A DNA stretch of 64,000 bases, from the NCBI GenBank assembly GCA_965203515.1, contig OZ241907.1, positions 1,511,379-1,575,378 on the forward strand. The letters are read 5' to 3'. Under the pieces are notes generated by a model, which worked only from the letters and a program-made list of their open reading frames with translations, did not search any database and was not told the origin of the DNA. Origin of the DNA: Spirochaetia bacterium. GTDB taxonomy: Bacteria; Spirochaetota; Spirochaetia; SZUA-6; Bin103. The translations under genes were made by a program, and so were the position numbers. This document shows positions 1 through 64,000 of the stretch, piece after piece (within the stretch, counting starts at the first letter, position 1; each line of letters opens with the position of its first letter).

Positions 1-666
1 ATCCGCTACGCGGCGGTCGGCACGCTGATCTACATACTGGCCACCTCGCTGGTGGCGTACCCGCTCACCATCCGCGGCTTCTGGCTCAACAAGCCGGCCA
101 CCATGGTCTACATCCTCACGATGTTCATCTCCGGCGGCCTGATCCCGACCTACCTGCTCTATCGGACGCTCGGGCTGCTCAACACGATCTGGGTCATGGT
201 GCTGCCGGGGGCGGTCACCGTGTTCGGCGTCATCCTGTTCAGAACCAATTTCCGGCTGCTGGGCAGCGAGCTGCGCGAAGCCGCCTACATGGACGGGGCC
301 GGCGACTTCCGCGTGCTGTTCCGCATCGTCATGCCGCTCTCCAAGCCGGTCATCGCCACCTTGGCGCTGTTCCGCATCGTCGAGATCTGGAATGACTTCC
401 GCACGCCGTTCATCTTCCTGGACGACGAGCGCCTGCAGCCTTTGACGATCCTGCTGCGGCGCATGCTGATCACGCTGGAGATCACCGACATCAGCCGCGA
501 CCGCAGCCTGCAGGACCTGCTGCTGGAGGTGGAGCGCGACCCGGTGCCGATCCAGGCGTTCCGCGCCGCCACGATCATGGTGACCACGCTGCCGATCATG
601 CTGGTCTACCCGTTCATCCAGCGTTACTTCGTCAAGGGCATCCTGATCGGCTCCCTCAAGCAGTAG
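1..666 (+). CDS. Carbohydrate ABC transporter permease (MalG/BPD_transp_1), 5'-truncated by window edge
   Basis: Open frame from base 1; EAA loop 'ELREAAYMDGAGDFRVLFRIVMPLSKP'; typical C-terminus 'YPFIQRYFVKGILIGSLKQ'. Confidence 0.92.
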   Translation: MRYAAVGTLIYILATSLVAYPLTIRGFWLNKPATMVYILTMFISGGLIPTYLLYRTLGLLNTIWVMVLPGAVTVFGVILFRTNFRLLGSELREAAYMDGAGDFRVLFRIVMPLSKPVIATLALFRIVEIWNDFRTPFIFLDDERLQPLTILLRRMLITLEITDISRDRSLQDLLLEVERDPVPIQAFRAATIMVTTLPIMLVYPFIQRYFVKGILIGSLKQ

Positions 667-671
667 CGAAG

Positions 672-2660
672 ATGGCGCCCCCTCACCCCGCGATCTTCCT
701 GGGCGCCGAGCCCGCACCGGGCCGCCGGTCGTTGGACCAGCTCCGCGCCGCGATCGCCAGCGACTTCGGAGGGCGTCTCTGGAGGCGGGTCCATCAGGGG
801 GCGCAGGACGCCGTCGGCACCGATCCGCTGCTGCCCGGCACGGCGCTTCCCGGCCGCCCGGCCGAGCAGATCGAGCACGCCAACGCGGACAACTCGATCT
901 GCCAGGCGGTGGTGCGCCGGCTGCTGCGCGCCGCGCTGGTGTTCCTGCTCACCGGACAGGAGCGCTTCCGCCAGGACGCGCTGGCGCAGATGGAAGCGCT
1001 GTTCGACCCAAAGCGCTGGCCGCAGTGGCTGGACTTCGCTCACGAGATGTTCAGGGCCGATCTCCGCACCGGCCAGCTCGGCGCGGCCGTGGCGTTGACC
1101 TACGACTGGCTGTACCCGCAGCTGAGCGCGGCCGAGCGGGCGGCGATCGTCGAAGGGCTCGACCGGTGCGCCATCCGCCCCTACCTGGCCACCGCCAGGA
1201 CCGGGCCGCACTGGCTCACGCGGCCGAGCAACTGGATGACGGTCGTGGTCGGCGGGCTCGGCATCGCCGGGATGGTGCTCGGCGCCGACCACGACCGATC
1301 CGATCTCCTGGTGGAGATGGCGCAGCCGCGCATGCAGCGCTACCTGAGCGTCATCGGGCCGCACGGCGAGTTCAACGAATCGGTGGGCTACGCCTCCTCC
1401 CTGCACTATCCGGTCCGGTACTTCGCCGCGCGCTGCGCGGTCACCGGCGGTCAGGAGGACCGGCTGGCCGGCCGGCCGTTTCCGCACGCGTGCCGCTGGC
1501 TGATGCATGCCACCGCGCCGCCGGGACACACCGTCCCGTTCGGCGACTCCCACCGGCAGGCGCCGCTCTCGATCGGCTACTTCGCGCCGGTCGCCGCGGC
1601 GGCCCGCGACCGGATGCTGCAGTGGTTCCTGGAGACCTACGGGATCGTCCGCGATCCGGCCGACCTCTCGCACGTCGACGCGCTCGATCTGCTGTGGTAC
1701 GACCCGACGCTGGCCGCCGCGCCGCCCGACGGAGCCGCCGACGGCCAGGACCGGCTCCCGCTCGGCGCCGCCTTCCCCGGCTGGGGCGGCCTGGTGGCCA
1801 GCCGCTCGAGCTGGACCGACGCGGACGCCGTGGCCGTGCACGGCAAGGCCGGCCGCGAGCCGATTCACGAGCACCTGGACGACGGCCAGCTCATCGTCCA
1901 CGCCGGCGGCGCGCCGCTGATCGTCGATCCGGGCTCTCCGTCGTCCTATCCGGCCGACTTCTTCGGCGAGCACCGGGCGCGCTACTACAACGCCGGCGTC
2001 GCCGGCCACAACCTGCTGCAGATCGGCGGGCGAGAGATGCGGATCGAGAAGCCGCGCGCCGGCAGCTTCCTGCACGCCGCCTTCGGCGAGCACGGCGCCG
2101 CGTGGTCGATCGACCTGACCGGCGCCTACCGCGGCGTGCTGCGGGTGACCAGGAGCGTGATCCATCTGCTCCCCGACCTGGTGGCGGTCCTCGATGCATG
2201 CGATCTGGCGAGCGCCGAGCCGGTGATCTTGCGCTGGCACACCGCCGACCGCGCCGCGATCGACGCCGCCGGCAGCTTCCGCGTGGAGGCGGCCGGCCCG
2301 CGCGGCCCGGTCCGCCTGTTCGGGCAGATATGCCCGCTGTCGGGCGCCACCGCCGCGTTCCGGCGGGGCGAGCACCGGTACCGCCCGCCGTACGATCGCA
2401 CCCGGCTCGACGAACCGTTGGAGCAGCGCCGCGAGAGCTTCGTGGCCGCCGAGACGCGCGCGAGCCGCTGCCGGCTGCTGACGCTGTTCGCCGTCGCCGG
2501 CCCCGGCGCCGCGCCGCCCGACTGGCCGCCGGAGCGCGCCGGCGACACGTGGCAGGTGCCGGTCGCCGGCGGCATCGCCGCCGTCAGCGTGGATGCGGAG
2601 GCGCTGACCGCCTCCGCCGCCGGCCGCACGGTGCGGCTGCCGTTGGCCGTATCCGTATGA
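672..2660 (+). CDS. Heparinase II/III-family polysaccharide lyase-like protein (alpha/alpha toroid + beta-sandwich)
   Basis: 'HEHLDDGQLIVHAGGAPLIVDPG..Y' and 'GHNLLQIGG' motifs; N-terminal 'SNWMTVVVGGLG', 'GEFNESVGY'; no signal peptide seen. Confidence 0.8.
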   Translation: MAPPHPAIFLGAEPAPGRRSLDQLRAAIASDFGGRLWRRVHQGAQDAVGTDPLLPGTALPGRPAEQIEHANADNSICQAVVRRLLRAALVFLLTGQERFRQDALAQMEALFDPKRWPQWLDFAHEMFRADLRTGQLGAAVALTYDWLYPQLSAAERAAIVEGLDRCAIRPYLATARTGPHWLTRPSNWMTVVVGGLGIAGMVLGADHDRSDLLVEMAQPRMQRYLSVIGPHGEFNESVGYASSLHYPVRYFAARCAVTGGQEDRLAGRPFPHACRWLMHATAPPGHTVPFGDSHRQAPLSIGYFAPVAAAARDRMLQWFLETYGIVRDPADLSHVDALDLLWYDPTLAAAPPDGAADGQDRLPLGAAFPGWGGLVASRSSWTDADAVAVHGKAGREPIHEHLDDGQLIVHAGGAPLIVDPGSPSSYPADFFGEHRARYYNAGVAGHNLLQIGGREMRIEKPRAGSFLHAAFGEHGAAWSIDLTGAYRGVLRVTRSVIHLLPDLVAVLDACDLASAEPVILRWHTADRAAIDAAGSFRVEAAGPRGPVRLFGQICPLSGATAAFRRGEHRYRPPYDRTRLDEPLEQRRESFVAAETRASRCRLLTLFAVAGPGAAPPDWPPERAGDTWQVPVAGGIAAVSVDAEALTASAAGRTVRLPLAVSV

Positions 2661-2690
2661 ACCGGCCGTGCGGTGCGGATCGAGCCGGCG

Positions 2691-3251
2691 CTACGAGCGC
2701 GGCCGCTGGTTCTCCATCCTCGCCAGAATGTCGCGGATCTCGGCCAGCAGCTCGGCAGCGCCTTCCACCTTTTGGGGGGCACCGGCGGTCTCTTCACCAC
2801 CGCCGACCGCCTTCTGCCGCTGGAGCAGGACCGCGTTGCGGAACTCGACCACGCCGGTGACCCCGACCAGCTTGCCTTCGCTCGAGTTCTCGCTCGACTG
2901 CCCCGCCGTCTCCACCCGCAGACCGCGCAGCTTGTAGGCGCGCATGAGCGGCCCGTCGTACAGGCGAACGTCGGTGATCCGATTGAGCGGGATCGTCGCC
3001 TCCGAGCGGAAGAAGACGCCCTTCTTGACCTCCAGGGCCTGCGACGTGAGCCGGGCGGAGAGACGCTCTACGTACGCCGGCACGTACCAGAGGCTGAACA
3101 GGAGCCAGAACGGTATGAACGGGATGCCGACGACCGTGACCGCCAGGAAGGCCGACCCCACCCAGCGGACGTAGCATCCGACGGCTCGCTCGAACTGCGC
3201 TTCGCGAAGCGTCTCACCGGTCACGTCGGCCGGATCGTTCATGTCTGCCAT
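2691..3251 (-). CDS. Membrane protein with bacterial PH domain (YdbS/bPH_2-like)
   Basis: Two N-terminal hydrophobic segments, then 'KKGVFFRSEATIPLNRITDVRLYDGPLMRAYKLRGLRVETAG'; ATG at 3251 preceded by AGGA. Confidence 0.75.
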   Translation of the reverse strand: MADMNDPADVTGETLREAQFERAVGCYVRWVGSAFLAVTVVGIPFIPFWLLFSLWYVPAYVERLSARLTSQALEVKKGVFFRSEATIPLNRITDVRLYDGPLMRAYKLRGLRVETAGQSSENSSEGKLVGVTGVVEFRNAVLLQRQKAVGGGEETAGAPQKVEGAAELLAEIRDILARMENQRPRS

Positions 3252-3343
3252 AGCTTCCTGACGTTCAGGTTGGACCGGTCCCGCGCGCGTCGTCAACCGT
3301 CCGTCATGCAGTGTAGCCGCGCGCGACCGCTCCATTTCGCATG

Positions 3344-3372
3344 TTGACGTGCGGACTGCAAGGACACATGCT
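3344..3372 (+). promoter_or_regulatory. Putative sigma70 promoter of the TA operon (TTGACG-17-CATGCT), ATG 6 nt downstream
   Basis: TTGACG 3344-3349, CATGCT 3367-3372, ATG at 3379. Confidence 0.45.
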
Positions 3373-3378
3373 CGATAC

Positions 3379-3609
3379 ATGCATCGGATGATCCAGATCC
3401 GCAACGTACCCGAGCCGCTCCACCGCACGCTCAAGGCGCGCGCCGCCATGGCCGGGATGCCGCTCTCCGCCTATCTGCTCCATCAGATAGCCGTGCTGGC
3501 ATCGGTGCCGACGCCGCAGGAGATGACCGCTCGGCTCAAACGGCTCGACCCGGTAACGCCTCAGGAGACCGCCGCCGAAGCGTTGCGCCGGACGCGCGAC
3601 GAGCGGTGA
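3379..3609 (+). CDS. vapB: Ribbon-helix-helix antitoxin (FitA/VapB-like)
   Basis: 'MIQIRNVPEPLHRTLKARAAMAGMPLSAYL' RHH signature; GTGA overlap with PIN gene. Confidence 0.85.
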   Translation: MHRMIQIRNVPEPLHRTLKARAAMAGMPLSAYLLHQIAVLASVPTPQEMTARLKRLDPVTPQETAAEALRRTRDER

Positions 3610-4043
3610 TCCCAGCCGATTCCTCGACCCCGGTCGCTTCGACTCCGCTCTCGATCGTGGTAGATGCCTCCGCCATAGTGGAGATGCTGCTGCGCACCGA
3701 GGCGGGGATTCGGGTCACGCCGCGGATCCAGACCACGGCTCACGCCGTCCACGGTCCTCATCTGCTCGACGCGGAAGTCACGCACGTGGTGCGCCGATAC
3801 CAGTTGGCCGGCACGATCGACGCGGCGCGCGGCGCGGAGATGGTGGACATCCTGCGCGGCCTCGGCATCTACCGGCACGATCACCGGCCGCTTCTGCGCC
3901 GGGTCTGGGAGCTGCGCCACAGCGTCGGCGCCTATGACGCGCTGTACGTGGCGCTGGCGGAGGCACTCGACGCACCGCTGCTGACCGCCGATGAGCGGCT
4001 CGCCTCCACGCACGGCCATCGGGCGATGGTGGAGACGATCTGA
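3606..4043 (+). CDS. vapC: PIN-domain toxin (VapC family)
   Basis: 'IVVDASAIVE', 'LLDAEV', 'AYDALYVALAEALDAPLLTADERL' acidic PIN motifs. Confidence 0.9.
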   Translation: MIPADSSTPVASTPLSIVVDASAIVEMLLRTEAGIRVTPRIQTTAHAVHGPHLLDAEVTHVVRRYQLAGTIDAARGAEMVDILRGLGIYRHDHRPLLRRVWELRHSVGAYDALYVALAEALDAPLLTADERLASTHGHRAMVETI

Positions 4044-4075
4044 CGCGGCGGCGCGGAGGCGTCCGGCCGGCGCGT

Positions 4076-5317
4076 TCAGCCGCGTTCGACCGCGATCCGG
4101 TACACCATGTTGTCGGCCTCGAACGGGTTGACCCGCGCATAGAAGCGCGGCAGGTAGAGCAGGATGTCGCCGCTGCCGCGCTCCTCGCGGGCGTAGAAGT
4201 TGGACAGCGTGAGGCGTTCGGGCTCGCCCGGCTGCCGATCGTCGATGGCGGTGATCGTGTCGCGTCGAAGCAGGCCGCTGCCGCGATCGACCTCCGCGAT
4301 CACGATCGGATAACGCGGGCTGTTGCCGCGCGGATTGCCCTTGCACAGATTGCCGAGCCAGAACAGCCGGCCGTCGGTGTGATCGAGAAGCTGCGAGCAG
4401 GCGCTGGGCGAATGGAGCGGCACGCCGGCGGTATCGGTCCACGGCCGCACCGCGCCGAACGTCCAGCCGCAGTCCTCGGAGATCGCGTACCAGCGGTAGC
4501 CCGGCAGCTCCGGCCGCACGTCGTTGGAGCCGCGCATCACCGCCAGCAGGCGGCCCGGCGACAGCTCGGCGATCGTGGCCTCCAGAAAGCCGCGCGTGGA
4601 CCTGAGCGGATCGCCGATGATCCGCTCTGACATCTGCCAGCGGAGGCGCGGCCCGCCGTCGATCCAGCGCCCATGCAGCACCGCCGTATCGTGGAACGTG
4701 AACCCGCCGCCCTTGTTGTGAAAGGCGCCGTCCGGCCCCACCGGGCAGATCTGGCACGGCACCAGGATGTCGCCGGCATCGCGTCCGCCGCGCAGCGTCA
4801 TCGGCACGCAGGTCAGGTCGCCCAGCATCACGCCGGCCCGACCTCGCCACACGCCCGGCAGCGGGTGATCGGCGTCGAACGGCGCGCCGTCGGCGTCGCT
4901 GCCGGCATGGACCAACGGCTCGTCGACCACGTCGGTCCGCCCGCCGTCCTCGGATACCGCGTAGTGCAGCATCCACTGCCGCATGCCCTCCAGCGGCTCG
5001 TCGGTCGGCAGCACGCCCTCCACCCGCACGGTGACGTAACGATCGGTGGCCGCGTCCACGGTGCCGGCGCGCGGATAGCGCCGCCACGTGCCGCCCGCGC
5101 GCCGTTCGCCGGTGACGACCTCGGTGGCCGCTCCCCAGGTGGCGCCGCCGTCGGAGGAGCGGCGGTAGACGGCGAGATCGGCGGTGTCCGAGCGGGTGTG
5201 GTACGTGTGGACGCTGACCAATTCGTGACCGGCGGCCCGCGTGTAGTAGGCGCCGCCGGCCACCCCGACGCCGGGGCCGGGGGACGGCACGAAGACCTCT
5301 TTGGAGACGACCCTCAT
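4076..5317 (-). CDS. Sialidase-like/BNR (Asp-box) beta-propeller protein
   Basis: Asp-boxes 'SSDGGATW', 'SEDGGRT', 'SEDCGWTF'; no signal peptide seen. Confidence 0.75.
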   Translation of the reverse strand: MRVVSKEVFVPSPGPGVGVAGGAYYTRAAGHELVSVHTYHTRSDTADLAVYRRSSDGGATWGAATEVVTGERRAGGTWRRYPRAGTVDAATDRYVTVRVEGVLPTDEPLEGMRQWMLHYAVSEDGGRTDVVDEPLVHAGSDADGAPFDADHPLPGVWRGRAGVMLGDLTCVPMTLRGGRDAGDILVPCQICPVGPDGAFHNKGGGFTFHDTAVLHGRWIDGGPRLRWQMSERIIGDPLRSTRGFLEATIAELSPGRLLAVMRGSNDVRPELPGYRWYAISEDCGWTFGAVRPWTDTAGVPLHSPSACSQLLDHTDGRLFWLGNLCKGNPRGNSPRYPIVIAEVDRGSGLLRRDTITAIDDRQPGEPERLTLSNFYAREERGSGDILLYLPRFYARVNPFEADNMVYRIAVERG

Positions 5318-5377
5318 GGCATCGACTCTACGCCACCGGCCGGCACGGCGCCAGAGTGGGTGGGCGTCGTGGCTCCG

Positions 5378-6781
5378 CTATCGCGCCGGCCGATGGACGG
5401 CGGGGGTGACGCTGGCGAGCACCATGTCGCGGATCGAACGGCCGGCCGGCAGGGCGCCGACGGCGCGCGCCTGCACCAGCAGGTTGCCGATTGCGGTGGC
5501 CTCCGCAGGGCCGGCCACGACCGTGCAGCCGCACGCGTCGGCGGTGAGCCGGCAGAGCAGGGCGTTGCGCGCGCCGCCGCCGACGACGTGCAGGACCGGC
5601 AGCCGCTCGCCGACCAGCTCCTCCAGCGTGCGCAGCTTCCGCCGGTACGCCTGCGCCAGGCTCTCCAGAATCAACCGCACCGTCTCACCGCGGGTACGGG
5701 GCGCCGGCAGCCCTCGGTCCCGGCAGTGGCGGCGGATGCGGGCCGGCATGTCGCCGGTACGCCGCGCGAACGCCGGATCGTCGAAGTCCACGATCGACCG
5801 CACGGAACGGGCGGCCTCCGCCTGCCGCGTCAACTCGCCATAGCCGGCGGCGCTTCCCGCATCGCGCCACGCGCGTTCGCACTCCTGGAGGACCCACAGG
5901 CCGGTCAGGTTCTTGAGGAACCGGACGGTGCCGTCGACGCCGGCCTCGTTGGTGAAGTTCGCCCGCAAGGCGGCATCGGAGAGCAGCGGCTCGGTCCGTT
6001 CGACGCCCAGCAACGACCACGTGCCGGAGCTGACGTAAGCCCACGGCGGACCGCCGGCGTCCGCCGGCACGGCGGCCACCGCGCACGCGGTGTCGTGCGA
6101 GCAGCCGGCCACCACCGCCACCCCCTCAGCGGTGCGTCCGATCGGCATGCCCGGCGGCACGATCGGCGGCCACGTTCGCGGGGCGAGTTGCAGACGCCGG
6201 ATCAGATCGAACGCCCAATCGCCGCTGCGCACGTCCACGAGCTGGCTGGTGCTGGCGAGCGTTCGCTCGGCGACCGCGCGGCCACAGAACCGGTAGTGGA
6301 AATAGTCGGCGATCATCAGCCGCACAGCGGTTCGGGCGGTCAGCTCCGGTTCCAGGATGCGATCGGCCAGCGCCTGACAGAGGGTGTTGACCTCCATGAA
6401 CTGAACGCCGGTGACGCCGTACAGTTCGCGCCGCGGCACCTCCGCCAACGCCTGCGCCATCATCCCGGCGGTGCGCGGGTCCCGGTAGCAGTACGGGGCG
6501 CGTACCGGAACGCCGTCGCGGTCGAGCGGCACGTAATCGACCCCCCAGGAGTCGACGGACAGGCTGGCCAGCGCCGGAGCCGCGCGGCGCGCTCGCTCGT
6601 AACCGATGCGCAGCTCATCCCAGAGCGCCTGCAGGTCCCAGGTCAACCGCTCTCCGCGCTCGCGGATCGGCGTGGCAAAGCGGTGCACCTCGTCCACGCG
6701 CAGGCGGCCGCCGTCCAGCGTTCCCAGCACGGCACGGCCGCTGCCGGCGCCCAGGTCGAAGGCCAAGTGAGTGCTTGTCAT
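5378..6781 (-). CDS. rhaB: Rhamnulokinase-family FGGY sugar kinase
   Basis: 'LAFDLGAGSGR', 'DSWGVDY', 'SHDTACAV', 'SSGTWSLLG', 'NFTNEAG', 'FLKNLTGLW', 'VVGGGARN', 'GPAEATAIGN'; start taken at ATG 6781. Confidence 0.85.
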   Translation of the reverse strand: MTSTHLAFDLGAGSGRAVLGTLDGGRLRVDEVHRFATPIRERGERLTWDLQALWDELRIGYERARRAAPALASLSVDSWGVDYVPLDRDGVPVRAPYCYRDPRTAGMMAQALAEVPRRELYGVTGVQFMEVNTLCQALADRILEPELTARTAVRLMIADYFHYRFCGRAVAERTLASTSQLVDVRSGDWAFDLIRRLQLAPRTWPPIVPPGMPIGRTAEGVAVVAGCSHDTACAVAAVPADAGGPPWAYVSSGTWSLLGVERTEPLLSDAALRANFTNEAGVDGTVRFLKNLTGLWVLQECERAWRDAGSAAGYGELTRQAEAARSVRSIVDFDDPAFARRTGDMPARIRRHCRDRGLPAPRTRGETVRLILESLAQAYRRKLRTLEELVGERLPVLHVVGGGARNALLCRLTADACGCTVVAGPAEATAIGNLLVQARAVGALPAGRSIRDMVLASVTPAVHRPAR

Positions 6782-6851
6782 TCGAAGCGGTTGGAATCCA
6801 GGCTCCAAGGTACCGTGCACGAGGAATCTCGACACGGCGCGGGCTCAACGC

Positions 6852-7382
6852 TCAACGGCGCGCTCTTCTGAGCTTCGGGTACTCCTGACAAGCCTCTCTC
6901 AGTGACGGCGGCGCCGAAGGATCAAGCCGTTGTCGCTCGTGGCACATTCGATACAGCTCGTCTGCGAGCGGATGGCAGTCACGCTCCCTCTTGAACTTCC
7001 GGTAGCTCTGCGTCTCGTCGACGTCCGCGTCCCCACGGAGATAGGCGAACCATGTTTCGATATTTCGCTTCGGGACGATGATCATTACCGGATCATCCGG
7101 CGCTGTGGGGGAAACGCCCTTGCTCTTGCACTCGTCGTTCAACTGCGATCTCCTGAACGCCGTCGAATTGACGTCAGCATCGATGACCACGACGAGAACC
7201 GCCTTCTTTCTGCCACGAATGGCCTTCAGTTCATGTGGATAGCGCTTTCGAACCCACTTTTCTCCGGACCCTTCAACCAGAGGAAGTGTCAGGATGTCGT
7301 GAAATTTGCGTTTCCGCAAGAAACGACGGACGAAGCAATCCGTCTGTGAATCTTCGCAGAGCAAGACTATGCTCGCGCTCAT
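6852..7382 (-). CDS. Hypothetical protein with TOPRIM-like acidic motifs (DUF4276/RloB/DUF4435-like partner of ABC ATPase)
   Basis: 'IVLLCED', 'VVVIDAD', 'PKRNIETW'; ATGA overlap with ATPase; visibly AT-richer than flanks. Confidence 0.6.
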   Translation of the reverse strand: MSASIVLLCEDSQTDCFVRRFLRKRKFHDILTLPLVEGSGEKWVRKRYPHELKAIRGRKKAVLVVVIDADVNSTAFRRSQLNDECKSKGVSPTAPDDPVMIIVPKRNIETWFAYLRGDADVDETQSYRKFKRERDCHPLADELYRMCHERQRLDPSAPPSLREACQEYPKLRRARR

Positions 7383-8482
7383 TCATCCCAGCCGCGGGCG
7401 ATCGTCTCCGAAATCGTCAGTCCGTCCACCGTGGCTGCCGGTTCTTTGCTGACGCGTACCGGACCGTCTCCTTCGCGATAGAACCACCGGCCGTGGGCTC
7501 CTGCCATGTAGTCGATGGTCACCGGATGATGGGAAACCACGACGATCTGCTCCAGCGACGTACCGCAACGCTCATTGGCCTGCGCCAGCCAGGGCTGAAT
7601 CTCCCGCAGCGAGAGGTAGTTGTCGGGTTCGTCGATGAACAGCGAAGCCCGGCGATCTTCCACCAGTATGATCAGGCTGTACAAAGCGATCAACGCCCGT
7701 TGACCGTCGGAGAGCTGGTCGAACCCGTAGTCGCTCGTGCCGTCTGCCGAACTGCGAAACACCGCTTTGAGGGCGCGTGATTCCTCGCCCGATTCCCGCA
7801 GTCGGACCGAATGGAAATCCGGCATCGATTCTCGCAGAGCATCGAACAACTTGCTGATGGAACCCATGTTCTCCTGAGAAAAGTGACGATACCAGCCGAC
7901 GAAGTTTTCCATCAACGGCTCTAGATGATCGTCTTCCGAACTGGTCTCCGGTTTGTAAAGAGGCGGACATGGCCTGACGATGATATAGTTCCGTATCTCC
8001 TTCTTGAATCGCGTGAGCTTGCGGTTGTCGGGGCGTGCATACAAGGCTCCGATTCCGGAAAGTGTCCAATCGAAGGGATATTCGGGACCCGACTCATAGT
8101 CGTCGTGATACAGTTGAGCTTGACCACCCCGGAACTCGAAGATCGGTCGGCCGTCGTGTGCAAGGGTCTCCTCGGCGATCCGCATTCTGTCACGCGCCCG
8201 GTCGTGCTCTACCGTCAATCCGTAATCATACGTCCGGTCATCCAGGCGGATGCGGAGTTCGAACCGCTGCTCCTTTCTGTTCCCGCTCGACGTGAGGTCG
8301 CGGGCCGGAAATACCGCGTCGACTCTTGCTCCGCGTACGATCAGGCGTTGGAGCCTGCGCAACACCGTGAGCACCGAAGTCTTGCCGGTCCCATTGGCGC
8401 CGAGGAACACATTCTCCTCGTCGAGCTCGATCTCGAAGTTGATCAGGCATCGGAAATTGTCGACATAGATCCGTTCGATCAT
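7379..8482 (-). CDS. ABC-type ATPase, AAA_21/AAA_15 (AbiEii/SMC-like) family
   Basis: 'IYVDNFRCL', Walker A 'GANGTGKT', signature 'LSDGQR', Walker B 'LFIDEPDNYL', H-loop 'VVSHHP'. Confidence 0.9.
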   Translation of the reverse strand: MIERIYVDNFRCLINFEIELDEENVFLGANGTGKTSVLTVLRRLQRLIVRGARVDAVFPARDLTSSGNRKEQRFELRIRLDDRTYDYGLTVEHDRARDRMRIAEETLAHDGRPIFEFRGGQAQLYHDDYESGPEYPFDWTLSGIGALYARPDNRKLTRFKKEIRNYIIVRPCPPLYKPETSSEDDHLEPLMENFVGWYRHFSQENMGSISKLFDALRESMPDFHSVRLRESGEESRALKAVFRSSADGTSDYGFDQLSDGQRALIALYSLIILVEDRRASLFIDEPDNYLSLREIQPWLAQANERCGTSLEQIVVVSHHPVTIDYMAGAHGRWFYREGDGPVRVSKEPAATVDGLTISETIARGWDE

Positions 8483-8531
8483 GATGGCATCACCCGTGTC
8501 GGCGTTGCATGGCGCCCGCGGCCGGAGCAGG

Positions 8532-8921
8532 TCATTCCTTGAGCGCCAGATAGATCGTGAGCTTCACGCGCGGCGCGTCGCCGCCGCTCAGGTCGCAGCG
8601 CAGGCGCAGCCAGCCGCCGAAGTGACGCAGCTCGAGCTGATAGAGGCCGGGGCCGCCCGCCCGCAGCTCGGTGACGCGCACCAGCTCGGCAGAAGGGCTT
8701 CTCCCGCGGTCTCGCAGGACCAGGCTTGGCTTGTCGCACCAATCGAGGCCGTCCGGCGAGACCTGCGCTTGGGCGCGGAGTACGGTCCCGCTGGTCAGTT
8801 CGGTCACGCGCACGAACCAGGTCGCCTCGCTCGCCCAGCCGCACTCCATCGGCTCGGTGTCGAAGCCGTGCCCGTAGGTCTCGTTCTTTTCCAGGACCGC
8901 GGTGTGAAAGCGGCGCAGCAT
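8532..8921 (-). CDS. Conserved hypothetical protein (recalled resemblance to DUF6385)
   Basis: 'FDTEPMECGWASEATWFVRV', 'QVSPDGLDW', 'FGGWLRL'; GC-typical codon use; 1 nt after upstream stop. Confidence 0.55.
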   Translation of the reverse strand: MLRRFHTAVLEKNETYGHGFDTEPMECGWASEATWFVRVTELTSGTVLRAQAQVSPDGLDWCDKPSLVLRDRGRSPSAELVRVTELRAGGPGLYQLELRHFGGWLRLRCDLSGGDAPRVKLTIYLALKE

Positions 8922-8922
8922 C

Positions 8923-9837
8923 TCACCAATCCACGCTGACCAGGACCGAGTCCAGGAACAGGAAATTGCGCACCGGCAGGTGCGTGCGCACGTCGACGCA
9001 GAAGTTCAGCAGCCGGTCGCAGCCGTAGTACGGGTGGTCGTACACCGGAACCGGCAGCTCGCGCAGGTCGAGCGCGCGGTCGTTCACCCGCAGCTCGACG
9101 TTGCGGCGCGCCGCCGTGTCGAAGGTCCAGCTCAGATAGTTCCAATTGATCTTGGTCGGCACCTCGTTGTGGCACAGCGAAAAGGCGCCGCCCGGCACCT
9201 CCTCCCAGTCGTCCGGATGCACGGTGTGGTAGTCGGTCGGCGCCGGCATGCCGGCGAGCTGCATCCTGGTGGTCACCTGCAGCGAGGTCTTGTACATCCA
9301 CTTGCGCACGAAGTTGCCTTCGAAGTCGGTGTTGACGTAGCGCAGCGCGCAGTGATGGCGCGTGCCGTCCGGGCCGTCGTTGACGTCGTTGCTGAAGCAG
9401 AAGTCGCCGAACATCGCCTCCACCGGGTGGTAGTTGCCGTCCCATCGCTTCGGGCCGGTGAGCGCCGGATCGAACACCGTCTCCGCCTTATAGGTGAACC
9501 AGGTCTCCAACCGCACCAGCCCGCGCCTGACGTACGTGACCCGCTTGATGAGCTGATTCATGTGATTCACGCGCGGGCGCGTAGCAAGCTTCAACGAGTA
9601 GACCCCGTCGAAGCTGCCGTGCGTGCCGATGTCGAAGAAGGTGCAGGTGCTGAGCTGCGCCGGCCGCAGGTCGCGCACCAGCGGGCGGATGTTGTCGAGG
9701 TCGTTGTCGTGATTGCCGACCAGCTCGCACCAGCCGTTGATCCCCTCGTCGAAATCGTCGAAGAACAGTACCCGCGGCAACGGATCGAACTTGGCCAGGC
9801 GCACGTCGGCGGCGCCGGTCCGCCGCAGCCGCGTCAC
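8923..9837 (-). CDS. Conserved hypothetical protein (recalled resemblance to DUF6772; beta-rich, lectin/LamG-like character)
   Basis: Begins 'RLAKFDPLPRVLFFDDFDEGINGW'; GTG start at 9837 overlapping Ogl stop (GTGA); the longer track ORF to 11100 is a shadow extension. Confidence 0.6.
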   Translation of the reverse strand: MTRLRRTGAADVRLAKFDPLPRVLFFDDFDEGINGWCELVGNHDNDLDNIRPLVRDLRPAQLSTCTFFDIGTHGSFDGVYSLKLATRPRVNHMNQLIKRVTYVRRGLVRLETWFTYKAETVFDPALTGPKRWDGNYHPVEAMFGDFCFSNDVNDGPDGTRHHCALRYVNTDFEGNFVRKWMYKTSLQVTTRMQLAGMPAPTDYHTVHPDDWEEVPGGAFSLCHNEVPTKINWNYLSWTFDTAARRNVELRVNDRALDLRELPVPVYDHPYYGCDRLLNFCVDVRTHLPVRNFLFLDSVLVSVDW

Positions 9838-11189
9838 GCCATCCACCGCGGCCAGACCGGGTCGGCCAGGAAGAGCTGCGACTGCCGGCGGTCGCCGGCT
9901 CCGTAGGCGACCCAGCGGTCGTCCGGCGAGAAGACCGGATGCGGATGGCAGCAGCGCCACACCGTGTCGTGGCGCGCCAGCGGGCGCATCTCGATGAACG
10001 GCCCGCGCGTTCTGAACAGGCCGATCCAGCGGTGCGCCTGCGGCCAGCGGTAGCCGGTCGGCCCGACGGCGGCCGGGTCGGGACGCGCCGACGACTCCGG
10101 CGGCTCGGCGGCCTCGCCCTCCCCCGCGTCCGCGTACCGGTCGGGATCGCCCCGCCCCTCGAACCAGTGCAGGCCCGGGTCGGCGGCGTCGCCCACCCAG
10201 AGATCGGCCCGCGAGTTGCACTTGAAGTGCACGGGCTCGCGGCCCGGAAAGACCCAGCGGCGGTCGACGCGGTCGATCAGGTCGACGTCGATCATCTCCA
10301 CGCGCCGCACCGGGCCGACCGGGACGCCTTCGCGGTCGCGCTCCGTGAAGGTGAACAGCAGCGACTCGACGCGGTTGCCGGGCGCCGGGAAGTAGTGGTT
10401 GACCATCTCGAACGGCTGCTGGTCGAAGATCGGCACCGGGTCCTGCAGCGGTGTCAGACGCTCCAGGTCGACCCGCATGAACCACATGGTCTTCAACCCG
10501 GTCGGCTGCGTGCGGGTGTAGCTGCCGAAGAAGAGGTAGGAGGGATCGCCCCGGCAGATGAACAGGTGGCTGTCGGCCGCGGCGCGGTTCTCGGCGCTCG
10601 GTCCGTGGTAGACCACCGCCTGCCGCCGCTCCTGCAGGTCGCACAGCACCACCAGCGTCTCGCTGCCGTGCCGGTAGCGGTTGTCGGCCCGCCACGGCCA
10701 TTCCGGCGCGTGCTCGGGCCGGCAGCCCAGCACCAGGTAGCGTCCGCAGCTCGACAGGTCGGGGCCGCTCAGCGGCCCGCATCCCGGCGGCGATTCGGCC
10801 ACGACCTCCTCGCGCAGCGTCTCCATGTCGAGGCAGCAGACCCGCGCGCCGCGGCTGTAGTAGATGCGGCCGCGCACCGGATCGCAGGTGAAGCCGGCCG
10901 ACCCGTGGCCGCCGCCGGCCCGCCGCCCCACGTCGGCCAGCACCGGCGGGTCCCGGGAATCGGTGAGCTGCACGATCGCGCCGGAGCGGAGCTCCACCGC
11001 GTAGATCTGGCCGATGCCCGACCGGTTGGAAGCGAACACGAACCGCTCCGAGCCGTCGACGAACCCCTCCTGGTTGTAGTACGGGTGGACGTTGAAGCAC
11101 GGCGCGTCGGTGAGCTGCACCACCCGCACGCCGGTCGACGGCTCCCGGTACTCCCGCTTCTCCGCAGGCAGAACGTCACCTCGCGCCAT
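9834..11189 (-). CDS. Oligogalacturonate lyase (PL22/Ogl)-like beta-propeller protein
   Basis: 'REYREPSTGVRVVQLTD', 'HPYYNQEGF', 'FVFASNRSG', C-terminal 'HPHPVFSPDDRWVAY'. Confidence 0.7.
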   Translation of the reverse strand: MARGDVLPAEKREYREPSTGVRVVQLTDAPCFNVHPYYNQEGFVDGSERFVFASNRSGIGQIYAVELRSGAIVQLTDSRDPPVLADVGRRAGGGHGSAGFTCDPVRGRIYYSRGARVCCLDMETLREEVVAESPPGCGPLSGPDLSSCGRYLVLGCRPEHAPEWPWRADNRYRHGSETLVVLCDLQERRQAVVYHGPSAENRAAADSHLFICRGDPSYLFFGSYTRTQPTGLKTMWFMRVDLERLTPLQDPVPIFDQQPFEMVNHYFPAPGNRVESLLFTFTERDREGVPVGPVRRVEMIDVDLIDRVDRRWVFPGREPVHFKCNSRADLWVGDAADPGLHWFEGRGDPDRYADAGEGEAAEPPESSARPDPAAVGPTGYRWPQAHRWIGLFRTRGPFIEMRPLARHDTVWRCCHPHPVFSPDDRWVAYGAGDRRQSQLFLADPVWPRWMA

Positions 11190-11250
11190 ATTTCGCCAAC
11201 CCCGGTTCATTATCGCTCCGGCCCGCCGGCGCGGCTACCGGCCGGCCCGG

Positions 11251-11370
11251 TGCCGTGTGGTGCTGGCCGATCCACGCCTCCTCATAGCCCAGCCGGTCGC
11301 AACGGACCACCAGCTCCAGGTCATCTTCGAAACGACGCGAAACCGGGTAGACTCCTCCCTGCCGCGGATG
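11251..11370 (-). pseudogene. Remnant N-terminal fragment of a luciferase-like (LLM-class) flavin monooxygenase
   Basis: Minus frame reads 'HPRQGGVYPVSRRFEDDLELVVRCDRLGYEEAWIGQHHTA', matching the LLM N-terminal 'EDLEL..RAD.LG..EAW.G.HH' pattern, then degenerates. Confidence 0.5.
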
Positions 11371-12909
11371 AGATCGACCTCCTCGCCTGATCCCTCGCCT
11401 CCCGCATCGCCGCACGACACCGGCGTCTATCCGCCGCGCACCTGTCTGTTCCTGGACGACCTGCACGTCGGCCGGCTGGACGGACTGCGCCGCGTGACCG
11501 GCCCGGTCGAGCAGGTAGCCGGCGGCCCGGTGCTGGAGCCGGCGGCGCCGTGGGAGGGAATCGGCCTGATCGGCCGCAACTGCGTCCTCTGGGACGCCGA
11601 AGAGGCGCGCTTCAAGTGCTGGTATCCGGCCTACGATCCATCGTTGCCGGACGCGCCGGTCGGCGCCAGGCGGCGGTGGGCCTATGCGGAGAGCCGCGAC
11701 GGCCTGACCTGGGAGCGGCCGAACCTGGGCCTCACCGAGCATGCCGGCTCCACCGCCAACAACCTGCTGCGCCTGGATGGCGCCGGCGAGTCGGCGGCCG
11801 CGCTGTGGAGCGTCGCCAAGGACCCGCGCGATCCCGACCCGGCGCGGCGTTACAAGGCGATCGGCCTGGACCGCCACCCGCGGCGTCCCGGCGAGCTGAC
11901 CTGGACCGGGCCGGATGGACCGGACGAGTGGTACCGCAGCCACGGCCGGCATCTGGCGTGCGGGCTGTACGTCGCCTACTCGGCCGACGGGCTGACGTGG
12001 CGCCAGCGCGACGGTTGGGCCGGGTCCGGCGCGCTGATCACCGACAACACGATCCTGCACGGCTACGATCCCGCTACCAGCCGCTGGGTGCTCTGGCAGC
12101 GGCCGCGCATCATGCCCAAGCACCGCGTCATCGGCGTCAGCTTCTCCACCGACTTCGACGACTGGACCTTCCCGGAGTGCGTGCTGGCGCCCGATGCCGA
12201 CGATCCGCCCGGCACGCAGTTCGACCAGCTCTCCACGGTCGCCGCCTCCGACGGCGCCTTCGTGGGGCTGCTCGGCGCCTCCGCCGTGATGCGGCAGGAC
12301 CGCGGCGTGCTGTCGGTGGCGCCGCAGCTCGTCTACTCCCGCGACGCGCGGCGCTGGACCCGGGTCGACCGAGCGCCCTTCATCCGCCCCGTCGAGCCGC
12401 CCGCCTGGGACGACGGCTGCATCATCCCCTTCAATCCGCAGGTCGTGGGCGACGAGGTATTCATCTTCTACTACGGCAAGAACGCCGGCCACATCTGGGG
12501 CGAGCCGACCGTCGACGGCGCGCGCGTGACCCGTTCGGCGTTCGGCCTGGTGAAGCTGCGCCGCGACCGCTGGGCCGCGCTGGCCCCCGCCGGCGGCGCG
12601 GAAGGCACGCTCACCACCGCACTGATCGCCTTCGCGCGCCCGGAGTTGCGCCTGAACGCGGACGCCTCGGCCGGCTCGATCTCCGTGGAGCTGGTCGACT
12701 GCCAGAGCGGCGACGCGGTGCCGGGCTTCACCTTCGCCGAATGCGACGGCATCGCCGGCGACGACCTGGACCATGCGGTGAGCTGGGGCGGCCGGCGGGA
12801 CCTGTCGGCGATCGTCGGCACCGCCCGGCGACAACCGCGGGTCGGCCGCGGCCTGGTGATCCGCGTGCGCCTGCGCGGCGGCGCGAGGCTGTACGGACTG
12901 GCCTGCTGA
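11368..12909 (+). CDS. Five-bladed beta-propeller glycosidase-like protein (GH32/43/130 clan-like)
   Basis: 'YAESRDGLTWERP', 'YSADGLTW', 'YSRDARRW', 'WDDGCI'; start uncertain (ATG 11368). Confidence 0.65.
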   Translation: MRSTSSPDPSPPASPHDTGVYPPRTCLFLDDLHVGRLDGLRRVTGPVEQVAGGPVLEPAAPWEGIGLIGRNCVLWDAEEARFKCWYPAYDPSLPDAPVGARRRWAYAESRDGLTWERPNLGLTEHAGSTANNLLRLDGAGESAAALWSVAKDPRDPDPARRYKAIGLDRHPRRPGELTWTGPDGPDEWYRSHGRHLACGLYVAYSADGLTWRQRDGWAGSGALITDNTILHGYDPATSRWVLWQRPRIMPKHRVIGVSFSTDFDDWTFPECVLAPDADDPPGTQFDQLSTVAASDGAFVGLLGASAVMRQDRGVLSVAPQLVYSRDARRWTRVDRAPFIRPVEPPAWDDGCIIPFNPQVVGDEVFIFYYGKNAGHIWGEPTVDGARVTRSAFGLVKLRRDRWAALAPAGGAEGTLTTALIAFARPELRLNADASAGSISVELVDCQSGDAVPGFTFAECDGIAGDDLDHAVSWGGRRDLSAIVGTARRQPRVGRGLVIRVRLRGGARLYGLAC

Positions 12910-12961
12910 CCCGGCGACGCCAGCGGCGGCGGCATCGAGGTGAGCCGGCCGGCGCAACGCA

Positions 12962-14254
12962 TCAGCCGCGCGCCGGAGCTTCCTCCGCCGACCAGCGCCG
13001 CAGCGCCTCCAGGTACTCGCGCCGCGGCAGCACCCCGTAGCCGCCGATCGATGCGCCGCCCGAGTCGAACGAGGTGTAGTGATAGAGCGAGTGCAGGAAC
13101 GCGCCGCGCGCGCCGGCCTGCCGCGCCGCCCGCACCATGCCCAGCACCTCGTCGACCGTGTACCGGTCCCAGTTGGCCAGGTGAAACGGACCGTAGCCGC
13201 GGTTGACGAAGCGGGCGTTGTCCAGCCACAGGAAGAGCGGAAAGCCGTCCGGCAGGGTGCGGCGAAACGGCGCCAGCGGCGGCGCGTCCAGGATCTTCTC
13301 GTGCGGGCAGGCGCGCTCCGCGCAGATGCCGTCGACGTAGCCGCCGGCCGCCCACCGCTCCCAGTCCTTGTAGAGCAGCAGGTGCGGCGCCCCCGCCATG
13401 CCGCCGTCGCCGAACGCCACGCACAGCTCGTAGCGGTCGGGCGACAGCCCCACCACGAACGGCCGGCCGGCGGCGTGCATCCGGCGACCGGTGCGGGCGA
13501 TCACCTCGGAGAAGTGCTCGCCCTTGATCCGGTAGAACTCCTCCGCGTCGTACGGTTCGTAGCGGATGTCGACGCCGCGGCGGTCGCGGTAGTCGGCGAC
13601 CACGCGGTCGGTGAATCCGAACGGCTCCAGGTGCGCGTCCCACGCGGGCGTGTCGAAGCAGGCGTACCAGCTATGCGAGCGGGTCGACAGGTACAGCCCG
13701 TCGATGCCGTAGCCAAGCAGCTCGCCGGTGATGGCCTCCAGCCGCTCCTGCACCTCCGCATCGCCGAAATCGGGGATGCCGTGGTAGAACCTTGATCCGT
13801 CGCGCGAGCACCAGTACTTGCGCGGCGCGGCGTACCAGACCGGATCGACCAGCGACACGTAGTCGCGGCGCACGCACTGGAACTCGTTCCAGTTGACCCA
13901 GCCCCAGATCGGCACGCCGTGCCGCCGCGCCGCCTCCACGGCGGCCGCCAGCGGATCGCCGACGTCCATCATGTCGGCGACCCGGTGCCAGTACCGCGCC
14001 GCCGGGTTGCGCGGATCGACGCACCCGTGGTCGAACGGCGCCATCGCCTTGGCCCGGTAGTAGGCGCGGCCGGCGGTGTTGCACCGGTACAGAAAGGTGA
14101 GGCCGGCGCCGGCCAGCATCTCGAACAGCCAGTCGAAGTAATCGGCGTCGATCGGCCCGTCGTGGAAGCGGGGCGGATCGGTGGGATCGTAGTTGTAGAA
14201 GACCGGAAACCGGCCGGATAGAAACCGGTCGGCCAGAAACCGGTCGGAGCGCAT
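12962..14254 (-). CDS. GHL10-like (family 10 glycosyl hydrolase-like) TIM-barrel protein
   Basis: 'DPLAAAVEAARRHGVPIWGW', 'PDFGDAEVQERL', 'YGIDGLYL', 'DWERWAAGGYVDGI'; alternative start 14293. Confidence 0.6.
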   Translation of the reverse strand: MRSDRFLADRFLSGRFPVFYNYDPTDPPRFHDGPIDADYFDWLFEMLAGAGLTFLYRCNTAGRAYYRAKAMAPFDHGCVDPRNPAARYWHRVADMMDVGDPLAAAVEAARRHGVPIWGWVNWNEFQCVRRDYVSLVDPVWYAAPRKYWCSRDGSRFYHGIPDFGDAEVQERLEAITGELLGYGIDGLYLSTRSHSWYACFDTPAWDAHLEPFGFTDRVVADYRDRRGVDIRYEPYDAEEFYRIKGEHFSEVIARTGRRMHAAGRPFVVGLSPDRYELCVAFGDGGMAGAPHLLLYKDWERWAAGGYVDGICAERACPHEKILDAPPLAPFRRTLPDGFPLFLWLDNARFVNRGYGPFHLANWDRYTVDEVLGMVRAARQAGARGAFLHSLYHYTSFDSGGASIGGYGVLPRREYLEALRRWSAEEAPARG

Positions 14255-14261
14255 GGCCGGC

Positions 14262-14289
14262 ATCGTACACCAAAAGAGAGGGCGGCCAA
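14262..14289 (-). promoter_or_regulatory. Putative sigma70 promoter TTGGCC-16-TACGAT, ATG 7 nt downstream
   Basis: -35 at 14284-14289, -10 at 14262-14267, ATG at 14254. Confidence 0.4.
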
Positions 14290-14343
14290 TCATGCCGCCC
14301 TCTCCGATCGGTTCCCCCGGCGAGGAACGGTGCAGCGTACCGG

Positions 14344-16284
14344 CTACTGTTCGATCCAGTACTGCTCCACGTTGGTGTAGCCGGGGCTCTTGAGGCGCCA
14401 GCTCTGGATCACCTCTTCCGGCACGTTGCGGAAGTTGTTCTTGACGATGGCGACCGCCGGATAGCGGACCGTGCCGATCATCCACACGTTGTCGACGTGC
14501 GACTGGATGATCTGCTTGCCGATGCGGACGCGCTCGTCCGGGTCGGCGGTGGTCTGCATCTGGTCGTACCAGTCCTGCAGCGCCTTGATGTCCGGCGTCG
14601 GCTCCTCGCCTGCCTCACCGTTGGTGGCGTACCAGCGGGCGGCCTCGGGCGCCCAGCCGTGGCTTGCGCCGTTGACCGGCACGTACCAGTTGGGGTCGAT
14701 CGACCAGTGGATGCCGACCGTGAGATAGGCGTTCACCATGAACTCGCCCGAAGCGCGGTTCTCGGTCCAGAGACTGCGGTCGATGACCCTGATCTCCGTG
14801 CGGACGTCGACCGCCTCCCAGTGGTCCTTGAGCAGCTCCAGCATGTCGGCCCCGCCGCCGGCTTCCTCTGCGCCGTAGGAGGATACGATCAGGTGCAGCG
14901 GATCGCCGTCGGGGCGCAGGCGGAAGCCTTCGCCGTCGCGGGCGGTCAGGCCCAGGCCGTCGAGCAGCCGGTTCGCCCCTGCCGGGTCGTAATCGGTGTG
15001 CACCGGCTCCACGAAGAACGGATCGGCCTCTACCGGCACCGCCTGCCACGGGATGGCGACGCCCAGGTAGACCAGATCGCCGATCTCCTGGCGGTCGATC
15101 GCCTTGGACATGGCGATGCGGAAGTCGCGCTCATTGAAGAGTTGGCGCAGCACCGGGTCCTTGTGGGTCAGGTTGAACTTGAACGCGTCCGGAATCGGGT
15201 TGATCCACTGCCGCACCTGGAAGTCGCCCGTCGCCTCGCTCTCCACGAACAGCGTGTAGTTGCCGAAGCTCATGTAGCGCGACTGCATGTCGATCTCGCC
15301 GGCCATCGCCTTGAAGTTGGCGGCGTCGCCGCCCTGCACCACGTCGATCGCCATGCGGTCGATGTACGGGAGCTGCTGGCCGGTCGTGTCGACCTTCCAG
15401 TAGTAGGCGTTGCGCTCGGCGATCTGGCGCGTCACGCCGGTCGCCTCCGACGCCAGCTTCCACGGCCGGATGGAGGGGACGTCCTGGTTGAGGGTCGCGT
15501 TGCCGAGCTGTCCGTGGCGCTGGTGCCACAGCTCGAAACCTTCGGCCTTGGCGGCTTCGGTGAGCTTGTCCTTGTCGCCGTAGCTGGCGTGGAACTGGCT
15601 CAGGTAGTGCTTGGGCGCGAACAGGCCGTCGCCACGGAAGGTGAGCACCTCCTCAAACAGGCCGTTGGTGGCGGCGAAGGAGAACCGGATGGTGTAGTCA
15701 TCGACCTTGGTGAGGGTCGGCGCTTGCCCCGCCACGCGCAGCCACGACGGAAAGACCGGGGTGATCTCCGTGTTCATGTAGACGTCGTCGAACTGATACA
15801 GGATGTCGTCGGCCGTGAACGGCGCGCCGTCCGACCACCGCATGCCCTCGCGCAGATAGAAGGTGAACTCGGTGCCGTCCGCGTTCGCCTCCCAGCGGTG
15901 GGCGATGTTGGCGACCACGGCCGTGCCGTCGCGGGCGCGCCGGATCAGCGGCTCGTAGCCCATCCGGTCGATCAGACGGTTGTCGGTGGGCCGGGTGGCG
16001 ACGCGCCGCCACGTGCCGCCGTACTGTCCCACCTCCTCGGCGGGGGCGACCACGGCCGGCTCCAGCGGCAGACGGTCGGCGACCGGCGGCAGCGAGCCGT
16101 CGGCGACCATGGCCTGCAGGACCGGCGCCTCGGTGAAGCCGGTGATCGTGGCGCCGGTGTCCCGCTCGAAGGCGGCGACGGTGGCCCACTGCCCCAGCGG
16201 GTACCCGACGCCGGCCTGAGCAAGGCCCAGGGCAGCCGCGGCGGTCAACAGGACGGCCGCTAGCGAAATGCGAACGTATGACAT
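14344..16284 (-). CDS. ABC transporter substrate-binding protein, family 5 (Opp/Dpp-like, probably oligosaccharide)
   Basis: Signal peptide 'MSYVRISLAAVLLTAAAALGLAQA'; 'LPPVADRLP', 'YLREGMRWSDGAPFTADD', 'GQQLPYIDR'; RBS AGGAG. Confidence 0.92.
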   Translation of the reverse strand: MSYVRISLAAVLLTAAAALGLAQAGVGYPLGQWATVAAFERDTGATITGFTEAPVLQAMVADGSLPPVADRLPLEPAVVAPAEEVGQYGGTWRRVATRPTDNRLIDRMGYEPLIRRARDGTAVVANIAHRWEANADGTEFTFYLREGMRWSDGAPFTADDILYQFDDVYMNTEITPVFPSWLRVAGQAPTLTKVDDYTIRFSFAATNGLFEEVLTFRGDGLFAPKHYLSQFHASYGDKDKLTEAAKAEGFELWHQRHGQLGNATLNQDVPSIRPWKLASEATGVTRQIAERNAYYWKVDTTGQQLPYIDRMAIDVVQGGDAANFKAMAGEIDMQSRYMSFGNYTLFVESEATGDFQVRQWINPIPDAFKFNLTHKDPVLRQLFNERDFRIAMSKAIDRQEIGDLVYLGVAIPWQAVPVEADPFFVEPVHTDYDPAGANRLLDGLGLTARDGEGFRLRPDGDPLHLIVSSYGAEEAGGGADMLELLKDHWEAVDVRTEIRVIDRSLWTENRASGEFMVNAYLTVGIHWSIDPNWYVPVNGASHGWAPEAARWYATNGEAGEEPTPDIKALQDWYDQMQTTADPDERVRIGKQIIQSHVDNVWMIGTVRYPAVAIVKNNFRNVPEEVIQSWRLKSPGYTNVEQYWIEQ

Positions 16285-16361
16285 GTCAGTAGCTCCTTGG
16301 TGGTTGATTGTTCGTGTCCGCTCCACGTGCCGGCCAGCATACCGTCCGGCCCTTGGGTCGT

Positions 16362-17549
16362 TCAAGTCTTGTACGGGTCGGCGGCGTCGCGCAGGCCGTC
16401 GCCCACGAAGTTGAGCGCCAGCACGGTCAGGACCACCGCGACCCCCGGCAGCAGGAGCCATGGGTTGAGGGCCACCGAGCTGACGTTCTGCGTCTCCTTG
16501 AGCAGCACGCCCCAGCTGATCTCCGGCGGCAGCAGGCCCAGACCCAGGAAGCTCAACGCGGTCTCCGCCAGGATCATTCCGGGGATGCTCAGCGTGATCG
16601 AGACGATGATGTGGCTCATGAACGACGGCAGCAGGTGCCGGCGGATGGTGGTCGACTCTTTCGTCCCGGCCACCAGCGCCGCGGTCACGAAATCCTCCCC
16701 GCGCGCCGCCAGCAGCTTGCCGCGCACCACGCGCGCCAGCCCGGTCCAACTGATCACGGACAGGATGAGGGTGATGGCGAAGTAGCGCTGCACCGGCCCC
16801 CATTCCAGGGGCAGCGCGGCGGCCAGCGCCAGCCACAGCGGGATGGTCGGAAACGATCGGAGCAGCTCGATGACGCGCTGCACCACGGTGTCGGTGGTGC
16901 CCCCGTAGTAACCCGACACGCCTCCCAGGATCAGCCCCAGGACCAGGCCGATCGCCACCCCGATCAGGCCGATCGACAACGAGATGCGCGCCCCGTACAC
17001 GATGCGCGACAGCATGTCCCGGCCCAGACGGTCGGTGCCGAGCAGGAAGATGGTCCCCCCCTCCTCCACGCCGAACAGATGCAGGTCGGTATCGAACAGC
17101 CCCCACCACGTATACGGCTGGCCGCGCTGGAACAGCGTGACGTAGTACTTCTGCGACCGGTCCTCCGTGTAGGTGCGGCGCAGCGAGCGCGGGTCGATCT
17201 GCCGCTCCAGCCGGTACACGAACGGCCGCAGCGAGAACCCGGTCTCACTGTCGTAGAAGTGGATCGGCTGCGGCGGCACGTAGGTGTGGCCGCTGTGCCG
17301 ATGCCGCGGGTCGTAGGGGGCGATCACCTCGCAGAATGCGCCGAGCACGTAGAATATCCCTGCCACGGTGATGCCGGTCAGCGCCAGCTTGTGACGCCGG
17401 AACTTGATCCACATCAGGCGCCACTGCGACGCCAGGTAGAGCCGGTCCTCGGCGGCGTCCGACGGGTCGCGCGCTCGGTCGAATCGGGAGTCGCCTGCGC
17501 CGGTCGATCCTGCGCCGGGGGTGGGAGTGGGCGTCGAAAGCGTGCTCAT
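16362..17549 (-). CDS. ABC transporter permease (DppC/OppC-like)
   Basis: 'LLGTDRLGRDMLSRIVYGARISLSIG', 'EDFVTAALVAG', 'ETALSFLGLG'. Confidence 0.92.
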   Translation of the reverse strand: MSTLSTPTPTPGAGSTGAGDSRFDRARDPSDAAEDRLYLASQWRLMWIKFRRHKLALTGITVAGIFYVLGAFCEVIAPYDPRHRHSGHTYVPPQPIHFYDSETGFSLRPFVYRLERQIDPRSLRRTYTEDRSQKYYVTLFQRGQPYTWWGLFDTDLHLFGVEEGGTIFLLGTDRLGRDMLSRIVYGARISLSIGLIGVAIGLVLGLILGGVSGYYGGTTDTVVQRVIELLRSFPTIPLWLALAAALPLEWGPVQRYFAITLILSVISWTGLARVVRGKLLAARGEDFVTAALVAGTKESTTIRRHLLPSFMSHIIVSITLSIPGMILAETALSFLGLGLLPPEISWGVLLKETQNVSSVALNPWLLLPGVAVVLTVLALNFVGDGLRDAADPYKT

Positions 17550-17566
17550 CCGACCGGCGCCCTGTT

Positions 17567-18562
17567 TCACGCTCCGCGCTGCCCGAAGCGGATGCGCGGA
17601 TCGACCACGGCCAGCAGGATGTCGGACACGAAGGTGCCCGCCACCGTCAGGCAGGCCAGGAACATCACGATGGTCCCCGCCAGGAACATGTCCTGGCTCA
17701 GCAGCGCATTCAGCAGCAGTGGACCGACCGTCGGCAGGCTGAGCACCAACGCGACGACCAGCTCGCCGGAGAGGATGTCCGGCAGCAGCCACGCGACGCT
17801 GGAGACCAGCGGATTGACCGCCAGCCGCACCGGATACTTGAAGAGCAGGCGGGTTTCGCCCAACCCCTTGGCGCGCGCCGTGATCGTGTACTGGCGGCTG
17901 ATCTCGTCGAGCAGGTTGCCGCGCATGATGCGGATGATCGATGCCGTACCGGCCGTACCGACCACGACCACGGGGATGATCAGGTGCTTGAGCAGGTCGA
18001 TCACCTTGCCAAAGCTCCACGGCGCTTCGATGTACTCCTCGGAGAACAGGCCGAGCGCTACGAGGCCGAAATTGAGGTAGACGACGACCATCAGGATGAG
18101 GGCCACCAGGAAATTAGGAGTCGCCAGGCCCATGAAGCCGACCGTGGTGAATAGATGATCGACAGGCGAGTATTGATGGACCGCCGAGTAGATGCCGATC
18201 GGGACCGCCACGACCCAGGTGAAGATCATGGTCCCCAGCGAGAGGATCACCGTGAGCAGCAGCCGCTCCCCGATCAGCGTGCGGACCGGCTTCTCGTACT
18301 CGAACGACTGGCCGAATTCGCCCCGCAGGAAGCCCCACAGCCAGCGCAGGAATTGGTGGATGAAAGATCGGTCCAGGCCGTAGCGCGCCCGCAGCGAGGC
18401 GATCTCATCCTGGTTCACCGACTCACCGCTGGCGGCGAGATTGGCGATGTAGGAGGTCAGATAATCGCCGGGCGGCAGCTGGATGAGAATGAAGGAGACC
18501 ACGGCGATCACGAAGAGCGTGGGGATCAGCAGCAGGATGCGTTGGACGACGTACTGTACCAT
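17567..18562 (-). CDS. ABC transporter permease (DppB/OppB-like)
   Basis: 'YVVQRILLLIPTLF', 'LPPGD', 'QYTITARAKGL', 'DPRIR'. Confidence 0.92.
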   Translation of the reverse strand: MVQYVVQRILLLIPTLFVIAVVSFILIQLPPGDYLTSYIANLAASGESVNQDEIASLRARYGLDRSFIHQFLRWLWGFLRGEFGQSFEYEKPVRTLIGERLLLTVILSLGTMIFTWVVAVPIGIYSAVHQYSPVDHLFTTVGFMGLATPNFLVALILMVVVYLNFGLVALGLFSEEYIEAPWSFGKVIDLLKHLIIPVVVVGTAGTASIIRIMRGNLLDEISRQYTITARAKGLGETRLLFKYPVRLAVNPLVSSVAWLLPDILSGELVVALVLSLPTVGPLLLNALLSQDMFLAGTIVMFLACLTVAGTFVSDILLAVVDPRIRFGQRGA

Positions 18563-18606
18563 ACCGGGAGAGCGGTCGCCGGGCGGCCGTGGTAGAGTGA
18601 ACGGCG

Positions 18607-19453
18607 ATGAGCGCCATCTGTCAAGGTCCCGCCGCCGGCGATCCGGGCCCGCGACGGACCGCCGCCACCGCCGCCGACCTGCGCAGCCACTGGGCCGGCG
18701 CCCGCAACGTGCTGCTGGCCGGCGAGTGCGCGCCGTTCGCCTGGGAACCGCCGCCGGTGGCCGACATCGTCGACCGCCTGCGGCGCGACGACGACGCGCG
18801 CCTGCGCGACCTGTCGCCGGACCGGCCGGACGGCCCCTACTACCGGGAGGACGGCTTCATCGACCAGTTCCGCGCCCTGCCGCTGGAACGGGTCATGGAG
18901 ATGCCGTTCGGGCTCTCCCACTTCTCGCTCACCAACTTCACCAGCCGCGGCGATCTGTTCGCCGGTCTCTGGACGGAGGTGATGGAGCCGTGGCAGGCGT
19001 TTCCTGGCGCGCGCCGGCTTCACCTGGTACCGGTGCTACCCGATCGTCTTCATCAGCGGCGCCGGCGTCCCCGGCCGCTACCACATGGACGTGTCGCACG
19101 TCGTCGCCTGGCAACTGCACGGCACCAAGGTGTTCAACGGCCTGCGCGACCCGTTCCGGTGGGCGCCGCTGGAACAGGCGGTCGATCCGGACTGGCGCGC
19201 GGGCATCGTCAAGCCGGCGGACCTGCGCGACGGGGACGTGCTGAGCTACGTCATGCCGCCCGGCGCCGTCCTCTGGAATCAACCGCTCACCCCGCACTGG
19301 GTCGACGCCGGCATCACGGACGCGGGCGGTGCGGACGAGGTGGCGGCCAGCCTCAACATCTCGCACGGCGGACTCCGGCTCGACGGCGACCTGTCGCCGG
19401 CCGGCCGCGCCCTCGACCGCTACTACCGCCAACACCCGGACCAGCGGTTCTGA
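18607..19453 (+). pseudogene. JmjC/cupin-like 2OG-Fe(II) oxygenase with a +1 frameshift at TTT 19000-19002 (or sequencing error)
   Basis: Removing one T joins '...MEPWQAF' to 'LARAGFTWYRCYPIVFISGAGVPGRYHMDVSHVVAWQLHGTKVF...WNQPLTPHWV' (HxD...H triad). Confidence 0.7.
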
Positions 19454-19487
19454 CGGACCGGCGGCCTCTACCGTGGCGGCGGCCACG

Positions 19488-19838
19488 TCATGGCGCCAGC
19501 AACGCGAACACCGTCGTCAGCGAAGTGACGACCACGAAGCCCACGCCGATCATCCACGTCAGCGCGTTGAAGCGCTTGTCGACGTGCCCGATCAGATCCC
19601 CGAACCGCTGGTCGACCGCCTCGAAGCGCCGCTCCATGAACCCGAAGCGCTCGTCCATCAGCACCCGCTGCGCCTTGAGCTCTTCCTCGACCCGAACCAT
19701 CCGCTCCAACAGGGCGGCGGGGACATCGACCGTCTCCGCCCGCGGGACCACGTGGTCGACCAGCTCCCGGAGCCACGGCTTGACGTAGTCTCCGATGCGG
19801 ACGACGTCCTCTTCCTTCAGCATCACCGGCTCTCCCAT
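19488..19838 (-). CDS. Membrane-anchored coiled-coil protein, copy 1 (116 aa; DUF1640/CCDC90/Bdr-like architecture)
   Basis: 'LLERMVRVEEELK', heptads 'RRFEAVD', C-terminal TM 'WMIGVGFVVVTSLTTVFALL'; RBS AGGAGGT. Confidence 0.8.
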   Translation of the reverse strand: MGEPVMLKEEDVVRIGDYVKPWLRELVDHVVPRAETVDVPAALLERMVRVEEELKAQRVLMDERFGFMERRFEAVDQRFGDLIGHVDKRFNALTWMIGVGFVVVTSLTTVFALLAP

Positions 19839-19911
19839 CGGCACCTCCTGTACTATAGCCAATAACGAGCCGGCGGCGCTGGCGCTTCAATCCGTCCGAT
19901 CGATCGGTACG
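19839..19911. repeat. Conserved ~73-bp upstream element, copy A (copy B at 21724-21797)
   Basis: Near-identical to 21724-21797; contains palindrome CCGATCGATCGG at 19896-19907. Confidence 0.9.
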
Positions 19912-19926
19912 AGCGAGGAAGGCGTC

Positions 19927-20748
19927 TCAGTCAGCCGGGGGCTTGGCGGCGCGCAGCGAGAACGACAGCGGGATCGAGCCGTTGCGCTCCGGGAGCCGCC
20001 ACCAGCCGTCGGCGCCGCGCACCATACCCGGCAGCGCCCGATAGTTGCTGAACGGGAACTCGTGGAGGAACTGCAGACGCAGCCCGGCGGCCAGCAGCGC
20101 GTTCACGATCTCCGCCATGCTGTGCTGCCACTCATAGCAGGGGGACGGGATGGTCCCGCCGTCGGTGTAACCAGAACCGCCGCCGTAGAAGGCGCCGGCC
20201 GGATCCGGGAAATAGGGATTGCCGACGCGCAACTCGGAGGAGCCGTCCGGGTCATCGTCATCCGCGAAGATATGGCACAGAGGGTGACCGTCGAATAGAT
20301 AGAACGCGCCGCCGGGCTTCAGGGCGCCGGCCGCGACTTTGGCCCAGGCGGTGAGGTCCGGCAGCCACGCCAGCACGCCGGTCGCGGTATACACGATGTC
20401 GAACTGCTCCTGCAGCACCCCCGGCAGGTCGTACACGTCGCTGCGGATGAACCGCGTGTCCAGCCCCAGCTCCGCGCTCAGGCCGCGCGCCAGGTCGATG
20501 GCGGCGTCGGAGAAATCGACGCCGGTGGCGCGCGCGCCGAGCCGAGTCCACGACATGGTGTCCATACCGAAGTGGCACTGCAGGTGGAGCAGGCTCAATC
20601 CGGCGACCGGGCCGACCTCCTCCCGTTCGATCGCGTTGAGCGAGATGCGACCGGCCTTGAAGCCGGCCACGTCGTAGAACGCGGAGGCCGCGTGCACCGG
20701 CACGCGGTCGTTCCAGTTCCGGCGGTTGACCGCCAAACGCCGGTCCAT
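19927..20748 (-). CDS. Class I SAM-dependent methyltransferase
   Basis: 'LLHLQCHFGMDT', 'ATGVDFS', 'FDIVYT..GVLAWLPDL', 'YLFDGHP', 'EWQHS'. Confidence 0.9.
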   Translation of the reverse strand: MDRRLAVNRRNWNDRVPVHAASAFYDVAGFKAGRISLNAIEREEVGPVAGLSLLHLQCHFGMDTMSWTRLGARATGVDFSDAAIDLARGLSAELGLDTRFIRSDVYDLPGVLQEQFDIVYTATGVLAWLPDLTAWAKVAAGALKPGGAFYLFDGHPLCHIFADDDDPDGSSELRVGNPYFPDPAGAFYGGGSGYTDGGTIPSPCYEWQHSMAEIVNALLAAGLRLQFLHEFPFSNYRALPGMVRGADGWWRLPERNGSIPLSFSLRAAKPPAD

Positions 20749-20787
20749 GGGCTCCCGCGGGGCGGTCTCGTCGAGTCCTCGGTCGAC

Positions 20788-21222
20788 CTACGCGGCGAGC
20801 AACGCGAACACCGTCGTCAGCGAGGTGACGACCACGAAGCCCACGCCGATCATCCACGTCAGCGTATTGAAGCGCTTGTCCACCGTCTCGAACCGCTTGT
20901 CGACCGTCTCGAACCGCTTGTCGATGTGCCCGATCAGATCCTCAAACCGTTTGTTCATATCCTCGAAGCGCTTGTCGACCGCCTCGAAGCGCTTGTCGAC
21001 CGCCTCGAAGCGCCGCTCCATGAACTCGAAGCGCTCGTCCATCAGCACCCGCAGCGCCTTGAGCTCTTCCTCGACCCGAACCATCCGCTCCAACAGGGCG
21101 GCGGGGACATCGACCGTCTCCGCCCGAGGGACCACGTGGTTCACCAGCTCCCGGAGCCACGGCTTGACGTAGTCTCCGATGCGGACGACGTCCTCTTCCC
21201 TCAGCATCACCGGCTCTCCCAT
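20788..21222 (-). CDS. Membrane-anchored coiled-coil protein, copy 2 (144 aa)
   Basis: Paralogue of 19488-19838 with 4 extra heptads (KRFEAVD/KRFEDMN/KRFETVD). Confidence 0.82.
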   Translation of the reverse strand: MGEPVMLREEDVVRIGDYVKPWLRELVNHVVPRAETVDVPAALLERMVRVEEELKALRVLMDERFEFMERRFEAVDKRFEAVDKRFEDMNKRFEDLIGHIDKRFETVDKRFETVDKRFNTLTWMIGVGFVVVTSLTTVFALLAA

Positions 21223-21249
21223 CGGCACCTCCCGCTACTATAGCCAATC

Positions 21250-21723
21250 CTACGAGAGCAACGCGAACACCGTCGTCAGCGAGGTGATGACCACGAAGCC
21301 CACGCCGATCATCCACGTCAGCGTGTTGAAGCGCTTGTCCACCGTCTCGAACCGCTTGTCCACCGTCTCGAACCGCTTGTCGAGGTGCCCGATCAGATCC
21401 TCGAACCGTCTGTTCATATCCTCGAAGCGCTTGTCGACCGCTTCGAAACGCTTGTCGACCGCTTCGAAGCGCTTGTTTATATCCTCGAAGCGCTTGTCGA
21501 CCGCCTCGAATCGCCGCTCCATGAACCCGAAGCGCTCGTCCATCAGCACCCGCAGCGCCTTGAGCTCTTCCTCGACCCGAACCATCCGCTCCAACAGGAC
21601 GGCGGGGACATCGACCGTCTCCGCCCGAGGGACCACGTGGTTCACCATCTCTCGGAGCCACGGCTTGACGTAGTCTCCGATGCGGACGACATCCTCTTCC
21701 TTCAGCATCACCGGCTCTCCCAT
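21250..21723 (-). CDS. Membrane-anchored coiled-coil protein, copy 3 (157 aa)
   Basis: Paralogue with 6 more heptads than copy 1; head-to-tail with copy 2. Confidence 0.82.
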   Translation of the reverse strand: MGEPVMLKEEDVVRIGDYVKPWLREMVNHVVPRAETVDVPAVLLERMVRVEEELKALRVLMDERFGFMERRFEAVDKRFEDINKRFEAVDKRFEAVDKRFEDMNRRFEDLIGHLDKRFETVDKRFETVDKRFNTLTWMIGVGFVVITSLTTVFALLS

Positions 21724-21797
21724 CGGCACCTCCCGCTACTATAGCCGATAACGCGCCGGCGGCGCAGGCGCTTCAATCCGTCCGATCGACCGGTACG
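21724..21797. repeat. Conserved ~74-bp upstream element, copy B
   Basis: Near-identical to 19839-19911; homology stops abruptly after GGTACG. Confidence 0.9.
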
Positions 21798-21827
21798 GTG
21801 TCCGGCGACGATCAAGACGAGAACGCG

Positions 21828-24771
21828 CTACCTCGACCTTGGGGCGGCCAACAGCATGGCGTCGAGCAGGCGCTTCTCGCGGGCGCCGCGCGGATAGAGC
21901 GCCGACAGGGCGTTGGCCAGGCGCAGGAAGTCGGGGCCGCGCTCGTGCTCGGCCTTGAGCAGCGCTCGCAACGCATTGGCGTGGCCGTTCGCCTGCAGCA
22001 GCATGGCGGCGTGCACGCGGTCGAGCGTGGTGGCGGCCACCGCCCGCAGCTCGACGTCGCCGTCCAGGATGCCGGCCCGGCGGCGCTTGCGGCCGCCGGT
22101 GCGGGGCGCGCGGTCCCACTCCGGGAACAGCGAGCGCTGCAGGCCGGCGGCCGGGTCGGCCTCGATCCAGTCGGCGGCGGCGCCGGCGCCGGCGTCGCCA
22201 ACAGGTCCTTGGCGCGCTCGGCCACCGGCAGCAGGCGCACCACGCCCTTGGCCTGGGCGATGACGCGGCCGGTCCAGCGCTCCAGGTCGATGCCCATCGG
22301 CTGCGCGAAGCGGCGCACCACGTCGAACGGCAGGTTGAGGCTTTGTGCCGCGGCCGCTTCGTCCTCCTCGTCGTCTTCCACGCCACGGCCATCGCCGCCG
22401 GCGTCGGTGGTCTGCAGCGTCCAGAGGAACAGCGCCGTGAGGCGCGCGTCTTCTTCCAGCGCGCCGGTCATGCCGTTGCGGGCGCGGGCTTCGGCGGCGC
22501 CGAGGACGGTTTCGAGGGCGGCGCGGCCGACCACCTCCCACACCTTTTCCAGGTACTCCGGCAGGCCGACCGTGCGCCCGGCGGCGGTCTCGACCGCGCG
22601 GTAGCGGCTGTAGAGTTCGAGCGCCGGGCCGATGCAGGCGAACACCAGGTCGGCGCCGCGCACGCCTTCGCCCTGCAGGCGCGCCATCCACTCGGCGACG
22701 CGCACCGGCAGCGCGTGCAGCACGTCGGCCCAATCGCCGACCGGCGCGTCGGCCGGCCGCGGCCGGCAGATCAGGTGAATGCTGGTGGCCAGCGCGGCGG
22801 AATCGCGCGCCCGCAGTCGGGTGCCCAGTTCGGTGGCGATCGGCCAGGAGCCGGTGATGGTCCAGCCGCCGCGGATCATGCCGACCAGCAGCGCCTCCCA
22901 GCCTTCGGTGGTCTTGTGCGCGAAGACGACGGAGCCGACGCCGTGTTCGGCGAGCATGCGGCGTCCCTCGGCGAACGCTCTTGCCATCGTCTCCTCGAAC
23001 CACCGGCGGTCCTTCGGGCGGCCATCCTGCCGCTTGGTCTCGTCCTGCACCGCCTCGCGTGTCTTGGGAGACAAGCGATTATCTGCGTCGAACGGGTCCC
23101 GCAGGAGTGGATGTCCGGGCAGCGTGCGCTTGAGCCAGACGAGGAAGAAGTCGGAGAGGTCGGCATACGGAACGGCGTCATAGTAGGGAGGATCGGTAAA
23201 CCAGACCGAGGCGGACTCGTCGGGGAGAGGATGGTCGGTAGCGTCCGCCGGCTGAGTCTGGCCCCGACCGCGGCTGACCGATGCATCGACGACATCGGCG
23301 ATAAGTTCGTATCCGCTTTGCCAGTTGCCCGGCGCTTCGGCTGTTATCACGACCTCCGCAAAGTCCCACACCATGGGGATCGCCTGGCGACCGAACGTAT
23401 GCTCTTCTCAGCCATGGCATTCCATCGAGTACACGTCATGTTGCTCATGGATACGCGGTTGAATGCGCAGGCTAATATCGAGGCGATCCCGGCTGCGCTG
23501 CCGCTCCGAACGACGTCGAGTAAGTTGACCAGCGCCATTTTCTGGCGAGCGGAGAAGAGGTCGGCCCAGCGGAGCATGCCGTAGCGCTGCACGCGGAACC
23601 CCAGCGTGCCGATCGGCGGCAGCGGTTCGTCCGGCACTGGGCACAGTCCCTGCTTGCCGCCGCGCTCCCACTCGCCCAGCAGCGCCGCCAGCCGCTCCTG
23701 CGCCCGCCGCACCGCCGCGTAGTCCGCCTCGCCCGCCGGCCGGTAGTGCCGCCCCGGCGCATCCGCCCGCAGCGTCACCACCGCCGTCAGCCGCGCGCCG
23801 CCGGTCCGCCGTCCGTCCGCGTCGAACACCGCATCGGCGCCGCCGCGCTGCGCCGCAAGCTGCGCCCGCACCCGCTCCGGCGCCAGCACCGCGCCGCAGC
23901 ACAAGCACGCCGCCCGCGCCCGCGCCACCGTACCGCCCGGCACCTCCGCGTCCGCCGCCGGCGTGAACACCTCGAACCGCACCGCCGGCGGCCCCTCCGG
24001 CCGGCGCTCCACCCGATAGCGCAGCGCCCGCTTGCGCTTCGGCTTGCGGCACAGCCAGAACGAGCGCATCAGCGGCAGCTCCGCCCCGCACTGCGGCGCC
24101 TCGCAGCGCACCGTGCGCGCCCACAGGTAGGCGATCGGCGTCTCCCTGTCGGGGTCGGCCGGGTACAGGTCGGCCAACTCCTGCGCCGCCGCGTCCCGTA
24201 TCTCGCCGCCGGCCCGGCGCAGTTCAGCGGCCAGCCCCGGACCGTGGCGGGGGATGTCCTCCAGCATCACCTTGAGGATCAGGCACGCCACCGGGTTCAG
24301 GTCGCTGGCGAACGCCTCGCAGCCGAGGCGTAGCGCCTCCAGCGGGATGGAGCCGCCGCCGGCGAACGGATCGACCACCAACGGCGCCTCCTCGCCATGC
24401 GCGGCCCGCACCAGTTCGCGGCCGACGCGCAGGCAGGTCGAGTGCGCCGCCAGGTCCCAGTTGGCGAATTCGCCGATGAACCGGAGCAGCGCGGCGCGCA
24501 GCTCGGCGTCATCCGCCGGCGGCTGCCGCACCGCGCCCAGGATGGCGCGCGCCTGCCGCTTGAAGGCGTCGGGGCAGTGCGGGTCGAGCGGATCGGGCAG
24601 CAGCAGGGCCAGCAGCACGGCGCGCGACGAGGCGAGCGGGCGCCGCGCCCACCAGAGATGGAGCGTGGACGGATGCCCGTGGCGGATCGACTTCTCCCGC
24701 GCCGCGTGCCGGGACACCTCGGCGATCGGAAAGTCGACCTCGGCCAGCCGCCGGCACGCGCGGGGAATCAC
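21828..24771 (-). pseudogene. DUF1156-domain adenine-specific DNA methyltransferase with two frameshifts (~23400-23408 and ~22200)
   Basis: 'EVDFPIAEVSRHAAREKSIRHGHPSTLHLWWARRPLA', 'DPFAGGGSIP', Zn-ribbon 'RCEAPQC'; frame switch to 'HTFGRQAIPMVWDFAE', 'TDPPYYDAVPYADLSDFF'; second switch to 'GDAGAGAAADW...LANALSALYP'. Confidence 0.85.
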
Positions 24772-24930
24772 GATACGACGATCGCCGCTGCGATTACCGT
24801 TGATCGCCTATATCGAGAACGTAAAGCGTCCTGAAAATCCATCGTAAGCACTCCTTGGCATATGACGTCGCGGCCAATGAGTACCTGGAAAGGTCTTCAT
24901 GCTGCATGGGGCGGATTAGCCGGACGGGGA

Positions 24931-24996
24931 CGGGGCATCCTCGCCATGCGCGGCCCGCATCAGTTCACGGCCGGCGCGCGGGTAAGGTCGGGTGCG
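24931..24996 (-). pseudogene. Decayed second fragment of a DUF1156 methylase gene
   Basis: Aligns by eye to 24382-24446 (CCTCGCCATGCGCGGCCCGCA shared); reads 'GRELMRAAHGEDAP' vs 'GRELVRAAHGEEAP'. Confidence 0.7.
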
Positions 24997-25068
24997 AGCA
25001 CGGACGTCGAGCGGCGCACCCCCGGGGGATGCGCCGCTCCATATCGTGAACGAAAACGCCGGGTGCGG

Positions 25069-26913
25069 TTACTGGACGCTGTCCCAGGTCGCCTTGGCCT
25101 CGGCCACCTTGGTGGTCCAGGCATGCATGAGCTGGTCGCCGCCCGCTTCCCGGTACTCGGCCACGTACTCGTCCCAGTCGGCCATCACGTCCTTGTTGCC
25201 CAGGACGAACGCGACCCACCACTTGTTCCTGATGTCGGTCAGCGCCGCCGCGATCTGCGTCTCTTCCTCGCTCAGGACGACCAAGTCCAGGTACTGCGGC
25301 CATCCTTCCCAACCTTCGGCCAGAAAGGTGTTCCACACCTCGTTGGCGGCCTGGAACTGGCACCAGCTCGGCGGGTTGGGTCCCGCGCACTCGGCGCAGC
25401 CGCCGCCCCGCCAGACGTCAGAGTACGGCGCTTCGCAGGCCGAGCCCTCCGGGACCGCCAACGCCGCGCTCTCGCGCTCGGTGCGCACGTCGCGGACGTG
25501 CTGGATCGCCTCGAACCAGTTGCCGAACTCGGCGTAGGGGACGATGCCGTTGTCGTAGTTGGAGGTGGCCACGCCCGGATACCACATCAGATCGCCCGGC
25601 GCCTGCGCCTCCATCTCTTCCAGCGTGCGCCCCTGCATCCACTGGCCGCGGATGTCCCGGAAGAACTCGTCCATGTCGAAGTCGCTGTAGTCGTCCCTGG
25701 TGTAGTGGATGCCCTTGATGCCGAACCAGCGCGCCGCCTGCCCTTCCTCGCTGACCCACCATTCGACCAGATCGAGCGCCCGGTCCGGGTTCTCGCTGAA
25801 GGACGGAACGGTGATCGCGCGATAGACGCCCAACGGCACCTCGGTGTCGTGCGCGCGTCCGCCGGGGCCGCGAATCGGATGCAGCATCTGCGGAAAGTCG
25901 GCCAGGGTCGCTTCCGGGTTGGCGGCCTGGAACTTCTTGAACTGCTGCACGTAGGAGTCGGGGCGCGGCCCCTTGTACATGCCGGACAGGTGCTTGCCGG
26001 CAGCGATCTGGTCGATGTAGTCGAACAGCTCGCCGGTCAGCCAGCCCGGATAGATGAGCTGCTCGGCCGCGTGCTGCTGCACGGTCTGCCAGATCACCTG
26101 ATTGCGGGGGTCGATCGCTGCGTCGTACCAGTCGCCGTCCGCGTCCTGCGCGAAGCTGGTGTCGCGCGGACCGCCGAATCCGACCTCCAGGCCGTGCGTC
26201 TGGAAGTAGAGGTAGTTGAGCCCCTTCCAGTGGATGCCCTTGTAGGTCGGCCAGCCAAAGCCGGTGGCGCCCAGCCGGTCGCGCGCCTGCCGCATGGCGT
26301 GGACCTGCTCTTCGTAGGTCTCCGGGACGTCCAGCCCCAGCTCGTCGAGCATGAAGCCGTTGTAGACGATGGCGCTGTCGGTGATCGGCTTGAAGCGGTT
26401 GCCGGTCATCACCGCGTAGTAGTTGTCGGCGCCCCCGTTCTGCACCAGGTTGTACAGCCGGTAGACCGGGTCCTGGAAGATCGCGTGCAGGATCGGATAA
26501 CGGTCCGGCTGCGCGTTGACGATCTCTCCCACGTTGGTCAGCAGGCCGTCTTCGATCCAGCCCTGCCAGCGCGTCAGCCCCAGCCACGGGTGACCGGGCC
26601 ACATCATCACCAGGTCGGGAGCCGTGCCGGCGGCCATGATCGACACGATGTACTCGCCGTCGCCGCCCCCGCCGTACTCCATGCTGAAGTCGACGTTGAA
26701 CGTCTCCTCGACGTAGGCCCAGATGCGGTCCTGCGCGACCAGGTCCATGTCCCAGCCGGTCGGATCGAATCCGCGATAGAGCATTCCGATCGGCACCCGC
26801 TCCATCATCCCCGCTCCGGCCGCCTCGTCCTGTCCGGCGGCGAAGAGGTGAGCGCCCGCCAAAAGGAACGACGCGCCGATCGCTGCGCAGAGCAGCTTGC
26901 GTGCATTCGCCAT
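25069..26913 (-). CDS. Extracellular solute-binding protein, family 1 (sugar ABC; LplA-like)
   Basis: Signal 'MANARKLLCAAIGASFLLAGAHLFAAGQDE'; 'LDELGLDVPETYEE', 'RALDLVEWWVSEEG', 'ARWFGIKGIHY', 'WDEYVAEYREAGGD'; RBS GGAGG. Confidence 0.88.
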   Translation of the reverse strand: MANARKLLCAAIGASFLLAGAHLFAAGQDEAAGAGMMERVPIGMLYRGFDPTGWDMDLVAQDRIWAYVEETFNVDFSMEYGGGGDGEYIVSIMAAGTAPDLVMMWPGHPWLGLTRWQGWIEDGLLTNVGEIVNAQPDRYPILHAIFQDPVYRLYNLVQNGGADNYYAVMTGNRFKPITDSAIVYNGFMLDELGLDVPETYEEQVHAMRQARDRLGATGFGWPTYKGIHWKGLNYLYFQTHGLEVGFGGPRDTSFAQDADGDWYDAAIDPRNQVIWQTVQQHAAEQLIYPGWLTGELFDYIDQIAAGKHLSGMYKGPRPDSYVQQFKKFQAANPEATLADFPQMLHPIRGPGGRAHDTEVPLGVYRAITVPSFSENPDRALDLVEWWVSEEGQAARWFGIKGIHYTRDDYSDFDMDEFFRDIRGQWMQGRTLEEMEAQAPGDLMWYPGVATSNYDNGIVPYAEFGNWFEAIQHVRDVRTERESAALAVPEGSACEAPYSDVWRGGGCAECAGPNPPSWCQFQAANEVWNTFLAEGWEGWPQYLDLVVLSEEETQIAAALTDIRNKWWVAFVLGNKDVMADWDEYVAEYREAGGDQLMHAWTTKVAEAKATWDSVQ

Positions 26914-26986
26914 GTGAGCTATCCTCCAGAGGTCCCGATCGTACCCCACGCGCGCCGCCGCGGTCCAGCGGCCGGAGAGAATCCCC

Positions 26987-29305
26987 ATGGCGATGCCGCG
27001 ATTGACCGCCGCCATCGGTCCCGACCACACCGATCGGCAGATACTGCGCTTCCACCGCGTCCGCGTCGAGCGTCAGGAGGTGCTGTACGGCGACGCCGAC
27101 CCGCAGCTCTGCCGGCACGGAGCGGGGCTGGTGCTGTGCGGCCGCGGCGGATCGCTGGCGACCAGCGATGACGGGGGCGAGAGCTGGTCGCAGCTTCCCG
27201 ACCTGGCGGCGCCGGAGGCGGCGGGCGGCGCGGTGCTGGCGCTGGCCGCGCGCGCGGACGGGACCCTGGCGGCGGCGATCGAGCGGCGCGGCGCCCTGCT
27301 GATCCTGTGCGCCGACGACGCGGCCGGGCCGTGGCGGCCGGCCGCCGCGATCGACGCCGGGTTGGCCCGGCATGGGTTGACCGGCGCCGAGGGGCCGGCC
27401 GGGCCGCCGACCGCTCGCCTGGCGCCGCTGGCCGGCGGCCCGCTGCTGCTCTGTCTGCCGGGCCGCATCCTCCGTTCGACGGACGCCGCCGCGTGGGAGA
27501 CGGTGGCCGAGCCGCCGGCCGACTGGGAGCCGCTGCATCCGCTGCAGCTCCGCTCCGGCCGGCTGATCGCGCCGGTGGCGGACGGAGCCGGCGCGGTGGC
27601 GCTGGCCGAGTCGACCGACGGCGGGGCCGATTGGGACGTGCCGGACCGATTCGCGCCGCTCGCCGCCGAGTTGACGGAGCTTCCCGACGGCCGGCTGGTG
27701 CTGAGCTACGGCATGCCGCACTTCCCCTACGGCGCCCGCGCCGTGATCGGCGCCGCCGGCCTCGGCGCGGGGGACGGCGGAGCGGGGAACGGCGGCGCCG
27801 TCGCCTGGGGAGACGAGGTCTACGTGCTCGGCCTCAGCCGCTACGCCATCCGCGCAAAGGCGCGCCCGGTGCTGGCCGGGCCGGGACCGGTGGCCGGTCC
27901 GGGACCGCTGGCCGGGCCGGGACCGGTGCTGGCCGGGCCGGGAACCGGCGCCGCGGCGGCGGTGACCGGCGACGGCGTGATCGTCTCCGCCTACCACCGC
28001 GGCGCGGCGCTCGGTTCGTACGCGCCGACCATCTACGGTCCGGGGATGGACGAATGGGGGCGCAGGCCGGCGATCGGCGTGGTGCGCTGGACTCCGGAGG
28101 GCCTGGACCGGCCGCCGCTGGTCTACCCCAACCTGTGGACGGAGCGGACCGACGCGCGCGGCTACCTGGACAACGGCATGGTGCGCATGCGCCCCGACGA
28201 CCGCTACGAGGGCGGTGACTACGTCGAAAACTTCGAGATGGTGGTCTACCGCCGCGCGGCGGCCGAACAGCGCTATTTTCCGGGAGCCGGCGCCAAGGGC
28301 GTGGTCGTCTGCCGCCACCCTGACGGCAGCTTGGTCTACACCAGCCGCGACCGCCGCATCCACCGCTCCACCGACGAGGGCCGCACCTGGAGCCTGGTGG
28401 CCGAAGTCCCCCTGCCCGGTCGGCAGCCGTCGGTGTTCGGGTTCGGCGTGACCGACGCCGGCACCTTGCTGCTCTCCTACGCCGTGCTGGTCGACCCGGC
28501 GGACCCGGCGCGCGGCACGCACAACACGCACGAGCCGCGCGTGGCGCGCAGCGACGACGGCGGACGGACCTGGACCGACGCCGAGCTGGCGCCCCGGCCG
28601 ACGCGCTACTGCGGCCTGGGCGACGGCAGCCGCATCGTGCAGCTCGCCGGCGGCGCCGTGATCGCCGGCGGAGCCGTGATCGCCTGCTGCAGCAACGCCT
28701 GGAACGATCCGGCGCGGCAGGCCGGCTACGAAGGCGACGTCCTGCTCCGCTCGCACGACGACGGCCGGACCTGGGGCGACTGGACGGTGCTGCCGCCCGG
28801 CTGCTGCGAGTCGAACCTGCTGGAGCTGCCGTCCGGCGAGCTGCTCTGCGCGACGCGCTACCAGCGCGAATACCTGACCGTCGACCTCTTCGACGCGCCG
28901 GCCGGGCAGGGCGGCGGCCGCCCGACGTGGCCCGCGCCTTCCCGCAACCGGGCCGGGCCGGGCCGCTTCAAGAACGAGGCGATCATGTTCTCCACCGACG
29001 GCGGCTACGACTGGACCACCCCGTTTCTGGTCACCCGCCTGCACATGTGCTCCGCGGACATCGTGCGCCTGCCGGACGGCCGCGTCGTGCTCACCTACGA
29101 CCACAAGGACGCGGTCGGCGGCCCGCGCGCCCTGGTCAGCCCCGACGGCGGGCGCACCTGGGGCGCCGAGCACTACATCCTCTCCTACCACCCCATGGAC
29201 GCCCGCACCAGCTCGGTGACGCTCCGCGACGGCCGCGTGCTCACCCTGTGGGCGGGAGCCCGCGACCAGGGCATCCACGCCACCACCTGGTCGCCCGAGG
29301 ACTGA
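26987..29305 (+). CDS. Tandem sialidase-like/BNR Asp-box protein (two propeller modules)
   Basis: Asp-boxes 'TSDDGGESW', 'STDGGADW', 'STDEGRTW', 'SDDGGRTW', 'SHDDGRTW', 'STDGGYDW', 'SPDGGRTW'. Confidence 0.78.
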   Translation: MAMPRLTAAIGPDHTDRQILRFHRVRVERQEVLYGDADPQLCRHGAGLVLCGRGGSLATSDDGGESWSQLPDLAAPEAAGGAVLALAARADGTLAAAIERRGALLILCADDAAGPWRPAAAIDAGLARHGLTGAEGPAGPPTARLAPLAGGPLLLCLPGRILRSTDAAAWETVAEPPADWEPLHPLQLRSGRLIAPVADGAGAVALAESTDGGADWDVPDRFAPLAAELTELPDGRLVLSYGMPHFPYGARAVIGAAGLGAGDGGAGNGGAVAWGDEVYVLGLSRYAIRAKARPVLAGPGPVAGPGPLAGPGPVLAGPGTGAAAAVTGDGVIVSAYHRGAALGSYAPTIYGPGMDEWGRRPAIGVVRWTPEGLDRPPLVYPNLWTERTDARGYLDNGMVRMRPDDRYEGGDYVENFEMVVYRRAAAEQRYFPGAGAKGVVVCRHPDGSLVYTSRDRRIHRSTDEGRTWSLVAEVPLPGRQPSVFGFGVTDAGTLLLSYAVLVDPADPARGTHNTHEPRVARSDDGGRTWTDAELAPRPTRYCGLGDGSRIVQLAGGAVIAGGAVIACCSNAWNDPARQAGYEGDVLLRSHDDGRTWGDWTVLPPGCCESNLLELPSGELLCATRYQREYLTVDLFDAPAGQGGGRPTWPAPSRNRAGPGRFKNEAIMFSTDGGYDWTTPFLVTRLHMCSADIVRLPDGRVVLTYDHKDAVGGPRALVSPDGGRTWGAEHYILSYHPMDARTSSVTLRDGRVLTLWAGARDQGIHATTWSPED
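27866..27943 (+). repeat. Imperfect in-frame 18/21-bp tandem repeat encoding (V/L)AGPGP x4
   Basis: 'PVLAGPGPVAGPGPLAGPGPVLAGPGT' inside the Asp-box protein. Confidence 0.85.
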
Positions 29306-29321
29306 GGCGCGAAGCCTGCGG

Positions 29322-30935
29322 ATGCCCGCCTCGACGCTCCCCGACCCCAGACCGCCGCGGGACTGGGAGCTGATCTACGTCAGCGATCCGTCCAACGTCA
29401 CCAACTATGACTTCGATCCCGGCGACGCCCGGCCCCTGATCACCCGGCATCCCGCCGCGCCGGCGGAGCTCGCCGCCTTCATCGACCACGCCGCCGCCAG
29501 CGACGCCGACGCGTTCGTGCAGGAGGTCTACAACGCCGGCTGGATCATGTACTTCCGCTCCGATCGCTTCGAGTACGACGCGCGCCCGCAGCACCGGCGG
29601 TTCCTGCCGATGATGGACGACGGCGTCATGCCGCTGCAGGTGATGCTGGAGCGATCCCGCACGCGCGGCATGCGCTTCCTGGCCGGCTTCCGGGTCAACG
29701 ACAACCACGGCGCCCCCGATCAGGGCGGCATGTTCCTGCACCGGAACCCGCAGTGGAAGCTCACCGACGCGCCGCCCGGCGGCGCCTTCCTGCCCGGCAA
29801 CCGGATGGACTATTCGGTCGCCGAGGTGCGCGACTACCTGTTCGAGGTCGTCGCCGAGGTGGTGTCGCGGTTCGACGTCGACGGCGTGCTCCTCACCTTC
29901 CGCGACGGGCTCTACTTCCCCGCCCCGAACGGCGATCGGCGCCTTGCCCGCGAGCGGCAGCCGTTGATGACCGGTCTGCTCGAGCGGCTGCGCGCCCTGC
30001 TCGACGAGCGGGGCCGGGCGCGCGGGCGGCGGCTGGAACTGGGCGCGCTGGTGCCGCAGACCCTGGAGGACTGCCATGCCGTGGGGCTCGACGCGCCGGC
30101 CTGGATCGGCGGCGGGCTGGTCGACTTCGTGTCGCCCATGGACTCGGCGTTCACGGACTTCAACGCCGCCTACGACGAGTTCGCCGCGCTCACCGCCGGC
30201 ACGCCGTGCCGGCTCTACCCCGGCGTCCAGCCCTACTGCTCGTCGTATGAGAGCTTCGGCCCGCCGGCGACGCCGGAGAACTACCGGGCCCTGGCCCACG
30301 CCCTGCGCCGCCAGGGCGCCGACGGCATGTCGGTCTACAACTTCCAGAAGCACTGGGGCGGGTTCCGTTCCGGCCGGCGCGGCGCGGAGACCGGCTATCC
30401 GGCGGCGTTCCGCTATCTGCGCGAGGCGCGCGACCTGCAGCGGGTCGCCGACGGCGTCCGCCACTACACCTACCGCTCCCTGTGGGGCGGGTACCGCGGC
30501 ATCAGCCCGTCCGGCGCCAACGTGTGCGGGACGATGCGGGACCGGAAGCTGGTGCTGCCGCGCGCGCCGGGCAATCCGTCGGCGAGCTACCGGTTCCGGT
30601 TGTTCGAGGAGGTCGAACGGACCGCCGCGGCCACGCTGTTCGCCCGCGCCGTCGGCCTGGGGCCGGCCGACCGGATCGCCGTCCGCCTCAACGGCGCCGC
30701 CGTTCCCGACGCGCGGCTCCGCCGCATCCACCACCGCGAAGGCCGGCCCGAGAACGGCGGCCGCGCGCTGCCGCCGCACACCACCTGCGTCATCGATCTG
30801 ACCCCGGACCTGGTCGTTGCCGGCGACAACGAGCTTGCGGTCACGCTGCTGTTCTCCGGCATGGCCGCGCTGAGCGCGGCCGACGGCCAGGCTATCGTCA
30901 TCGACGAGGTCGACGTGACGATCGTCCCGGCCTGA
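29322..30935 (+). CDS. GHL10-like (family 10 glycosyl hydrolase-like) protein
   Basis: 'RFLAGFRVNDNH', 'RMDYSVAEVRDYLFEVVAEVVSRFDVDGVLLTFR', 'LDAPAWIGGGLVDFV'. Confidence 0.65.
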   Translation: MPASTLPDPRPPRDWELIYVSDPSNVTNYDFDPGDARPLITRHPAAPAELAAFIDHAAASDADAFVQEVYNAGWIMYFRSDRFEYDARPQHRRFLPMMDDGVMPLQVMLERSRTRGMRFLAGFRVNDNHGAPDQGGMFLHRNPQWKLTDAPPGGAFLPGNRMDYSVAEVRDYLFEVVAEVVSRFDVDGVLLTFRDGLYFPAPNGDRRLARERQPLMTGLLERLRALLDERGRARGRRLELGALVPQTLEDCHAVGLDAPAWIGGGLVDFVSPMDSAFTDFNAAYDEFAALTAGTPCRLYPGVQPYCSSYESFGPPATPENYRALAHALRRQGADGMSVYNFQKHWGGFRSGRRGAETGYPAAFRYLREARDLQRVADGVRHYTYRSLWGGYRGISPSGANVCGTMRDRKLVLPRAPGNPSASYRFRLFEEVERTAAATLFARAVGLGPADRIAVRLNGAAVPDARLRRIHHREGRPENGGRALPPHTTCVIDLTPDLVVAGDNELAVTLLFSGMAALSAADGQAIVIDEVDVTIVPA

Positions 30936-30980
30936 GCCGCCACACGCTATTTCCGCGGGCCCACCCGGTCCGCGGCCGCC

Positions 30981-31895
30981 CTATTCCTTGACGGCGCCGA
31001 TCAGGATGCCCTTGGCGAAGTGGCGCTGCAGGAACGGATAGAGCGCCATGATCGGCAGGAAGGTGAGCACGATCGTCGCCATCACCAGTTGCCGCGGCGG
31101 GATCAATCCCTCCTGCTGAACGAGCCGCTGCGCGGCCTGCGACAACCGGTACATGGTCGGCCGCTCCAACACGTGGCGCAGCAGCATCACGAACGGCTGG
31201 ATCGTGGTGTCGCGCACGAAGTAGAGCCAACTGGCGTAGTCATTCCAGTGGTAGACCGCCAGGAACAGCAGGATCGCCGCCAGCATCGGCTTCGATATCG
31301 GCATGATCACGCGGAAGAACGTCTGCGCCTCGCTGGCGCCGTCGATCAGACAGGCGTCCTCCAGCTCCTTGGGCACGGTATAGGAGAAGAAGTTGCGCAT
31401 GATGATGAAATAGCTGGTGTTCACGAATCCCGAGGCCAGGATCATGGCGACCGGCGATCCGAGCAGGCCGAGGTTGACGACCAGCAGATAGAGCGGGATC
31501 AGGCCGCCGGAGAAGAAGATGGTGAGGACGATCAGGATGTTGATCAGCCGCGTGCCGGGCACCTGCCGCTTGGTCACCGCGTAGGCGAGCATGCCGGTCA
31601 CCACCACGCCGGCGCCGGCGCCGACGGTGGTCTTGACGACCGAGACGCCCATGGCGCGCAGGAAGATCTGCGGCGCGCCGATCAGCATCCGTTCGTAGTA
31701 GGTGAGGTCCGGGGTGAGCGACGGCAGCAGCACGAAGTCGGTGCGAATGTACTCGCCGTACGGCATGAGCGAGACGACCAGCACGTACCACATCGGGTAG
31801 ACCGCCACCACCGCGAACAGCCCGACGAAGGTCACGGCGAACACGTCGAACAGGTTGAAGCCCAGGCGGGCGCGCAGCGTCCGTGCGCCGGTCAT
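30981..31895 (-). CDS. Carbohydrate ABC transporter permease (MalG/LplC-like)
   Basis: 'VPKELEDACLIDGASEAQTFFRVIMPISKP', 'LYPFLQRHFAKGILIGAVKE'. Confidence 0.92.
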   Translation of the reverse strand: MTGARTLRARLGFNLFDVFAVTFVGLFAVVAVYPMWYVLVVSLMPYGEYIRTDFVLLPSLTPDLTYYERMLIGAPQIFLRAMGVSVVKTTVGAGAGVVVTGMLAYAVTKRQVPGTRLINILIVLTIFFSGGLIPLYLLVVNLGLLGSPVAMILASGFVNTSYFIIMRNFFSYTVPKELEDACLIDGASEAQTFFRVIMPISKPMLAAILLFLAVYHWNDYASWLYFVRDTTIQPFVMLLRHVLERPTMYRLSQAAQRLVQQEGLIPPRQLVMATIVLTFLPIMALYPFLQRHFAKGILIGAVKE

Positions 31896-32848
31896 TCGAA
31901 GATGCCCATCACGTTCAGGCGTCGGATCCAGCGGTTGGCGGTCAACACCAGCACCAGGCCGAGCAGGTTGAAGACCAGCCCCAGAGCGGTGGCCTGCTCG
32001 AACTCGCTGCTCAACAACCCGGTCCGGTACAGGTAGGTGGAGAGCACGTCCCCGGTGTCGTACACGGCCGGGTTATAGAGATTGTACATCAGGTCGAAGT
32101 TGGAGCCGAACAGGCCGGCGAGCTGCAGCATGAACAGCACCGCGATCGTGGGAGCGATGCGCGGCAGGTAGATGTGGCGCATCAGGTGGCCGCGGTGGGC
32201 GCCGTCGCAGTGGGCGCTCTCCACCAGGTCCGGGTTTACCGAGGAGAGCGCCGCCAGATAGATGATGGTGGCGAAGCCGGCCTCCTTGATCGTGTTGACG
32301 ATCACGACGATGCCGCGGAAGTACTGCGGCGCGGTCAACCAGTGGCGCGGCTGCCCCCCGAACAGGCTGACGAGCCGGTTGAACGGGCTGTCCGGCTCCG
32401 GATAGAGGACGATCGACACCAGCGCGCCGACCACCACCCAGGAGACGAAGTGCGGCAGGTACACCATCGTCTGGACGGTGCGCCGGTACCAGCTCACCCT
32501 CACCTCGTTGAGCATCAACGCCAGAAAGACCGTGAAGGTGAAGCCGAACGCCAAGTTGTAGAGATTGATGATGAGCGTGTTGCGCAGCGCGCGGTAGAAC
32601 GGCGGCGACTGGAACAGCACCTCGAAATTGGCCAGCCCCACCCACGGGCTGCGCGCGATGCCCTTGACGATGTTGAAGTCCTTGAAGGCGACCAGCAACC
32701 CGTACATCGGCCCGTACTGGAACACCGCGATCCAGGCCAGGCCGGGCAGCATCAGCAGATAGACGAACCAGTAGCGCCGCAGCGCCGTCAGGACCAACTC
32801 CGGCAGGGAGTGGGCGGTGCGCGGCGCGCGGACCTGGATCTCTGCCAC
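31892..32848 (-). CDS. Carbohydrate ABC transporter permease (MalF/LplB-like)
   Basis: 'YLLMLPGLAWIAVFQYGPMYG', 'SPWVGLANF', 'YLPHFVSWVVV', 'IYLAALSSVNPDLVESA'; GTG start at 32848 estimated. Confidence 0.9.
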   Translation of the reverse strand: MAEIQVRAPRTAHSLPELVLTALRRYWFVYLLMLPGLAWIAVFQYGPMYGLLVAFKDFNIVKGIARSPWVGLANFEVLFQSPPFYRALRNTLIINLYNLAFGFTFTVFLALMLNEVRVSWYRRTVQTMVYLPHFVSWVVVGALVSIVLYPEPDSPFNRLVSLFGGQPRHWLTAPQYFRGIVVIVNTIKEAGFATIIYLAALSSVNPDLVESAHCDGAHRGHLMRHIYLPRIAPTIAVLFMLQLAGLFGSNFDLMYNLYNPAVYDTGDVLSTYLYRTGLLSSEFEQATALGLVFNLLGLVLVLTANRWIRRLNVMGIFE

Positions 32849-32950
32849 GACGTGCCTGCAGACCCTACGTTGGCGCCCCTGCCGGGTCAACCCTGACCGG
32901 CCGGTCGGCGCGGCCCGCCGCTCGACCGGGTGCGCTATGATCGGCCCGTC

Positions 32951-34036
32951 ATGGTCACCACCACGCCCCCCGTGCGCACCGCCATCGCCGGCCTGGGCCG
33001 CAGCGGCTGGTCGATCCACGCCCGCTTGCTGGCCGAGCAGCCGGAGCGGTTCACCGTGGTCGCCGTCCAGGATCACCTGCCGGAACGGCGCGCCGAGGCC
33101 GAGCGGCGCTTCGGCTGCCGCTCCTACGCCGATTTCGACGACCTGATCGCCGACGGCGCGGTCGAGCTGGTGGTGATCGCGGTGCCGAGCCACCTGCATG
33201 CGCCGTACGCGGTGGCTGCCCTGCAGGCCGGCCGCCACGTGGTCGGCGAGAAGCCGATGGCGACCTCGCTGGCGGAGGCCGAGCGGATGGTCGCGGCCGG
33301 CGAGGCGTCCGCCCGGCGGCTCTCCGTCTTCCAGAACTGGCGGTTCCGGCCCGACCTGCAGAAGGTCCTGGCCGTGATCGGCGCCGGCGCGCTCGGCCGC
33401 ATCGTACAGGTGCGGCTGGCGAACCACGGGTTCGGCCGACGCTGGGACTGGCAGACGCTGCGGCGCTTCGGCGGCGGATCGCTCAACAACACCGGCCCCC
33501 ACCTGATCGACGCCGCCCTGGCGCTGTACGGCGAGGGCGAGCCGCGCGTGCTCTACGTGAGCGATCGCGTGCAGACCCTGGGCGATGCGGAGGATCACCT
33601 GAAGATCGTGCTCACCCCCGACCCCGGCGACCCGGCTGCGGTCAAGTCGCCGACCGTCGACGTCGAGATCACCTCCACCTGCGCCTACCCTCAGCCGATG
33701 CTCCACGTGATCGGCTCGGAAGGCGGGCTGACCGGCGGCAACGGCGAGCTCCGGTGGCGCTTCGTGCGGCCGGGCAGCCGTCCCGAGCGCCGCCTCTCTA
33801 CCGAGCCGACCGGGGACCGGAGCTACAACCGGGAGGCGGTCGAGTGGGTGGAGCGCCGCTGGACGCTCGAGGAGGCGAAGGCCGCCGGCGCCCCGGAGAC
33901 CGAGGGCGAAGCCCGCTACTACCGGGAGCTGTTCGACGCGATCCGCGGCGGCGGGCCGCTGCCGGTCACCGCCGAGCAGGCGCTGCGGCAGATGCGCGTC
34001 ATCGAGGAGTGCCGCCGGCAGTCGGCGCTCGACTGA
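32951..34036 (+). CDS. Gfo/Idh/MocA family oxidoreductase
   Basis: 'IAGLGRSG', 'VPSHLHA', 'GEKPMA', 'FQNWRF', 'GGSLNNTGPHLID'; TATGAT 9 nt upstream. Confidence 0.92.
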   Translation: MVTTTPPVRTAIAGLGRSGWSIHARLLAEQPERFTVVAVQDHLPERRAEAERRFGCRSYADFDDLIADGAVELVVIAVPSHLHAPYAVAALQAGRHVVGEKPMATSLAEAERMVAAGEASARRLSVFQNWRFRPDLQKVLAVIGAGALGRIVQVRLANHGFGRRWDWQTLRRFGGGSLNNTGPHLIDAALALYGEGEPRVLYVSDRVQTLGDAEDHLKIVLTPDPGDPAAVKSPTVDVEITSTCAYPQPMLHVIGSEGGLTGGNGELRWRFVRPGSRPERRLSTEPTGDRSYNREAVEWVERRWTLEEAKAAGAPETEGEARYYRELFDAIRGGGPLPVTAEQALRQMRVIEECRRQSALD

Positions 34037-34084
34037 AGCTCTCGACTGAAGCGCCTGACCGGCGGCGGGCCGCGCCAGGTTGGG

Positions 34085-35359
34085 CTAGGCGCCGGCCGTC
34101 CGCCGCGCGGCGCGGTCTACGCGGGCGAACGCCGCCGCGATCCGTTCCGCCTCCGCCTCGCCCCACGACTCGCGCACCGGCACCACCAGGTGCTCGGCGA
34201 CCGCCGCATGCGCGTTCGGACAGGGAAAGGCGCGGTCCGGGTCGCCGCGGTACTCGGCGGCGGTCCAGGGGAATCCCCCGCGGGCGCCGAACACGCGCCG
34301 CTCGCGGAACCACGTGTAGGTGGCCGGCAGCGCCGCATAGGTCGGGTTGACCGGCACCCCCTCGGCCGCCACCGCGGCGCAGAACCGCTCCTTGTCCCAG
34401 CCGCCGGCGGCGCGGTAGCGCAGCCGCAGGAACCACCAGGACGGCTCCGCGCCGTCGAGCGTCTCCGGCACCTGCAACGACGGCACGCCGGCCAGCCGCG
34501 CCGCCAGCGCGCGCACGAAGGCGCGGCGGCGCTCGACCGCCGCCGGCAGCTTGGCAAGCTGCGCGCGGCCGATCGCGGCGCTCAGCTCGTCCTGGTTGAA
34601 GTTGAGCGATGCCAGGTAGTTGCGCCCCGCCGGCAGCGTGTCCCCGAACGGCTTGCCGCGGTCGGCGGCGCCGCGGATCCGGCGGTACAGGTGCGGATCG
34701 CGGGTGAACAGCACGCCGCCCTGGCCGCCGGTGGAATGGTGCTTGCCCCACATGGTGGAGAAGCAGGAGACGGTGCCGAAGCTCCCGGCCGGCGCGCCGC
34801 CGATGCGGGCGCCGTGCGCCTGCGCGCAGTCTTCGATCAGCGGCACGCCGTGCCGCTCGGCAAGGCGGGCGATCGGCTCGACCGGCGCCGGCTCCCCCGC
34901 TACGTGGGCGACGACCACGGCGCCGGTCAGCGGCCCCATCACCGCTTCGACCTGCTCGGGGCCGCAGTTGAAGGAGCCGGGGGCGGTGTCGGCCACCACC
35001 GGGATGCAGCCGAGCAGCGGCACCGGCATGATGCCGCCGGGATCGGTGATCGCCGGCACCACCACCTCCGTGAACGGCTCCACGCCGAGCGCTCGCAGCG
35101 CGACGTAGAGGGCCGCGGTGCCGGAGTTGACCGCGTCGGCGTACCCGCCGCCGAGCGTAGCGGCGAACTCCGCGCAGTACGCCTCCTCCTCCGGGCCGCC
35201 GTACTCGATCGCCGCACCGGCGGCGATGGCGCGATCGAGCACGCCGAGCACGGCGGCGCGCTCCTCGGCGCCGATCAGGCCGCGCTCCGGCAGGCCGGTG
35301 ACCACCGGCCTGCCGCCGTCGATGGCGAGCAGGTCGCCCGCCGCTCCGTCTTTACCCAT
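34085..35359 (-). CDS. DegT/DnrJ/EryC1/StrS family PLP aminotransferase
   Basis: 'AVNSGTAALYVAL', 'LIEDCAQAHGA', 'FSTMWGKHHSTGGQGG'. Confidence 0.88.
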   Translation of the reverse strand: MGKDGAAGDLLAIDGGRPVVTGLPERGLIGAEERAAVLGVLDRAIAAGAAIEYGGPEEEAYCAEFAATLGGGYADAVNSGTAALYVALRALGVEPFTEVVVPAITDPGGIMPVPLLGCIPVVADTAPGSFNCGPEQVEAVMGPLTGAVVVAHVAGEPAPVEPIARLAERHGVPLIEDCAQAHGARIGGAPAGSFGTVSCFSTMWGKHHSTGGQGGVLFTRDPHLYRRIRGAADRGKPFGDTLPAGRNYLASLNFNQDELSAAIGRAQLAKLPAAVERRRAFVRALAARLAGVPSLQVPETLDGAEPSWWFLRLRYRAAGGWDKERFCAAVAAEGVPVNPTYAALPATYTWFRERRVFGARGGFPWTAAEYRGDPDRAFPCPNAHAAVAEHLVVPVRESWGEAEAERIAAAFARVDRAARRTAGA

Positions 35360-35405
35360 GGCGCGCCAGTCTAATCTATCCGCGCCGGCCGGCCTTGCAC
35401 GCTGC

Positions 35406-35434
35406 TTGCAGAGTCGGGCAGTTCTCACTACTAT
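35406..35434 (+). promoter_or_regulatory. Putative sigma70 promoter TTGCAG-17-TACTAT upstream of ybdK
   Basis: -35 at 35406-35411, -10 at 35429-35434; implies GTG 35448 rather than ATG 35433 as start. Confidence 0.5.
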
Positions 35435-35447
35435 GCGAATCGGAACC

Positions 35448-36620
35448 GTGAACCCCGCGATCACCCTGGGCATGGAGGAAGAGTTCTTCCTGGTCGACCC
35501 GGCTACCCGCGACCTGTTGGCCGACCCCGTCCCCGAGATCCTGGCCTCCTGCGATCGACAGCGCGGGCCGCACCGCGTCGTTCCGGAGTTTCTCCGCTCC
35601 CAGCTCGAGACCAACACCCGCGTCTGCGCCTCGGTCGCCGAGGTCCGCGACGCGCTGGTGGAGACGCGCCGGCTGGTCATCGAGTCGGCCGACCGGCACG
35701 GCGCCGCGGTGATCGCCTCCTCCACCCATCCCTTCGCCTCGTGGGAGGAACAGGCGCCGACGCGCAAAGAGCGCTACGAGCGGTTCGCGGCCACGTACCA
35801 GGAGTCGGTCCGACGGCTCCTCATCAGCGGCATGCACGTCCACGCCGGCTTCGGCGACCCGGACGAACGGATCAAGGTCATGACCGCGTTGCGCCGCTAC
35901 CTGCCCCTGTTCCACGCCCTGTCGACCTCGTCGCCGTTCAACGCCGGCCACTTCACCGGGTTCAAGTCCTATCGGCTCAACATGTTCGGCGTCCTCCCCC
36001 GCACCAGTCTGCCGGCGCCGCTCTACTCGCGGGCGCAGTACGACTGGCTGGTGAACGACTACCGGCAGATGGAGTTCATCCAGGACGGCAGCGAACTGTG
36101 GTGGGACATCCGCCCCGCGCACGCGCACCCGACCGTGGAGTTGCGCATCTGCGACATGTGCCCCCGCATCGACGACACGGTCTGCATCGTGGCGCTCTAC
36201 GCATCCCTCATCCGTATGCTCCTGCGGCAGGCTCGGGCCGGCACGCTTCCCCCCGAGCCGCGCACCGAGATCATCGCCGAGAATCGCTGGCTGGCGAGCC
36301 GCTACGGAGTGTTCGCGTTTCTGGGCGATCCCGCCGCCCGCGGGCGCCTGGACATCGACGAGTACGCGGAGGAGCTGGTCGCGAAGTTGGCCGACGATGC
36401 GCGCGTGCTCGGCTGCCATGACGATCTGCTCCGCGTACCGGCGATCATCCGCGAAGGGACCAGCGCCGACCGGCAGATCGATCTCTATCGGCTCCGGCGC
36501 CTGGAAGGCGCGACGGAGACGGAAGCTCTGCATTCGGTCGTCGATCTGGTGACCGCCGAAACCCGGGAGGGAGTCACCGATTCCCGATCCGAGCGCGAAC
36601 CGCCCCGCGCCGGCGTGTGA
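35448..36620 (+). CDS. ybdK: Carboxylate-amine ligase / glutamate--cysteine ligase 2 (YbdK family)
   Basis: 'TLGMEEEFFLVDP', 'QLETNT', 'SGMHVHAG', 'SSPF', 'LWWDIRP', 'TVELRICD'. Confidence 0.9.
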   Translation: MNPAITLGMEEEFFLVDPATRDLLADPVPEILASCDRQRGPHRVVPEFLRSQLETNTRVCASVAEVRDALVETRRLVIESADRHGAAVIASSTHPFASWEEQAPTRKERYERFAATYQESVRRLLISGMHVHAGFGDPDERIKVMTALRRYLPLFHALSTSSPFNAGHFTGFKSYRLNMFGVLPRTSLPAPLYSRAQYDWLVNDYRQMEFIQDGSELWWDIRPAHAHPTVELRICDMCPRIDDTVCIVALYASLIRMLLRQARAGTLPPEPRTEIIAENRWLASRYGVFAFLGDPAARGRLDIDEYAEELVAKLADDARVLGCHDDLLRVPAIIREGTSADRQIDLYRLRRLEGATETEALHSVVDLVTAETREGVTDSRSEREPPRAGV

Positions 36621-36650
36621 CGCGCAACCGGCGGCATGGCGCTCGCGCGC

Positions 36651-38468
36651 CTACCCGCCGCCGGCGCCATCCTCCTCGTAGATCGCCTGCCCCCGATGCA
36701 GGCGCCGCGCGATCAGGGCCGTGCTCAGGCCGGCGCGCCGCGTCGGACAGTGCGCGGCCAGGTTGCGCGCCACGCCGACCATCAGGTGCTCCCGCTCCGG
36801 GCCGTCCCCCCAGAGCCGTCCCTGCGCCACCGCCGCTTCCAGTACCTGCAGGCTGTGGAAGTCGAGGTCCTCGCGCACCGTCGCGTGCGCCAGCGTATCG
36901 ATCAGCCGCTCCGGGGAGCCGCCCGTGCGCAGATAGCGGGCGGTCAGCGCGTCCGCCTGACCGGGAACGCTGCGGCGGTCCATGGTATCGAGCAGGCGGT
37001 CGAGCAGCTCCTGCGGTTCCGCCGGCAGCGCGTCCAGGCCGTCCCGCTCGCCCGGCAGTCGGGCCGGCGGCACGTTCAGGAACCGGTCGGCGTGTACCGC
37101 CAGCGCCGCCTGCACGATCGCCGCCGCCGTGCGCGTGGTCGGGTTGCGCCGGACGGCCCGGTCCACGGCGTTGGCAAAGATGAAGGTGTGCTGCGCGCTG
37201 AACCAGTCGCCTACGTCGTTGGAGGCCGAGAAGCGCGCCAGACGCAGGCCGGCCGCGTAGGCGACCACGGCCGACAGCGTCCGGGGGGCGATCCCGCCGG
37301 CGAAGGCATCGGCGATCGCCGCCACCAGCGCCGGCCCGTCATCGCCGAGCAGGACCGGCAGCAGCCGGCCCGCCGTTTCACGCGCCCGCGCCGCGTCGTC
37401 CGCTCCGGCGGCCGACCCGTCTGCGGCCGAACCGTCCGCGGCCGCCGCGTTCCGGCCCGATTCCAGCAGGCCCGGCAGCGATCGCTCCACCTCGCGGGCT
37501 GCGCTCACCAGATCGACCGGGTGCCGCCAGGCGCTTCCCTCCTCCTCGCCGCGCGCCGCGGCGATCCGGCCGGCCAGGAGCGCCACGTGGGTCTCCGCAT
37601 CGCCGGCGCCGACGTGATCGAGCAGCTCGAATACCTTGTTGCACGAATCGAGCAAGTGGCCGCCCTCCGCGTAGAGCCGCTGCGCCGCCGCGCCGCACAG
37701 CAGTCCGGCGGCGTCGCGCGCGCGGAGCGTTCGCAGCGCGGTCGCCAACGTGCGCTCGATCCCGTCGGCGTGGCGCGCGGCGACGAACGTCTCCAGCCAG
37801 CGGGACAGCTCGTCGAGCCGGCGGCCGTCGCCGTCGAGCGCCCCGCGCAGGCGGTGCGGCACCGCCCCGGCCGCCTCCGCGGCGACCTGCCGGGTCGCGT
37901 AGCAGAGCGCCAGATAGCGCGTATCCTCGCTCAGGTACGGCGCGAGGTTCGCCACGCAGGTGAGGCGCACCAACCCCTCGCCCCACCTCGCCAGCCTGCG
38001 GGCGGCGAAGCCGGCGACGGTGGCGATCACCCCGGCCGCGTCCTGACCGCCGTCCAGGAGCCCGAGCAGCGCCTTGGCCTGGATCAGTCCCACGCCGATA
38101 TCGAGCCCGCGCTGCAGGCGCCGTCCGTAGAAGGCCGCATCGGCGCGCCGGCGCGGAGTCCGGGAGACCATGACCTGTCCATCGACGATCCGCACCTCGT
38201 AGGAGGGTACGTCGTCGGCGAACAGGTCGAACGCGCAGCCGCTGGCGGCGTCGAACCGGGCGTGGTGCCAGTGACAGGTCAGGATGCCGTCGCGGAGCGA
38301 GCCGCGGTGCAGCGGAAACCCCATGTGCGGGCAGCGGTTGTCCACGGCCGCCAGGCGGTCGCCGTCGGCGAATACCGCGATCGTGACCCCGTCACCCTCG
38401 ACCAGGACGACCCCCTTGGCGCGCACCGACTCGACCGTGCCCGCCGCAACGTACCGTTCATCGACCAT
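36651..38468 (-). CDS. Rieske [2Fe-2S] protein: N-terminal NirD-like ferredoxin fused to a large helical domain
   Basis: 'DNRCPHMGFPL', 'TCHWHHARFD' Rieske ligands; RBS GGAGG. Confidence 0.85.
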   Translation of the reverse strand: MVDERYVAAGTVESVRAKGVVLVEGDGVTIAVFADGDRLAAVDNRCPHMGFPLHRGSLRDGILTCHWHHARFDAASGCAFDLFADDVPSYEVRIVDGQVMVSRTPRRRADAAFYGRRLQRGLDIGVGLIQAKALLGLLDGGQDAAGVIATVAGFAARRLARWGEGLVRLTCVANLAPYLSEDTRYLALCYATRQVAAEAAGAVPHRLRGALDGDGRRLDELSRWLETFVAARHADGIERTLATALRTLRARDAAGLLCGAAAQRLYAEGGHLLDSCNKVFELLDHVGAGDAETHVALLAGRIAAARGEEEGSAWRHPVDLVSAAREVERSLPGLLESGRNAAAADGSAADGSAAGADDAARARETAGRLLPVLLGDDGPALVAAIADAFAGGIAPRTLSAVVAYAAGLRLARFSASNDVGDWFSAQHTFIFANAVDRAVRRNPTTRTAAAIVQAALAVHADRFLNVPPARLPGERDGLDALPAEPQELLDRLLDTMDRRSVPGQADALTARYLRTGGSPERLIDTLAHATVREDLDFHSLQVLEAAVAQGRLWGDGPEREHLMVGVARNLAAHCPTRRAGLSTALIARRLHRGQAIYEEDGAGGG

Positions 38469-38580
38469 CGCGCGCCCCCTTCCCTCCCGTTTGTACCCTG
38501 TTATCCGGCGAGCCGCCATACCGGCGCGCCTGCCCGTCCGGTGAGTTGTGACGCACGCGAGCGCCGCGCGCGGCGGCGGG

Positions 38581-39486
38581 TCAGCGTTCGCGCCGCGCCG
38601 CCAGCAGCGCCCCGCCCGTGGCCAGCACGACGCCGGCGACGGCCGGCCCACCCACCCGGTCGCCGCGCAGCAGAACGCCCAGCAGCAGCGCCACCACCGG
38701 GATCAGGTAGGTGATGAACGAGGCTCGCACCGAACCGGCGCGGCCCACCAGGGTGCCCATGATCCAGTAGGCGGCTCCGGTGCCCACGACGCCGATCGCC
38801 AGCACCGCGAACAACGCCGGCCAGGCGAACGCGGAGCCGCCCAGTCCGTACAGGCCGTACGGCGCGGTCCACAGCGCCCCGAGCGCCACGATGCGCGCCA
38901 TCACCGGCACCGCTCCGTAGCGCTGCTGCAGCGGCACGGCCAAGTTGACCGCCACGCCGTAGCAGAGGGTCGCGCACAGGATCAACGCGACGCCGGCGGC
39001 GCTGGTGGCGCCGGGCGCCGCGGTCGACCAGGCGATCGCCGTCACGCCGGCCGATCCGATCAGCAGCCCGGCGAGCCGCGCCGGCCGCGGCGCGCGCCGC
39101 AGCAGCGCGGTGGACAGGATCGCGGCGAAGATCGGCATCGCCCCGTTGAGCATGCCGGTGAGCGCCGAGTTCACCCACTGCTGGGCGATCGGGAAGATCG
39201 TGAACGGCGCCGCGACCCAGACGAACGACAGCACCACGACCCGCAGGCGGTCCTCGGCCGCCAGCGGCCGGCGCGCGGCCGGCACCAGCCACAGCGTGGC
39301 CGCCCCGCCGGCCACCCGCAGGAAGGTGATCAGGCCGGGCCGAAACGCATCGAGGGCGATGTCGATGAGCAGGAACGACGCGCCCCAGATCGTCGATATC
39401 GAACAGAACAACGCCCAATCGGCTGCGGTGAAGGCTCCGGGGTTGGCGCTGTCCGCGGTGCTGAAGAGCCGCCTACCGGCGCCCAT
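38581..39486 (-). CDS. DMT/EamA family transporter
   Basis: ~10 hydrophobic segments; 'IWGASF', 'YLIPVVALLLG'. Confidence 0.88.
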   Translation of the reverse strand: MGAGRRLFSTADSANPGAFTAADWALFCSISTIWGASFLLIDIALDAFRPGLITFLRVAGGAATLWLVPAARRPLAAEDRLRVVVLSFVWVAAPFTIFPIAQQWVNSALTGMLNGAMPIFAAILSTALLRRAPRPARLAGLLIGSAGVTAIAWSTAAPGATSAAGVALILCATLCYGVAVNLAVPLQQRYGAVPVMARIVALGALWTAPYGLYGLGGSAFAWPALFAVLAIGVVGTGAAYWIMGTLVGRAGSVRASFITYLIPVVALLLGVLLRGDRVGGPAVAGVVLATGGALLAARRER

Positions 39487-40420
39487 GCGCCGGACCGGTC
39501 GGCAGCCCGACCTCCTCCAGCAGCGCCGGAATCCGCTCCTTGTCCGTCGCGTCCGGGGAACGGAACGGAGCCGACACCGTGTCGTGCTCGATGATCCCCA
39601 TCAGCTTGAGCGCGGCCTTGAGTCCGGCGTAGCCGATCCCGCTGCTCCCGGCGCGCAGCCGCGTCACCCGCGCGGCGGCGAGCACCCGTTCGAGGCGGCG
39701 TTCGGCGGTCTCCCGATCGCCGCGCTGGCCGGCCTCCCAGGCGTCGGCCAGCGCGCGCGGAATCAGGTTGCCGATCCCGGGGACGATGCCGTGAGCGCCG
39801 GTGCCGGCCATGGCGGCGCGCCAGACGGAGCCGACCAGCCGGTACAGGGCGAGCCGACGCATGCGGCAGAGCATGACGAGCTGCGCGAACGTCTCGCCCC
39901 CGCCGGAGCTGTCCTTGACCCCCGCCGCGGTGCCGTCGGCGGCCAGCGCGGCGATCGTGTCCGGCTCCACCGTCACCTTGACGGTGGAGGGGATGTTGTA
40001 GACCCACAGCGGTTGGCCGCAGCGGTCGGCGATGGCGCGGAAGTGGTCGATCAGCTCGTCCTGCGTGTGGTGGTAGTAGTACGGCGGGGTGGCGGCGATG
40101 CCGGTGAGCGGGCAGTCGCGAAGCGCCTCCGCGCCGGCGATGGCGGCGCGGGTGGCGGGGGCCGAGACGTTGCCGATCACCGGCACGCGGCCGGCCGCCT
40201 GCTCGACGACGGTCTCGATCACCAAGCGGCGGGCGTCCGCATCGAGCGCCGCGAACTCGCCCGTGGTGCCGGCCGCCCAGATGCCGTGCACGCCGCCGTC
40301 GATGAGGTAGTCGGTGAGCCGCCGCAGCGAGGCGACGTCGACCGCTTCGTCCGGCGTGAGCGGAGTCAGAATCGGCACGACCACGCCGCGCACGGCGCCG
40401 CGCCCTGCTTCGTGTCTCAT
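39473..40420 (-). CDS. DHDPS/NAL-family class I aldolase (probably not true DapA)
   Basis: 'VPILTP', 'GTTGEF', 'PPYYY', 'YNIPSTV', Schiff-base 'GVKDSSG'. Confidence 0.85.
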   Translation of the reverse strand: MRHEAGRGAVRGVVVPILTPLTPDEAVDVASLRRLTDYLIDGGVHGIWAAGTTGEFAALDADARRLVIETVVEQAAGRVPVIGNVSAPATRAAIAGAEALRDCPLTGIAATPPYYYHHTQDELIDHFRAIADRCGQPLWVYNIPSTVKVTVEPDTIAALAADGTAAGVKDSSGGGETFAQLVMLCRMRRLALYRLVGSVWRAAMAGTGAHGIVPGIGNLIPRALADAWEAGQRGDRETAERRLERVLAAARVTRLRAGSSGIGYAGLKAALKLMGIIEHDTVSAPFRSPDATDKERIPALLEEVGLPTGPAHGRR

Positions 40421-40442
40421 CGATGGTGCTCCCCGGTTCGTT

Positions 40443-40515
40443 TGAGCCGCGACGGATTCGAACCGTCGACCCACAGCTTAAAAGGCTGTTGCTCTACCAC
40501 CTGAGCTAGCGGCCC
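40443..40515 (-). tRNA. tRNA-Lys (anticodon UUU), CCA not encoded
   Basis: Reverse complement GGGCCGCTAGCTCAGGTGGTAGAGCAACAGCCTTTTAAGCTGTGGGTCGACGGTTCGAATCCGTCGCGGCTCA; anticodon loop CTTTTAA, T-loop GGTTCGAATCC. Confidence 0.97.
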
Positions 40516-40548
40516 GTATGACACCGTATGACGTCGAGCCCTGCGGCG

Positions 40549-40950
40549 CTAGGTAGCCTCCGGCAGAGCCGGCGCGCCGCCGGAATCGGTTGCGGAGGGG
40601 TCGTCGCCCATGATGCAGCGCCCGTTGAGCCGGCCGCCGCTCTCCATCGCCAGCTCCGGAGTGGTGACGTCGCCGACCACGGCCGCGGTCGAGTAGAGCT
40701 CGACGCCGGCCCGCGCGGTCACGTCGCCGCGGACCCGCCCCTTGCAGCGCAGGCGCTCCACTTCGACCTGCGCGGACACCGTGGCGTGCTCGTCGACGTA
40801 GAGTATCCCGGAAGCGGTGACCCGGCCCTTCAGGTCGCCCTTGACGATCAGCGAACGCTCGAACGTCACCTCGCCCTCGAACTCCACGTCCTCGCCCAAC
40901 ACCGTATCGATGGAGTCGTCATCGAACTCCAAAAGCCTTCGATCGGACAC
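40549..40950 (-). CDS. Polymer-forming cytoskeletal protein (bactofilin)
   Basis: 'TVLGEDVEFEGEVTF', 'VKGDLKGRV', 'AVVGDVTTPELAMESGGRLNGRCIM'. Confidence 0.9.
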   Translation of the reverse strand: MSDRRLLEFDDDSIDTVLGEDVEFEGEVTFERSLIVKGDLKGRVTASGILYVDEHATVSAQVEVERLRCKGRVRGDVTARAGVELYSTAAVVGDVTTPELAMESGGRLNGRCIMGDDPSATDSGGAPALPEAT

Positions 40951-41098
40951 AATCGGCCCTCCGCGCGTAGAGTCTGTCGAGTCGCCGCGTCAGCTGCAAG
41001 CGCGGCCGGAAGCGGTTCAACTCCAACGGAATTCCACCATCTCCGCGGACGCCTCATCCCGCTATCGTTTCGGCAGCACGTCGCGCTGCGCCATCAGA

Positions 41099-42430
41099 CT
41101 ACGGGATGCCTGCGTGGCGGTTGCGATGATGGGCGGCGCACAGCAGTCGGAGATTGTTCGGCTCGGCGCCGCCGCCCTGGGCATACGGCACGACGTGATC
41201 GATCTGCAGCAGGTGTTGGGAGCCGCAGCGGCGTCCGCTGGTGCGGTTCACGTAGCTGCAGCGGCCCCGGTCGCGCCGCCAGACTTCGCGTTTGACCGCC
41301 GCCGGGATGGCGCGGCCGGTCCCGCCGCCCGCCTTCGCTGCCGAAGTTTGGGCCCGCGGCGGCGCCGCCCGCTTCGCGCCCGCCACAGCCTGCCGGCCGA
41401 GGTCCGCGTCTTCGGCGCCGAAGTCGTGTCGCCCGCCGGCTTCGCCGCCGAAGTGTCCGGGCGTTCCAGGCCGCGGCCCGCCTGCAGCGGCGGCTTCGTC
41501 TCCCGGCTGCGCCGCCGCCGAAGGAGCGGCGCTGTCCGATCGAGCCTCCTGCTTCGCTGCCGAAGCGGCGCGAGCCGAGGCCGCCTGCGTCTTCGCCGCC
41601 GAAGTCCGCTCGGCGCTTGCGGCCCGGGCGCCGATGCGACGCCCGCGCGGCGGCCGGGCCGGATCGTGGCGGTCGAGCCCTTCCTGCACCAGCCGCCCCA
41701 TGAGCTGCCCCAACGTCATGTGCGGGTCGACGTGGGACAGGAGGCCCTTGAGCCGCTCCAAGCCGCACCGGCACTCATCGTCGATGACCGCCTTGAGCTC
41801 CCAGCGCCCGGCGCCCAGCGGACGCACCCGATCCGCCGGCACCGCCAGCTCCGGGTCGACCTCGGCCAGCAACCGCATCACCTGCCGGCTGCTCTTGCCG
41901 GCCGCCTGCTCCACCAGCGCCCGCCGCGCCGACCGGTCCAGCACCGGCGTCGGCTTCCGCTCCGCCGGCTGAGCCGGTCCCGGCGTCGGCGCCTCGCCGT
42001 CCTGCGACCGCGCGGCGGCCCCGAATCCGATCCCGCGCGGCGCGCTACGCGCCGCGCGGTCCCTGTTGCGCTCCTGCCGGTCGAAGGCGTTCTGCAACTG
42101 CGCGGCCGCGTTGAGCGTCATCGAGCCGTCCTGCAGGCGTTCGCGCACGCCGTCGAAGTCCGCGCAGAGCCGCATCGCCTTGATGCGCCGCCAGGCGGCG
42201 GCGTCGCTGTAGCCCAGCTCGCGCACCGCGTAATCGAACAGGCTGGAGAACCCGCGGCGCAGATACAGTCGGCGCTTATGTATCTCGCGGAGGTGGTCGA
42301 TGACGACGACTTCGAGCTGGTGTTCGATGCCGGACAGTTCCTTGGTCCGCGCTATCAGGCGGTCGTCGGAGAGAGCGGAAACGGTGGTCGTGATGGCTGC
42401 GCCGGCCGTGTCGGAACGAGTGCCGTTCAT
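41099..42430 (-). CDS. HNH endonuclease with N-terminal helical (DUF222-like) domain and Ala-rich linker
   Basis: 'LYLRRGFSSLFDYAVRELGYS'; C-terminal 'IPAAVKREVWRRDRGRCSY..RRCGSQHLLQIDHVVPYAQGG..NNLRLLCAAHH'. Confidence 0.88.
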   Translation of the reverse strand: MNGTRSDTAGAAITTTVSALSDDRLIARTKELSGIEHQLEVVVIDHLREIHKRRLYLRRGFSSLFDYAVRELGYSDAAAWRRIKAMRLCADFDGVRERLQDGSMTLNAAAQLQNAFDRQERNRDRAARSAPRGIGFGAAARSQDGEAPTPGPAQPAERKPTPVLDRSARRALVEQAAGKSSRQVMRLLAEVDPELAVPADRVRPLGAGRWELKAVIDDECRCGLERLKGLLSHVDPHMTLGQLMGRLVQEGLDRHDPARPPRGRRIGARAASAERTSAAKTQAASARAASAAKQEARSDSAAPSAAAQPGDEAAAAGGPRPGTPGHFGGEAGGRHDFGAEDADLGRQAVAGAKRAAPPRAQTSAAKAGGGTGRAIPAAVKREVWRRDRGRCSYVNRTSGRRCGSQHLLQIDHVVPYAQGGGAEPNNLRLLCAAHHRNRHAGIP

Positions 42431-42436
42431 GGCACA

Positions 42437-42465
42437 AGTATAATGATGTAAAGTAGTTGAGTCAA
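42437..42465 (-). promoter_or_regulatory. Near-consensus sigma70 promoter TTGACT-17-TATACT; ATG 6 nt downstream (leaderless)
   Basis: -35 at 42460-42465, -10 at 42437-42442, ATG at 42430; AT-rich patch in GC-rich DNA; no SD. Confidence 0.75.
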
Positions 42466-42956
42466 GTTGTCCGCAACGGTATCCCGGCAAAAAAAGTCTT
42501 CGACAGAAGCTGGTCGCGAAGGCCGCGGTTCTTCGTGTCGATGTTTGGGTCGCGTGCTACTCGGCTGCCGTCGGTTCGACGTGCGAGCGTTTGTGTTCGT
42601 TGGCCGCGCTTCCGAACAGATCGCCCTGTTGCGGTTCCCGCGACCGCATCGCGTCCGGCAGCAGGTTCTCGATCGCCGGTACGGAGACGTTGGCCAGCTC
42701 CTTCGGTTCCAGCTTGTGGAGGCCGCCGCCGTACACCCGGCCTTCGCCGAGCAGCGCCTGCGGACGGATGGCGTTCAGCATCTCCCAGATCGCCCGCTTC
42801 ACCGCCGGTTCTTCTTGCAGGAGGCCGGCGATCGGCCCTTTCGGATACAACATGAGATAGACGTTCGACGCGGTCGCCCGCGAGTGATTTGAGGTGGTCC
42901 TAGAAAACTGGACAGGTTGCTAAGGTGTACTCCAGGCCTTGAGGAGGGCCGACCAG

Positions 42957-43241
42957 ATGGCCAGGAAACGGCGGCGATTCACCGCCGAGTTCAAAGCGCG
43001 CGTGGCGCTCGAAGCGCTCAGCGGCGACCGCACGATTCAGGCGATCGCCGCCGATCACGCGGTGCATCCCAACCAAGTCAGCGACTGGAAGCGGCAAGCC
43101 GTCGACGGCTTGCACGACCTGTTCGCCACCGGCGCCAAGCGCCGGCAGGACGATCACGAAGCGATCATCCACGACCTGCACGCCAAGATCGGCGAGTTGA
43201 CCGTGGAGCGCGATTTTTTAGCGCGCGGGCTCGCTCGTTGA
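42957..43241 (+). CDS. IS3 OrfA (HTH_Tnp_1)
   Basis: 'RRRFTAEFKARVALEAL..DRTIQAIAADHAVHPNQVSDWK', 'KIGELTVERDFL'; RBS GAGGAGG. Confidence 0.93.
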   Translation: MARKRRRFTAEFKARVALEALSGDRTIQAIAADHAVHPNQVSDWKRQAVDGLHDLFATGAKRRQDDHEAIIHDLHAKIGELTVERDFLARGLAR

Positions 43242-44095
43242 GCCGCGACCAACGGCGCACGATGGTCGATCGAGCCCACCAACACCTGAGCGTCAGCCGG
43301 CAGTGCCGGCTGCTGGCGATGAGTCGCTCGACGCTGTACTACGCGCCGCAGGGCCACAGCGCCGAGACCTTGGCGCTGATGCGCCGCATCGACCAGTTGT
43401 ACCTGTGCTACCCGTTCTACGGCAGCCGCCAGATGGCGCGCCATCTCGAACAGGAGGAAGTGACGGTCGGCCGCCACCGGGTCCGCCGGCTGATGCATCT
43501 GCTCGGCCTGGAGGCGATCTACCGCAAGCCGCGCACCAGCACGGCGCATCCCGAACACTGCGTGTACCCGTATCTGCTGCGCGGCCTGAGCATCGAGCGG
43601 GCGAACCACGTGTGGTGCGCCGACATCACCTACATCCCGGTGCAGGAAGGATATCTGTACCTGGTGGCAGTCATGGACTGGGCGAGCCGGCGGGTGCTGG
43701 CGTGGCGGCTGAGCAACACGCTGGACACCGCGTTCTGCCTCGCGGCGCTCGACGAGGCGCTGCGGCGGTACGGACGGCCGCAGGTCTTCAACACCGATCA
43801 GGGCAGGCAGTTCACGAGCCGGGCGTTCACCGAGCGGCTGCGGGCGGCCGGCATCCGGTGCTCGATGGATGGCCGCCGCCGATGCATGGACAACGTGTTC
43901 ATCGAGCGGCTGTGGCGGTCGTTGAAGTACGAGGCGGTCTACCTGCACGAGTTGGCCGACGGCAGGGCGGCGCGGCGGGTGATCGGGCAGTGGATGGCGT
44001 TCTACAACGAGCAGCGGCCGCACTCGGCGCTCGGCGGGCGCACGCCGGCGCAGTGCTACGACGGCACGCGGGCGGCCAGCGAGCAGGCGGCGTAG
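43214..44095 (+). CDS. IS3 OrfB (rve DDE transposase), in -1 frame from OrfA
   Basis: 'PFYGSR', 'VWCADITYI', 'YLVAVMDWASR', 'FNTDQGRQFTS', 'SMDG..RCMDNVFIERLWRSLKYE', 'FYNEQRPHSAL'; slippery T TTT TTA at 43214-43220. Confidence 0.93.
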   Translation, partial: FFSARARSLSRDQRRTMVDRAHQHLSVSRQCRLLAMSRSTLYYAPQGHSAETLALMRRIDQLYLCYPFYGSRQMARHLEQEEVTVGRHRVRRLMHLLGLEAIYRKPRTSTAHPEHCVYPYLLRGLSIERANHVWCADITYIPVQEGYLYLVAVMDWASRRVLAWRLSNTLDTAFCLAALDEALRRYGRPQVFNTDQGRQFTSRAFTERLRAAGIRCSMDGRRRCMDNVFIERLWRSLKYEAVYLHELADGRAARRVIGQWMAFYNEQRPHSALGGRTPAQCYDGTRAASEQAA

Positions 44096-45632
44096 CGATG
44101 GACCGACGAAGTCACCAGACAGGAGGGCCGCTGATTCAAGACAGGCGGCGGATGACCGCGCTGATGCCGGTCTACGAGGCGAGCGGGTGTGAGTGGCGAC
44201 CGCCATCCCAGGATCGAGGTCGTCGCCCGGCACCCCGGCCTTACCGCCGCATTCGCAAGCGAAGCGACCGAGGGGGTAGCGCAACCACCCGAGTACACCT
44301 TATTCTGCCCCTCAACCTGTCCAACCAACCAGGACCACCTCAATTGAGGATGAAGCGAAACGGTCTCCCGCGTCTGTTGTCACTGCGGCCGATATAGGTG
44401 CAGACGAACGGCGCCGGCGCCCGCTTCTCCTGCGCGTACCACGGCGTTCGATGCCGGCAGATGTGACTCTCGGCAATACCGTGCGCTCTGCCCGCCTCGA
44501 GATAGGACCAGAGCCGCGGATGCCGATCCCTGATCTCCTCCGCTCCCCACCGGCAGTCGAGCAGAAAGAGCCGCCGGTCCAGCAGGGGGTTTCCCCGGTC
44601 GTCCGCCGTCACTTCGTCGTCCGCAAGGTAGCGCGGACTCGGCAGGATCGGCCGAAACGGCTCCGGCGGCAGGCCGCGCCGTTCGATCTCCGCCGCCGGC
44701 AGGATGAAGAACCGGTTGCCGCCGGTGGCTATCCCGCGCCGTATCTCGAAGAAGTCGCCGAGCACCGGGCCAGCAACCGGCGCCTCGTGCTCCTCCATCG
44801 GAAACCGAGTCCACTTCGCAGCGCGCCGCAAGGCCGCGACCGGCACCGGACGATCTACCCGCGGCCGATCCAGGGAGCCTCCGAAGGTGAACCGTACCGC
44901 GTGCTCCGGGGGCGGCGCCCGGTTGCTGAACCAGACCACGGCGGAAGAGACCAGTGCATCGCCGAACTGCACGTCGTTCGGATCGAACCGATGGACGTGG
45001 CGGAGCGTCACGGTGTCGAGCAGGTAGCGCTTCATGACCGAGCCGTAGTTCACGTCCATGAACTCGCTCGGCACCAACCAGCCGGCAAGCGCGTCCCCCG
45101 CCATCCAGGGATGGCTCAGCGCCATGAAGTAGCAGTACAACCCGGCGAGGCCGCTGATCTCCATGCCTCCCGTCTGCCGAGCTCGCGCCTTGAGCCGCTG
45201 CTTCTCCGCGTTCGGGATATGGTGATGCCGGACGTACGGCGGGTTGCATATCAACAGGTCGAACCGCTCCTCATCCTGCGGAGGATCGACTCTCGTAAAG
45301 TCGTCCAGGCGGACTTCCAAGCCGCTCGCGTTCCAGAGTCGCGCCGCCGGCGCTCCGTAGTGCCGGTCGATTTCATAGCCGACCGCCGCTTCGATACGAC
45401 CGCGCGGGAATACGGCGAGCAACGCCGAATAGAACGAACCGGTGCCGACGGCCGGATCGATGAATCGCACGGCTCCCGATTTGCCGATACGCTCGTGCGC
45501 ATAGCGGAGTATGTCCACTGCCAGCGCCGGCGGCGTGGCGAACTGCCCCATCCGGTTCCGCTCCGCCTGATCCTTCCTGGCGTCCAACTCCCGCTGCAAC
45601 GCCAACCGGCGCGCTTCCCGGTCCACGCTCCT

Positions 45633-46376
45633 CTACGAGTCGTCCCGGACCTCGTCGAGGCGCGCGGAGACGCCGCGAAACGCCGCTTCCAGGCCGGCGC
45701 GCATCTCCACGGTATGCGGGTTGAACCGCTGCAGGTCGGCGAAGAGCTGCCAGGGGTCGTTGCAGGTCTGTTCCACGATCGACAGCAGCCGCTGAAAGCC
45801 GAGCGGGGCGATGCCGGATTCCCGCAGGCGCATCTCGGCCAGGACCCGGCCGATGTAGTGGGTCACGCCCTGCGTGAACGCCGCCTCGCGATCGTGCGCG
45901 TCCGGCTCCATCACGACCACGTTCAGCTTCAGCCCGGCGAAGAAGCGCTCCCACCGCGCCAGCGGCTCCGGCTCGATGCGGACCGGACACAACACCATCG
46001 GCAGACCGGCGATCGTCACCCGCCCCGAGTCGGGGCCGAACATCGGATGGGTGCCCAGGATGCGCACGCCGGCCGGCAGCATCTTTTCCATCAGCCGCGC
46101 CGGGTGACCCTTCACGGAGCAGGTGTCCATCACCGTGGCGCCGGCCGGCAGCCGATCTCGAATGCGGCCGAGCACCTGCTCCATGGCCGAGATCGCCACG
46201 CACAGGATCAGCACCGGGCACTGAAGCAGGCGATCTTCGGAGACCGGCTCCACGCCGGCCGGCACGGCCCTGCTGCGCCGGGAATACGCCTTCACGGTCG
46301 CGTGACGGGCCAGCCGCTCCGCCCAGAATCGGCCGAACCGGCCCAGGCCGTAGATGCCGAGCTCGTCGCCGCTCAC
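45633..46376 (-). CDS. tyrA: Prephenate/arogenate dehydrogenase
   Basis: 'GIYGLGRFG', 'MDTCSVK', 'GTHPMFGP', 'HDREAAFTQGVTH'. Confidence 0.88.
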   Translation of the reverse strand: MSGDELGIYGLGRFGRFWAERLARHATVKAYSRRSRAVPAGVEPVSEDRLLQCPVLILCVAISAMEQVLGRIRDRLPAGATVMDTCSVKGHPARLMEKMLPAGVRILGTHPMFGPDSGRVTIAGLPMVLCPVRIEPEPLARWERFFAGLKLNVVVMEPDAHDREAAFTQGVTHYIGRVLAEMRLRESGIAPLGFQRLLSIVEQTCNDPWQLFADLQRFNPHTVEMRAGLEAAFRGVSARLDEVRDDS

Positions 46377-47245
46377 GATTCGCCCGTGTCGCGGCGGCGC
46401 ATCAGCGCCGCGATCCGTTCGCTGACCGCGACCAGATCATCGGCGCTCAGCGCCTCGGCGCGCACGCCCGCCTCGATCCCCATGCGCTCCATGATCGACA
46501 ACAGGTCGCGCTTGGCCAACGGAAACGGCGACGCCCGCAGCAGATTGTTGCGCAGCGTCTTGCGCCGGGCCGAGAACGCGGCCCGCACCAGCGTGAAGAA
46601 GACGGCCCGGTCCCGCACCCGGCCGGCATCGGCCCGCACGTCCATGGTCACCACGCCGGACTGCACCTCCGGCACCGGATAGAACGACCCCGGCTGCAGG
46701 TCGCCCTGCCCGGCGACGGCATAGAACGCCTGACAGATCGCCGAGAACGAGGAGTACGCGCGCGATCCGGGCGCCGCGCACATCCGTTCGACCACCTCCT
46801 TCTGCAGGGTGAACACCATGCGGCCGACCTGCGGCCCGTGCTCGACCAGCGCCGCCACGATCGCCGCCCCGCTGCTGTACGGCAGGTTGCCGGCCACGCG
46901 TTGCGGCGTCCCGTACGCCGCTGCCGCCTGCTCGCGAGTCTCCAGGAAGTCCCCGGCCACGACCCGCACGCTCGCGCCGGAGAACTCCGACCGCAGGTGC
47001 CGGACCAGGCCGTGATCGCTCTCGAACGCCACGGTGGCGCCGGCCAGCGGATCGATCATCTCCGTCAACGCGCCCAGTCCCGCGCCGATCTCCCAGACCA
47101 ACTCGCCCGGCTGCGGATCGAGCAACTCCACGATCTTGCGCCGCGCCCCTCGATTGATCATGAAGTGCTGCCCCCAGCGCTTCTTCAGCGCTATGCCGGC
47201 GGCCTCCATCGCTTGCCTGATTTCGGTCGGCGAGTCGTGATTCAC
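46373..47245 (-). CDS. rsmA: 16S rRNA m6,6A dimethyltransferase RsmA/KsgA
   Basis: 'LKKRWGQHF', 'WEIGAGLGALT', 'GNLPY', 'LQKEVVERM', 'FYPVPEVQSGVV', 'FSARRKTLRNNL'. Confidence 0.95.
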   Translation of the reverse strand: MNHDSPTEIRQAMEAAGIALKKRWGQHFMINRGARRKIVELLDPQPGELVWEIGAGLGALTEMIDPLAGATVAFESDHGLVRHLRSEFSGASVRVVAGDFLETREQAAAAYGTPQRVAGNLPYSSGAAIVAALVEHGPQVGRMVFTLQKEVVERMCAAPGSRAYSSFSAICQAFYAVAGQGDLQPGSFYPVPEVQSGVVTMDVRADAGRVRDRAVFFTLVRAAFSARRKTLRNNLLRASPFPLAKRDLLSIMERMGIEAGVRAEALSADDLVAVSERIAALMRRRDTGES

Positions 47246-47255
47246 GGATCGTCGG

Positions 47256-48605
47256 TCATAGAGAGATCCCCGGGATGGCGGCGCTGAGCGAGATCCCGGC
47301 CTCCAGGATTGTAAACGCCAGATCGAGGATCGCGCCAGCGACCTCCCCCGGAACCGTCCAGGAGAGCTGACCCGCCGCCCCCACGCCGATCGCGGCGGCC
47401 AGGAAGACCGTCACCGCGGGCATCAGCACCGGCGCCAACAGCACCGATCCCGGGTACAGCTCCCCGAACACCGTCAATACCAGGGGCGCCGTGGCGACCT
47501 GGGCGCCGATCGAGCAGAGCACGGCGCCGCCGGCGTAGCGGAGCGGACCCGGCGGCAGGCGCGCGGCCGCCCGCGCGCCGGCCAGCACGCCGAGCAGCGC
47601 CAGGAACGAGAGCTGAAACGAAAGCTGCGCGGCGGCGCCGGGATCGATCGCCAGCAGGATGAGCGCGGCGAGCGCGATGATCGGCACCGGCCGCCGTTCG
47701 CGGTCGGTCACCGCCAACAGCGATCCGACCGCGGCCATGATCGCCGCGCGCGCCAGCGCCGGCCCGCCGGTTGCGATCAACGCATAGGCGGCGGCGACCG
47801 CAGCGGCGATCGGCGGCCCCGCGCGGCGCGGCGCGGCGCGCATGAGCACCAGCACGCAGCCGTAGACGATGCCGACGTGCAGGCCGGACAGCGCCAACAG
47901 ATGGGACGCGCCGGCGCGGCGGAAGCGCGCGGCGATGTCGGCATCCAGGAGCCGCCGGTCGCCGATCAGCACCGCCGCAGCCAGCCCCGCCGCCGGCCCG
48001 GCGCGCGCCATGGCCGCCACGATCCGCTCGCGCACCGCCGCGCGGACGCTCCAGAGCGGCGACCGAAATCCCTGCCGCTCGAGCCGTACCGGCCCGCCGA
48101 CCCGTACCGGGCGGCCGGCCGGCCGGCCGGCGCGGAGGTCCGGCGGCGCCTCGATCGCCACCGACACCACCTCGCCGCGATGCAGCGACTCGGCGCCGCG
48201 CAGAAACATATCCATTCGCACGTCGGCCGTAGCCCGCAGCGCGCCGCCGCGGCCGGAAGCCCGGAAGACCCGTAGCGACAGGGCGGTGCCGCCTTTCGGC
48301 AGCGGCCGGCTGTCGTCGAGCACGACGCCGCGCACCACCAGCGGGCCGGGATCGGCGATCCCCAGGTAGGCCGACCGATCCTCCGCCCGCATCCGCACGA
48401 TCCCGGTCGCGGCCAGCAACGCACCGAGCGCGGCGGCCGCCGCGCCGGCGCGCAGCGCCGGCTGCCGGTGCACGGTGCCGCAGGCCCAGAGCACGCCGCC
48501 GGCCGCCGCCGCGGCAGCCGCGATGCAGAGCGCCAGCGACAGCGCCGCCGGCGCCACGCTCAATCCGGCGGCGGCGACCGCCGCGGCGATGAAGGAGGGA
48601 CCCAT
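47256..48605 (-). CDS. comEC: ComEC/Rec2 family competence membrane protein (no MBL domain)
   Basis: 'FRRAGASHLLALSGLHVG', 'LSFQLSFLA'; start uncertain. Confidence 0.85.
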   Translation of the reverse strand: MGPSFIAAAVAAAGLSVAPAALSLALCIAAAAAAAGGVLWACGTVHRQPALRAGAAAAALGALLAATGIVRMRAEDRSAYLGIADPGPLVVRGVVLDDSRPLPKGGTALSLRVFRASGRGGALRATADVRMDMFLRGAESLHRGEVVSVAIEAPPDLRAGRPAGRPVRVGGPVRLERQGFRSPLWSVRAAVRERIVAAMARAGPAAGLAAAVLIGDRRLLDADIAARFRRAGASHLLALSGLHVGIVYGCVLVLMRAAPRRAGPPIAAAVAAAYALIATGGPALARAAIMAAVGSLLAVTDRERRPVPIIALAALILLAIDPGAAAQLSFQLSFLALLGVLAGARAAARLPPGPLRYAGGAVLCSIGAQVATAPLVLTVFGELYPGSVLLAPVLMPAVTVFLAAAIGVGAAGQLSWTVPGEVAGAILDLAFTILEAGISLSAAIPGISL

Positions 48606-48704
48606 CTCACCGGGAGAAACCGCCCCGGCGGGCGCAGCGCTTCAAGTCGCCGGCCGCGCCGTCCGCCGTTCCCGTCAGGGCACGGCATTCCGTATGATGT
48701 CGTC

Positions 48705-49400
48705 ATGCACGGAGGCGGCAGGCCGGCCGAGGGGACCGTCGCCGCGGCGCTCACCCTGGCTCTGGTCTTGGCTCTGGCCGGCTGCTCGGAGCGAACGCAG
48801 GGGCCCGACGAGGCCGCTCTCGCCGGTCCGGCCGACGCCGCCCCGGCAGACGGCCCTGCCGCCGCCGGCTCCGCTGCCGCGCCCGGCTCCCCTGCCACGC
48901 GGACGGCGGGCGCCGATGCGGAAGCCGTGCGGCAGGCGATGGCCAATCTGGGCTTCGAACCGGCGAAGAAGGAGGCGCGGGTCGACTTCGAGCTGGCGGC
49001 CATCGACGGCACGCCGCGCACCCTGGACGACTACGCCGGCAGTTACGTGCTGCTCAACTTCTGGGCGACCTGGTGCGCCCCGTGCCGGATCGAGATGCCG
49101 GCGCTGGAGCGGCTCCACCTGCAGCTTGCGAACCGCGGCCTGCGGGTCGTCGGCGTCGATCTGGGCGAAGCGCCGGCCGAGGTCGAGCGCTTCGTTGCGG
49201 AGACCGGCATCACCTTCGAGATCGTGATCGACGACGACCTGTCGACCAGCCGCGTCTACGCCGCTCAATCGCTGCCGATGACCTACATCCTGGACCCGGA
49301 GGGGACGATCGTCGCGCGGGCTATCGGCGTGCGCGACTGGGATTCGGAGGCGATGCGCGCCATGTTCGCGGCGCTGGTCGAGACCGGGCCGGCCGGATGA
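48705..49400 (+). CDS. TlpA/ResA-family thiol-disulfide oxidoreductase lipoprotein
   Basis: Lipobox 'LALAGC'; 'LLNFWATWCAPCRIEMP'; TATGAT 6 nt before ATG 48705. Confidence 0.9.
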   Translation: MHGGGRPAEGTVAAALTLALVLALAGCSERTQGPDEAALAGPADAAPADGPAAAGSAAAPGSPATRTAGADAEAVRQAMANLGFEPAKKEARVDFELAAIDGTPRTLDDYAGSYVLLNFWATWCAPCRIEMPALERLHLQLANRGLRVVGVDLGEAPAEVERFVAETGITFEIVIDDDLSTSRVYAAQSLPMTYILDPEGTIVARAIGVRDWDSEAMRAMFAALVETGPAG

Positions 49401-49494
49401 GCCGCCGGCGGCTTGCGGCGCGCGCCGATTCGTAGTATCCGTTGGGCCGACGCCATGAGCCGCCGCTTGGTCCGAGGGACGCCCTCCGTGATGT

Positions 49495-50742
49495 ATGACC
49501 TCCAGCGACGCTGACGGCGGCCGTTCCACCGCCGCTCGCGCCGACCTGTTTCAGAAGTGCCGCGACTATCAGGCATGGTTCGACGCCAAGGTCGAGGAGA
49601 TCGGCTTCTATCCCTATTTCGCCGCCATCGAGGAGGTGCGCGGCACCACCGCCGTGATCGACGGCCGCGACCTGCTGATGATCGGCTCCAACAACTACCT
49701 CGGCCTGTCGGGGGACCCGCGCGTCCGGGAGGCGGCGATCGCGGCGGTCAAGCGCTACGGCACGACCTGTTCGGGGTCGCGGTACCTGAACGGCACGCTC
49801 ACGCTGCACGAGGAGCTGGAGGCGGACCTGGCCGACTTCGTCGGCAAGCAGGCGGCGCTCTGCTTCACGACCGGCTACCAGACCAACCTGGGAGCGATCT
49901 CCGCGCTGCTCGGCAAGAACGACCACATCTTCTCCGACCGGTTGAATCACGCATCGGTCATGGACGGCATCTTCCACGCATCCGGTCTGCGGCTCGGCTC
50001 GATCAAGACCCACCGGTACGCGCACAACAGCCCCCGCGACCTGGACCGAGCGCTGAGCGCGGCGCCCGCGGACGCCGGCAAGCTGGTCGCCACCGACGGG
50101 GTGTTCAGCATGGAGGGCGACATCGTGCGCCTGGACGAGCTGACCGCGGTCGCCCGGCGTCACGGCGCCCGGGTCTACCTCGACGAGGCGCACGCGATCG
50201 GCGTGATCGGCGACACCGGCCGCGGCACCGAAGAACACTTCGGACAGCCGCTCGCCGACCTCGTCATGTGCACCTTCTCCAAGTCGTTCGGCTCGATCGG
50301 CGGCTTCGTCGCCGGCGACCGCGAGATCGTCAACTTCATCAAGCATCACGGCCGTTCGCTGATCTTCAGCGCCAGCATGCCGCCGGCCAACCTGGCGGCG
50401 GCGCGGGCGGCGCTGCGGATCATGCGCGAGGAGCCGGAGCGCGCGCGCCGGCTGCAACGCACCGCGGCGCGCATGATCCGCGAGTACAAGGCGCTGGGCT
50501 TCGACGTCGGCGTGGCCGAAACGCCGATCGTCCCCTTGATCATCGGCGACGACTATCTCACCTTCCGGTTCTGGCACGCCCTGTTCCAGGCCGGTATCTA
50601 CGCCAACCCGGTGGTCAGCCCCGGCGTGCCGCCCGACAAGGCGCTCATCAGGACCTCCTACATGGCGATCCACACCGATGACGAGATGGACCGGGTGCTG
50701 GAGATCGCCGCCGCGGTCGGCCGGCGCCTGGGCATCATCTGA
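49495..50742 (+). CDS. Alpha-oxoamine synthase, serine palmitoyltransferase-like (AONS/KBL/SPT family)
   Basis: 'YPYF', 'GSNNYLGL', 'YGTTCSGSRYLNGTL..HEELE', 'NHAS', 'DGVFSMEGD', 'DEAH', PLP Lys in 'TFSKS'. Confidence 0.85.
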   Translation: MTSSDADGGRSTAARADLFQKCRDYQAWFDAKVEEIGFYPYFAAIEEVRGTTAVIDGRDLLMIGSNNYLGLSGDPRVREAAIAAVKRYGTTCSGSRYLNGTLTLHEELEADLADFVGKQAALCFTTGYQTNLGAISALLGKNDHIFSDRLNHASVMDGIFHASGLRLGSIKTHRYAHNSPRDLDRALSAAPADAGKLVATDGVFSMEGDIVRLDELTAVARRHGARVYLDEAHAIGVIGDTGRGTEEHFGQPLADLVMCTFSKSFGSIGGFVAGDREIVNFIKHHGRSLIFSASMPPANLAAARAALRIMREEPERARRLQRTAARMIREYKALGFDVGVAETPIVPLIIGDDYLTFRFWHALFQAGIYANPVVSPGVPPDKALIRTSYMAIHTDDEMDRVLEIAAAVGRRLGII

Positions 50743-50744
50743 CC

Positions 50745-51182
50745 GTGAGCCTGCCGGTCGTCACGCGGCTGCTCCCGCATCGGCCCCCGTTCCTGTTCGT
50801 GGACCGGCTGGAACGGGCCGAGCCGGAGCTGATCGTGGGCTACCGGCGGTTCCGGGACGACGAACCGTTCTTCGCCGGCCATTTTCCGTCCTATCGGGTC
50901 GTGCCCGGCGTGCTGCTGATCGAATCTCTGGCCCAGTGCGGCGGCGCCGGCATCGCCGCGCAGAGCGACGACGCCGGGTCGATCCTGTTCCTGGCGACGG
51001 TCGAAAAGGCCCGGTTCCGGCGTCAGGTACGCCCCGGCGATGAGGTGCGCATGGAGATCACCACCATGCGCCGCTCGCGCGCCATGATCCGGCAGAGCGG
51101 CAAGGCGTACGTGGGCGACGAGCTGGCCGCCGAGGCGACCTGGCTCTGCCTGCGCGCACCCGGCGGAACGCCCGCCGGGTGA
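50745..51182 (+). CDS. fabZ: 3-hydroxyacyl-ACP dehydratase FabZ
   Basis: 'LLPHRPPFLFVD', 'FFAGHFP...VVPGVLLIESLAQ', 'RFRRQVRPGD'. Confidence 0.93.
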   Translation: MSLPVVTRLLPHRPPFLFVDRLERAEPELIVGYRRFRDDEPFFAGHFPSYRVVPGVLLIESLAQCGGAGIAAQSDDAGSILFLATVEKARFRRQVRPGDEVRMEITTMRRSRAMIRQSGKAYVGDELAAEATWLCLRAPGGTPAG

Positions 51183-51227
51183 CCGACCCGCCCTGCCGGG
51201 CGACTCCCCGCCGGGTGACCGACCCGC
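51171..51227 (+). repeat. 21-bp direct repeat CCCGCCGGGTGACCGACCCGC (period 36) spanning the fabZ stop
   Basis: Copies at 51171-51191 and 51207-51227. Confidence 0.85.
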
Positions 51228-51277
51228 GCGATCGTCCTGCGGGCGGCCGAATGCCTGCGGTCGACCCAGGTCGGCGG

Positions 51278-51844
51278 TCAGCCGAAGGTCAGCTCGATGC
51301 TCTTGAAGAACCGGTGGACCGTGCGCACCGAGTCGCGCCTGCCGTACGCCAGGATCATCGGGAACGCGCCGTCGTCGCCGGCGGTCTCCCGCACGAACGC
51401 GGCCGGCAGCGCCGCCTCCAGCGTGGTGGTCCCGTCGCGCTCGCGCACCGCGTGGGCGCTCGCGACCGCCACCGCGTCACTGACGTCGCGGTGCCGGTGA
51501 CCGGAGCCTTCCTGCTCCGCAAAGAACACGGCGCCGTCGCGGTCGACGAAGCTGAACAGGATGCGCGCCCCGTCCATCACGTCCGAGCCGAAGCCGACCC
51601 CTACCCAGCCGGCGGTCGAAGCGGCGGCGGCCACGTACAGCGTGTCGCCGGCGAGCGCCACGCCGATGGCGATGCCGTCGTAGCGCAAGTCCAGCCGGTA
51701 CTCCCCCTCGGAGAAGATGCCGTCGACGACCGGCGCCGCCTCCTGCGCCGTGACGACGCCCGCCGACCTCCCGCCGCGATCGGGGGCCTGCCCGGCGGCG
51801 ACCGCCGCGACGGCCGCCAGCAGCCACGCCACCTTCCAGCGCAT
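51278..51844 (-). CDS. Secreted DOMON-domain protein
   Basis: Signal 'MRWKVAWLLAAVAAVAAG'; 'GWVGVGFG..MDGARI', 'MILAYG'. Confidence 0.75.
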   Translation of the reverse strand: MRWKVAWLLAAVAAVAAGQAPDRGGRSAGVVTAQEAAPVVDGIFSEGEYRLDLRYDGIAIGVALAGDTLYVAAAASTAGWVGVGFGSDVMDGARILFSFVDRDGAVFFAEQEGSGHRHRDVSDAVAVASAHAVRERDGTTTLEAALPAAFVRETAGDDGAFPMILAYGRRDSVRTVHRFFKSIELTFG

Positions 51845-51906
51845 GGCGCGATGCATAGCGCAGTCCGGCGCCGCGCGCAACCGGCAGCGCCGCCGCGCAG
51901 ACCGCC

Positions 51907-53076
51907 GTGGCTCCCGTAATCGTCTACCTCACCGGCTACCGGCAGCATGCCGGCAAGACCGTGACCAGCCTCGGCATCATCTCCCAGCTCCGGCGCGTGC
52001 TGGATCCGTCCACGATCGGCTACGTCAAGCCGGTCGGTCAGGATGTCTCCACGCTGCGCGACGGCGTGCAGGTCGACAAGGACGTGCAGCTCCTGTCGGT
52101 GTTCAGTTCCCTGCCCGGATTCGAGCCGCGGCACCTGTCACCGGTGCGCTTCACCTCCGGGTTCACCCGCAACTACCTGGAGTCCGGGGATCCGCAGGCG
52201 CTGACCCGGACCCTGCAGCGCCGCATTCAGGAGTCGGTGGCGTCGCTCGCCGACAAGAAGGTGATCATCGCCGAAGGCTCGGGTCATCCGGGCGTGGGCG
52301 CCATCGTCGGTCTGTCCAACGCCGACGTCGGCAACATGCTCGGTGCGGAGATCGTCTTTCTGTCGGAGGGCGGCATCGGCCGCGCCATCGACACGCTCGA
52401 AATCTACATGTCGTACTTCCTGCACAAGGGGTGCCGCGTGCGCGGCGTCATCTTCAACCGGCTGATCCCGGACAAGATCCCCACCCTGCAGCGCTATCTC
52501 ACCGAGGAGATGCTCAACGACCGGTATCCCGGGTTCGGCGGCGGCCTGCACGTCCTCGGCTTCATTCCGGCGGTGCAGGACCTGCCGCAGCCGTCGATGG
52601 ATCTGGTGCTCGACTCGTTGCGCCATGCGGAGGCGATCGGCGACCCCCGCCACCCCACCTGGCAACGCCCGTGCCGGACGATCCGCGTGATCTCGCTCCC
52701 CGCGCAGTTCCTGCGGCCCGCGCAGGCGATCCGGCGGCGCGATCTGGTCGTCATCAGCGCCAACTCCACGCCGCGCATCCGCAGCATCCTGGCCTACCAT
52801 CGACAGCTCGGCGCGACGCGCGGCATCGGCGGGCTGGTGCTGACCTGCGATGAAGGCGAGTCGCTGGCCCCCGAGCTGCGCGCCGACATCGTCGGCGCCG
52901 GGCTGCCGGCGGTGCTGATACGGGGCGACTCGGCCGCCACCGAAGCCCGCCTGTTCGGACTCTACGAGAGCACCAAGCTGCAGGTCTACGACGTCGACAA
53001 GGTGCGGGAGGTTGAGGAGGTGTTCAGCGCCTCGTTCGACGTCTACCGATTTCTGGACGTCTTCGGCATCAGCTAG
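51907..53076 (+). CDS. BioD-like (AAA_26) + DRTGG protein resembling the N-terminal half of phosphate acetyltransferase
   Basis: 'TGYRQHAGKT', 'GYVKPVGQ', 'IIAEGSGH', 'GLSNADV', 'GVIFNR'; no PTA catalytic domain seen. Confidence 0.75.
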   Translation: MAPVIVYLTGYRQHAGKTVTSLGIISQLRRVLDPSTIGYVKPVGQDVSTLRDGVQVDKDVQLLSVFSSLPGFEPRHLSPVRFTSGFTRNYLESGDPQALTRTLQRRIQESVASLADKKVIIAEGSGHPGVGAIVGLSNADVGNMLGAEIVFLSEGGIGRAIDTLEIYMSYFLHKGCRVRGVIFNRLIPDKIPTLQRYLTEEMLNDRYPGFGGGLHVLGFIPAVQDLPQPSMDLVLDSLRHAEAIGDPRHPTWQRPCRTIRVISLPAQFLRPAQAIRRRDLVVISANSTPRIRSILAYHRQLGATRGIGGLVLTCDEGESLAPELRADIVGAGLPAVLIRGDSAATEARLFGLYESTKLQVYDVDKVREVEEVFSASFDVYRFLDVFGIS

Positions 53077-54364
53077 CGCCCGCCTCACCGCCCGCCGCGA
53101 TGCGGCCGCCCGCATCACCCACGATGCGGCCTGCCCTCATCACCAGCACCGGCGCGTTCGGCGGGCGCAACAGGGTGACGTCGCCGCGCGGGTCGCCGGC
53201 GACCGCGATCAGGTCCGCGCACTTCCCCGGCTCGATCGACCCGACGCGCGCGTCGAGCCCCAGGGCGCGCGCGCCGCATGCGGTGGAGAGCTCGATCGCC
53301 CGCATCGGCGTCACGCCGGCGTGGCGCACGATCATCTCCAGCTCGGCGGCGTTGTCGCCGTGCGGGGTCAGATCGCGGATGCCGCAGTCGGACCCCAGCG
53401 CCACCGGCACGCCGCGGTCGAGCGCGTCGCGGACCACCTGCGGATACCGTTCCATCAGCCGCCGCGACGGCTCCGCCACGTCTGCGGAATAGCCGGCCTG
53501 CAGGGAGATCTCCGCCTGCGCGACGTAGGGGAACAGGGTGCAGATCAGGTAGACGCCCCGCTCGGCCATCAAGTCGAGACAGCGGTCATCGGCAAGGCAG
53601 CCGTGCTCGATGGTGTCGACCCCGGCTTCGATCGCGTTGCGGATCGCCTGCGGGGCGACCGCGTGCGCGGCGACCCGGCACTCCTGGTTATGCGCCTCCT
53701 CGCACGCCGCGCGCATCTCCGCCACGGTCAGCTCCGGTCCGCCCTGCGCGGTGGCGGTTCCGCCGGCGCGCCCCGCCATCAGCTTGATGACGTCGGCGCC
53801 CGCCTTGAGTTGCCTGCGCGCCGCGCGCCGCACCGAGTCGGGCCCGTCGACCTCGACGAATCCGCCCATGTCCCAGCCGTGGCCGCCGCTCATGACGATG
53901 CCGCCGGCGCTGGCAAGGACGCGCGGCCCGTCGGTGAACCCCAGCCGGATCGCTTCGCGCACCGCCACGTCGCCGGCCTGCACGGCGCCGCCCACGTCGC
54001 GGACCGTGGTGTAGCCGGCGGCCAGCGTGCGGCGCGCGAAGCAGGCGCCGGCCAGCACGTCGCGGGCCACGCCGGGTATCGCCGCGTCGGTGCCGGCCTC
54101 CCGCTCGGTCGGGACCGCCCCCGGCTCGCGCCAGCGGTTGGACTCGCCGACGGCGTTGCCCTTGCACAGGTGGACGTGGCAGTCGATGAGCCCCGGCAAC
54201 AGCGTGCCGCCGGCCAGGTCGACGGTCCGGTCCGGCGGCGGCCGGCCGGCGACCGCCGCCGGTCCCAGCGCGGCGATGCGGTCACCGTCGACCAGCACGT
54301 CGGTCGCCGGATGGAATCCGCCGACCCCGTCGATCACGTCGGCGCCGCGCAGGAGCGTGGTCAT
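53069..54364 (-). CDS. Metal-dependent amidohydrolase (Xaa-Pro dipeptidase-like subgroup)
   Basis: 'PGLIDCHVH', 'GYTTVRDVG', 'GADVIKL', 'VAAHA', 'DTIEHG', 'LGSDCG', 'GKCADLIAV.GDP'. Confidence 0.9.
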   Translation of the reverse strand: MTTLLRGADVIDGVGGFHPATDVLVDGDRIAALGPAAVAGRPPPDRTVDLAGGTLLPGLIDCHVHLCKGNAVGESNRWREPGAVPTEREAGTDAAIPGVARDVLAGACFARRTLAAGYTTVRDVGGAVQAGDVAVREAIRLGFTDGPRVLASAGGIVMSGGHGWDMGGFVEVDGPDSVRRAARRQLKAGADVIKLMAGRAGGTATAQGGPELTVAEMRAACEEAHNQECRVAAHAVAPQAIRNAIEAGVDTIEHGCLADDRCLDLMAERGVYLICTLFPYVAQAEISLQAGYSADVAEPSRRLMERYPQVVRDALDRGVPVALGSDCGIRDLTPHGDNAAELEMIVRHAGVTPMRAIELSTACGARALGLDARVGSIEPGKCADLIAVAGDPRGDVTLLRPPNAPVLVMRAGRIVGDAGGRIAAGGEAGAS

Positions 54365-55248
54365 GGCCGGCTGCCGGCGACCGGCCGGCCGTGCGGGTCA
54401 TGGTGCGCCGGCTGCTCGACGCCGGCGGCGCGGCGCGCTTCGCCCTGTCGGTACCGGTGCTCCATCTCAGCGGCCCGCCAGCGCAGGAACGCCTGCTCCT
54501 GACGGTCGCGGTTGGCGGCGCCGGGCGCCGCCGGCACGTCGATCGCGCCGGTCGTCACCGCGTCGATCTTCCGTTCGCACGCCACCACCTCGCCCTTGCT
54601 GACGATCAACGTCACGCCGACGTTGGCCTCCACGATCGGCACGCCGTTCTCCCGGGCGCGCGCCAGCACGGCCCGGTCCTGGTTCCGCGAGCGCGACCCG
54701 TAGGAGGGGATCAGCAGGTAGCGGGCGCCGTCGAGCACCGGGATGCGGGCGATCTCGGGATTCCAGCGATCGTTGCAGATCAGCATCCCGCACGGGCCGA
54801 ACGGCGTGGCGAACGCGCGCGAGCGCTCGCCAAGGCGGTTGAACCACCAGTCGGCGCGGTATCCTTCGGCAAACTGCATCTTGTGGCAGGCGCCGCACGT
54901 CGCCCCCGTCGCGTCGATGAAGACCGCGCAGTTGTAGACGTCGCCGCCGATCCGCTCGGCCAGGCCGAACGCCAGACACATGCCGAGCTCGCGGGCGAGC
55001 GCCCGGAACCGATCAATCTCCGGCCCGCGCCGGCTCACCGCCGCTTCACGCATGCGCTCGGCCGGCTCGACCCCCTCGATGATCGGCATCACCACGTACC
55101 CGTCGAGCGCCCCTTCGGGGGCGACGGCCAGCTCCGCGCCGGTATCGGCCGCCTGCCGGAACAGCTCCTCCAGGCGGTCGCCGTTGGCGGCCACGTCGAA
55201 CTTCCGGGGCCGGAACGAACAGGCGGCGACGCGGACCTGCGTAAACAT
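54361..55248 (-). CDS. Carbon-nitrogen hydrolase (nitrilase superfamily)
   Basis: Triad E ('APEG'), K ('CHKMQ'), C ('LICNDR'); 'YNCAVFID'. Confidence 0.88.
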   Translation of the reverse strand: MFTQVRVAACSFRPRKFDVAANGDRLEELFRQAADTGAELAVAPEGALDGYVVMPIIEGVEPAERMREAAVSRRGPEIDRFRALARELGMCLAFGLAERIGGDVYNCAVFIDATGATCGACHKMQFAEGYRADWWFNRLGERSRAFATPFGPCGMLICNDRWNPEIARIPVLDGARYLLIPSYGSRSRNQDRAVLARARENGVPIVEANVGVTLIVSKGEVVACERKIDAVTTGAIDVPAAPGAANRDRQEQAFLRWRAAEMEHRYRQGEARRAAGVEQPAHHDPHGRPVAGSRP

Positions 55249-55264
55249 GCCGACCGGCCGGCCG

Positions 55265-56788
55265 TCAAAGCCGGTACAGATCGCCGAACTTGGCGTCGAG
55301 ATAGTCGATGAAGTAACGCGCGTCGAGCGCTTCTCCGGTCACCCGCCGGCAGAGCTCGGCGGCCGGATAGACGCGCCCGTGACGGTGGATGCGCTCGCGC
55401 AGCCAGTCCAGGATCTCCGCGAACCGCCCGCCGCGGACCCGCTCCTCCCAGTCCGGGAGGTCGCGCGCCATGGCGGCGTGGAACTGCGCGCCGTACAGGT
55501 TGCCGAGCGTGTAGGTGGGGAAATAGCCGATCGCGAACATCGACCAGTGGATGTCCTGCAGCACGCCGTCGGCGTCGCGCTCCGGGACGACGCCGAGCAG
55601 CGCCCGCGATTCCTCCCGCCAGGCATCGGGCAGGTCGTCGACCTGCAGGTCGCCGTCGACCATGCCGCGCTCCAGCGAGAAGCGGAGCAGGACGTGCAGG
55701 TTGTAGGTCACCTCGTCGGCCTCCACGCGGATGAACGACGGCTTCACGGCGTTGATCGCACGGTAGAACCGATCGAGATCGACGTCGGCCAGCGCCGGGA
55801 AGCGCGGCTGGAGATGCGGGTAGAAGTGTTCCCAGAACGCGCGCCCGCGGCCGATCGGATTCTCCCAGAACCGCGACTGCGACTCGCAGATGCCGAGCGA
55901 GGCGCCGTCGCCCAGCGCGCTGGTGGCCAGCTCCGGCGCCACGCCCAGCCCGTGCAGTCCGTGACCGCATTCGTGAATCGTCCCGAACACGCCGGCGCTC
56001 AGCAGATCGGGCCGGAACCGGGTGGTGAGCCGGCCGTCAGCGGCGCCCAGCGTAGCGGAGAACGGGTGCGCGGAGACGTCCAGGCGCCCCGTCCGGGACG
56101 AGAATCCGAGCGCCGCCAGCAGATCGTCGCTGAACGCGCGCTGCGCGCTCACGTCATAGTCGCGCCGCAGCACCCCGTCGTCGATCGTGACCGCCGAACC
56201 GGCGATCCGCTCCAGCAGGTCGACCAGCGGGCCGCGCAGCGCGTCGAGCACTCCGGCGAGCTCCGCGCTGCTCATCCACGGCTCGAATTCGTCCAGCAGC
56301 GGATCGTAGCGGGTATCCCGGAATCCCAGATGGTCGGCCTTCTCGCGGGTGAGGCGCACGGTCTCCCGCAGGTCGTCCCGGAAGAGGCCGAAGTCCGACG
56401 CCTCGCGCGCGGCCACCCAGCTCGCCTGGTTGACCGCGGCCTGATGGGCGATCGCGGTCACCAGCTCGACCGGCAACCGGGTCTCCCGATCATAGGTCCT
56501 CCGCAGCTCGCGCAGGAATGCCCGATCGGCGTGGTCGAGGTCGGTGCGCGCTTCGCCGGCGGCGATCAGCTCGCCGAGCTCGGGCGCGGTCAGGCGCTCA
56601 TGGACCTGGCCTTCGAGCAGGGCGAGTTGCTCCGCCCGCTCCGCTATCGCCCCCTTCGGCATGCAGGTCTCCTGATCCCAGCGCAGCACGCCGATCACGT
56701 GCCGCATCAGGCAGATCTCCCGATCGAGCGTGCGGAGGCGCGCGAGCGGACCGGTCGCCGGCCGGACGCCGGCCGCGGACCGGTTCAG
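55265..56788 (-). CDS. Carboxypeptidase M32 (Taq family); start upstream of first ATG, possibly CTG at 56788
   Basis: 'LRWDQETCMP', 'GRLDVSAHPF', 'HECGHG', 'ESQSRFWEN', 'IRVEADEVTY', 'LQDIHW', 'GYFPTYTLG'. Confidence 0.92.
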   Translation of the reverse strand: MNRSAAGVRPATGPLARLRTLDREICLMRHVIGVLRWDQETCMPKGAIAERAEQLALLEGQVHERLTAPELGELIAAGEARTDLDHADRAFLRELRRTYDRETRLPVELVTAIAHQAAVNQASWVAAREASDFGLFRDDLRETVRLTREKADHLGFRDTRYDPLLDEFEPWMSSAELAGVLDALRGPLVDLLERIAGSAVTIDDGVLRRDYDVSAQRAFSDDLLAALGFSSRTGRLDVSAHPFSATLGAADGRLTTRFRPDLLSAGVFGTIHECGHGLHGLGVAPELATSALGDGASLGICESQSRFWENPIGRGRAFWEHFYPHLQPRFPALADVDLDRFYRAINAVKPSFIRVEADEVTYNLHVLLRFSLERGMVDGDLQVDDLPDAWREESRALLGVVPERDADGVLQDIHWSMFAIGYFPTYTLGNLYGAQFHAAMARDLPDWEERVRGGRFAEILDWLRERIHRHGRVYPAAELCRRVTGEALDARYFIDYLDAKFGDLYRL

Positions 56789-57471
56789 GTGGCGGTCTCC
56801 ACCCGCACGTAGCGGGCGTAGCCGGCCGGCAGGGTGATCTCGTTCCCGGCGCCTTCCTTGCGGAATACGACTTCGGCATCGGAAACGCTCGACACGGTGA
56901 TCCTGGTGCCCGGCTTCAGCCGGTGCTGGTCGAGGCGGCGCATCAGATCGGCGTTCTCCTCGGCCTCTTCGGTGATCCGCAGGATCTCGGACCGGTCGCC
57001 GGCGCGGGCGCCGGTCAGCCGCGGCGCGTCGAGCAGGCGGCGCTCGTCCGGGGAGCCGGGAAACGGATTGCCGTGCGGGCAGGTCGTCGGCCGCCCCAGC
57101 CGCTCGTACAGATGTTCCTCCAGGCGCGGCGACAGCGAGTGCTCCAGCTTGTCGGCCTCTTCGTCCACGTCTACCCAGTCGTAGCCCAGTACGTCGACCA
57201 GGAGGCGCTCCAAGAGGTAGTGGCGGCGGATGGTGTGCTCGGCCTGCACGGTGCCGCGCTGCGTGAGGCGCACGCCGTCTTCGGGATCGAGCACGACCAG
57301 CTGGTGCTGTTCCAGCCGCTTCAGGGCCTGCGAGACCGCGGCGGCCGAAACCCCGACCCGCTCGGCGATGCGGGCGCCGACGACCGGCCGACGCTCGCGC
57401 ACCAGCAGGTAGATCTGGATCAGGTATTCGTTTGCCGTGGCCGACGAAGGGCGATGGACGCGCTGTGCCAT
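56785..57471 (-). CDS. DtxR/MntR-family metal-dependent transcriptional regulator with C-terminal FeoA/SH3 domain
   Basis: 'EYLIQIY', 'VSAAAVSQALKRL', 'IRRHYLLERLL', 'EEADKLEHSLS', 'PTTCPHGNPFP'. Confidence 0.93.
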   Translation of the reverse strand: MAQRVHRPSSATANEYLIQIYLLVRERRPVVGARIAERVGVSAAAVSQALKRLEQHQLVVLDPEDGVRLTQRGTVQAEHTIRRHYLLERLLVDVLGYDWVDVDEEADKLEHSLSPRLEEHLYERLGRPTTCPHGNPFPGSPDERRLLDAPRLTGARAGDRSEILRITEEAEENADLMRRLDQHRLKPGTRITVSSVSDAEVVFRKEGAGNEITLPAGYARYVRVETAT

Positions 57472-57619
57472 GATGTCAGGTCGAACGATTGAGTTTAGTG
57501 CCGGACCGGCGCTCCGTCCACCGGCCGCGGACGGGACCGGTCAGCCCAGGCGGTCGAGCAGGTTGCGCGTGATGCGGTCGACCGTCGGATCGCCGCAGTG
57601 ACCGCCCGCCCGGCGGCGG

Positions 57620-58405
57620 TCACGTCATCGACGTCATCGAGGCGCGCAGCTGCTTGGCGGCCGGAGCCAGCAGGTGCCAGTCGCCGCCGGCGCAGATCCA
57701 GGAGACGCCGGCGTCGATCCAGTGCCGGAGGACGTCCGGGTCGGCGCCGACCGATTGTCCCATCGGCACCCCGCGCGCCCGCGCGGCGTCGAGCATCCGC
57801 TGCATGGCGGCGACCACGTCGGGATGGCCGGGCTGGCCCAACCGCCCCATCGTGCCGGACAGGTCCATGGGGCCGGGCACGATGCTGTCGACGCCGGGGA
57901 TGTCGAGGATCTCGTCGATCCGGTTCACCGCGTCGATGTGCTCGATCTGCAGGATGACCAGCATCTCGGCGTCGACCTCGGCCAGGTACTCGCCGGTATC
58001 GCGCGCCCCGAACCGCACGCCCCGGGCCGGGCCGAAGCCGCGCACGCCGCGCGGCGGATAGCGGCAGCCCCGCACCGCCTGCTCGGCTTCCTCGACGCTG
58101 CCGATGCGCGGCACGATGACGGCGGCCGGGTGGATCTCGAGCAACGGCTTCATCGCCGCCGGGTCCATGGACGGCACCCGCACGAACGGGGCCAACCCCA
58201 CGCCGCGGCAGGTGCGCACGTGGTTGAGCGCGTGCTCCGGGGTCATCGCCGAGTGCTCCATGTCGATCCAGACGATGTCGAAGCCGGCCTCGCCCATGAT
58301 CTCGATCACGGTCGAATCGGTGAGGGAGACGTTGGTGCCGATGCAGACCTCGCCCCGGCTCCACTTGTCGCGAATCTTATCCAGATGGTTCACGGCGCCG
58401 AGCAT
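57620..58405 (-). CDS. HpcH/HpaI aldolase family protein
   Basis: 'GFDIVWIDMEH', 'VRVP', 'CRYPPRGVRG', 'LQIEH', 'GPMDLSG'. Confidence 0.9.
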   Translation of the reverse strand: MLGAVNHLDKIRDKWSRGEVCIGTNVSLTDSTVIEIMGEAGFDIVWIDMEHSAMTPEHALNHVRTCRGVGLAPFVRVPSMDPAAMKPLLEIHPAAVIVPRIGSVEEAEQAVRGCRYPPRGVRGFGPARGVRFGARDTGEYLAEVDAEMLVILQIEHIDAVNRIDEILDIPGVDSIVPGPMDLSGTMGRLGQPGHPDVVAAMQRMLDAARARGVPMGQSVGADPDVLRHWIDAGVSWICAGGDWHLLAPAAKQLRASMTSMT

Positions 58406-58458
58406 ACCGCCTTGGCGCTTGATCGACACGCCCGCCGCTGCCACGCTACGCGCCGGCC

Positions 58459-59475
58459 GTGCAGGGCATCGCGAGCGGAGTCACCGGCGGAGCGGGGCGG
58501 GCGGCGCTGGCCGGCGCCGCGGCGCTGCTGGCGCTGGCGTGCGGCGGCCTCGACGACGGCCTGTACGCGCGGATCGTCACCGATGAGGGCCGCGTGCTGG
58601 TGCGCCTCCATCAGGAACGGGCGCCGCTGCCGGTCGCCGCGTTCGTGGGACTGGCCGAGGGCGCGCTCGCTCCCGGCCGCTTCTACGACGGCTCGATCGT
58701 GGAGATCGCCTCCGAGCAGCTCGTCATGGCCGGCGGCGCGCGCCCGCGCGGTCCGGGGCGTCCGGCCGGTCCCGACTGGGAGATCCCCGATCAGTTCCAT
58801 CCGGAGCTGCGCCATGACCGGCCCGGCGTGGTCTCCCTGCTCACCGCGGGGCCGCACACCGGCAGCAGCCGCTTCGTGATCACCCGGCGGGCGGCTCCGG
58901 AGCTCGACGGGGTCTATCCGGTCTTCGGGGAGGTGGTGTCCGGCCAGGAGGCGTTGGCGAGGCTGCGCCGCGGCCAGGCGCTGAAGCGGGTCCGCATCGT
59001 GCGGGTGGGGCGCGAGGCGCGCCGCTACCGCGTCGACGGCGCGCGATTCGCCGCGCTGCGGTCGCAGGTCGCGGAGGAGTCGTTGCGCCGTCTCCTGCAG
59101 CGTGACGAGGAGGCGCGCGCGGTCTTCCGCCGGCGCTGGCCGGACGCGATCGCCACCGAGTCGGGACTGCTGTACGCGGCGCACCGGACCGGGGAGGGGC
59201 CGACCCCGGAGTTCGGGGCCAAGGTGCTCCTGCGCTACACGGGCCGCCTGCTCGACGGCACCCGGTTCGGCACCTCCGGTGCCGAGCCGCAGGAGTTCAC
59301 GATCGGCGCGGTGGTGAAGGGCCTGGAGGAGATGCTGTTGGCGATGCGCCGCGGCGGCCGGCGCACCGTGCTGATCCCGCCCGACCTGGGCTACGGCGCG
59401 ACCGGCGTGCCCGGCACGGTGCCGCCGCGCGCGCACCTGATCTTCGAGGTGGAGTTGGTCGACTACGCCAACTGA
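58459..59475 (+). CDS. Peptidyl-prolyl isomerase, cyclophilin + FKBP fusion (lipoprotein)
   Basis: Lipobox 'LALAC'; 'FVGLAEG..FYDG', 'PELRHDRPGVVS', 'HTGSSRFVIT'; FKBP 'ATESGL', 'YTGRLLDGTRF', 'PPDLGYG', 'LIFEVEL'; several cyclophilin core residues look divergent. Confidence 0.85.
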   Translation: MQGIASGVTGGAGRAALAGAAALLALACGGLDDGLYARIVTDEGRVLVRLHQERAPLPVAAFVGLAEGALAPGRFYDGSIVEIASEQLVMAGGARPRGPGRPAGPDWEIPDQFHPELRHDRPGVVSLLTAGPHTGSSRFVITRRAAPELDGVYPVFGEVVSGQEALARLRRGQALKRVRIVRVGREARRYRVDGARFAALRSQVAEESLRRLLQRDEEARAVFRRRWPDAIATESGLLYAAHRTGEGPTPEFGAKVLLRYTGRLLDGTRFGTSGAEPQEFTIGAVVKGLEEMLLAMRRGGRRTVLIPPDLGYGATGVPGTVPPRAHLIFEVELVDYAN

Positions 59476-59513
59476 CGGCGATCCGGCCGATCGGGCGCGG
59501 CGGGCGCCCGGGA

Positions 59514-60785
59514 CTACGGCACGCGGGCGCGGTAGAGCCGGCCGGCGCCGCGCGCTTCATACGCCGGGACCGCCGCGGGGACGAACGCGGCGTCGCCGCG
59601 CCGCAAGGCGAGCGTCCCCCCCGGCCAGCGGAGGCGGGCGCCGTCGCCGAGCAGCAACAGGATCTCCGGCCCCCGCCGCGGCGCGAAGGCGCCGCCGGCC
59701 TGCAGGTCGATGACCGAAAGCTGAAACTCCTCGGCCGGCGTGGGATAGACCTGCTCGGCCGGCCCGGCCGGCCGCGGCGGCACGCGGGCGGGCGGCGCCG
59801 GCCGCAGGTCGGCGGCGGCGAGCAGCTCGTCGACATCGACGTGCTTGGTGGTGAGTCCGGCGCGCAGCACGTTGTCCGAGTTGGCCATCAGCTCGACGCC
59901 GGCCCCGCTGACGTAGGCGTGGAGTTGCCCGGGCGGGGTGAACAACGCCTCTCCCGGCCGGAGCGCGACGCGGTTGAGCAGCAGCGCGGCGATCACCGCC
60001 GGATCGTCGGGATACCGCTCCGCCAGCCGCGCCAGCAGCGCGCCGGCGGCGGAGCCGGGGGCGGCACTGCCGGGGGCGGCGGTGCCGGGGGCGGCACTGC
60101 CGGGGGCGGCGGTGCCGGGGGCGGCACTGCCGGGCGCCGTGCCGGCGACCAGCCGGCGGTGCAGGCGCGCCCCGGCCGCGCGGTCGAGCGTCAGGACGGC
60201 GCGCAGCACCCGGCCGACCGCGGCGGCGGCGTCCCGGCCGGCGGCCGTTGCGGCCAGCTCGGCAACGCCGGCCGCGGCCAGCGCGGCCTCGATCTCCGGC
60301 AGCGGCCGGATGCCGGCCAGGACCTCCATCGGTTCCAGCGCCAGCATGAGCTCCGGTTTGTGTCCGCGGTCGCGATAGGACCGGTGCGGCGAGTCGATCG
60401 GCACGCCGGTCCGTTCCTCCTCGTCGAACCCGCGCGCGGCGCGGGCGCGCGTGGGGTGGACCTGCACCGACACCGGCCGGCCGAGCGCCAGCAGCTTGAA
60501 GAGAAACGGCAGCGCCGCTCCCTGCCCGGCCGCCCTCTGCCCGGCTGCCGCGCAACGGCCGAGCGTTTCGATCGGCCGGTCGGCGACCAGCCGGTCCAGC
60601 GTCACCCGTCCGGAACCGGAATCGGGACCGACCTGCGCCACGGACGGCGCGACCGGGTGCGCCCCCATCCACAACTCCGCTTCGGGCCGGCCGCTCGCGG
60701 GACGTCCTGTCAGGCGGCCGAGCGCCGTACGCGACCCCCAGTCGTAGTGCCGTACCGGACATTCCAGCGGGAGGATGCCGAGCAT
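59514..60785 (-). CDS. manA: Mannose-6-phosphate isomerase, class I
   Basis: 'HYDWGS', 'AELWMGAHP', 'LPFLFKLL', 'SVQVHP', 'HKPEL', 'HAYVSG..VELMANSDNVLRAGLTTKHVD'. Confidence 0.93.
   Translation of the reverse strand: MLGILPLECPVRHYDWGSRTALGRLTGRPASGRPEAELWMGAHPVAPSVAQVGPDSGSGRVTLDRLVADRPIETLGRCAAAGQRAAGQGAALPFLFKLLALGRPVSVQVHPTRARAARGFDEEERTGVPIDSPHRSYRDRGHKPELMLALEPMEVLAGIRPLPEIEAALAAAGVAELAATAAGRDAAAAVGRVLRAVLTLDRAAGARLHRRLVAGTAPGSAAPGTAAPGSAAPGTAAPGSAAPGSAAGALLARLAERYPDDPAVIAALLLNRVALRPGEALFTPPGQLHAYVSGAGVELMANSDNVLRAGLTTKHVDVDELLAAADLRPAPPARVPPRPAGPAEQVYPTPAEEFQLSVIDLQAGGAFAPRRGPEILLLLGDGARLRWPGGTLALRRGDAAFVPAAVPAYEARGAGRLYRARVP
60051..60140 (-). repeat. In-frame 15-bp tandem repeat x6 in manA encoding (T/S)AAPG
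   Basis: + strand units NNN-GCCGGGGGCGGC with alternating ACT/GGT; protein 'GTAPGSAAPGTAAPGSAAPGTAAPGSAAPGSAAG'. Confidence 0.95.
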
Positions 60786-60871
60786 GAGCGAGTTTAGGCC
60801 GCGCCGCACGCCGTGACCACCGATGCCTGCCTTGCCGCGGTCCGGCTATTGCTCCACCCTCACCTCGCCGC

Positions 60872-63205
60872 ATGGACAGCGACCGCGCGCACGCGATCGA
60901 CCGGGCCGTGATCGACGCCCTGTCGGCCCGATCGGCACCGCCGGTCGACACCCCGGCCGCCGGCGGCCGGCCGGGCGCGCCGGACGACGACGAACCGGTC
61001 GACAAGCGCTCCGGCCTGCGACGGGCCGACTATCTCGATATCCTGGAGTCGCAGTACCAGACGCGGCACGTCGACCTGGAAGCGCGCCGGCTCCGCGCGC
61101 GCGGCACCGGCTTCTATACGATCGGCAGCACCGGCCACGAGGGCAACGCCGCGCTGGCGGCCGCCCTCCGTCCGACCGATCCCGCCTTCCTGCACTACCG
61201 CTCCGGCGGCTTCTTCGCGCAGCGCTCCAAGCAGGCCGACGGCAGCACCCCGGTGTTCGACGTGCTGCTCTCGCTCTGCGCCAGCTCCGACGATCCGATC
61301 GCCGGCGGCCGGCACAAAGTGTTCGGCAGTACGGCGCTGTGGATGCCGCCGCAGACCAGCACGATAGCCTCGCACCTGCCCAAGGCGATGGGCACCGCCT
61401 TCGCGATGGAGCGGGCCAAGCGGCTCGGACAATCCCTGCCGTTTCCCGACGACTCGATCGTCATCTGCACGTTCGGCGACGGCACGGTCAACCACGCGTC
61501 CGCGCTAGCCGGCATGAACGCCAGCGCGTGGGCCGCCTTTCAGAACCTGCCGATGCCGATCCTGTTCGTCTGCGAGGACAACGGCTTCGGCATCTCGGTG
61601 CAGACGCCGCCCGGCTGGGTCGAGCGGGTGTGGCATTCCTTCCCGCGCCTCAGCTACCTGAAGGCGGACGGCTGCGACATCATCGACACCTACCGCCAGG
61701 CGCGCGCCGCCGCCGAGCTGTGCCGGCGCCGGCGCGCGCCGGTCTTCCTGCACCTGGAGCTGGTCCGCCTGCTCGGCCACGCGGGCGCGGACATGGAGCT
61801 GACCTATCGTTCGCGCGAGCAGATCCGCGCGGCGGAGGCGCGCGATCCGGTGCTGGTCAACAGCCTGCGCGCCGTGGAGCTGGGTCTGGCGCCGGCGCGG
61901 TCGCTGCTCCGATCGTACCTCGATATCCGCGACCGGGTACGGGCGGCGGCGCGGGAAGCCGAGCGGCGGCCGCATCTGTCGAGCGCCGCCGAGATCGCCG
62001 GCGCCATCGCCGGTCACCGGCCGCGGCGCGTGCTGCGGGAGGCCGCGCGGGCCGGCCGCGCGGCGGCGCGCATCGCCCTGTTCGGGGCGGAACGGCTGCT
62101 GCCGGAGCGGCAGGGACCGCAGCACCTGGCGCGCCTCCTCAACTGGGGGTTGCTCGACCTGCTGGCCAAGTACCCGCAGATGATCCTGTTCGGCGAGGAC
62201 GTAGGCCGCCGCGGCGGCGTCTACGGCCTCACCACCCGGCTGACCGAGCGGGTCGGCTCGGCGCGCGTGTTCAACACGCTGCTCGACGAGCAGTCGATCC
62301 TGGGGCTCGCCATGGGCGCCGCCCACGTCGGCCTGCTGCCGGTGCCGGAGATCCAGTACCTGGCCTACTACCAGAACGCCCAGGACCAGATACGGAGCGA
62401 GGCGGCGACGCTTTCGTTCTTTTCGCAGGGCGGTTTCCGCAACCCGCTGGTGGTCAGGATCGCGAGCTGGGGGTACCAGCAGGGATTCGGCGGCCACTTC
62501 CACAACGACAACAGCGTCGCGGTGCTGCGCGATCTGCCGGGCGTGGTCATCGCCAGCCCGTCACGCGGCGACGACGCCGTGGGGATGCTGCGCACGGCCC
62601 TGGCGGCGGCGGTCACCGACGGCCGCGTGGTGCTGTTCCTGGAACCGATCGCGCTGTACCAGACCCGCCACCTGCACGCGGAGGGCGACGATCTCTGGCG
62701 GTTCCCGTATCCACCGCCGGGCGATGCGGTCGAGATCGGCCGCGCGCGCGTCTACCCGGCCGACGACCCGGAGCTGACCATCGTCAGCTGGAGCAACGGC
62801 CTGTGGCGGTCGCTGCAGGCGGCGCGCGCCCTGCGCGAACGGCACGGCATCGCCGCCGAGGTGATCGACCTGCGCTGGCTGGCTCCGCTCGACCTGGAGA
62901 CGGTCGTGGGCCGCGGGACGCGAAGCGGCCGTATCCTGATCGTCGACGAGGGCCGCGCCACCGGCGGCGTGAGCGAAGGGCTGGTGGCCGGCATCGTCGA
63001 CGCGACCGCCGACCGGCCGCACCGGCCGGCGATCCGGCGCTATTGCGCGGCCGATTCGTTCATCCCCCTGGGGCCGGCCGCCGAGCACGTCCTGCCGTCG
63101 ACCCAGGGCATCGTCGATCGGGCGGCGGACCTGGTCCGCCGCACCCGCGGCCGGCCGCCGGCATCGTCGGGGATGGGCGCTCCGGCGGCGACGGCGGCGT
63201 CGTGA
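60872..63205 (+). CDS. ThDP-dependent 2-oxoacid dehydrogenase E1, fused alpha/beta subunits
   Basis: 'GFYTIGSTGHE', 'HYRS', ThDP motif 'FGDGT...EDN', beta 'FGEDVGRRGGVY', 'VFNTLLDEQSILG', 'PEIQYLAY', 'GGHFH', 'EVIDLRWL'. Confidence 0.92.
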   Translation: MDSDRAHAIDRAVIDALSARSAPPVDTPAAGGRPGAPDDDEPVDKRSGLRRADYLDILESQYQTRHVDLEARRLRARGTGFYTIGSTGHEGNAALAAALRPTDPAFLHYRSGGFFAQRSKQADGSTPVFDVLLSLCASSDDPIAGGRHKVFGSTALWMPPQTSTIASHLPKAMGTAFAMERAKRLGQSLPFPDDSIVICTFGDGTVNHASALAGMNASAWAAFQNLPMPILFVCEDNGFGISVQTPPGWVERVWHSFPRLSYLKADGCDIIDTYRQARAAAELCRRRRAPVFLHLELVRLLGHAGADMELTYRSREQIRAAEARDPVLVNSLRAVELGLAPARSLLRSYLDIRDRVRAAAREAERRPHLSSAAEIAGAIAGHRPRRVLREAARAGRAAARIALFGAERLLPERQGPQHLARLLNWGLLDLLAKYPQMILFGEDVGRRGGVYGLTTRLTERVGSARVFNTLLDEQSILGLAMGAAHVGLLPVPEIQYLAYYQNAQDQIRSEAATLSFFSQGGFRNPLVVRIASWGYQQGFGGHFHNDNSVAVLRDLPGVVIASPSRGDDAVGMLRTALAAAVTDGRVVLFLEPIALYQTRHLHAEGDDLWRFPYPPPGDAVEIGRARVYPADDPELTIVSWSNGLWRSLQAARALRERHGIAAEVIDLRWLAPLDLETVVGRGTRSGRILIVDEGRATGGVSEGLVAGIVDATADRPHRPAIRRYCAADSFIPLGPAAEHVLPSTQGIVDRAADLVRRTRGRPPASSGMGAPAATAAS

Positions 63206-64000
63206 GCCGCCGCGTCGTGGTGGTCTGCCCCGGCCGCGGCAGCTACGGCGCCGCGGACCTCGGCTCGCTGGCGCGCGTGGTGCCGGCCGCCTCGCGGCAT
63301 GCGTTCCGGTCGGTCCTGGAGGCGACCGACGCGCGCCGGGCCGCGGCCGGCGACCCGCCGCTGTCAGCGCTCGACGGCGCCGAGCGGATGACCGCCGCGC
63401 ACAGCGCCGGCGAGCACGTATCGCCGTTGATCCTGGCATGCACCGCCGCCGACTTCCTGCGCGTCGACCGCCAGCGCTGCCAGGTGGTGGCGGTGACCGG
63501 CAACAGCCTGGGCTGGTACTCGGCGCTGTTCTGCGCGGGCGCGCTGTCGCTCGCCGACGCGATGCGGCTGGTGGAGACGATGAGCGGCCTGGGCCGCAAC
63601 GGCCCGGGCCGCGGCCTGGGCGGCGGCCAGCTCGTCTATCCGGTCACCGACGAGCGGTGGCTGCCCGATGACGGCCTGGCCGAGCGGGTGGAAGCCGCGC
63701 TGAGCGCCGCGCGCGCGGCCGGGCATCGGGTCGGCGATTCGATCCGCTACGGCGGCTTCCGCGTGCTGTGGGGGGACGACGCCGGCATCCGCGAGCTGCG
63801 CGCGCGGCTGCCGCGGCGCGAGTTCGGGGAGCGCGTCTACCCGCTAAGCCTGCACGGCCACGCGGCGTTCCATTCGCCGCTGCTGGCCGACTACGCGCGG
63901 CGGGCGGTCGAAGCCCTGGCCGGCGCGGTCGACTGGCGGACGCCCGAGGCGCCGCTGATCGACGGGCGCGGCCGGCAGTGGTCACCGCTCGCCGCCGACA
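63202..64000 (+). CDS. FabD-like ACP S-acyltransferase family protein, 3'-truncated by window edge
   Basis: GTGA overlap with E1; 'VVCPGRGSY', nucleophile elbow 'GNSLGWY', 'HAAFHSP'; open to window end. Confidence 0.8.
   Translation, partial: MSRRVVVVCPGRGSYGAADLGSLARVVPAASRHAFRSVLEATDARRAAAGDPPLSALDGAERMTAAHSAGEHVSPLILACTAADFLRVDRQRCQVVAVTGNSLGWYSALFCAGALSLADAMRLVETMSGLGRNGPGRGLGGGQLVYPVTDERWLPDDGLAERVEAALSAARAAGHRVGDSIRYGGFRVLWGDDAGIRELRARLPRREFGERVYPLSLHGHAAFHSPLLADYARRAVEALAGAVDWRTPEAPLIDGRGRQWSPLAAD

Follow-up and report, generated by a model that had tools for sequence, protein, structure and literature searches.

Several described groups of proteins share parts of their layout with the genes analysed here. 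The closest analogue is Bdr (Borrelia direct repeat, PFam80), which, like the family described below, comprises spirochaete proteins of about 100–270 amino acids with an array of short coiled-coil units, those of Bdr being 11 residues long. Bdr proteins are inner-membrane-associated and of unknown function, and bdrT contains about nine repeats in strain B31 and about six in strain N40 (PMC3303823, PMC10016077). The DUF1640 proteins (MCUR1, CCDC90B and yeast Put6/Put7; PF07798) carry a rod on the matrix or cytoplasm side, as is predicted for the present family, and the scaffold role proposed for MCUR1 is akin to the one suggested below. The start of the DUF1640 stalk is marked by a beta-layer neck motif, [aliphatic]-A-T-K-x-[DE] (PMC4786415). 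Members of the phage-related groups XhlA (PF10779), DUF2951 and PHROG holin-like proteins are about 70–100 amino acids long, with a coiled coil running directly into a C-terminal transmembrane segment near a tryptophan. Finally, the non-heptad coiled coils described by Lupas and co-workers have the same cores as the units of the present family, a/d in heptads and a/d/e/h in hendecads. Alternating 7- and 11-residue units yield 18 residues per five turns and a nearly straight coil (background in PMC4786415).

Against this background, the three genes described here are most readily explained as a locally amplified cluster within a large family of small tail-anchored coiled-coil proteins that had not been described before, with a stalk that varies between strains and a putative role as spacer or scaffold. 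The probability assigned to this explanation as a whole, including its predicted topology, oligomeric state and function, is roughly 60%.

Three coiled-coil genes in one cluster

The window, which is the entire 64,000-nucleotide stretch of Spirochaetia DNA analysed, belongs to a chromosomal contig of ~4.1 Mb. The features of the cluster, all on the minus strand, and the 21-bp tandem repeats within it are as follows.

19488-19838, minus strand: copy 1, 116 aa, from the open reading frame listing and its translation
19851..19911, minus strand: 61-nt leader, 5' of copy 1
19927-20748, minus strand: class I SAM-dependent methyltransferase gene, separating copy 2 from copy 1
20788-21222, minus strand: copy 2, 144 aa, unit string 7777E77, predicted stalk of about 12 nm
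20869-20924, 20934-20975 and 20961-21013: 21-bp tandem repeats in copy 2 (Tandem Repeats Finder)
21250-21723, minus strand: copy 3, 157 aa, unit string 777777E77, predicted stalk of about 14 nm
21328-21381 and 21420-21514: 21-bp tandem repeats in copy 3 (Tandem Repeats Finder)
21737..21797, minus strand: second 61-nt leader, 5' of copy 3, 93% identical to the copy-1 leader

The original prediction of three near-identical genes encoding 116, 144 and 157 amino acids was confirmed, with a protein identity of 92–93% when indels are left aside. The constant N-terminal part, variable coiled-coil stalk and C-terminal anchor that it described were likewise seen in all three copies, and the quoted motifs, VVRIGDYVKPWLRE, ERMVRVEEELK and KRFEAVD/KRFEDMN/KRFETVD, were all found in the cluster. 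Copy 1 is arranged as a head helix, a loop, the ERMVRVEEELK segment, an RFGFMER unit, one heptad plus one hendecad, and the C-terminal anchor. Copy 2 corresponds to copy 1 with four additional heptads, and copy 3 to copy 1 with six additional heptads and one C-terminal residue fewer. These steps agree with the predicted +4 and +6 heptads, and the indels of both copies are whole multiples of 21 bp in the alignment. The array at 20961-21013 in copy 2 consists of 2.5 perfect repeat copies (100% matches by Tandem Repeats Finder). Each protein contains a single 11-residue unit, KRFEDLIGHID, which reads QRFGDLIGHVD in copy 1 and RRFEDLIGHLD in copy 3. The description of this insert as fixed applies within the window, where it occurs once per copy, but not to the family, across which the number of hendecads ranges from 0 to more than 10.

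The cluster recurs in four independent assemblies, the head is under purifying selection (median dN/dS of 0.14 across species) and the ATG of each copy is preceded by GGAGG with a 5-nt gap; copies 1–3 are therefore real genes. The copy-2 protein is present in identical form on two other contigs, and the copy-1 protein has the same units in four assemblies. An assembly artefact was rejected because the cluster, with its identical copy-2 protein, recurs in independent assemblies. Two neighbouring genes are frameshifted in the window's assembly relative to that of a related strain, L001, so small indel errors are possible in the former; the three copies themselves are intact.

Because the methyltransferase gene separates copy 1 from copy 2, the three genes are not strictly adjacent. 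This methyltransferase gene is kept at the same position in all related strains and is absent from other loci of the family. The copy-1 leader contains the palindrome CCGATCGATCGG (19896-19907), and a TATAGT sequence in the same leader immediately precedes the Shine-Dalgarno sequence. A consensus scan of the locus for promoters and terminators was empty, and no sigma-70 consensus promoter was found.

Family architecture, and the DUF1640 and phage alternatives

Members of the family were found mostly in Spirochaetia genomes assembled from metagenomes of sponge or marine origin, with further members in Chromatiaceae. Some carriers are culturable, namely purple sulfur bacteria and halomonads; examples are Thiocystis violacea DSM 208, Thiocystis violascens, Allochromatium palmeri and Halomonas llamarensis. 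Metagenomes contain thousands of family sequences, and sponge-associated Spirochaetia carry several dispersed copies per genome. No literature on the family was found, and no curated model covers it. Curated searches were conducted against Pfam, NCBIfam, PADLOC and PDB sequences with the three window proteins and 40–44 family members. They yielded only sub-threshold coiled-coil matches, and the highest-ranking ones, to KxDL, DUF7310, Spectrin, SMC and haemagglutinin HA2, were rejected as compositional.

The conserved N-terminal part spans ~70 residues and consists of an amphipathic helix with an invariant Y-x-K-P-W-L-R, followed by a loop; the long helix then starts with an invariant LLERMVRVEEEL...LMDERF. 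Stalk units are either 7 residues (R-F-E-A-V-D-K) or 11 residues (R-F-E-D-L-I-G-H-x-D-K) long. Position-specific residues place F and V at a and d of the heptad, and F, L, I and unit residue 9 at a, d, e and h of the hendecad. In 120 homologues, an RF-to-RF spacing of 7 was counted 721 times and one of 11 was counted 269 times, which together account for 990 of ~1005 spacings, and many paralogues alternate the two unit types or consist of pure hendecads. Unlike other hendecad stalks, that of the present family is composed of 7- and 11-residue units with the same R-F start that behave as interchangeable cassettes, variable in number and order between paralogues and strains. The head is confined to one architecture: a head-only search returned 44 clusters at 50% identity, all of 211 amino acids or fewer and each with the head at the N-terminus. 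The anchor motif is RF-N-T-L-T-W-M-I-G-V-G-F, and the distance from its W to the C-terminus is 21–22 residues in all members.

An AlphaFold2 monomer model of copy 2 (mean pLDDT 81) shows a helix at residues 9–30, a low-confidence loop at 31–40 and a helix at 41–143 that runs into the anchor. A Foldseek search of the PDB with this model returned no match, which is the usual outcome for one long helix. The last 19–22 residues are strongly hydrophobic, with a Kyte-Doolittle value of 2.24.

The original prediction had matched this layout to DUF1640/CCDC90, that is, to trimeric proteins of the MCUR1/CCDC90B kind with head, neck, stalk and anchor. An N-terminal part, a coiled-coil stalk and a C-terminal anchor are indeed common to both groups, the long helix of the model running into a 19-residue hydrophobic C-terminal segment. 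Several Chromatiaceae relatives are also labelled 'DUF1640 domain-containing protein' in UniRef, and one Chromatiaceae relative gave a weak PF07798 match over its stalk (14.4 bits, E 0.035). This score, the best for PF07798 among the relatives so labelled, is nevertheless below the gathering score of 33.5. Copy 1 had no Pfam match at E ≤ 1. For copies 2 and 3, the matches listed (best 25) do not include PF07798, nor do the 25 families to which 40 members matched most often at E ≤ 0.01. Chains of MCUR1 or CCDC90B were not among the best PDB profile matches. A regular expression for the beta-layer neck motif matched 0 of 122 family sequences, and the monomer model has a single helix and loop before the long helix rather than a globular head. 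The stalks differ as well, being a variable tandem array in the window proteins and a fixed sequence in DUF1640. Since no match reached threshold, the beta-layer neck is missing and the model lacks a globular head, membership in DUF1640/CCDC90 was not upheld and is very unlikely.

A coiled coil, a tryptophan and a C-terminal transmembrane segment are also features of XhlA, and the window proteins could on this basis be phage-derived XhlA/holin-like or DUF2951-like membrane perturbers that travel on mobile DNA and serve in lysis, superinfection exclusion or defence. Consistent with such an origin are weak PHROG matches (phrog_6701 at 4e-9, of unknown function, and the holin phrog_689 at about 5e-3, copy 1 included), weak matches of Vibrio and Thiocystis relatives to 'hemolysin' phrogs, weak XhlA and DUF2951 Pfam matches in Chromatiaceae relatives, and the presence, on plasmids of Vibrio and Borrelia, of relatives of the combined stalk and anchor. 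The genomic setting points the same way, in that the locus sits in a variable island adjoining an orphan HmaB-like methylase, with an integrase there in strain L001, and another paralogue is located within an Hma-like defence cluster. However, the phage HMM scores are far under their thresholds and fall within coiled-coil regions, the matches listed for copies 1–3 do not include XhlA, and the conserved head of the family is absent from the phage families. No relative was detected in 2.9 million viral contigs scanned, and no lysis or phage structural genes are near the locus. Furthermore, six species carry a family gene at one conserved site in the chromosome, surrounded by genes of sugar metabolism, and several copies are dispersed around each genome. 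A phage origin is consequently regarded as highly improbable.

The neighbours of the locus are an ABC transporter gene, the methyltransferase gene and a DUF1156 gene. Adjacency to DUF1156/HmaB is confined to the window's close relatives (3 loci) and was for that reason not taken as a functional link. Neighbourhood clustering of 80 loci revealed no conserved partner gene.

Comparison with Bdr

The resemblance to Bdr repeat proteins that had been remarked upon originally is apt as an analogy. Layout, paralogues and repeat-number variation agree, and the detectable sequence similarity is confined to the repeats. A stronger reading would make the window proteins divergent true homologues of Borrelia Bdr, with Bdr as the plasmid- or prophage-borne branch of an old spirochaete family performing the same inner-membrane job. 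Both groups belong to the phylum Spirochaetota, both consist of a conserved N-terminal part, an array of 7- or 11-residue units and an anchor at the extreme C-terminus, and both occur as multicopy paralogues with a strain-dependent number of repeats. In addition, a tblastn search of copy 3 against plasmids matched plasmid proteins of Borrelia sp. RT1S/RT5S (E 1e-7) that carry KQFDTVD/RFEAVDKQF heptads. These proteins are themselves Bdr relatives, as indicated by 60 Borreliella records (E down to 9e-11) and a common anchor motif. Divergent Bdr relatives from reptile-associated Borrelia have nearly the same heptad as the window family, and the match to those of Borrelia sp. RT1S is strong at the level of the repeats. 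Comparison of the window family with the RT1S protein by hhalign gave 97%, and comparison with an alignment of eight Bdr sequences gave 88% (E 3e-6) over 45 repeat columns with 9% identity.

True homology is nonetheless considered unlikely. The similarity detected lies wholly within the coiled-coil repeats, a type of sequence in which convergence arises readily, and the hhalign value drops to 0.2% against canonical BdrT alone. Bdr proteins end in the motif [LM]RKD[LF]..[SG]NR followed by a transmembrane helix with a conserved proline, and every sequence aligned for Bdr has the N, the R and the P; the motif was not found in the window family. Neither this anchor motif ([LM]RKD[LF]..SNR...P) nor the Bdr head is common to the window proteins, which have another head, another anchor motif and no detectable similarity to Bdr beyond the repeats. 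Their stalk, which mixes heptads with hendecads and has an invariant R-F, also differs from that of Bdr. The location of the genes argues against homology too: they are chromosomal, not beside partition genes, and unlinked to plasmid partition loci or cp32 prophages. A plasmid or cp32-prophage location, as judged by replication and partition genes, was not found at the window locus, and partition genes did not recur across the 80 loci.

Variation between strains and the predicted role of the stalk

The order of genes in the cluster differs between the window and related strains, as given below with protein lengths in amino acids (MT, methyltransferase).

Window: 157-144-MT-116
L001: 157-136-144-MT-116
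L083: 157-136-158-MT-116
L084: 104-144-MT-116; a short-read scaffold, whose 104-aa allele could be a collapsed repeat

Related strains carry three or four gene copies at the locus, and one slot is occupied by a protein of either 144 or 158 amino acids. The flanks are 98–99% identical between closely related strains despite these differences in unit and gene number. Repeat number therefore varies across related genomes, and invariance across strains was not seen. More broadly, proteins whose heads are near-identical show at least 13 different arrangements of units, orthologues at the one conserved chromosomal position vary in length across six species, and paralogues inside single genomes range from about 100 to 320 amino acids. 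These changes in length and copy number probably stem from slippage and from unequal recombination, given repeats and paralogues that are almost identical to one another.

Because related strains differ in gene and unit number, the recombination or slippage in the original prediction holds between strains. Its extension to a contingency locus in the strict sense, in which high-frequency, reversible unit change within a population would provide surface rulers for host or phage contact, is quite improbable. Such loci share with the present one in-gene tandem DNA repeats, here perfect 21-bp units, and copy numbers that differ between close strains with near-identical flanks. However, gain or loss of a 21- or 33-bp unit leaves the reading frame intact and so allows no on/off phase switching. 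Several independent samples contain copy 1, the 157-aa allele and the 144-aa allele in unaltered form, which points to a moderate rather than very high mutation rate. The locus was traced to sequencing runs of sponge or marine metagenomes, whose Logan short-word contigs break into pieces of 80–500 nt inside the repeats. The analogous bdr repeats are reported to be stable in culture (PMC3303823). The predicted topology, moreover, is cytoplasmic rather than surface-exposed. Copies 1–3 have neither a hydrophobic N-terminal segment nor a signal peptide, K/R residues lie on the N-terminal side of the anchor and 2–3 residues follow it. From the missing signal peptide, the C-terminal position of the anchor and the K/R residues preceding it, the rod is predicted to be cytoplasmic, and the interaction with host or phage that had been proposed is accordingly unlikely to take place at the surface.

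Under the preferred explanation of a tail-anchored family, the stalk would be a single unbroken helix of heptads and hendecads closing in the 21–22-residue C-terminal anchor. Arginine at position g and aspartate at position e could pair between stalks. This pairing, together with the heptad a/d and hendecad a/d/e/h cores, suggests that stalks associate as parallel, in-register homo-oligomers, although the structure model itself is of a monomer. The anchors would then lie side by side in the cytoplasmic membrane with the rod in the cytoplasm, and this would place the conserved head at distances of about 8, 12 and 14 nm above the membrane surface for copies 1, 2 and 3, respectively. Comparison of strains shows that stalk length and gene number shift as whole 21-bp or 33-bp units and whole genes are gained and lost. 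The best guess for the role is a membrane-anchored spacer or scaffold with a reach set by the number of units. This abundant, unnamed family with a near-invariant head and anchor represents a natural experiment in coiled-coil design, in which two periodicities on one R-F start and the shuffling of cassettes produce rods of about 3 to more than 30 nm. The variation in length could instead be neutral, arising from the repetitive nature of the DNA and not from any tuning of function. Even then, the locus would clearly illustrate how in-frame minisatellites evolve and how genes are amplified locally in the genome of a symbiont.

A more far-reaching proposal, decidedly unlikely as a whole, combines the Bdr link with the spacer role. 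In it, the ancestor-type from which Bdr derives, chromosomal and either free-living or symbiotic, may be represented by the family, which at the same time may consist of cytoplasmic membrane-anchored rulers with a reach tuned by cassettes, the graded lengths in each genome positioning a common partner bound by the YxKPWLR/ERMVRVEEEL head. Units of 7 residues would impart a left-handed twist, units of 11 a right-handed one, and alternating 7+11 units straight segments. A real Bdr link would open a tractable route to the 25-year-old question of Bdr function; were both parts true, culturable Thiocystis or Halomonas would offer the first genetic handle on Bdr-type function. Thiocystis violacea has paralogues of 119, 126 and 140 amino acids that differ in steps of whole KRFEQV[ED] heptads, a length pattern that arose independently.

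Three paralogous genes at a variable locus

Three paralogous genes encoding predicted tail-anchored coiled-coil proteins, henceforth referred to as c1, c2 and c3, are arranged around a class I SAM-methyltransferase gene (MT) as follows.

Features of the cluster
19488-19838, minus strand, c1, 116 aa
19927-20748, class I SAM-methyltransferase gene, between c2 and c1
20788-21222, minus strand, c2, 144 aa
21250-21723, minus strand, c3, 157 aa

Each of c1, c2 and c3 is preceded by GGAGG, 5 nt 5' of the ATG. Outside the indels, the copies are 92-93% identical in protein and ~96% identical in DNA sequence. All indels are multiples of 21 bp, with c2 and c3 carrying four and six more heptads than c1, respectively, which bears out the original prediction of near-identical genes differing in length by whole heptads. 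Period-21 arrays, one of them perfect, were detected in c2 and c3 using Tandem Repeats Finder, and no fourth copy was found in the 64 kb by a family HMM scan. A 61-nt leader is present in two copies, upstream of c1 and of c3. This leader contains a 12-nt palindrome, CCGATCGATCGG, at 19896-19907 (c1) and, with one mismatch, at 21782-21793 (c3). These are its only occurrences in the window, and it could function as an operator; two matches with one mismatch allowed were obtained in 28 of 100 shuffles, a chance expectation that is not negligible.

Two other contigs encode a protein identical to c2. Four independent assemblies, all from other samples, contain the entire cluster between flanks that are 98-99% identical. 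Compared across species, the head region shows a median dN/dS of 0.14. These results rule out both an assembly artefact, the alternative raised originally, and chance ORFs of a GC-rich genome. The feature is therefore real, and its original description was accurate. Two neighbouring genes are frameshifted in the window relative to the related strain L001, which points to small indel errors or recent decay close to the cluster; c1-c3 themselves are intact.

Order of the locus in related sequences (product lengths in aa)
Window and L002: 157-144-MT(-116)
L001: 157-136-144-MT-116
L083: 157-136-158-MT-116
L084 (short-read scaffold): 104-144-MT-116

Strains differ by the presence or absence of one entire gene, by two RFEAVDK units in one slot, and by a swap of one stalk unit from RFEAVDK to RFEDMNK. 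The 116-aa copy, which has the fewest repeats, is invariant across the compared assemblies. At least 13 unit architectures were observed among proteins with near-identical heads, and orthologues from six species that share a conserved chromosomal position differ in length too. Together, these differences support slippage or unequal recombination as the likely process behind the between-strain changes in length and copy number. The expectation of such change was upheld at this level, since both gene number and unit number differ at the syntenic locus and repeat number varies across related genomes.

Stalk design and predicted topology

The proteins share a conserved head and a terminal anchor, joined by a stalk whose unit number varies, and both units and genes have been gained and lost at the strain level. 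Among ~1005 spacings of successive R-F dipeptides in 120 homologues, 721 were 7 and 269 were 11 residues; the remainder were mostly 18 or 14, corresponding to units with a mutated R-F. The heptad consensus R-F-E-A-V-D-K places F at position a and V/M at d, and interhelical pairing between R at g and D at e is possible. In the hendecad consensus, R-F-E-[DE]-L-I-[GA]-[HQ]-x-[DN]-K, positions a, d, e and h are F, L, I and residue 9. These patterns are the canonical cores of left-handed and slightly right-handed coiled coils, respectively (PMC4786415). The 11-residue unit, originally considered fixed, is so only within the window; elsewhere in the family it occurs from 0 to more than 10 times, and many paralogues alternate 7- and 11-residue units or contain hendecads only. 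This clean heptad/hendecad cassette design is what is unusual about the family.

An AlphaFold2 model of c2 (44 homologues, mean pLDDT 81) consists of a first helix (9-30), a loop of low confidence (31-40) and a single uninterrupted helix (41-143). Over the last 19 residues the Kyte-Doolittle hydropathy averages 2.24, and the anchor has K and R on its N-terminal side and 2-3 residues after it. The distance from the anchor Trp to the C-terminus is 21-22 residues in 122 of 122 family sequences examined, and hydropathy analysis of c1-c3 revealed no hydrophobic N-terminal segment. This is the signature of a tail-anchored protein, for which the positive-inside rule and the missing signal peptide predict a cytoplasmic rod. 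Surface rulers for host or phage contact, as initially proposed, are at odds with this predicted topology.

The helix from LLERM to the anchor spans 52, 80 and 94 residues in c1, c2 and c3, giving stalks of ~8, ~12 and ~14 nm at 0.15 nm per residue. The proteins may form parallel homo-oligomeric bundles whose anchors sit in the cytoplasmic membrane and whose rods lie on the cytoplasmic side, and the invariant head (Y-x-K-P-W-L-R and LLERMVRVEEEL) would be held at a distance fixed by unit number.

Comparison with known families

No Pfam match was obtained for c1 at E<=1. PF07798 was not among the best 25 Pfam matches listed for c2 or c3, nor among the 25 families most matched by 40 family members. 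Several Chromatiaceae relatives are named DUF1640 in UniRef; the best of these scored 14.4 bits with the current PF07798 model, over the stalk only, versus a cut-off of 33.5. The beta-layer neck motif that marks the DUF1640/CCDC90-like family (PMC4786415) is missing from all 122 family sequences examined, and in the AlphaFold2 model of c2 the head does not form a globular domain. Membership was rejected on these grounds, and the DUF1640/CCDC90 match in the original prediction reduces to a resemblance in layout.

Bdr proteins of spirochaetes are inner-membrane-associated and multicopy, have strain-variable repeat numbers, and are of unknown function (PMC3303823, PMC10016077). Canonical BdrT has the same layout as the present family but with 11-residue units, and no profile match was found between the two. 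c3 matches plasmid proteins of reptile-associated Borrelia that carry an almost identical heptad; they have the Bdr anchor motif and are themselves divergent members of the Bdr family. Encoded on linear plasmids of Borrelia sp. RT1S/RT5S (L086 1312-1890, L091, L092), these proteins are annotated as hypothetical, adjoin RepL and contain KQFDTVD/RFEAVDKQF heptads in place of classic KID hendecads. Profile comparison of the family with a Bdr alignment gave 88% probability over 45 repeat columns only. The suggested likeness to Bdr holds for layout and variable repeats, with profile similarity limited to those columns; homology is possible, and Bdr is the closest analogue. By analogy with MCUR1-type scaffolds and the suspected role of Bdr, the proteins might act as spacers or scaffolds. 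The family is new and unnamed, while its general kind, tail-anchored repeat coiled coils, is known and its behaviour is closest to Bdr.

XhlA, DUF2951 and holin-like phage proteins have the coiled-coil-plus-anchor layout in common with the family and gave weak matches, beyond which nothing supports a phage origin.

Distribution and genomic context

Searching with c3 retrieved >5000 proteins of 104-222 aa, all from metagenomes or MAGs and without a curated domain. An exhaustive head-only search gave 44 clusters at 50% identity, all short and with the head always N-terminal; there are therefore no domain fusions hinting at function among them. Species-representative genomes contain 382 relatives, the majority in Spirochaetia MAGs, which carry several dispersed copies per genome, and others in Chromatiaceae, Desulfobacterota and a few other groups. 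Paralogues inside single genomes range from ~100 to 320 aa. The locus occurs in sequencing runs of sponge and marine metagenomes. In the sponge runs, the word depth of short contigs over repeat/head segments (19600-21560) is 5-15x that of the methyltransferase gene, which is compatible with many family copies per community.

Thiocystis violacea DSM 208 (L073 579-2511) encodes three nearly identical members (119, 140 and 126 aa) differing by whole KRFEQV[ED] heptads; the pattern therefore arose independently in a gammaproteobacterium. These copies are interspersed with transposase-like ORFs, followed by a RayT/IS200-like gene. A Vibrio alfacsensis plasmid (L087 2435-2737) encodes a 100-aa protein with three KRFEQVD heptads, a C-terminal anchor and a different head. 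The plasmid is mobilizable, the gene is located among its anti-restriction, zincin-like peptidase and topoisomerase genes, and several further Vibrio plasmids carry similar genes.

Between strains the cluster stretch is 93-95% identical, more diverged than its flanks. Directly upstream of c3, a DUF1156/HmaB-like DNA methylase gene (21812-24771, minus strand) is broken in the window and intact (995 aa) in L001. Relative to the L001 gene it occupies three different reading frames and is 80-85% identical in protein, versus 98-99% for flanking DNA. The gene is probably an orphan methylase undergoing decay or replacement, or the differences stem from assembly indels. Just past it, L001 carries a 2.8-kb insertion (L001 3175-5953; window 24787-24994) encoding a tyrosine integrase, a PEGA-domain protein and a 90-aa ORF. 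A 53-nt direct repeat, 89% identical, lies around this junction in the window (24381-24433 and 24930-24982).

In close relatives, another paralogue is located inside a Hma-like helicase-methylase-ATPase cluster. A 186-aa paralogue (L085 6001-12303; L023 9989-12712, frameshifted in L023) lies between SNF2-like/UvrD-like helicases and a DUF1156 + DUF499 pair, which make up a Hma-like defence gene cluster. Because no neighbour gene is conserved across 80 family loci and no relative was found in 2.9 million viral contigs, the defence-island setting is interpreted as a property of the lineage's variable regions and not as a functional link.

On the other side of the cluster, a gene of unknown function (18607-19453, plus strand; 281 aa in L001) carries one frameshift in the window, near 19001, and is otherwise 99% identical. 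The window also contains a peptide ABC transporter (14344-18562) and genes for a BNR/sialidase-like repeat protein and a GHL10 glycosyl-hydrolase-like protein (26987-30935, plus strand), a combination typical of a symbiont that scavenges glycans or peptides.
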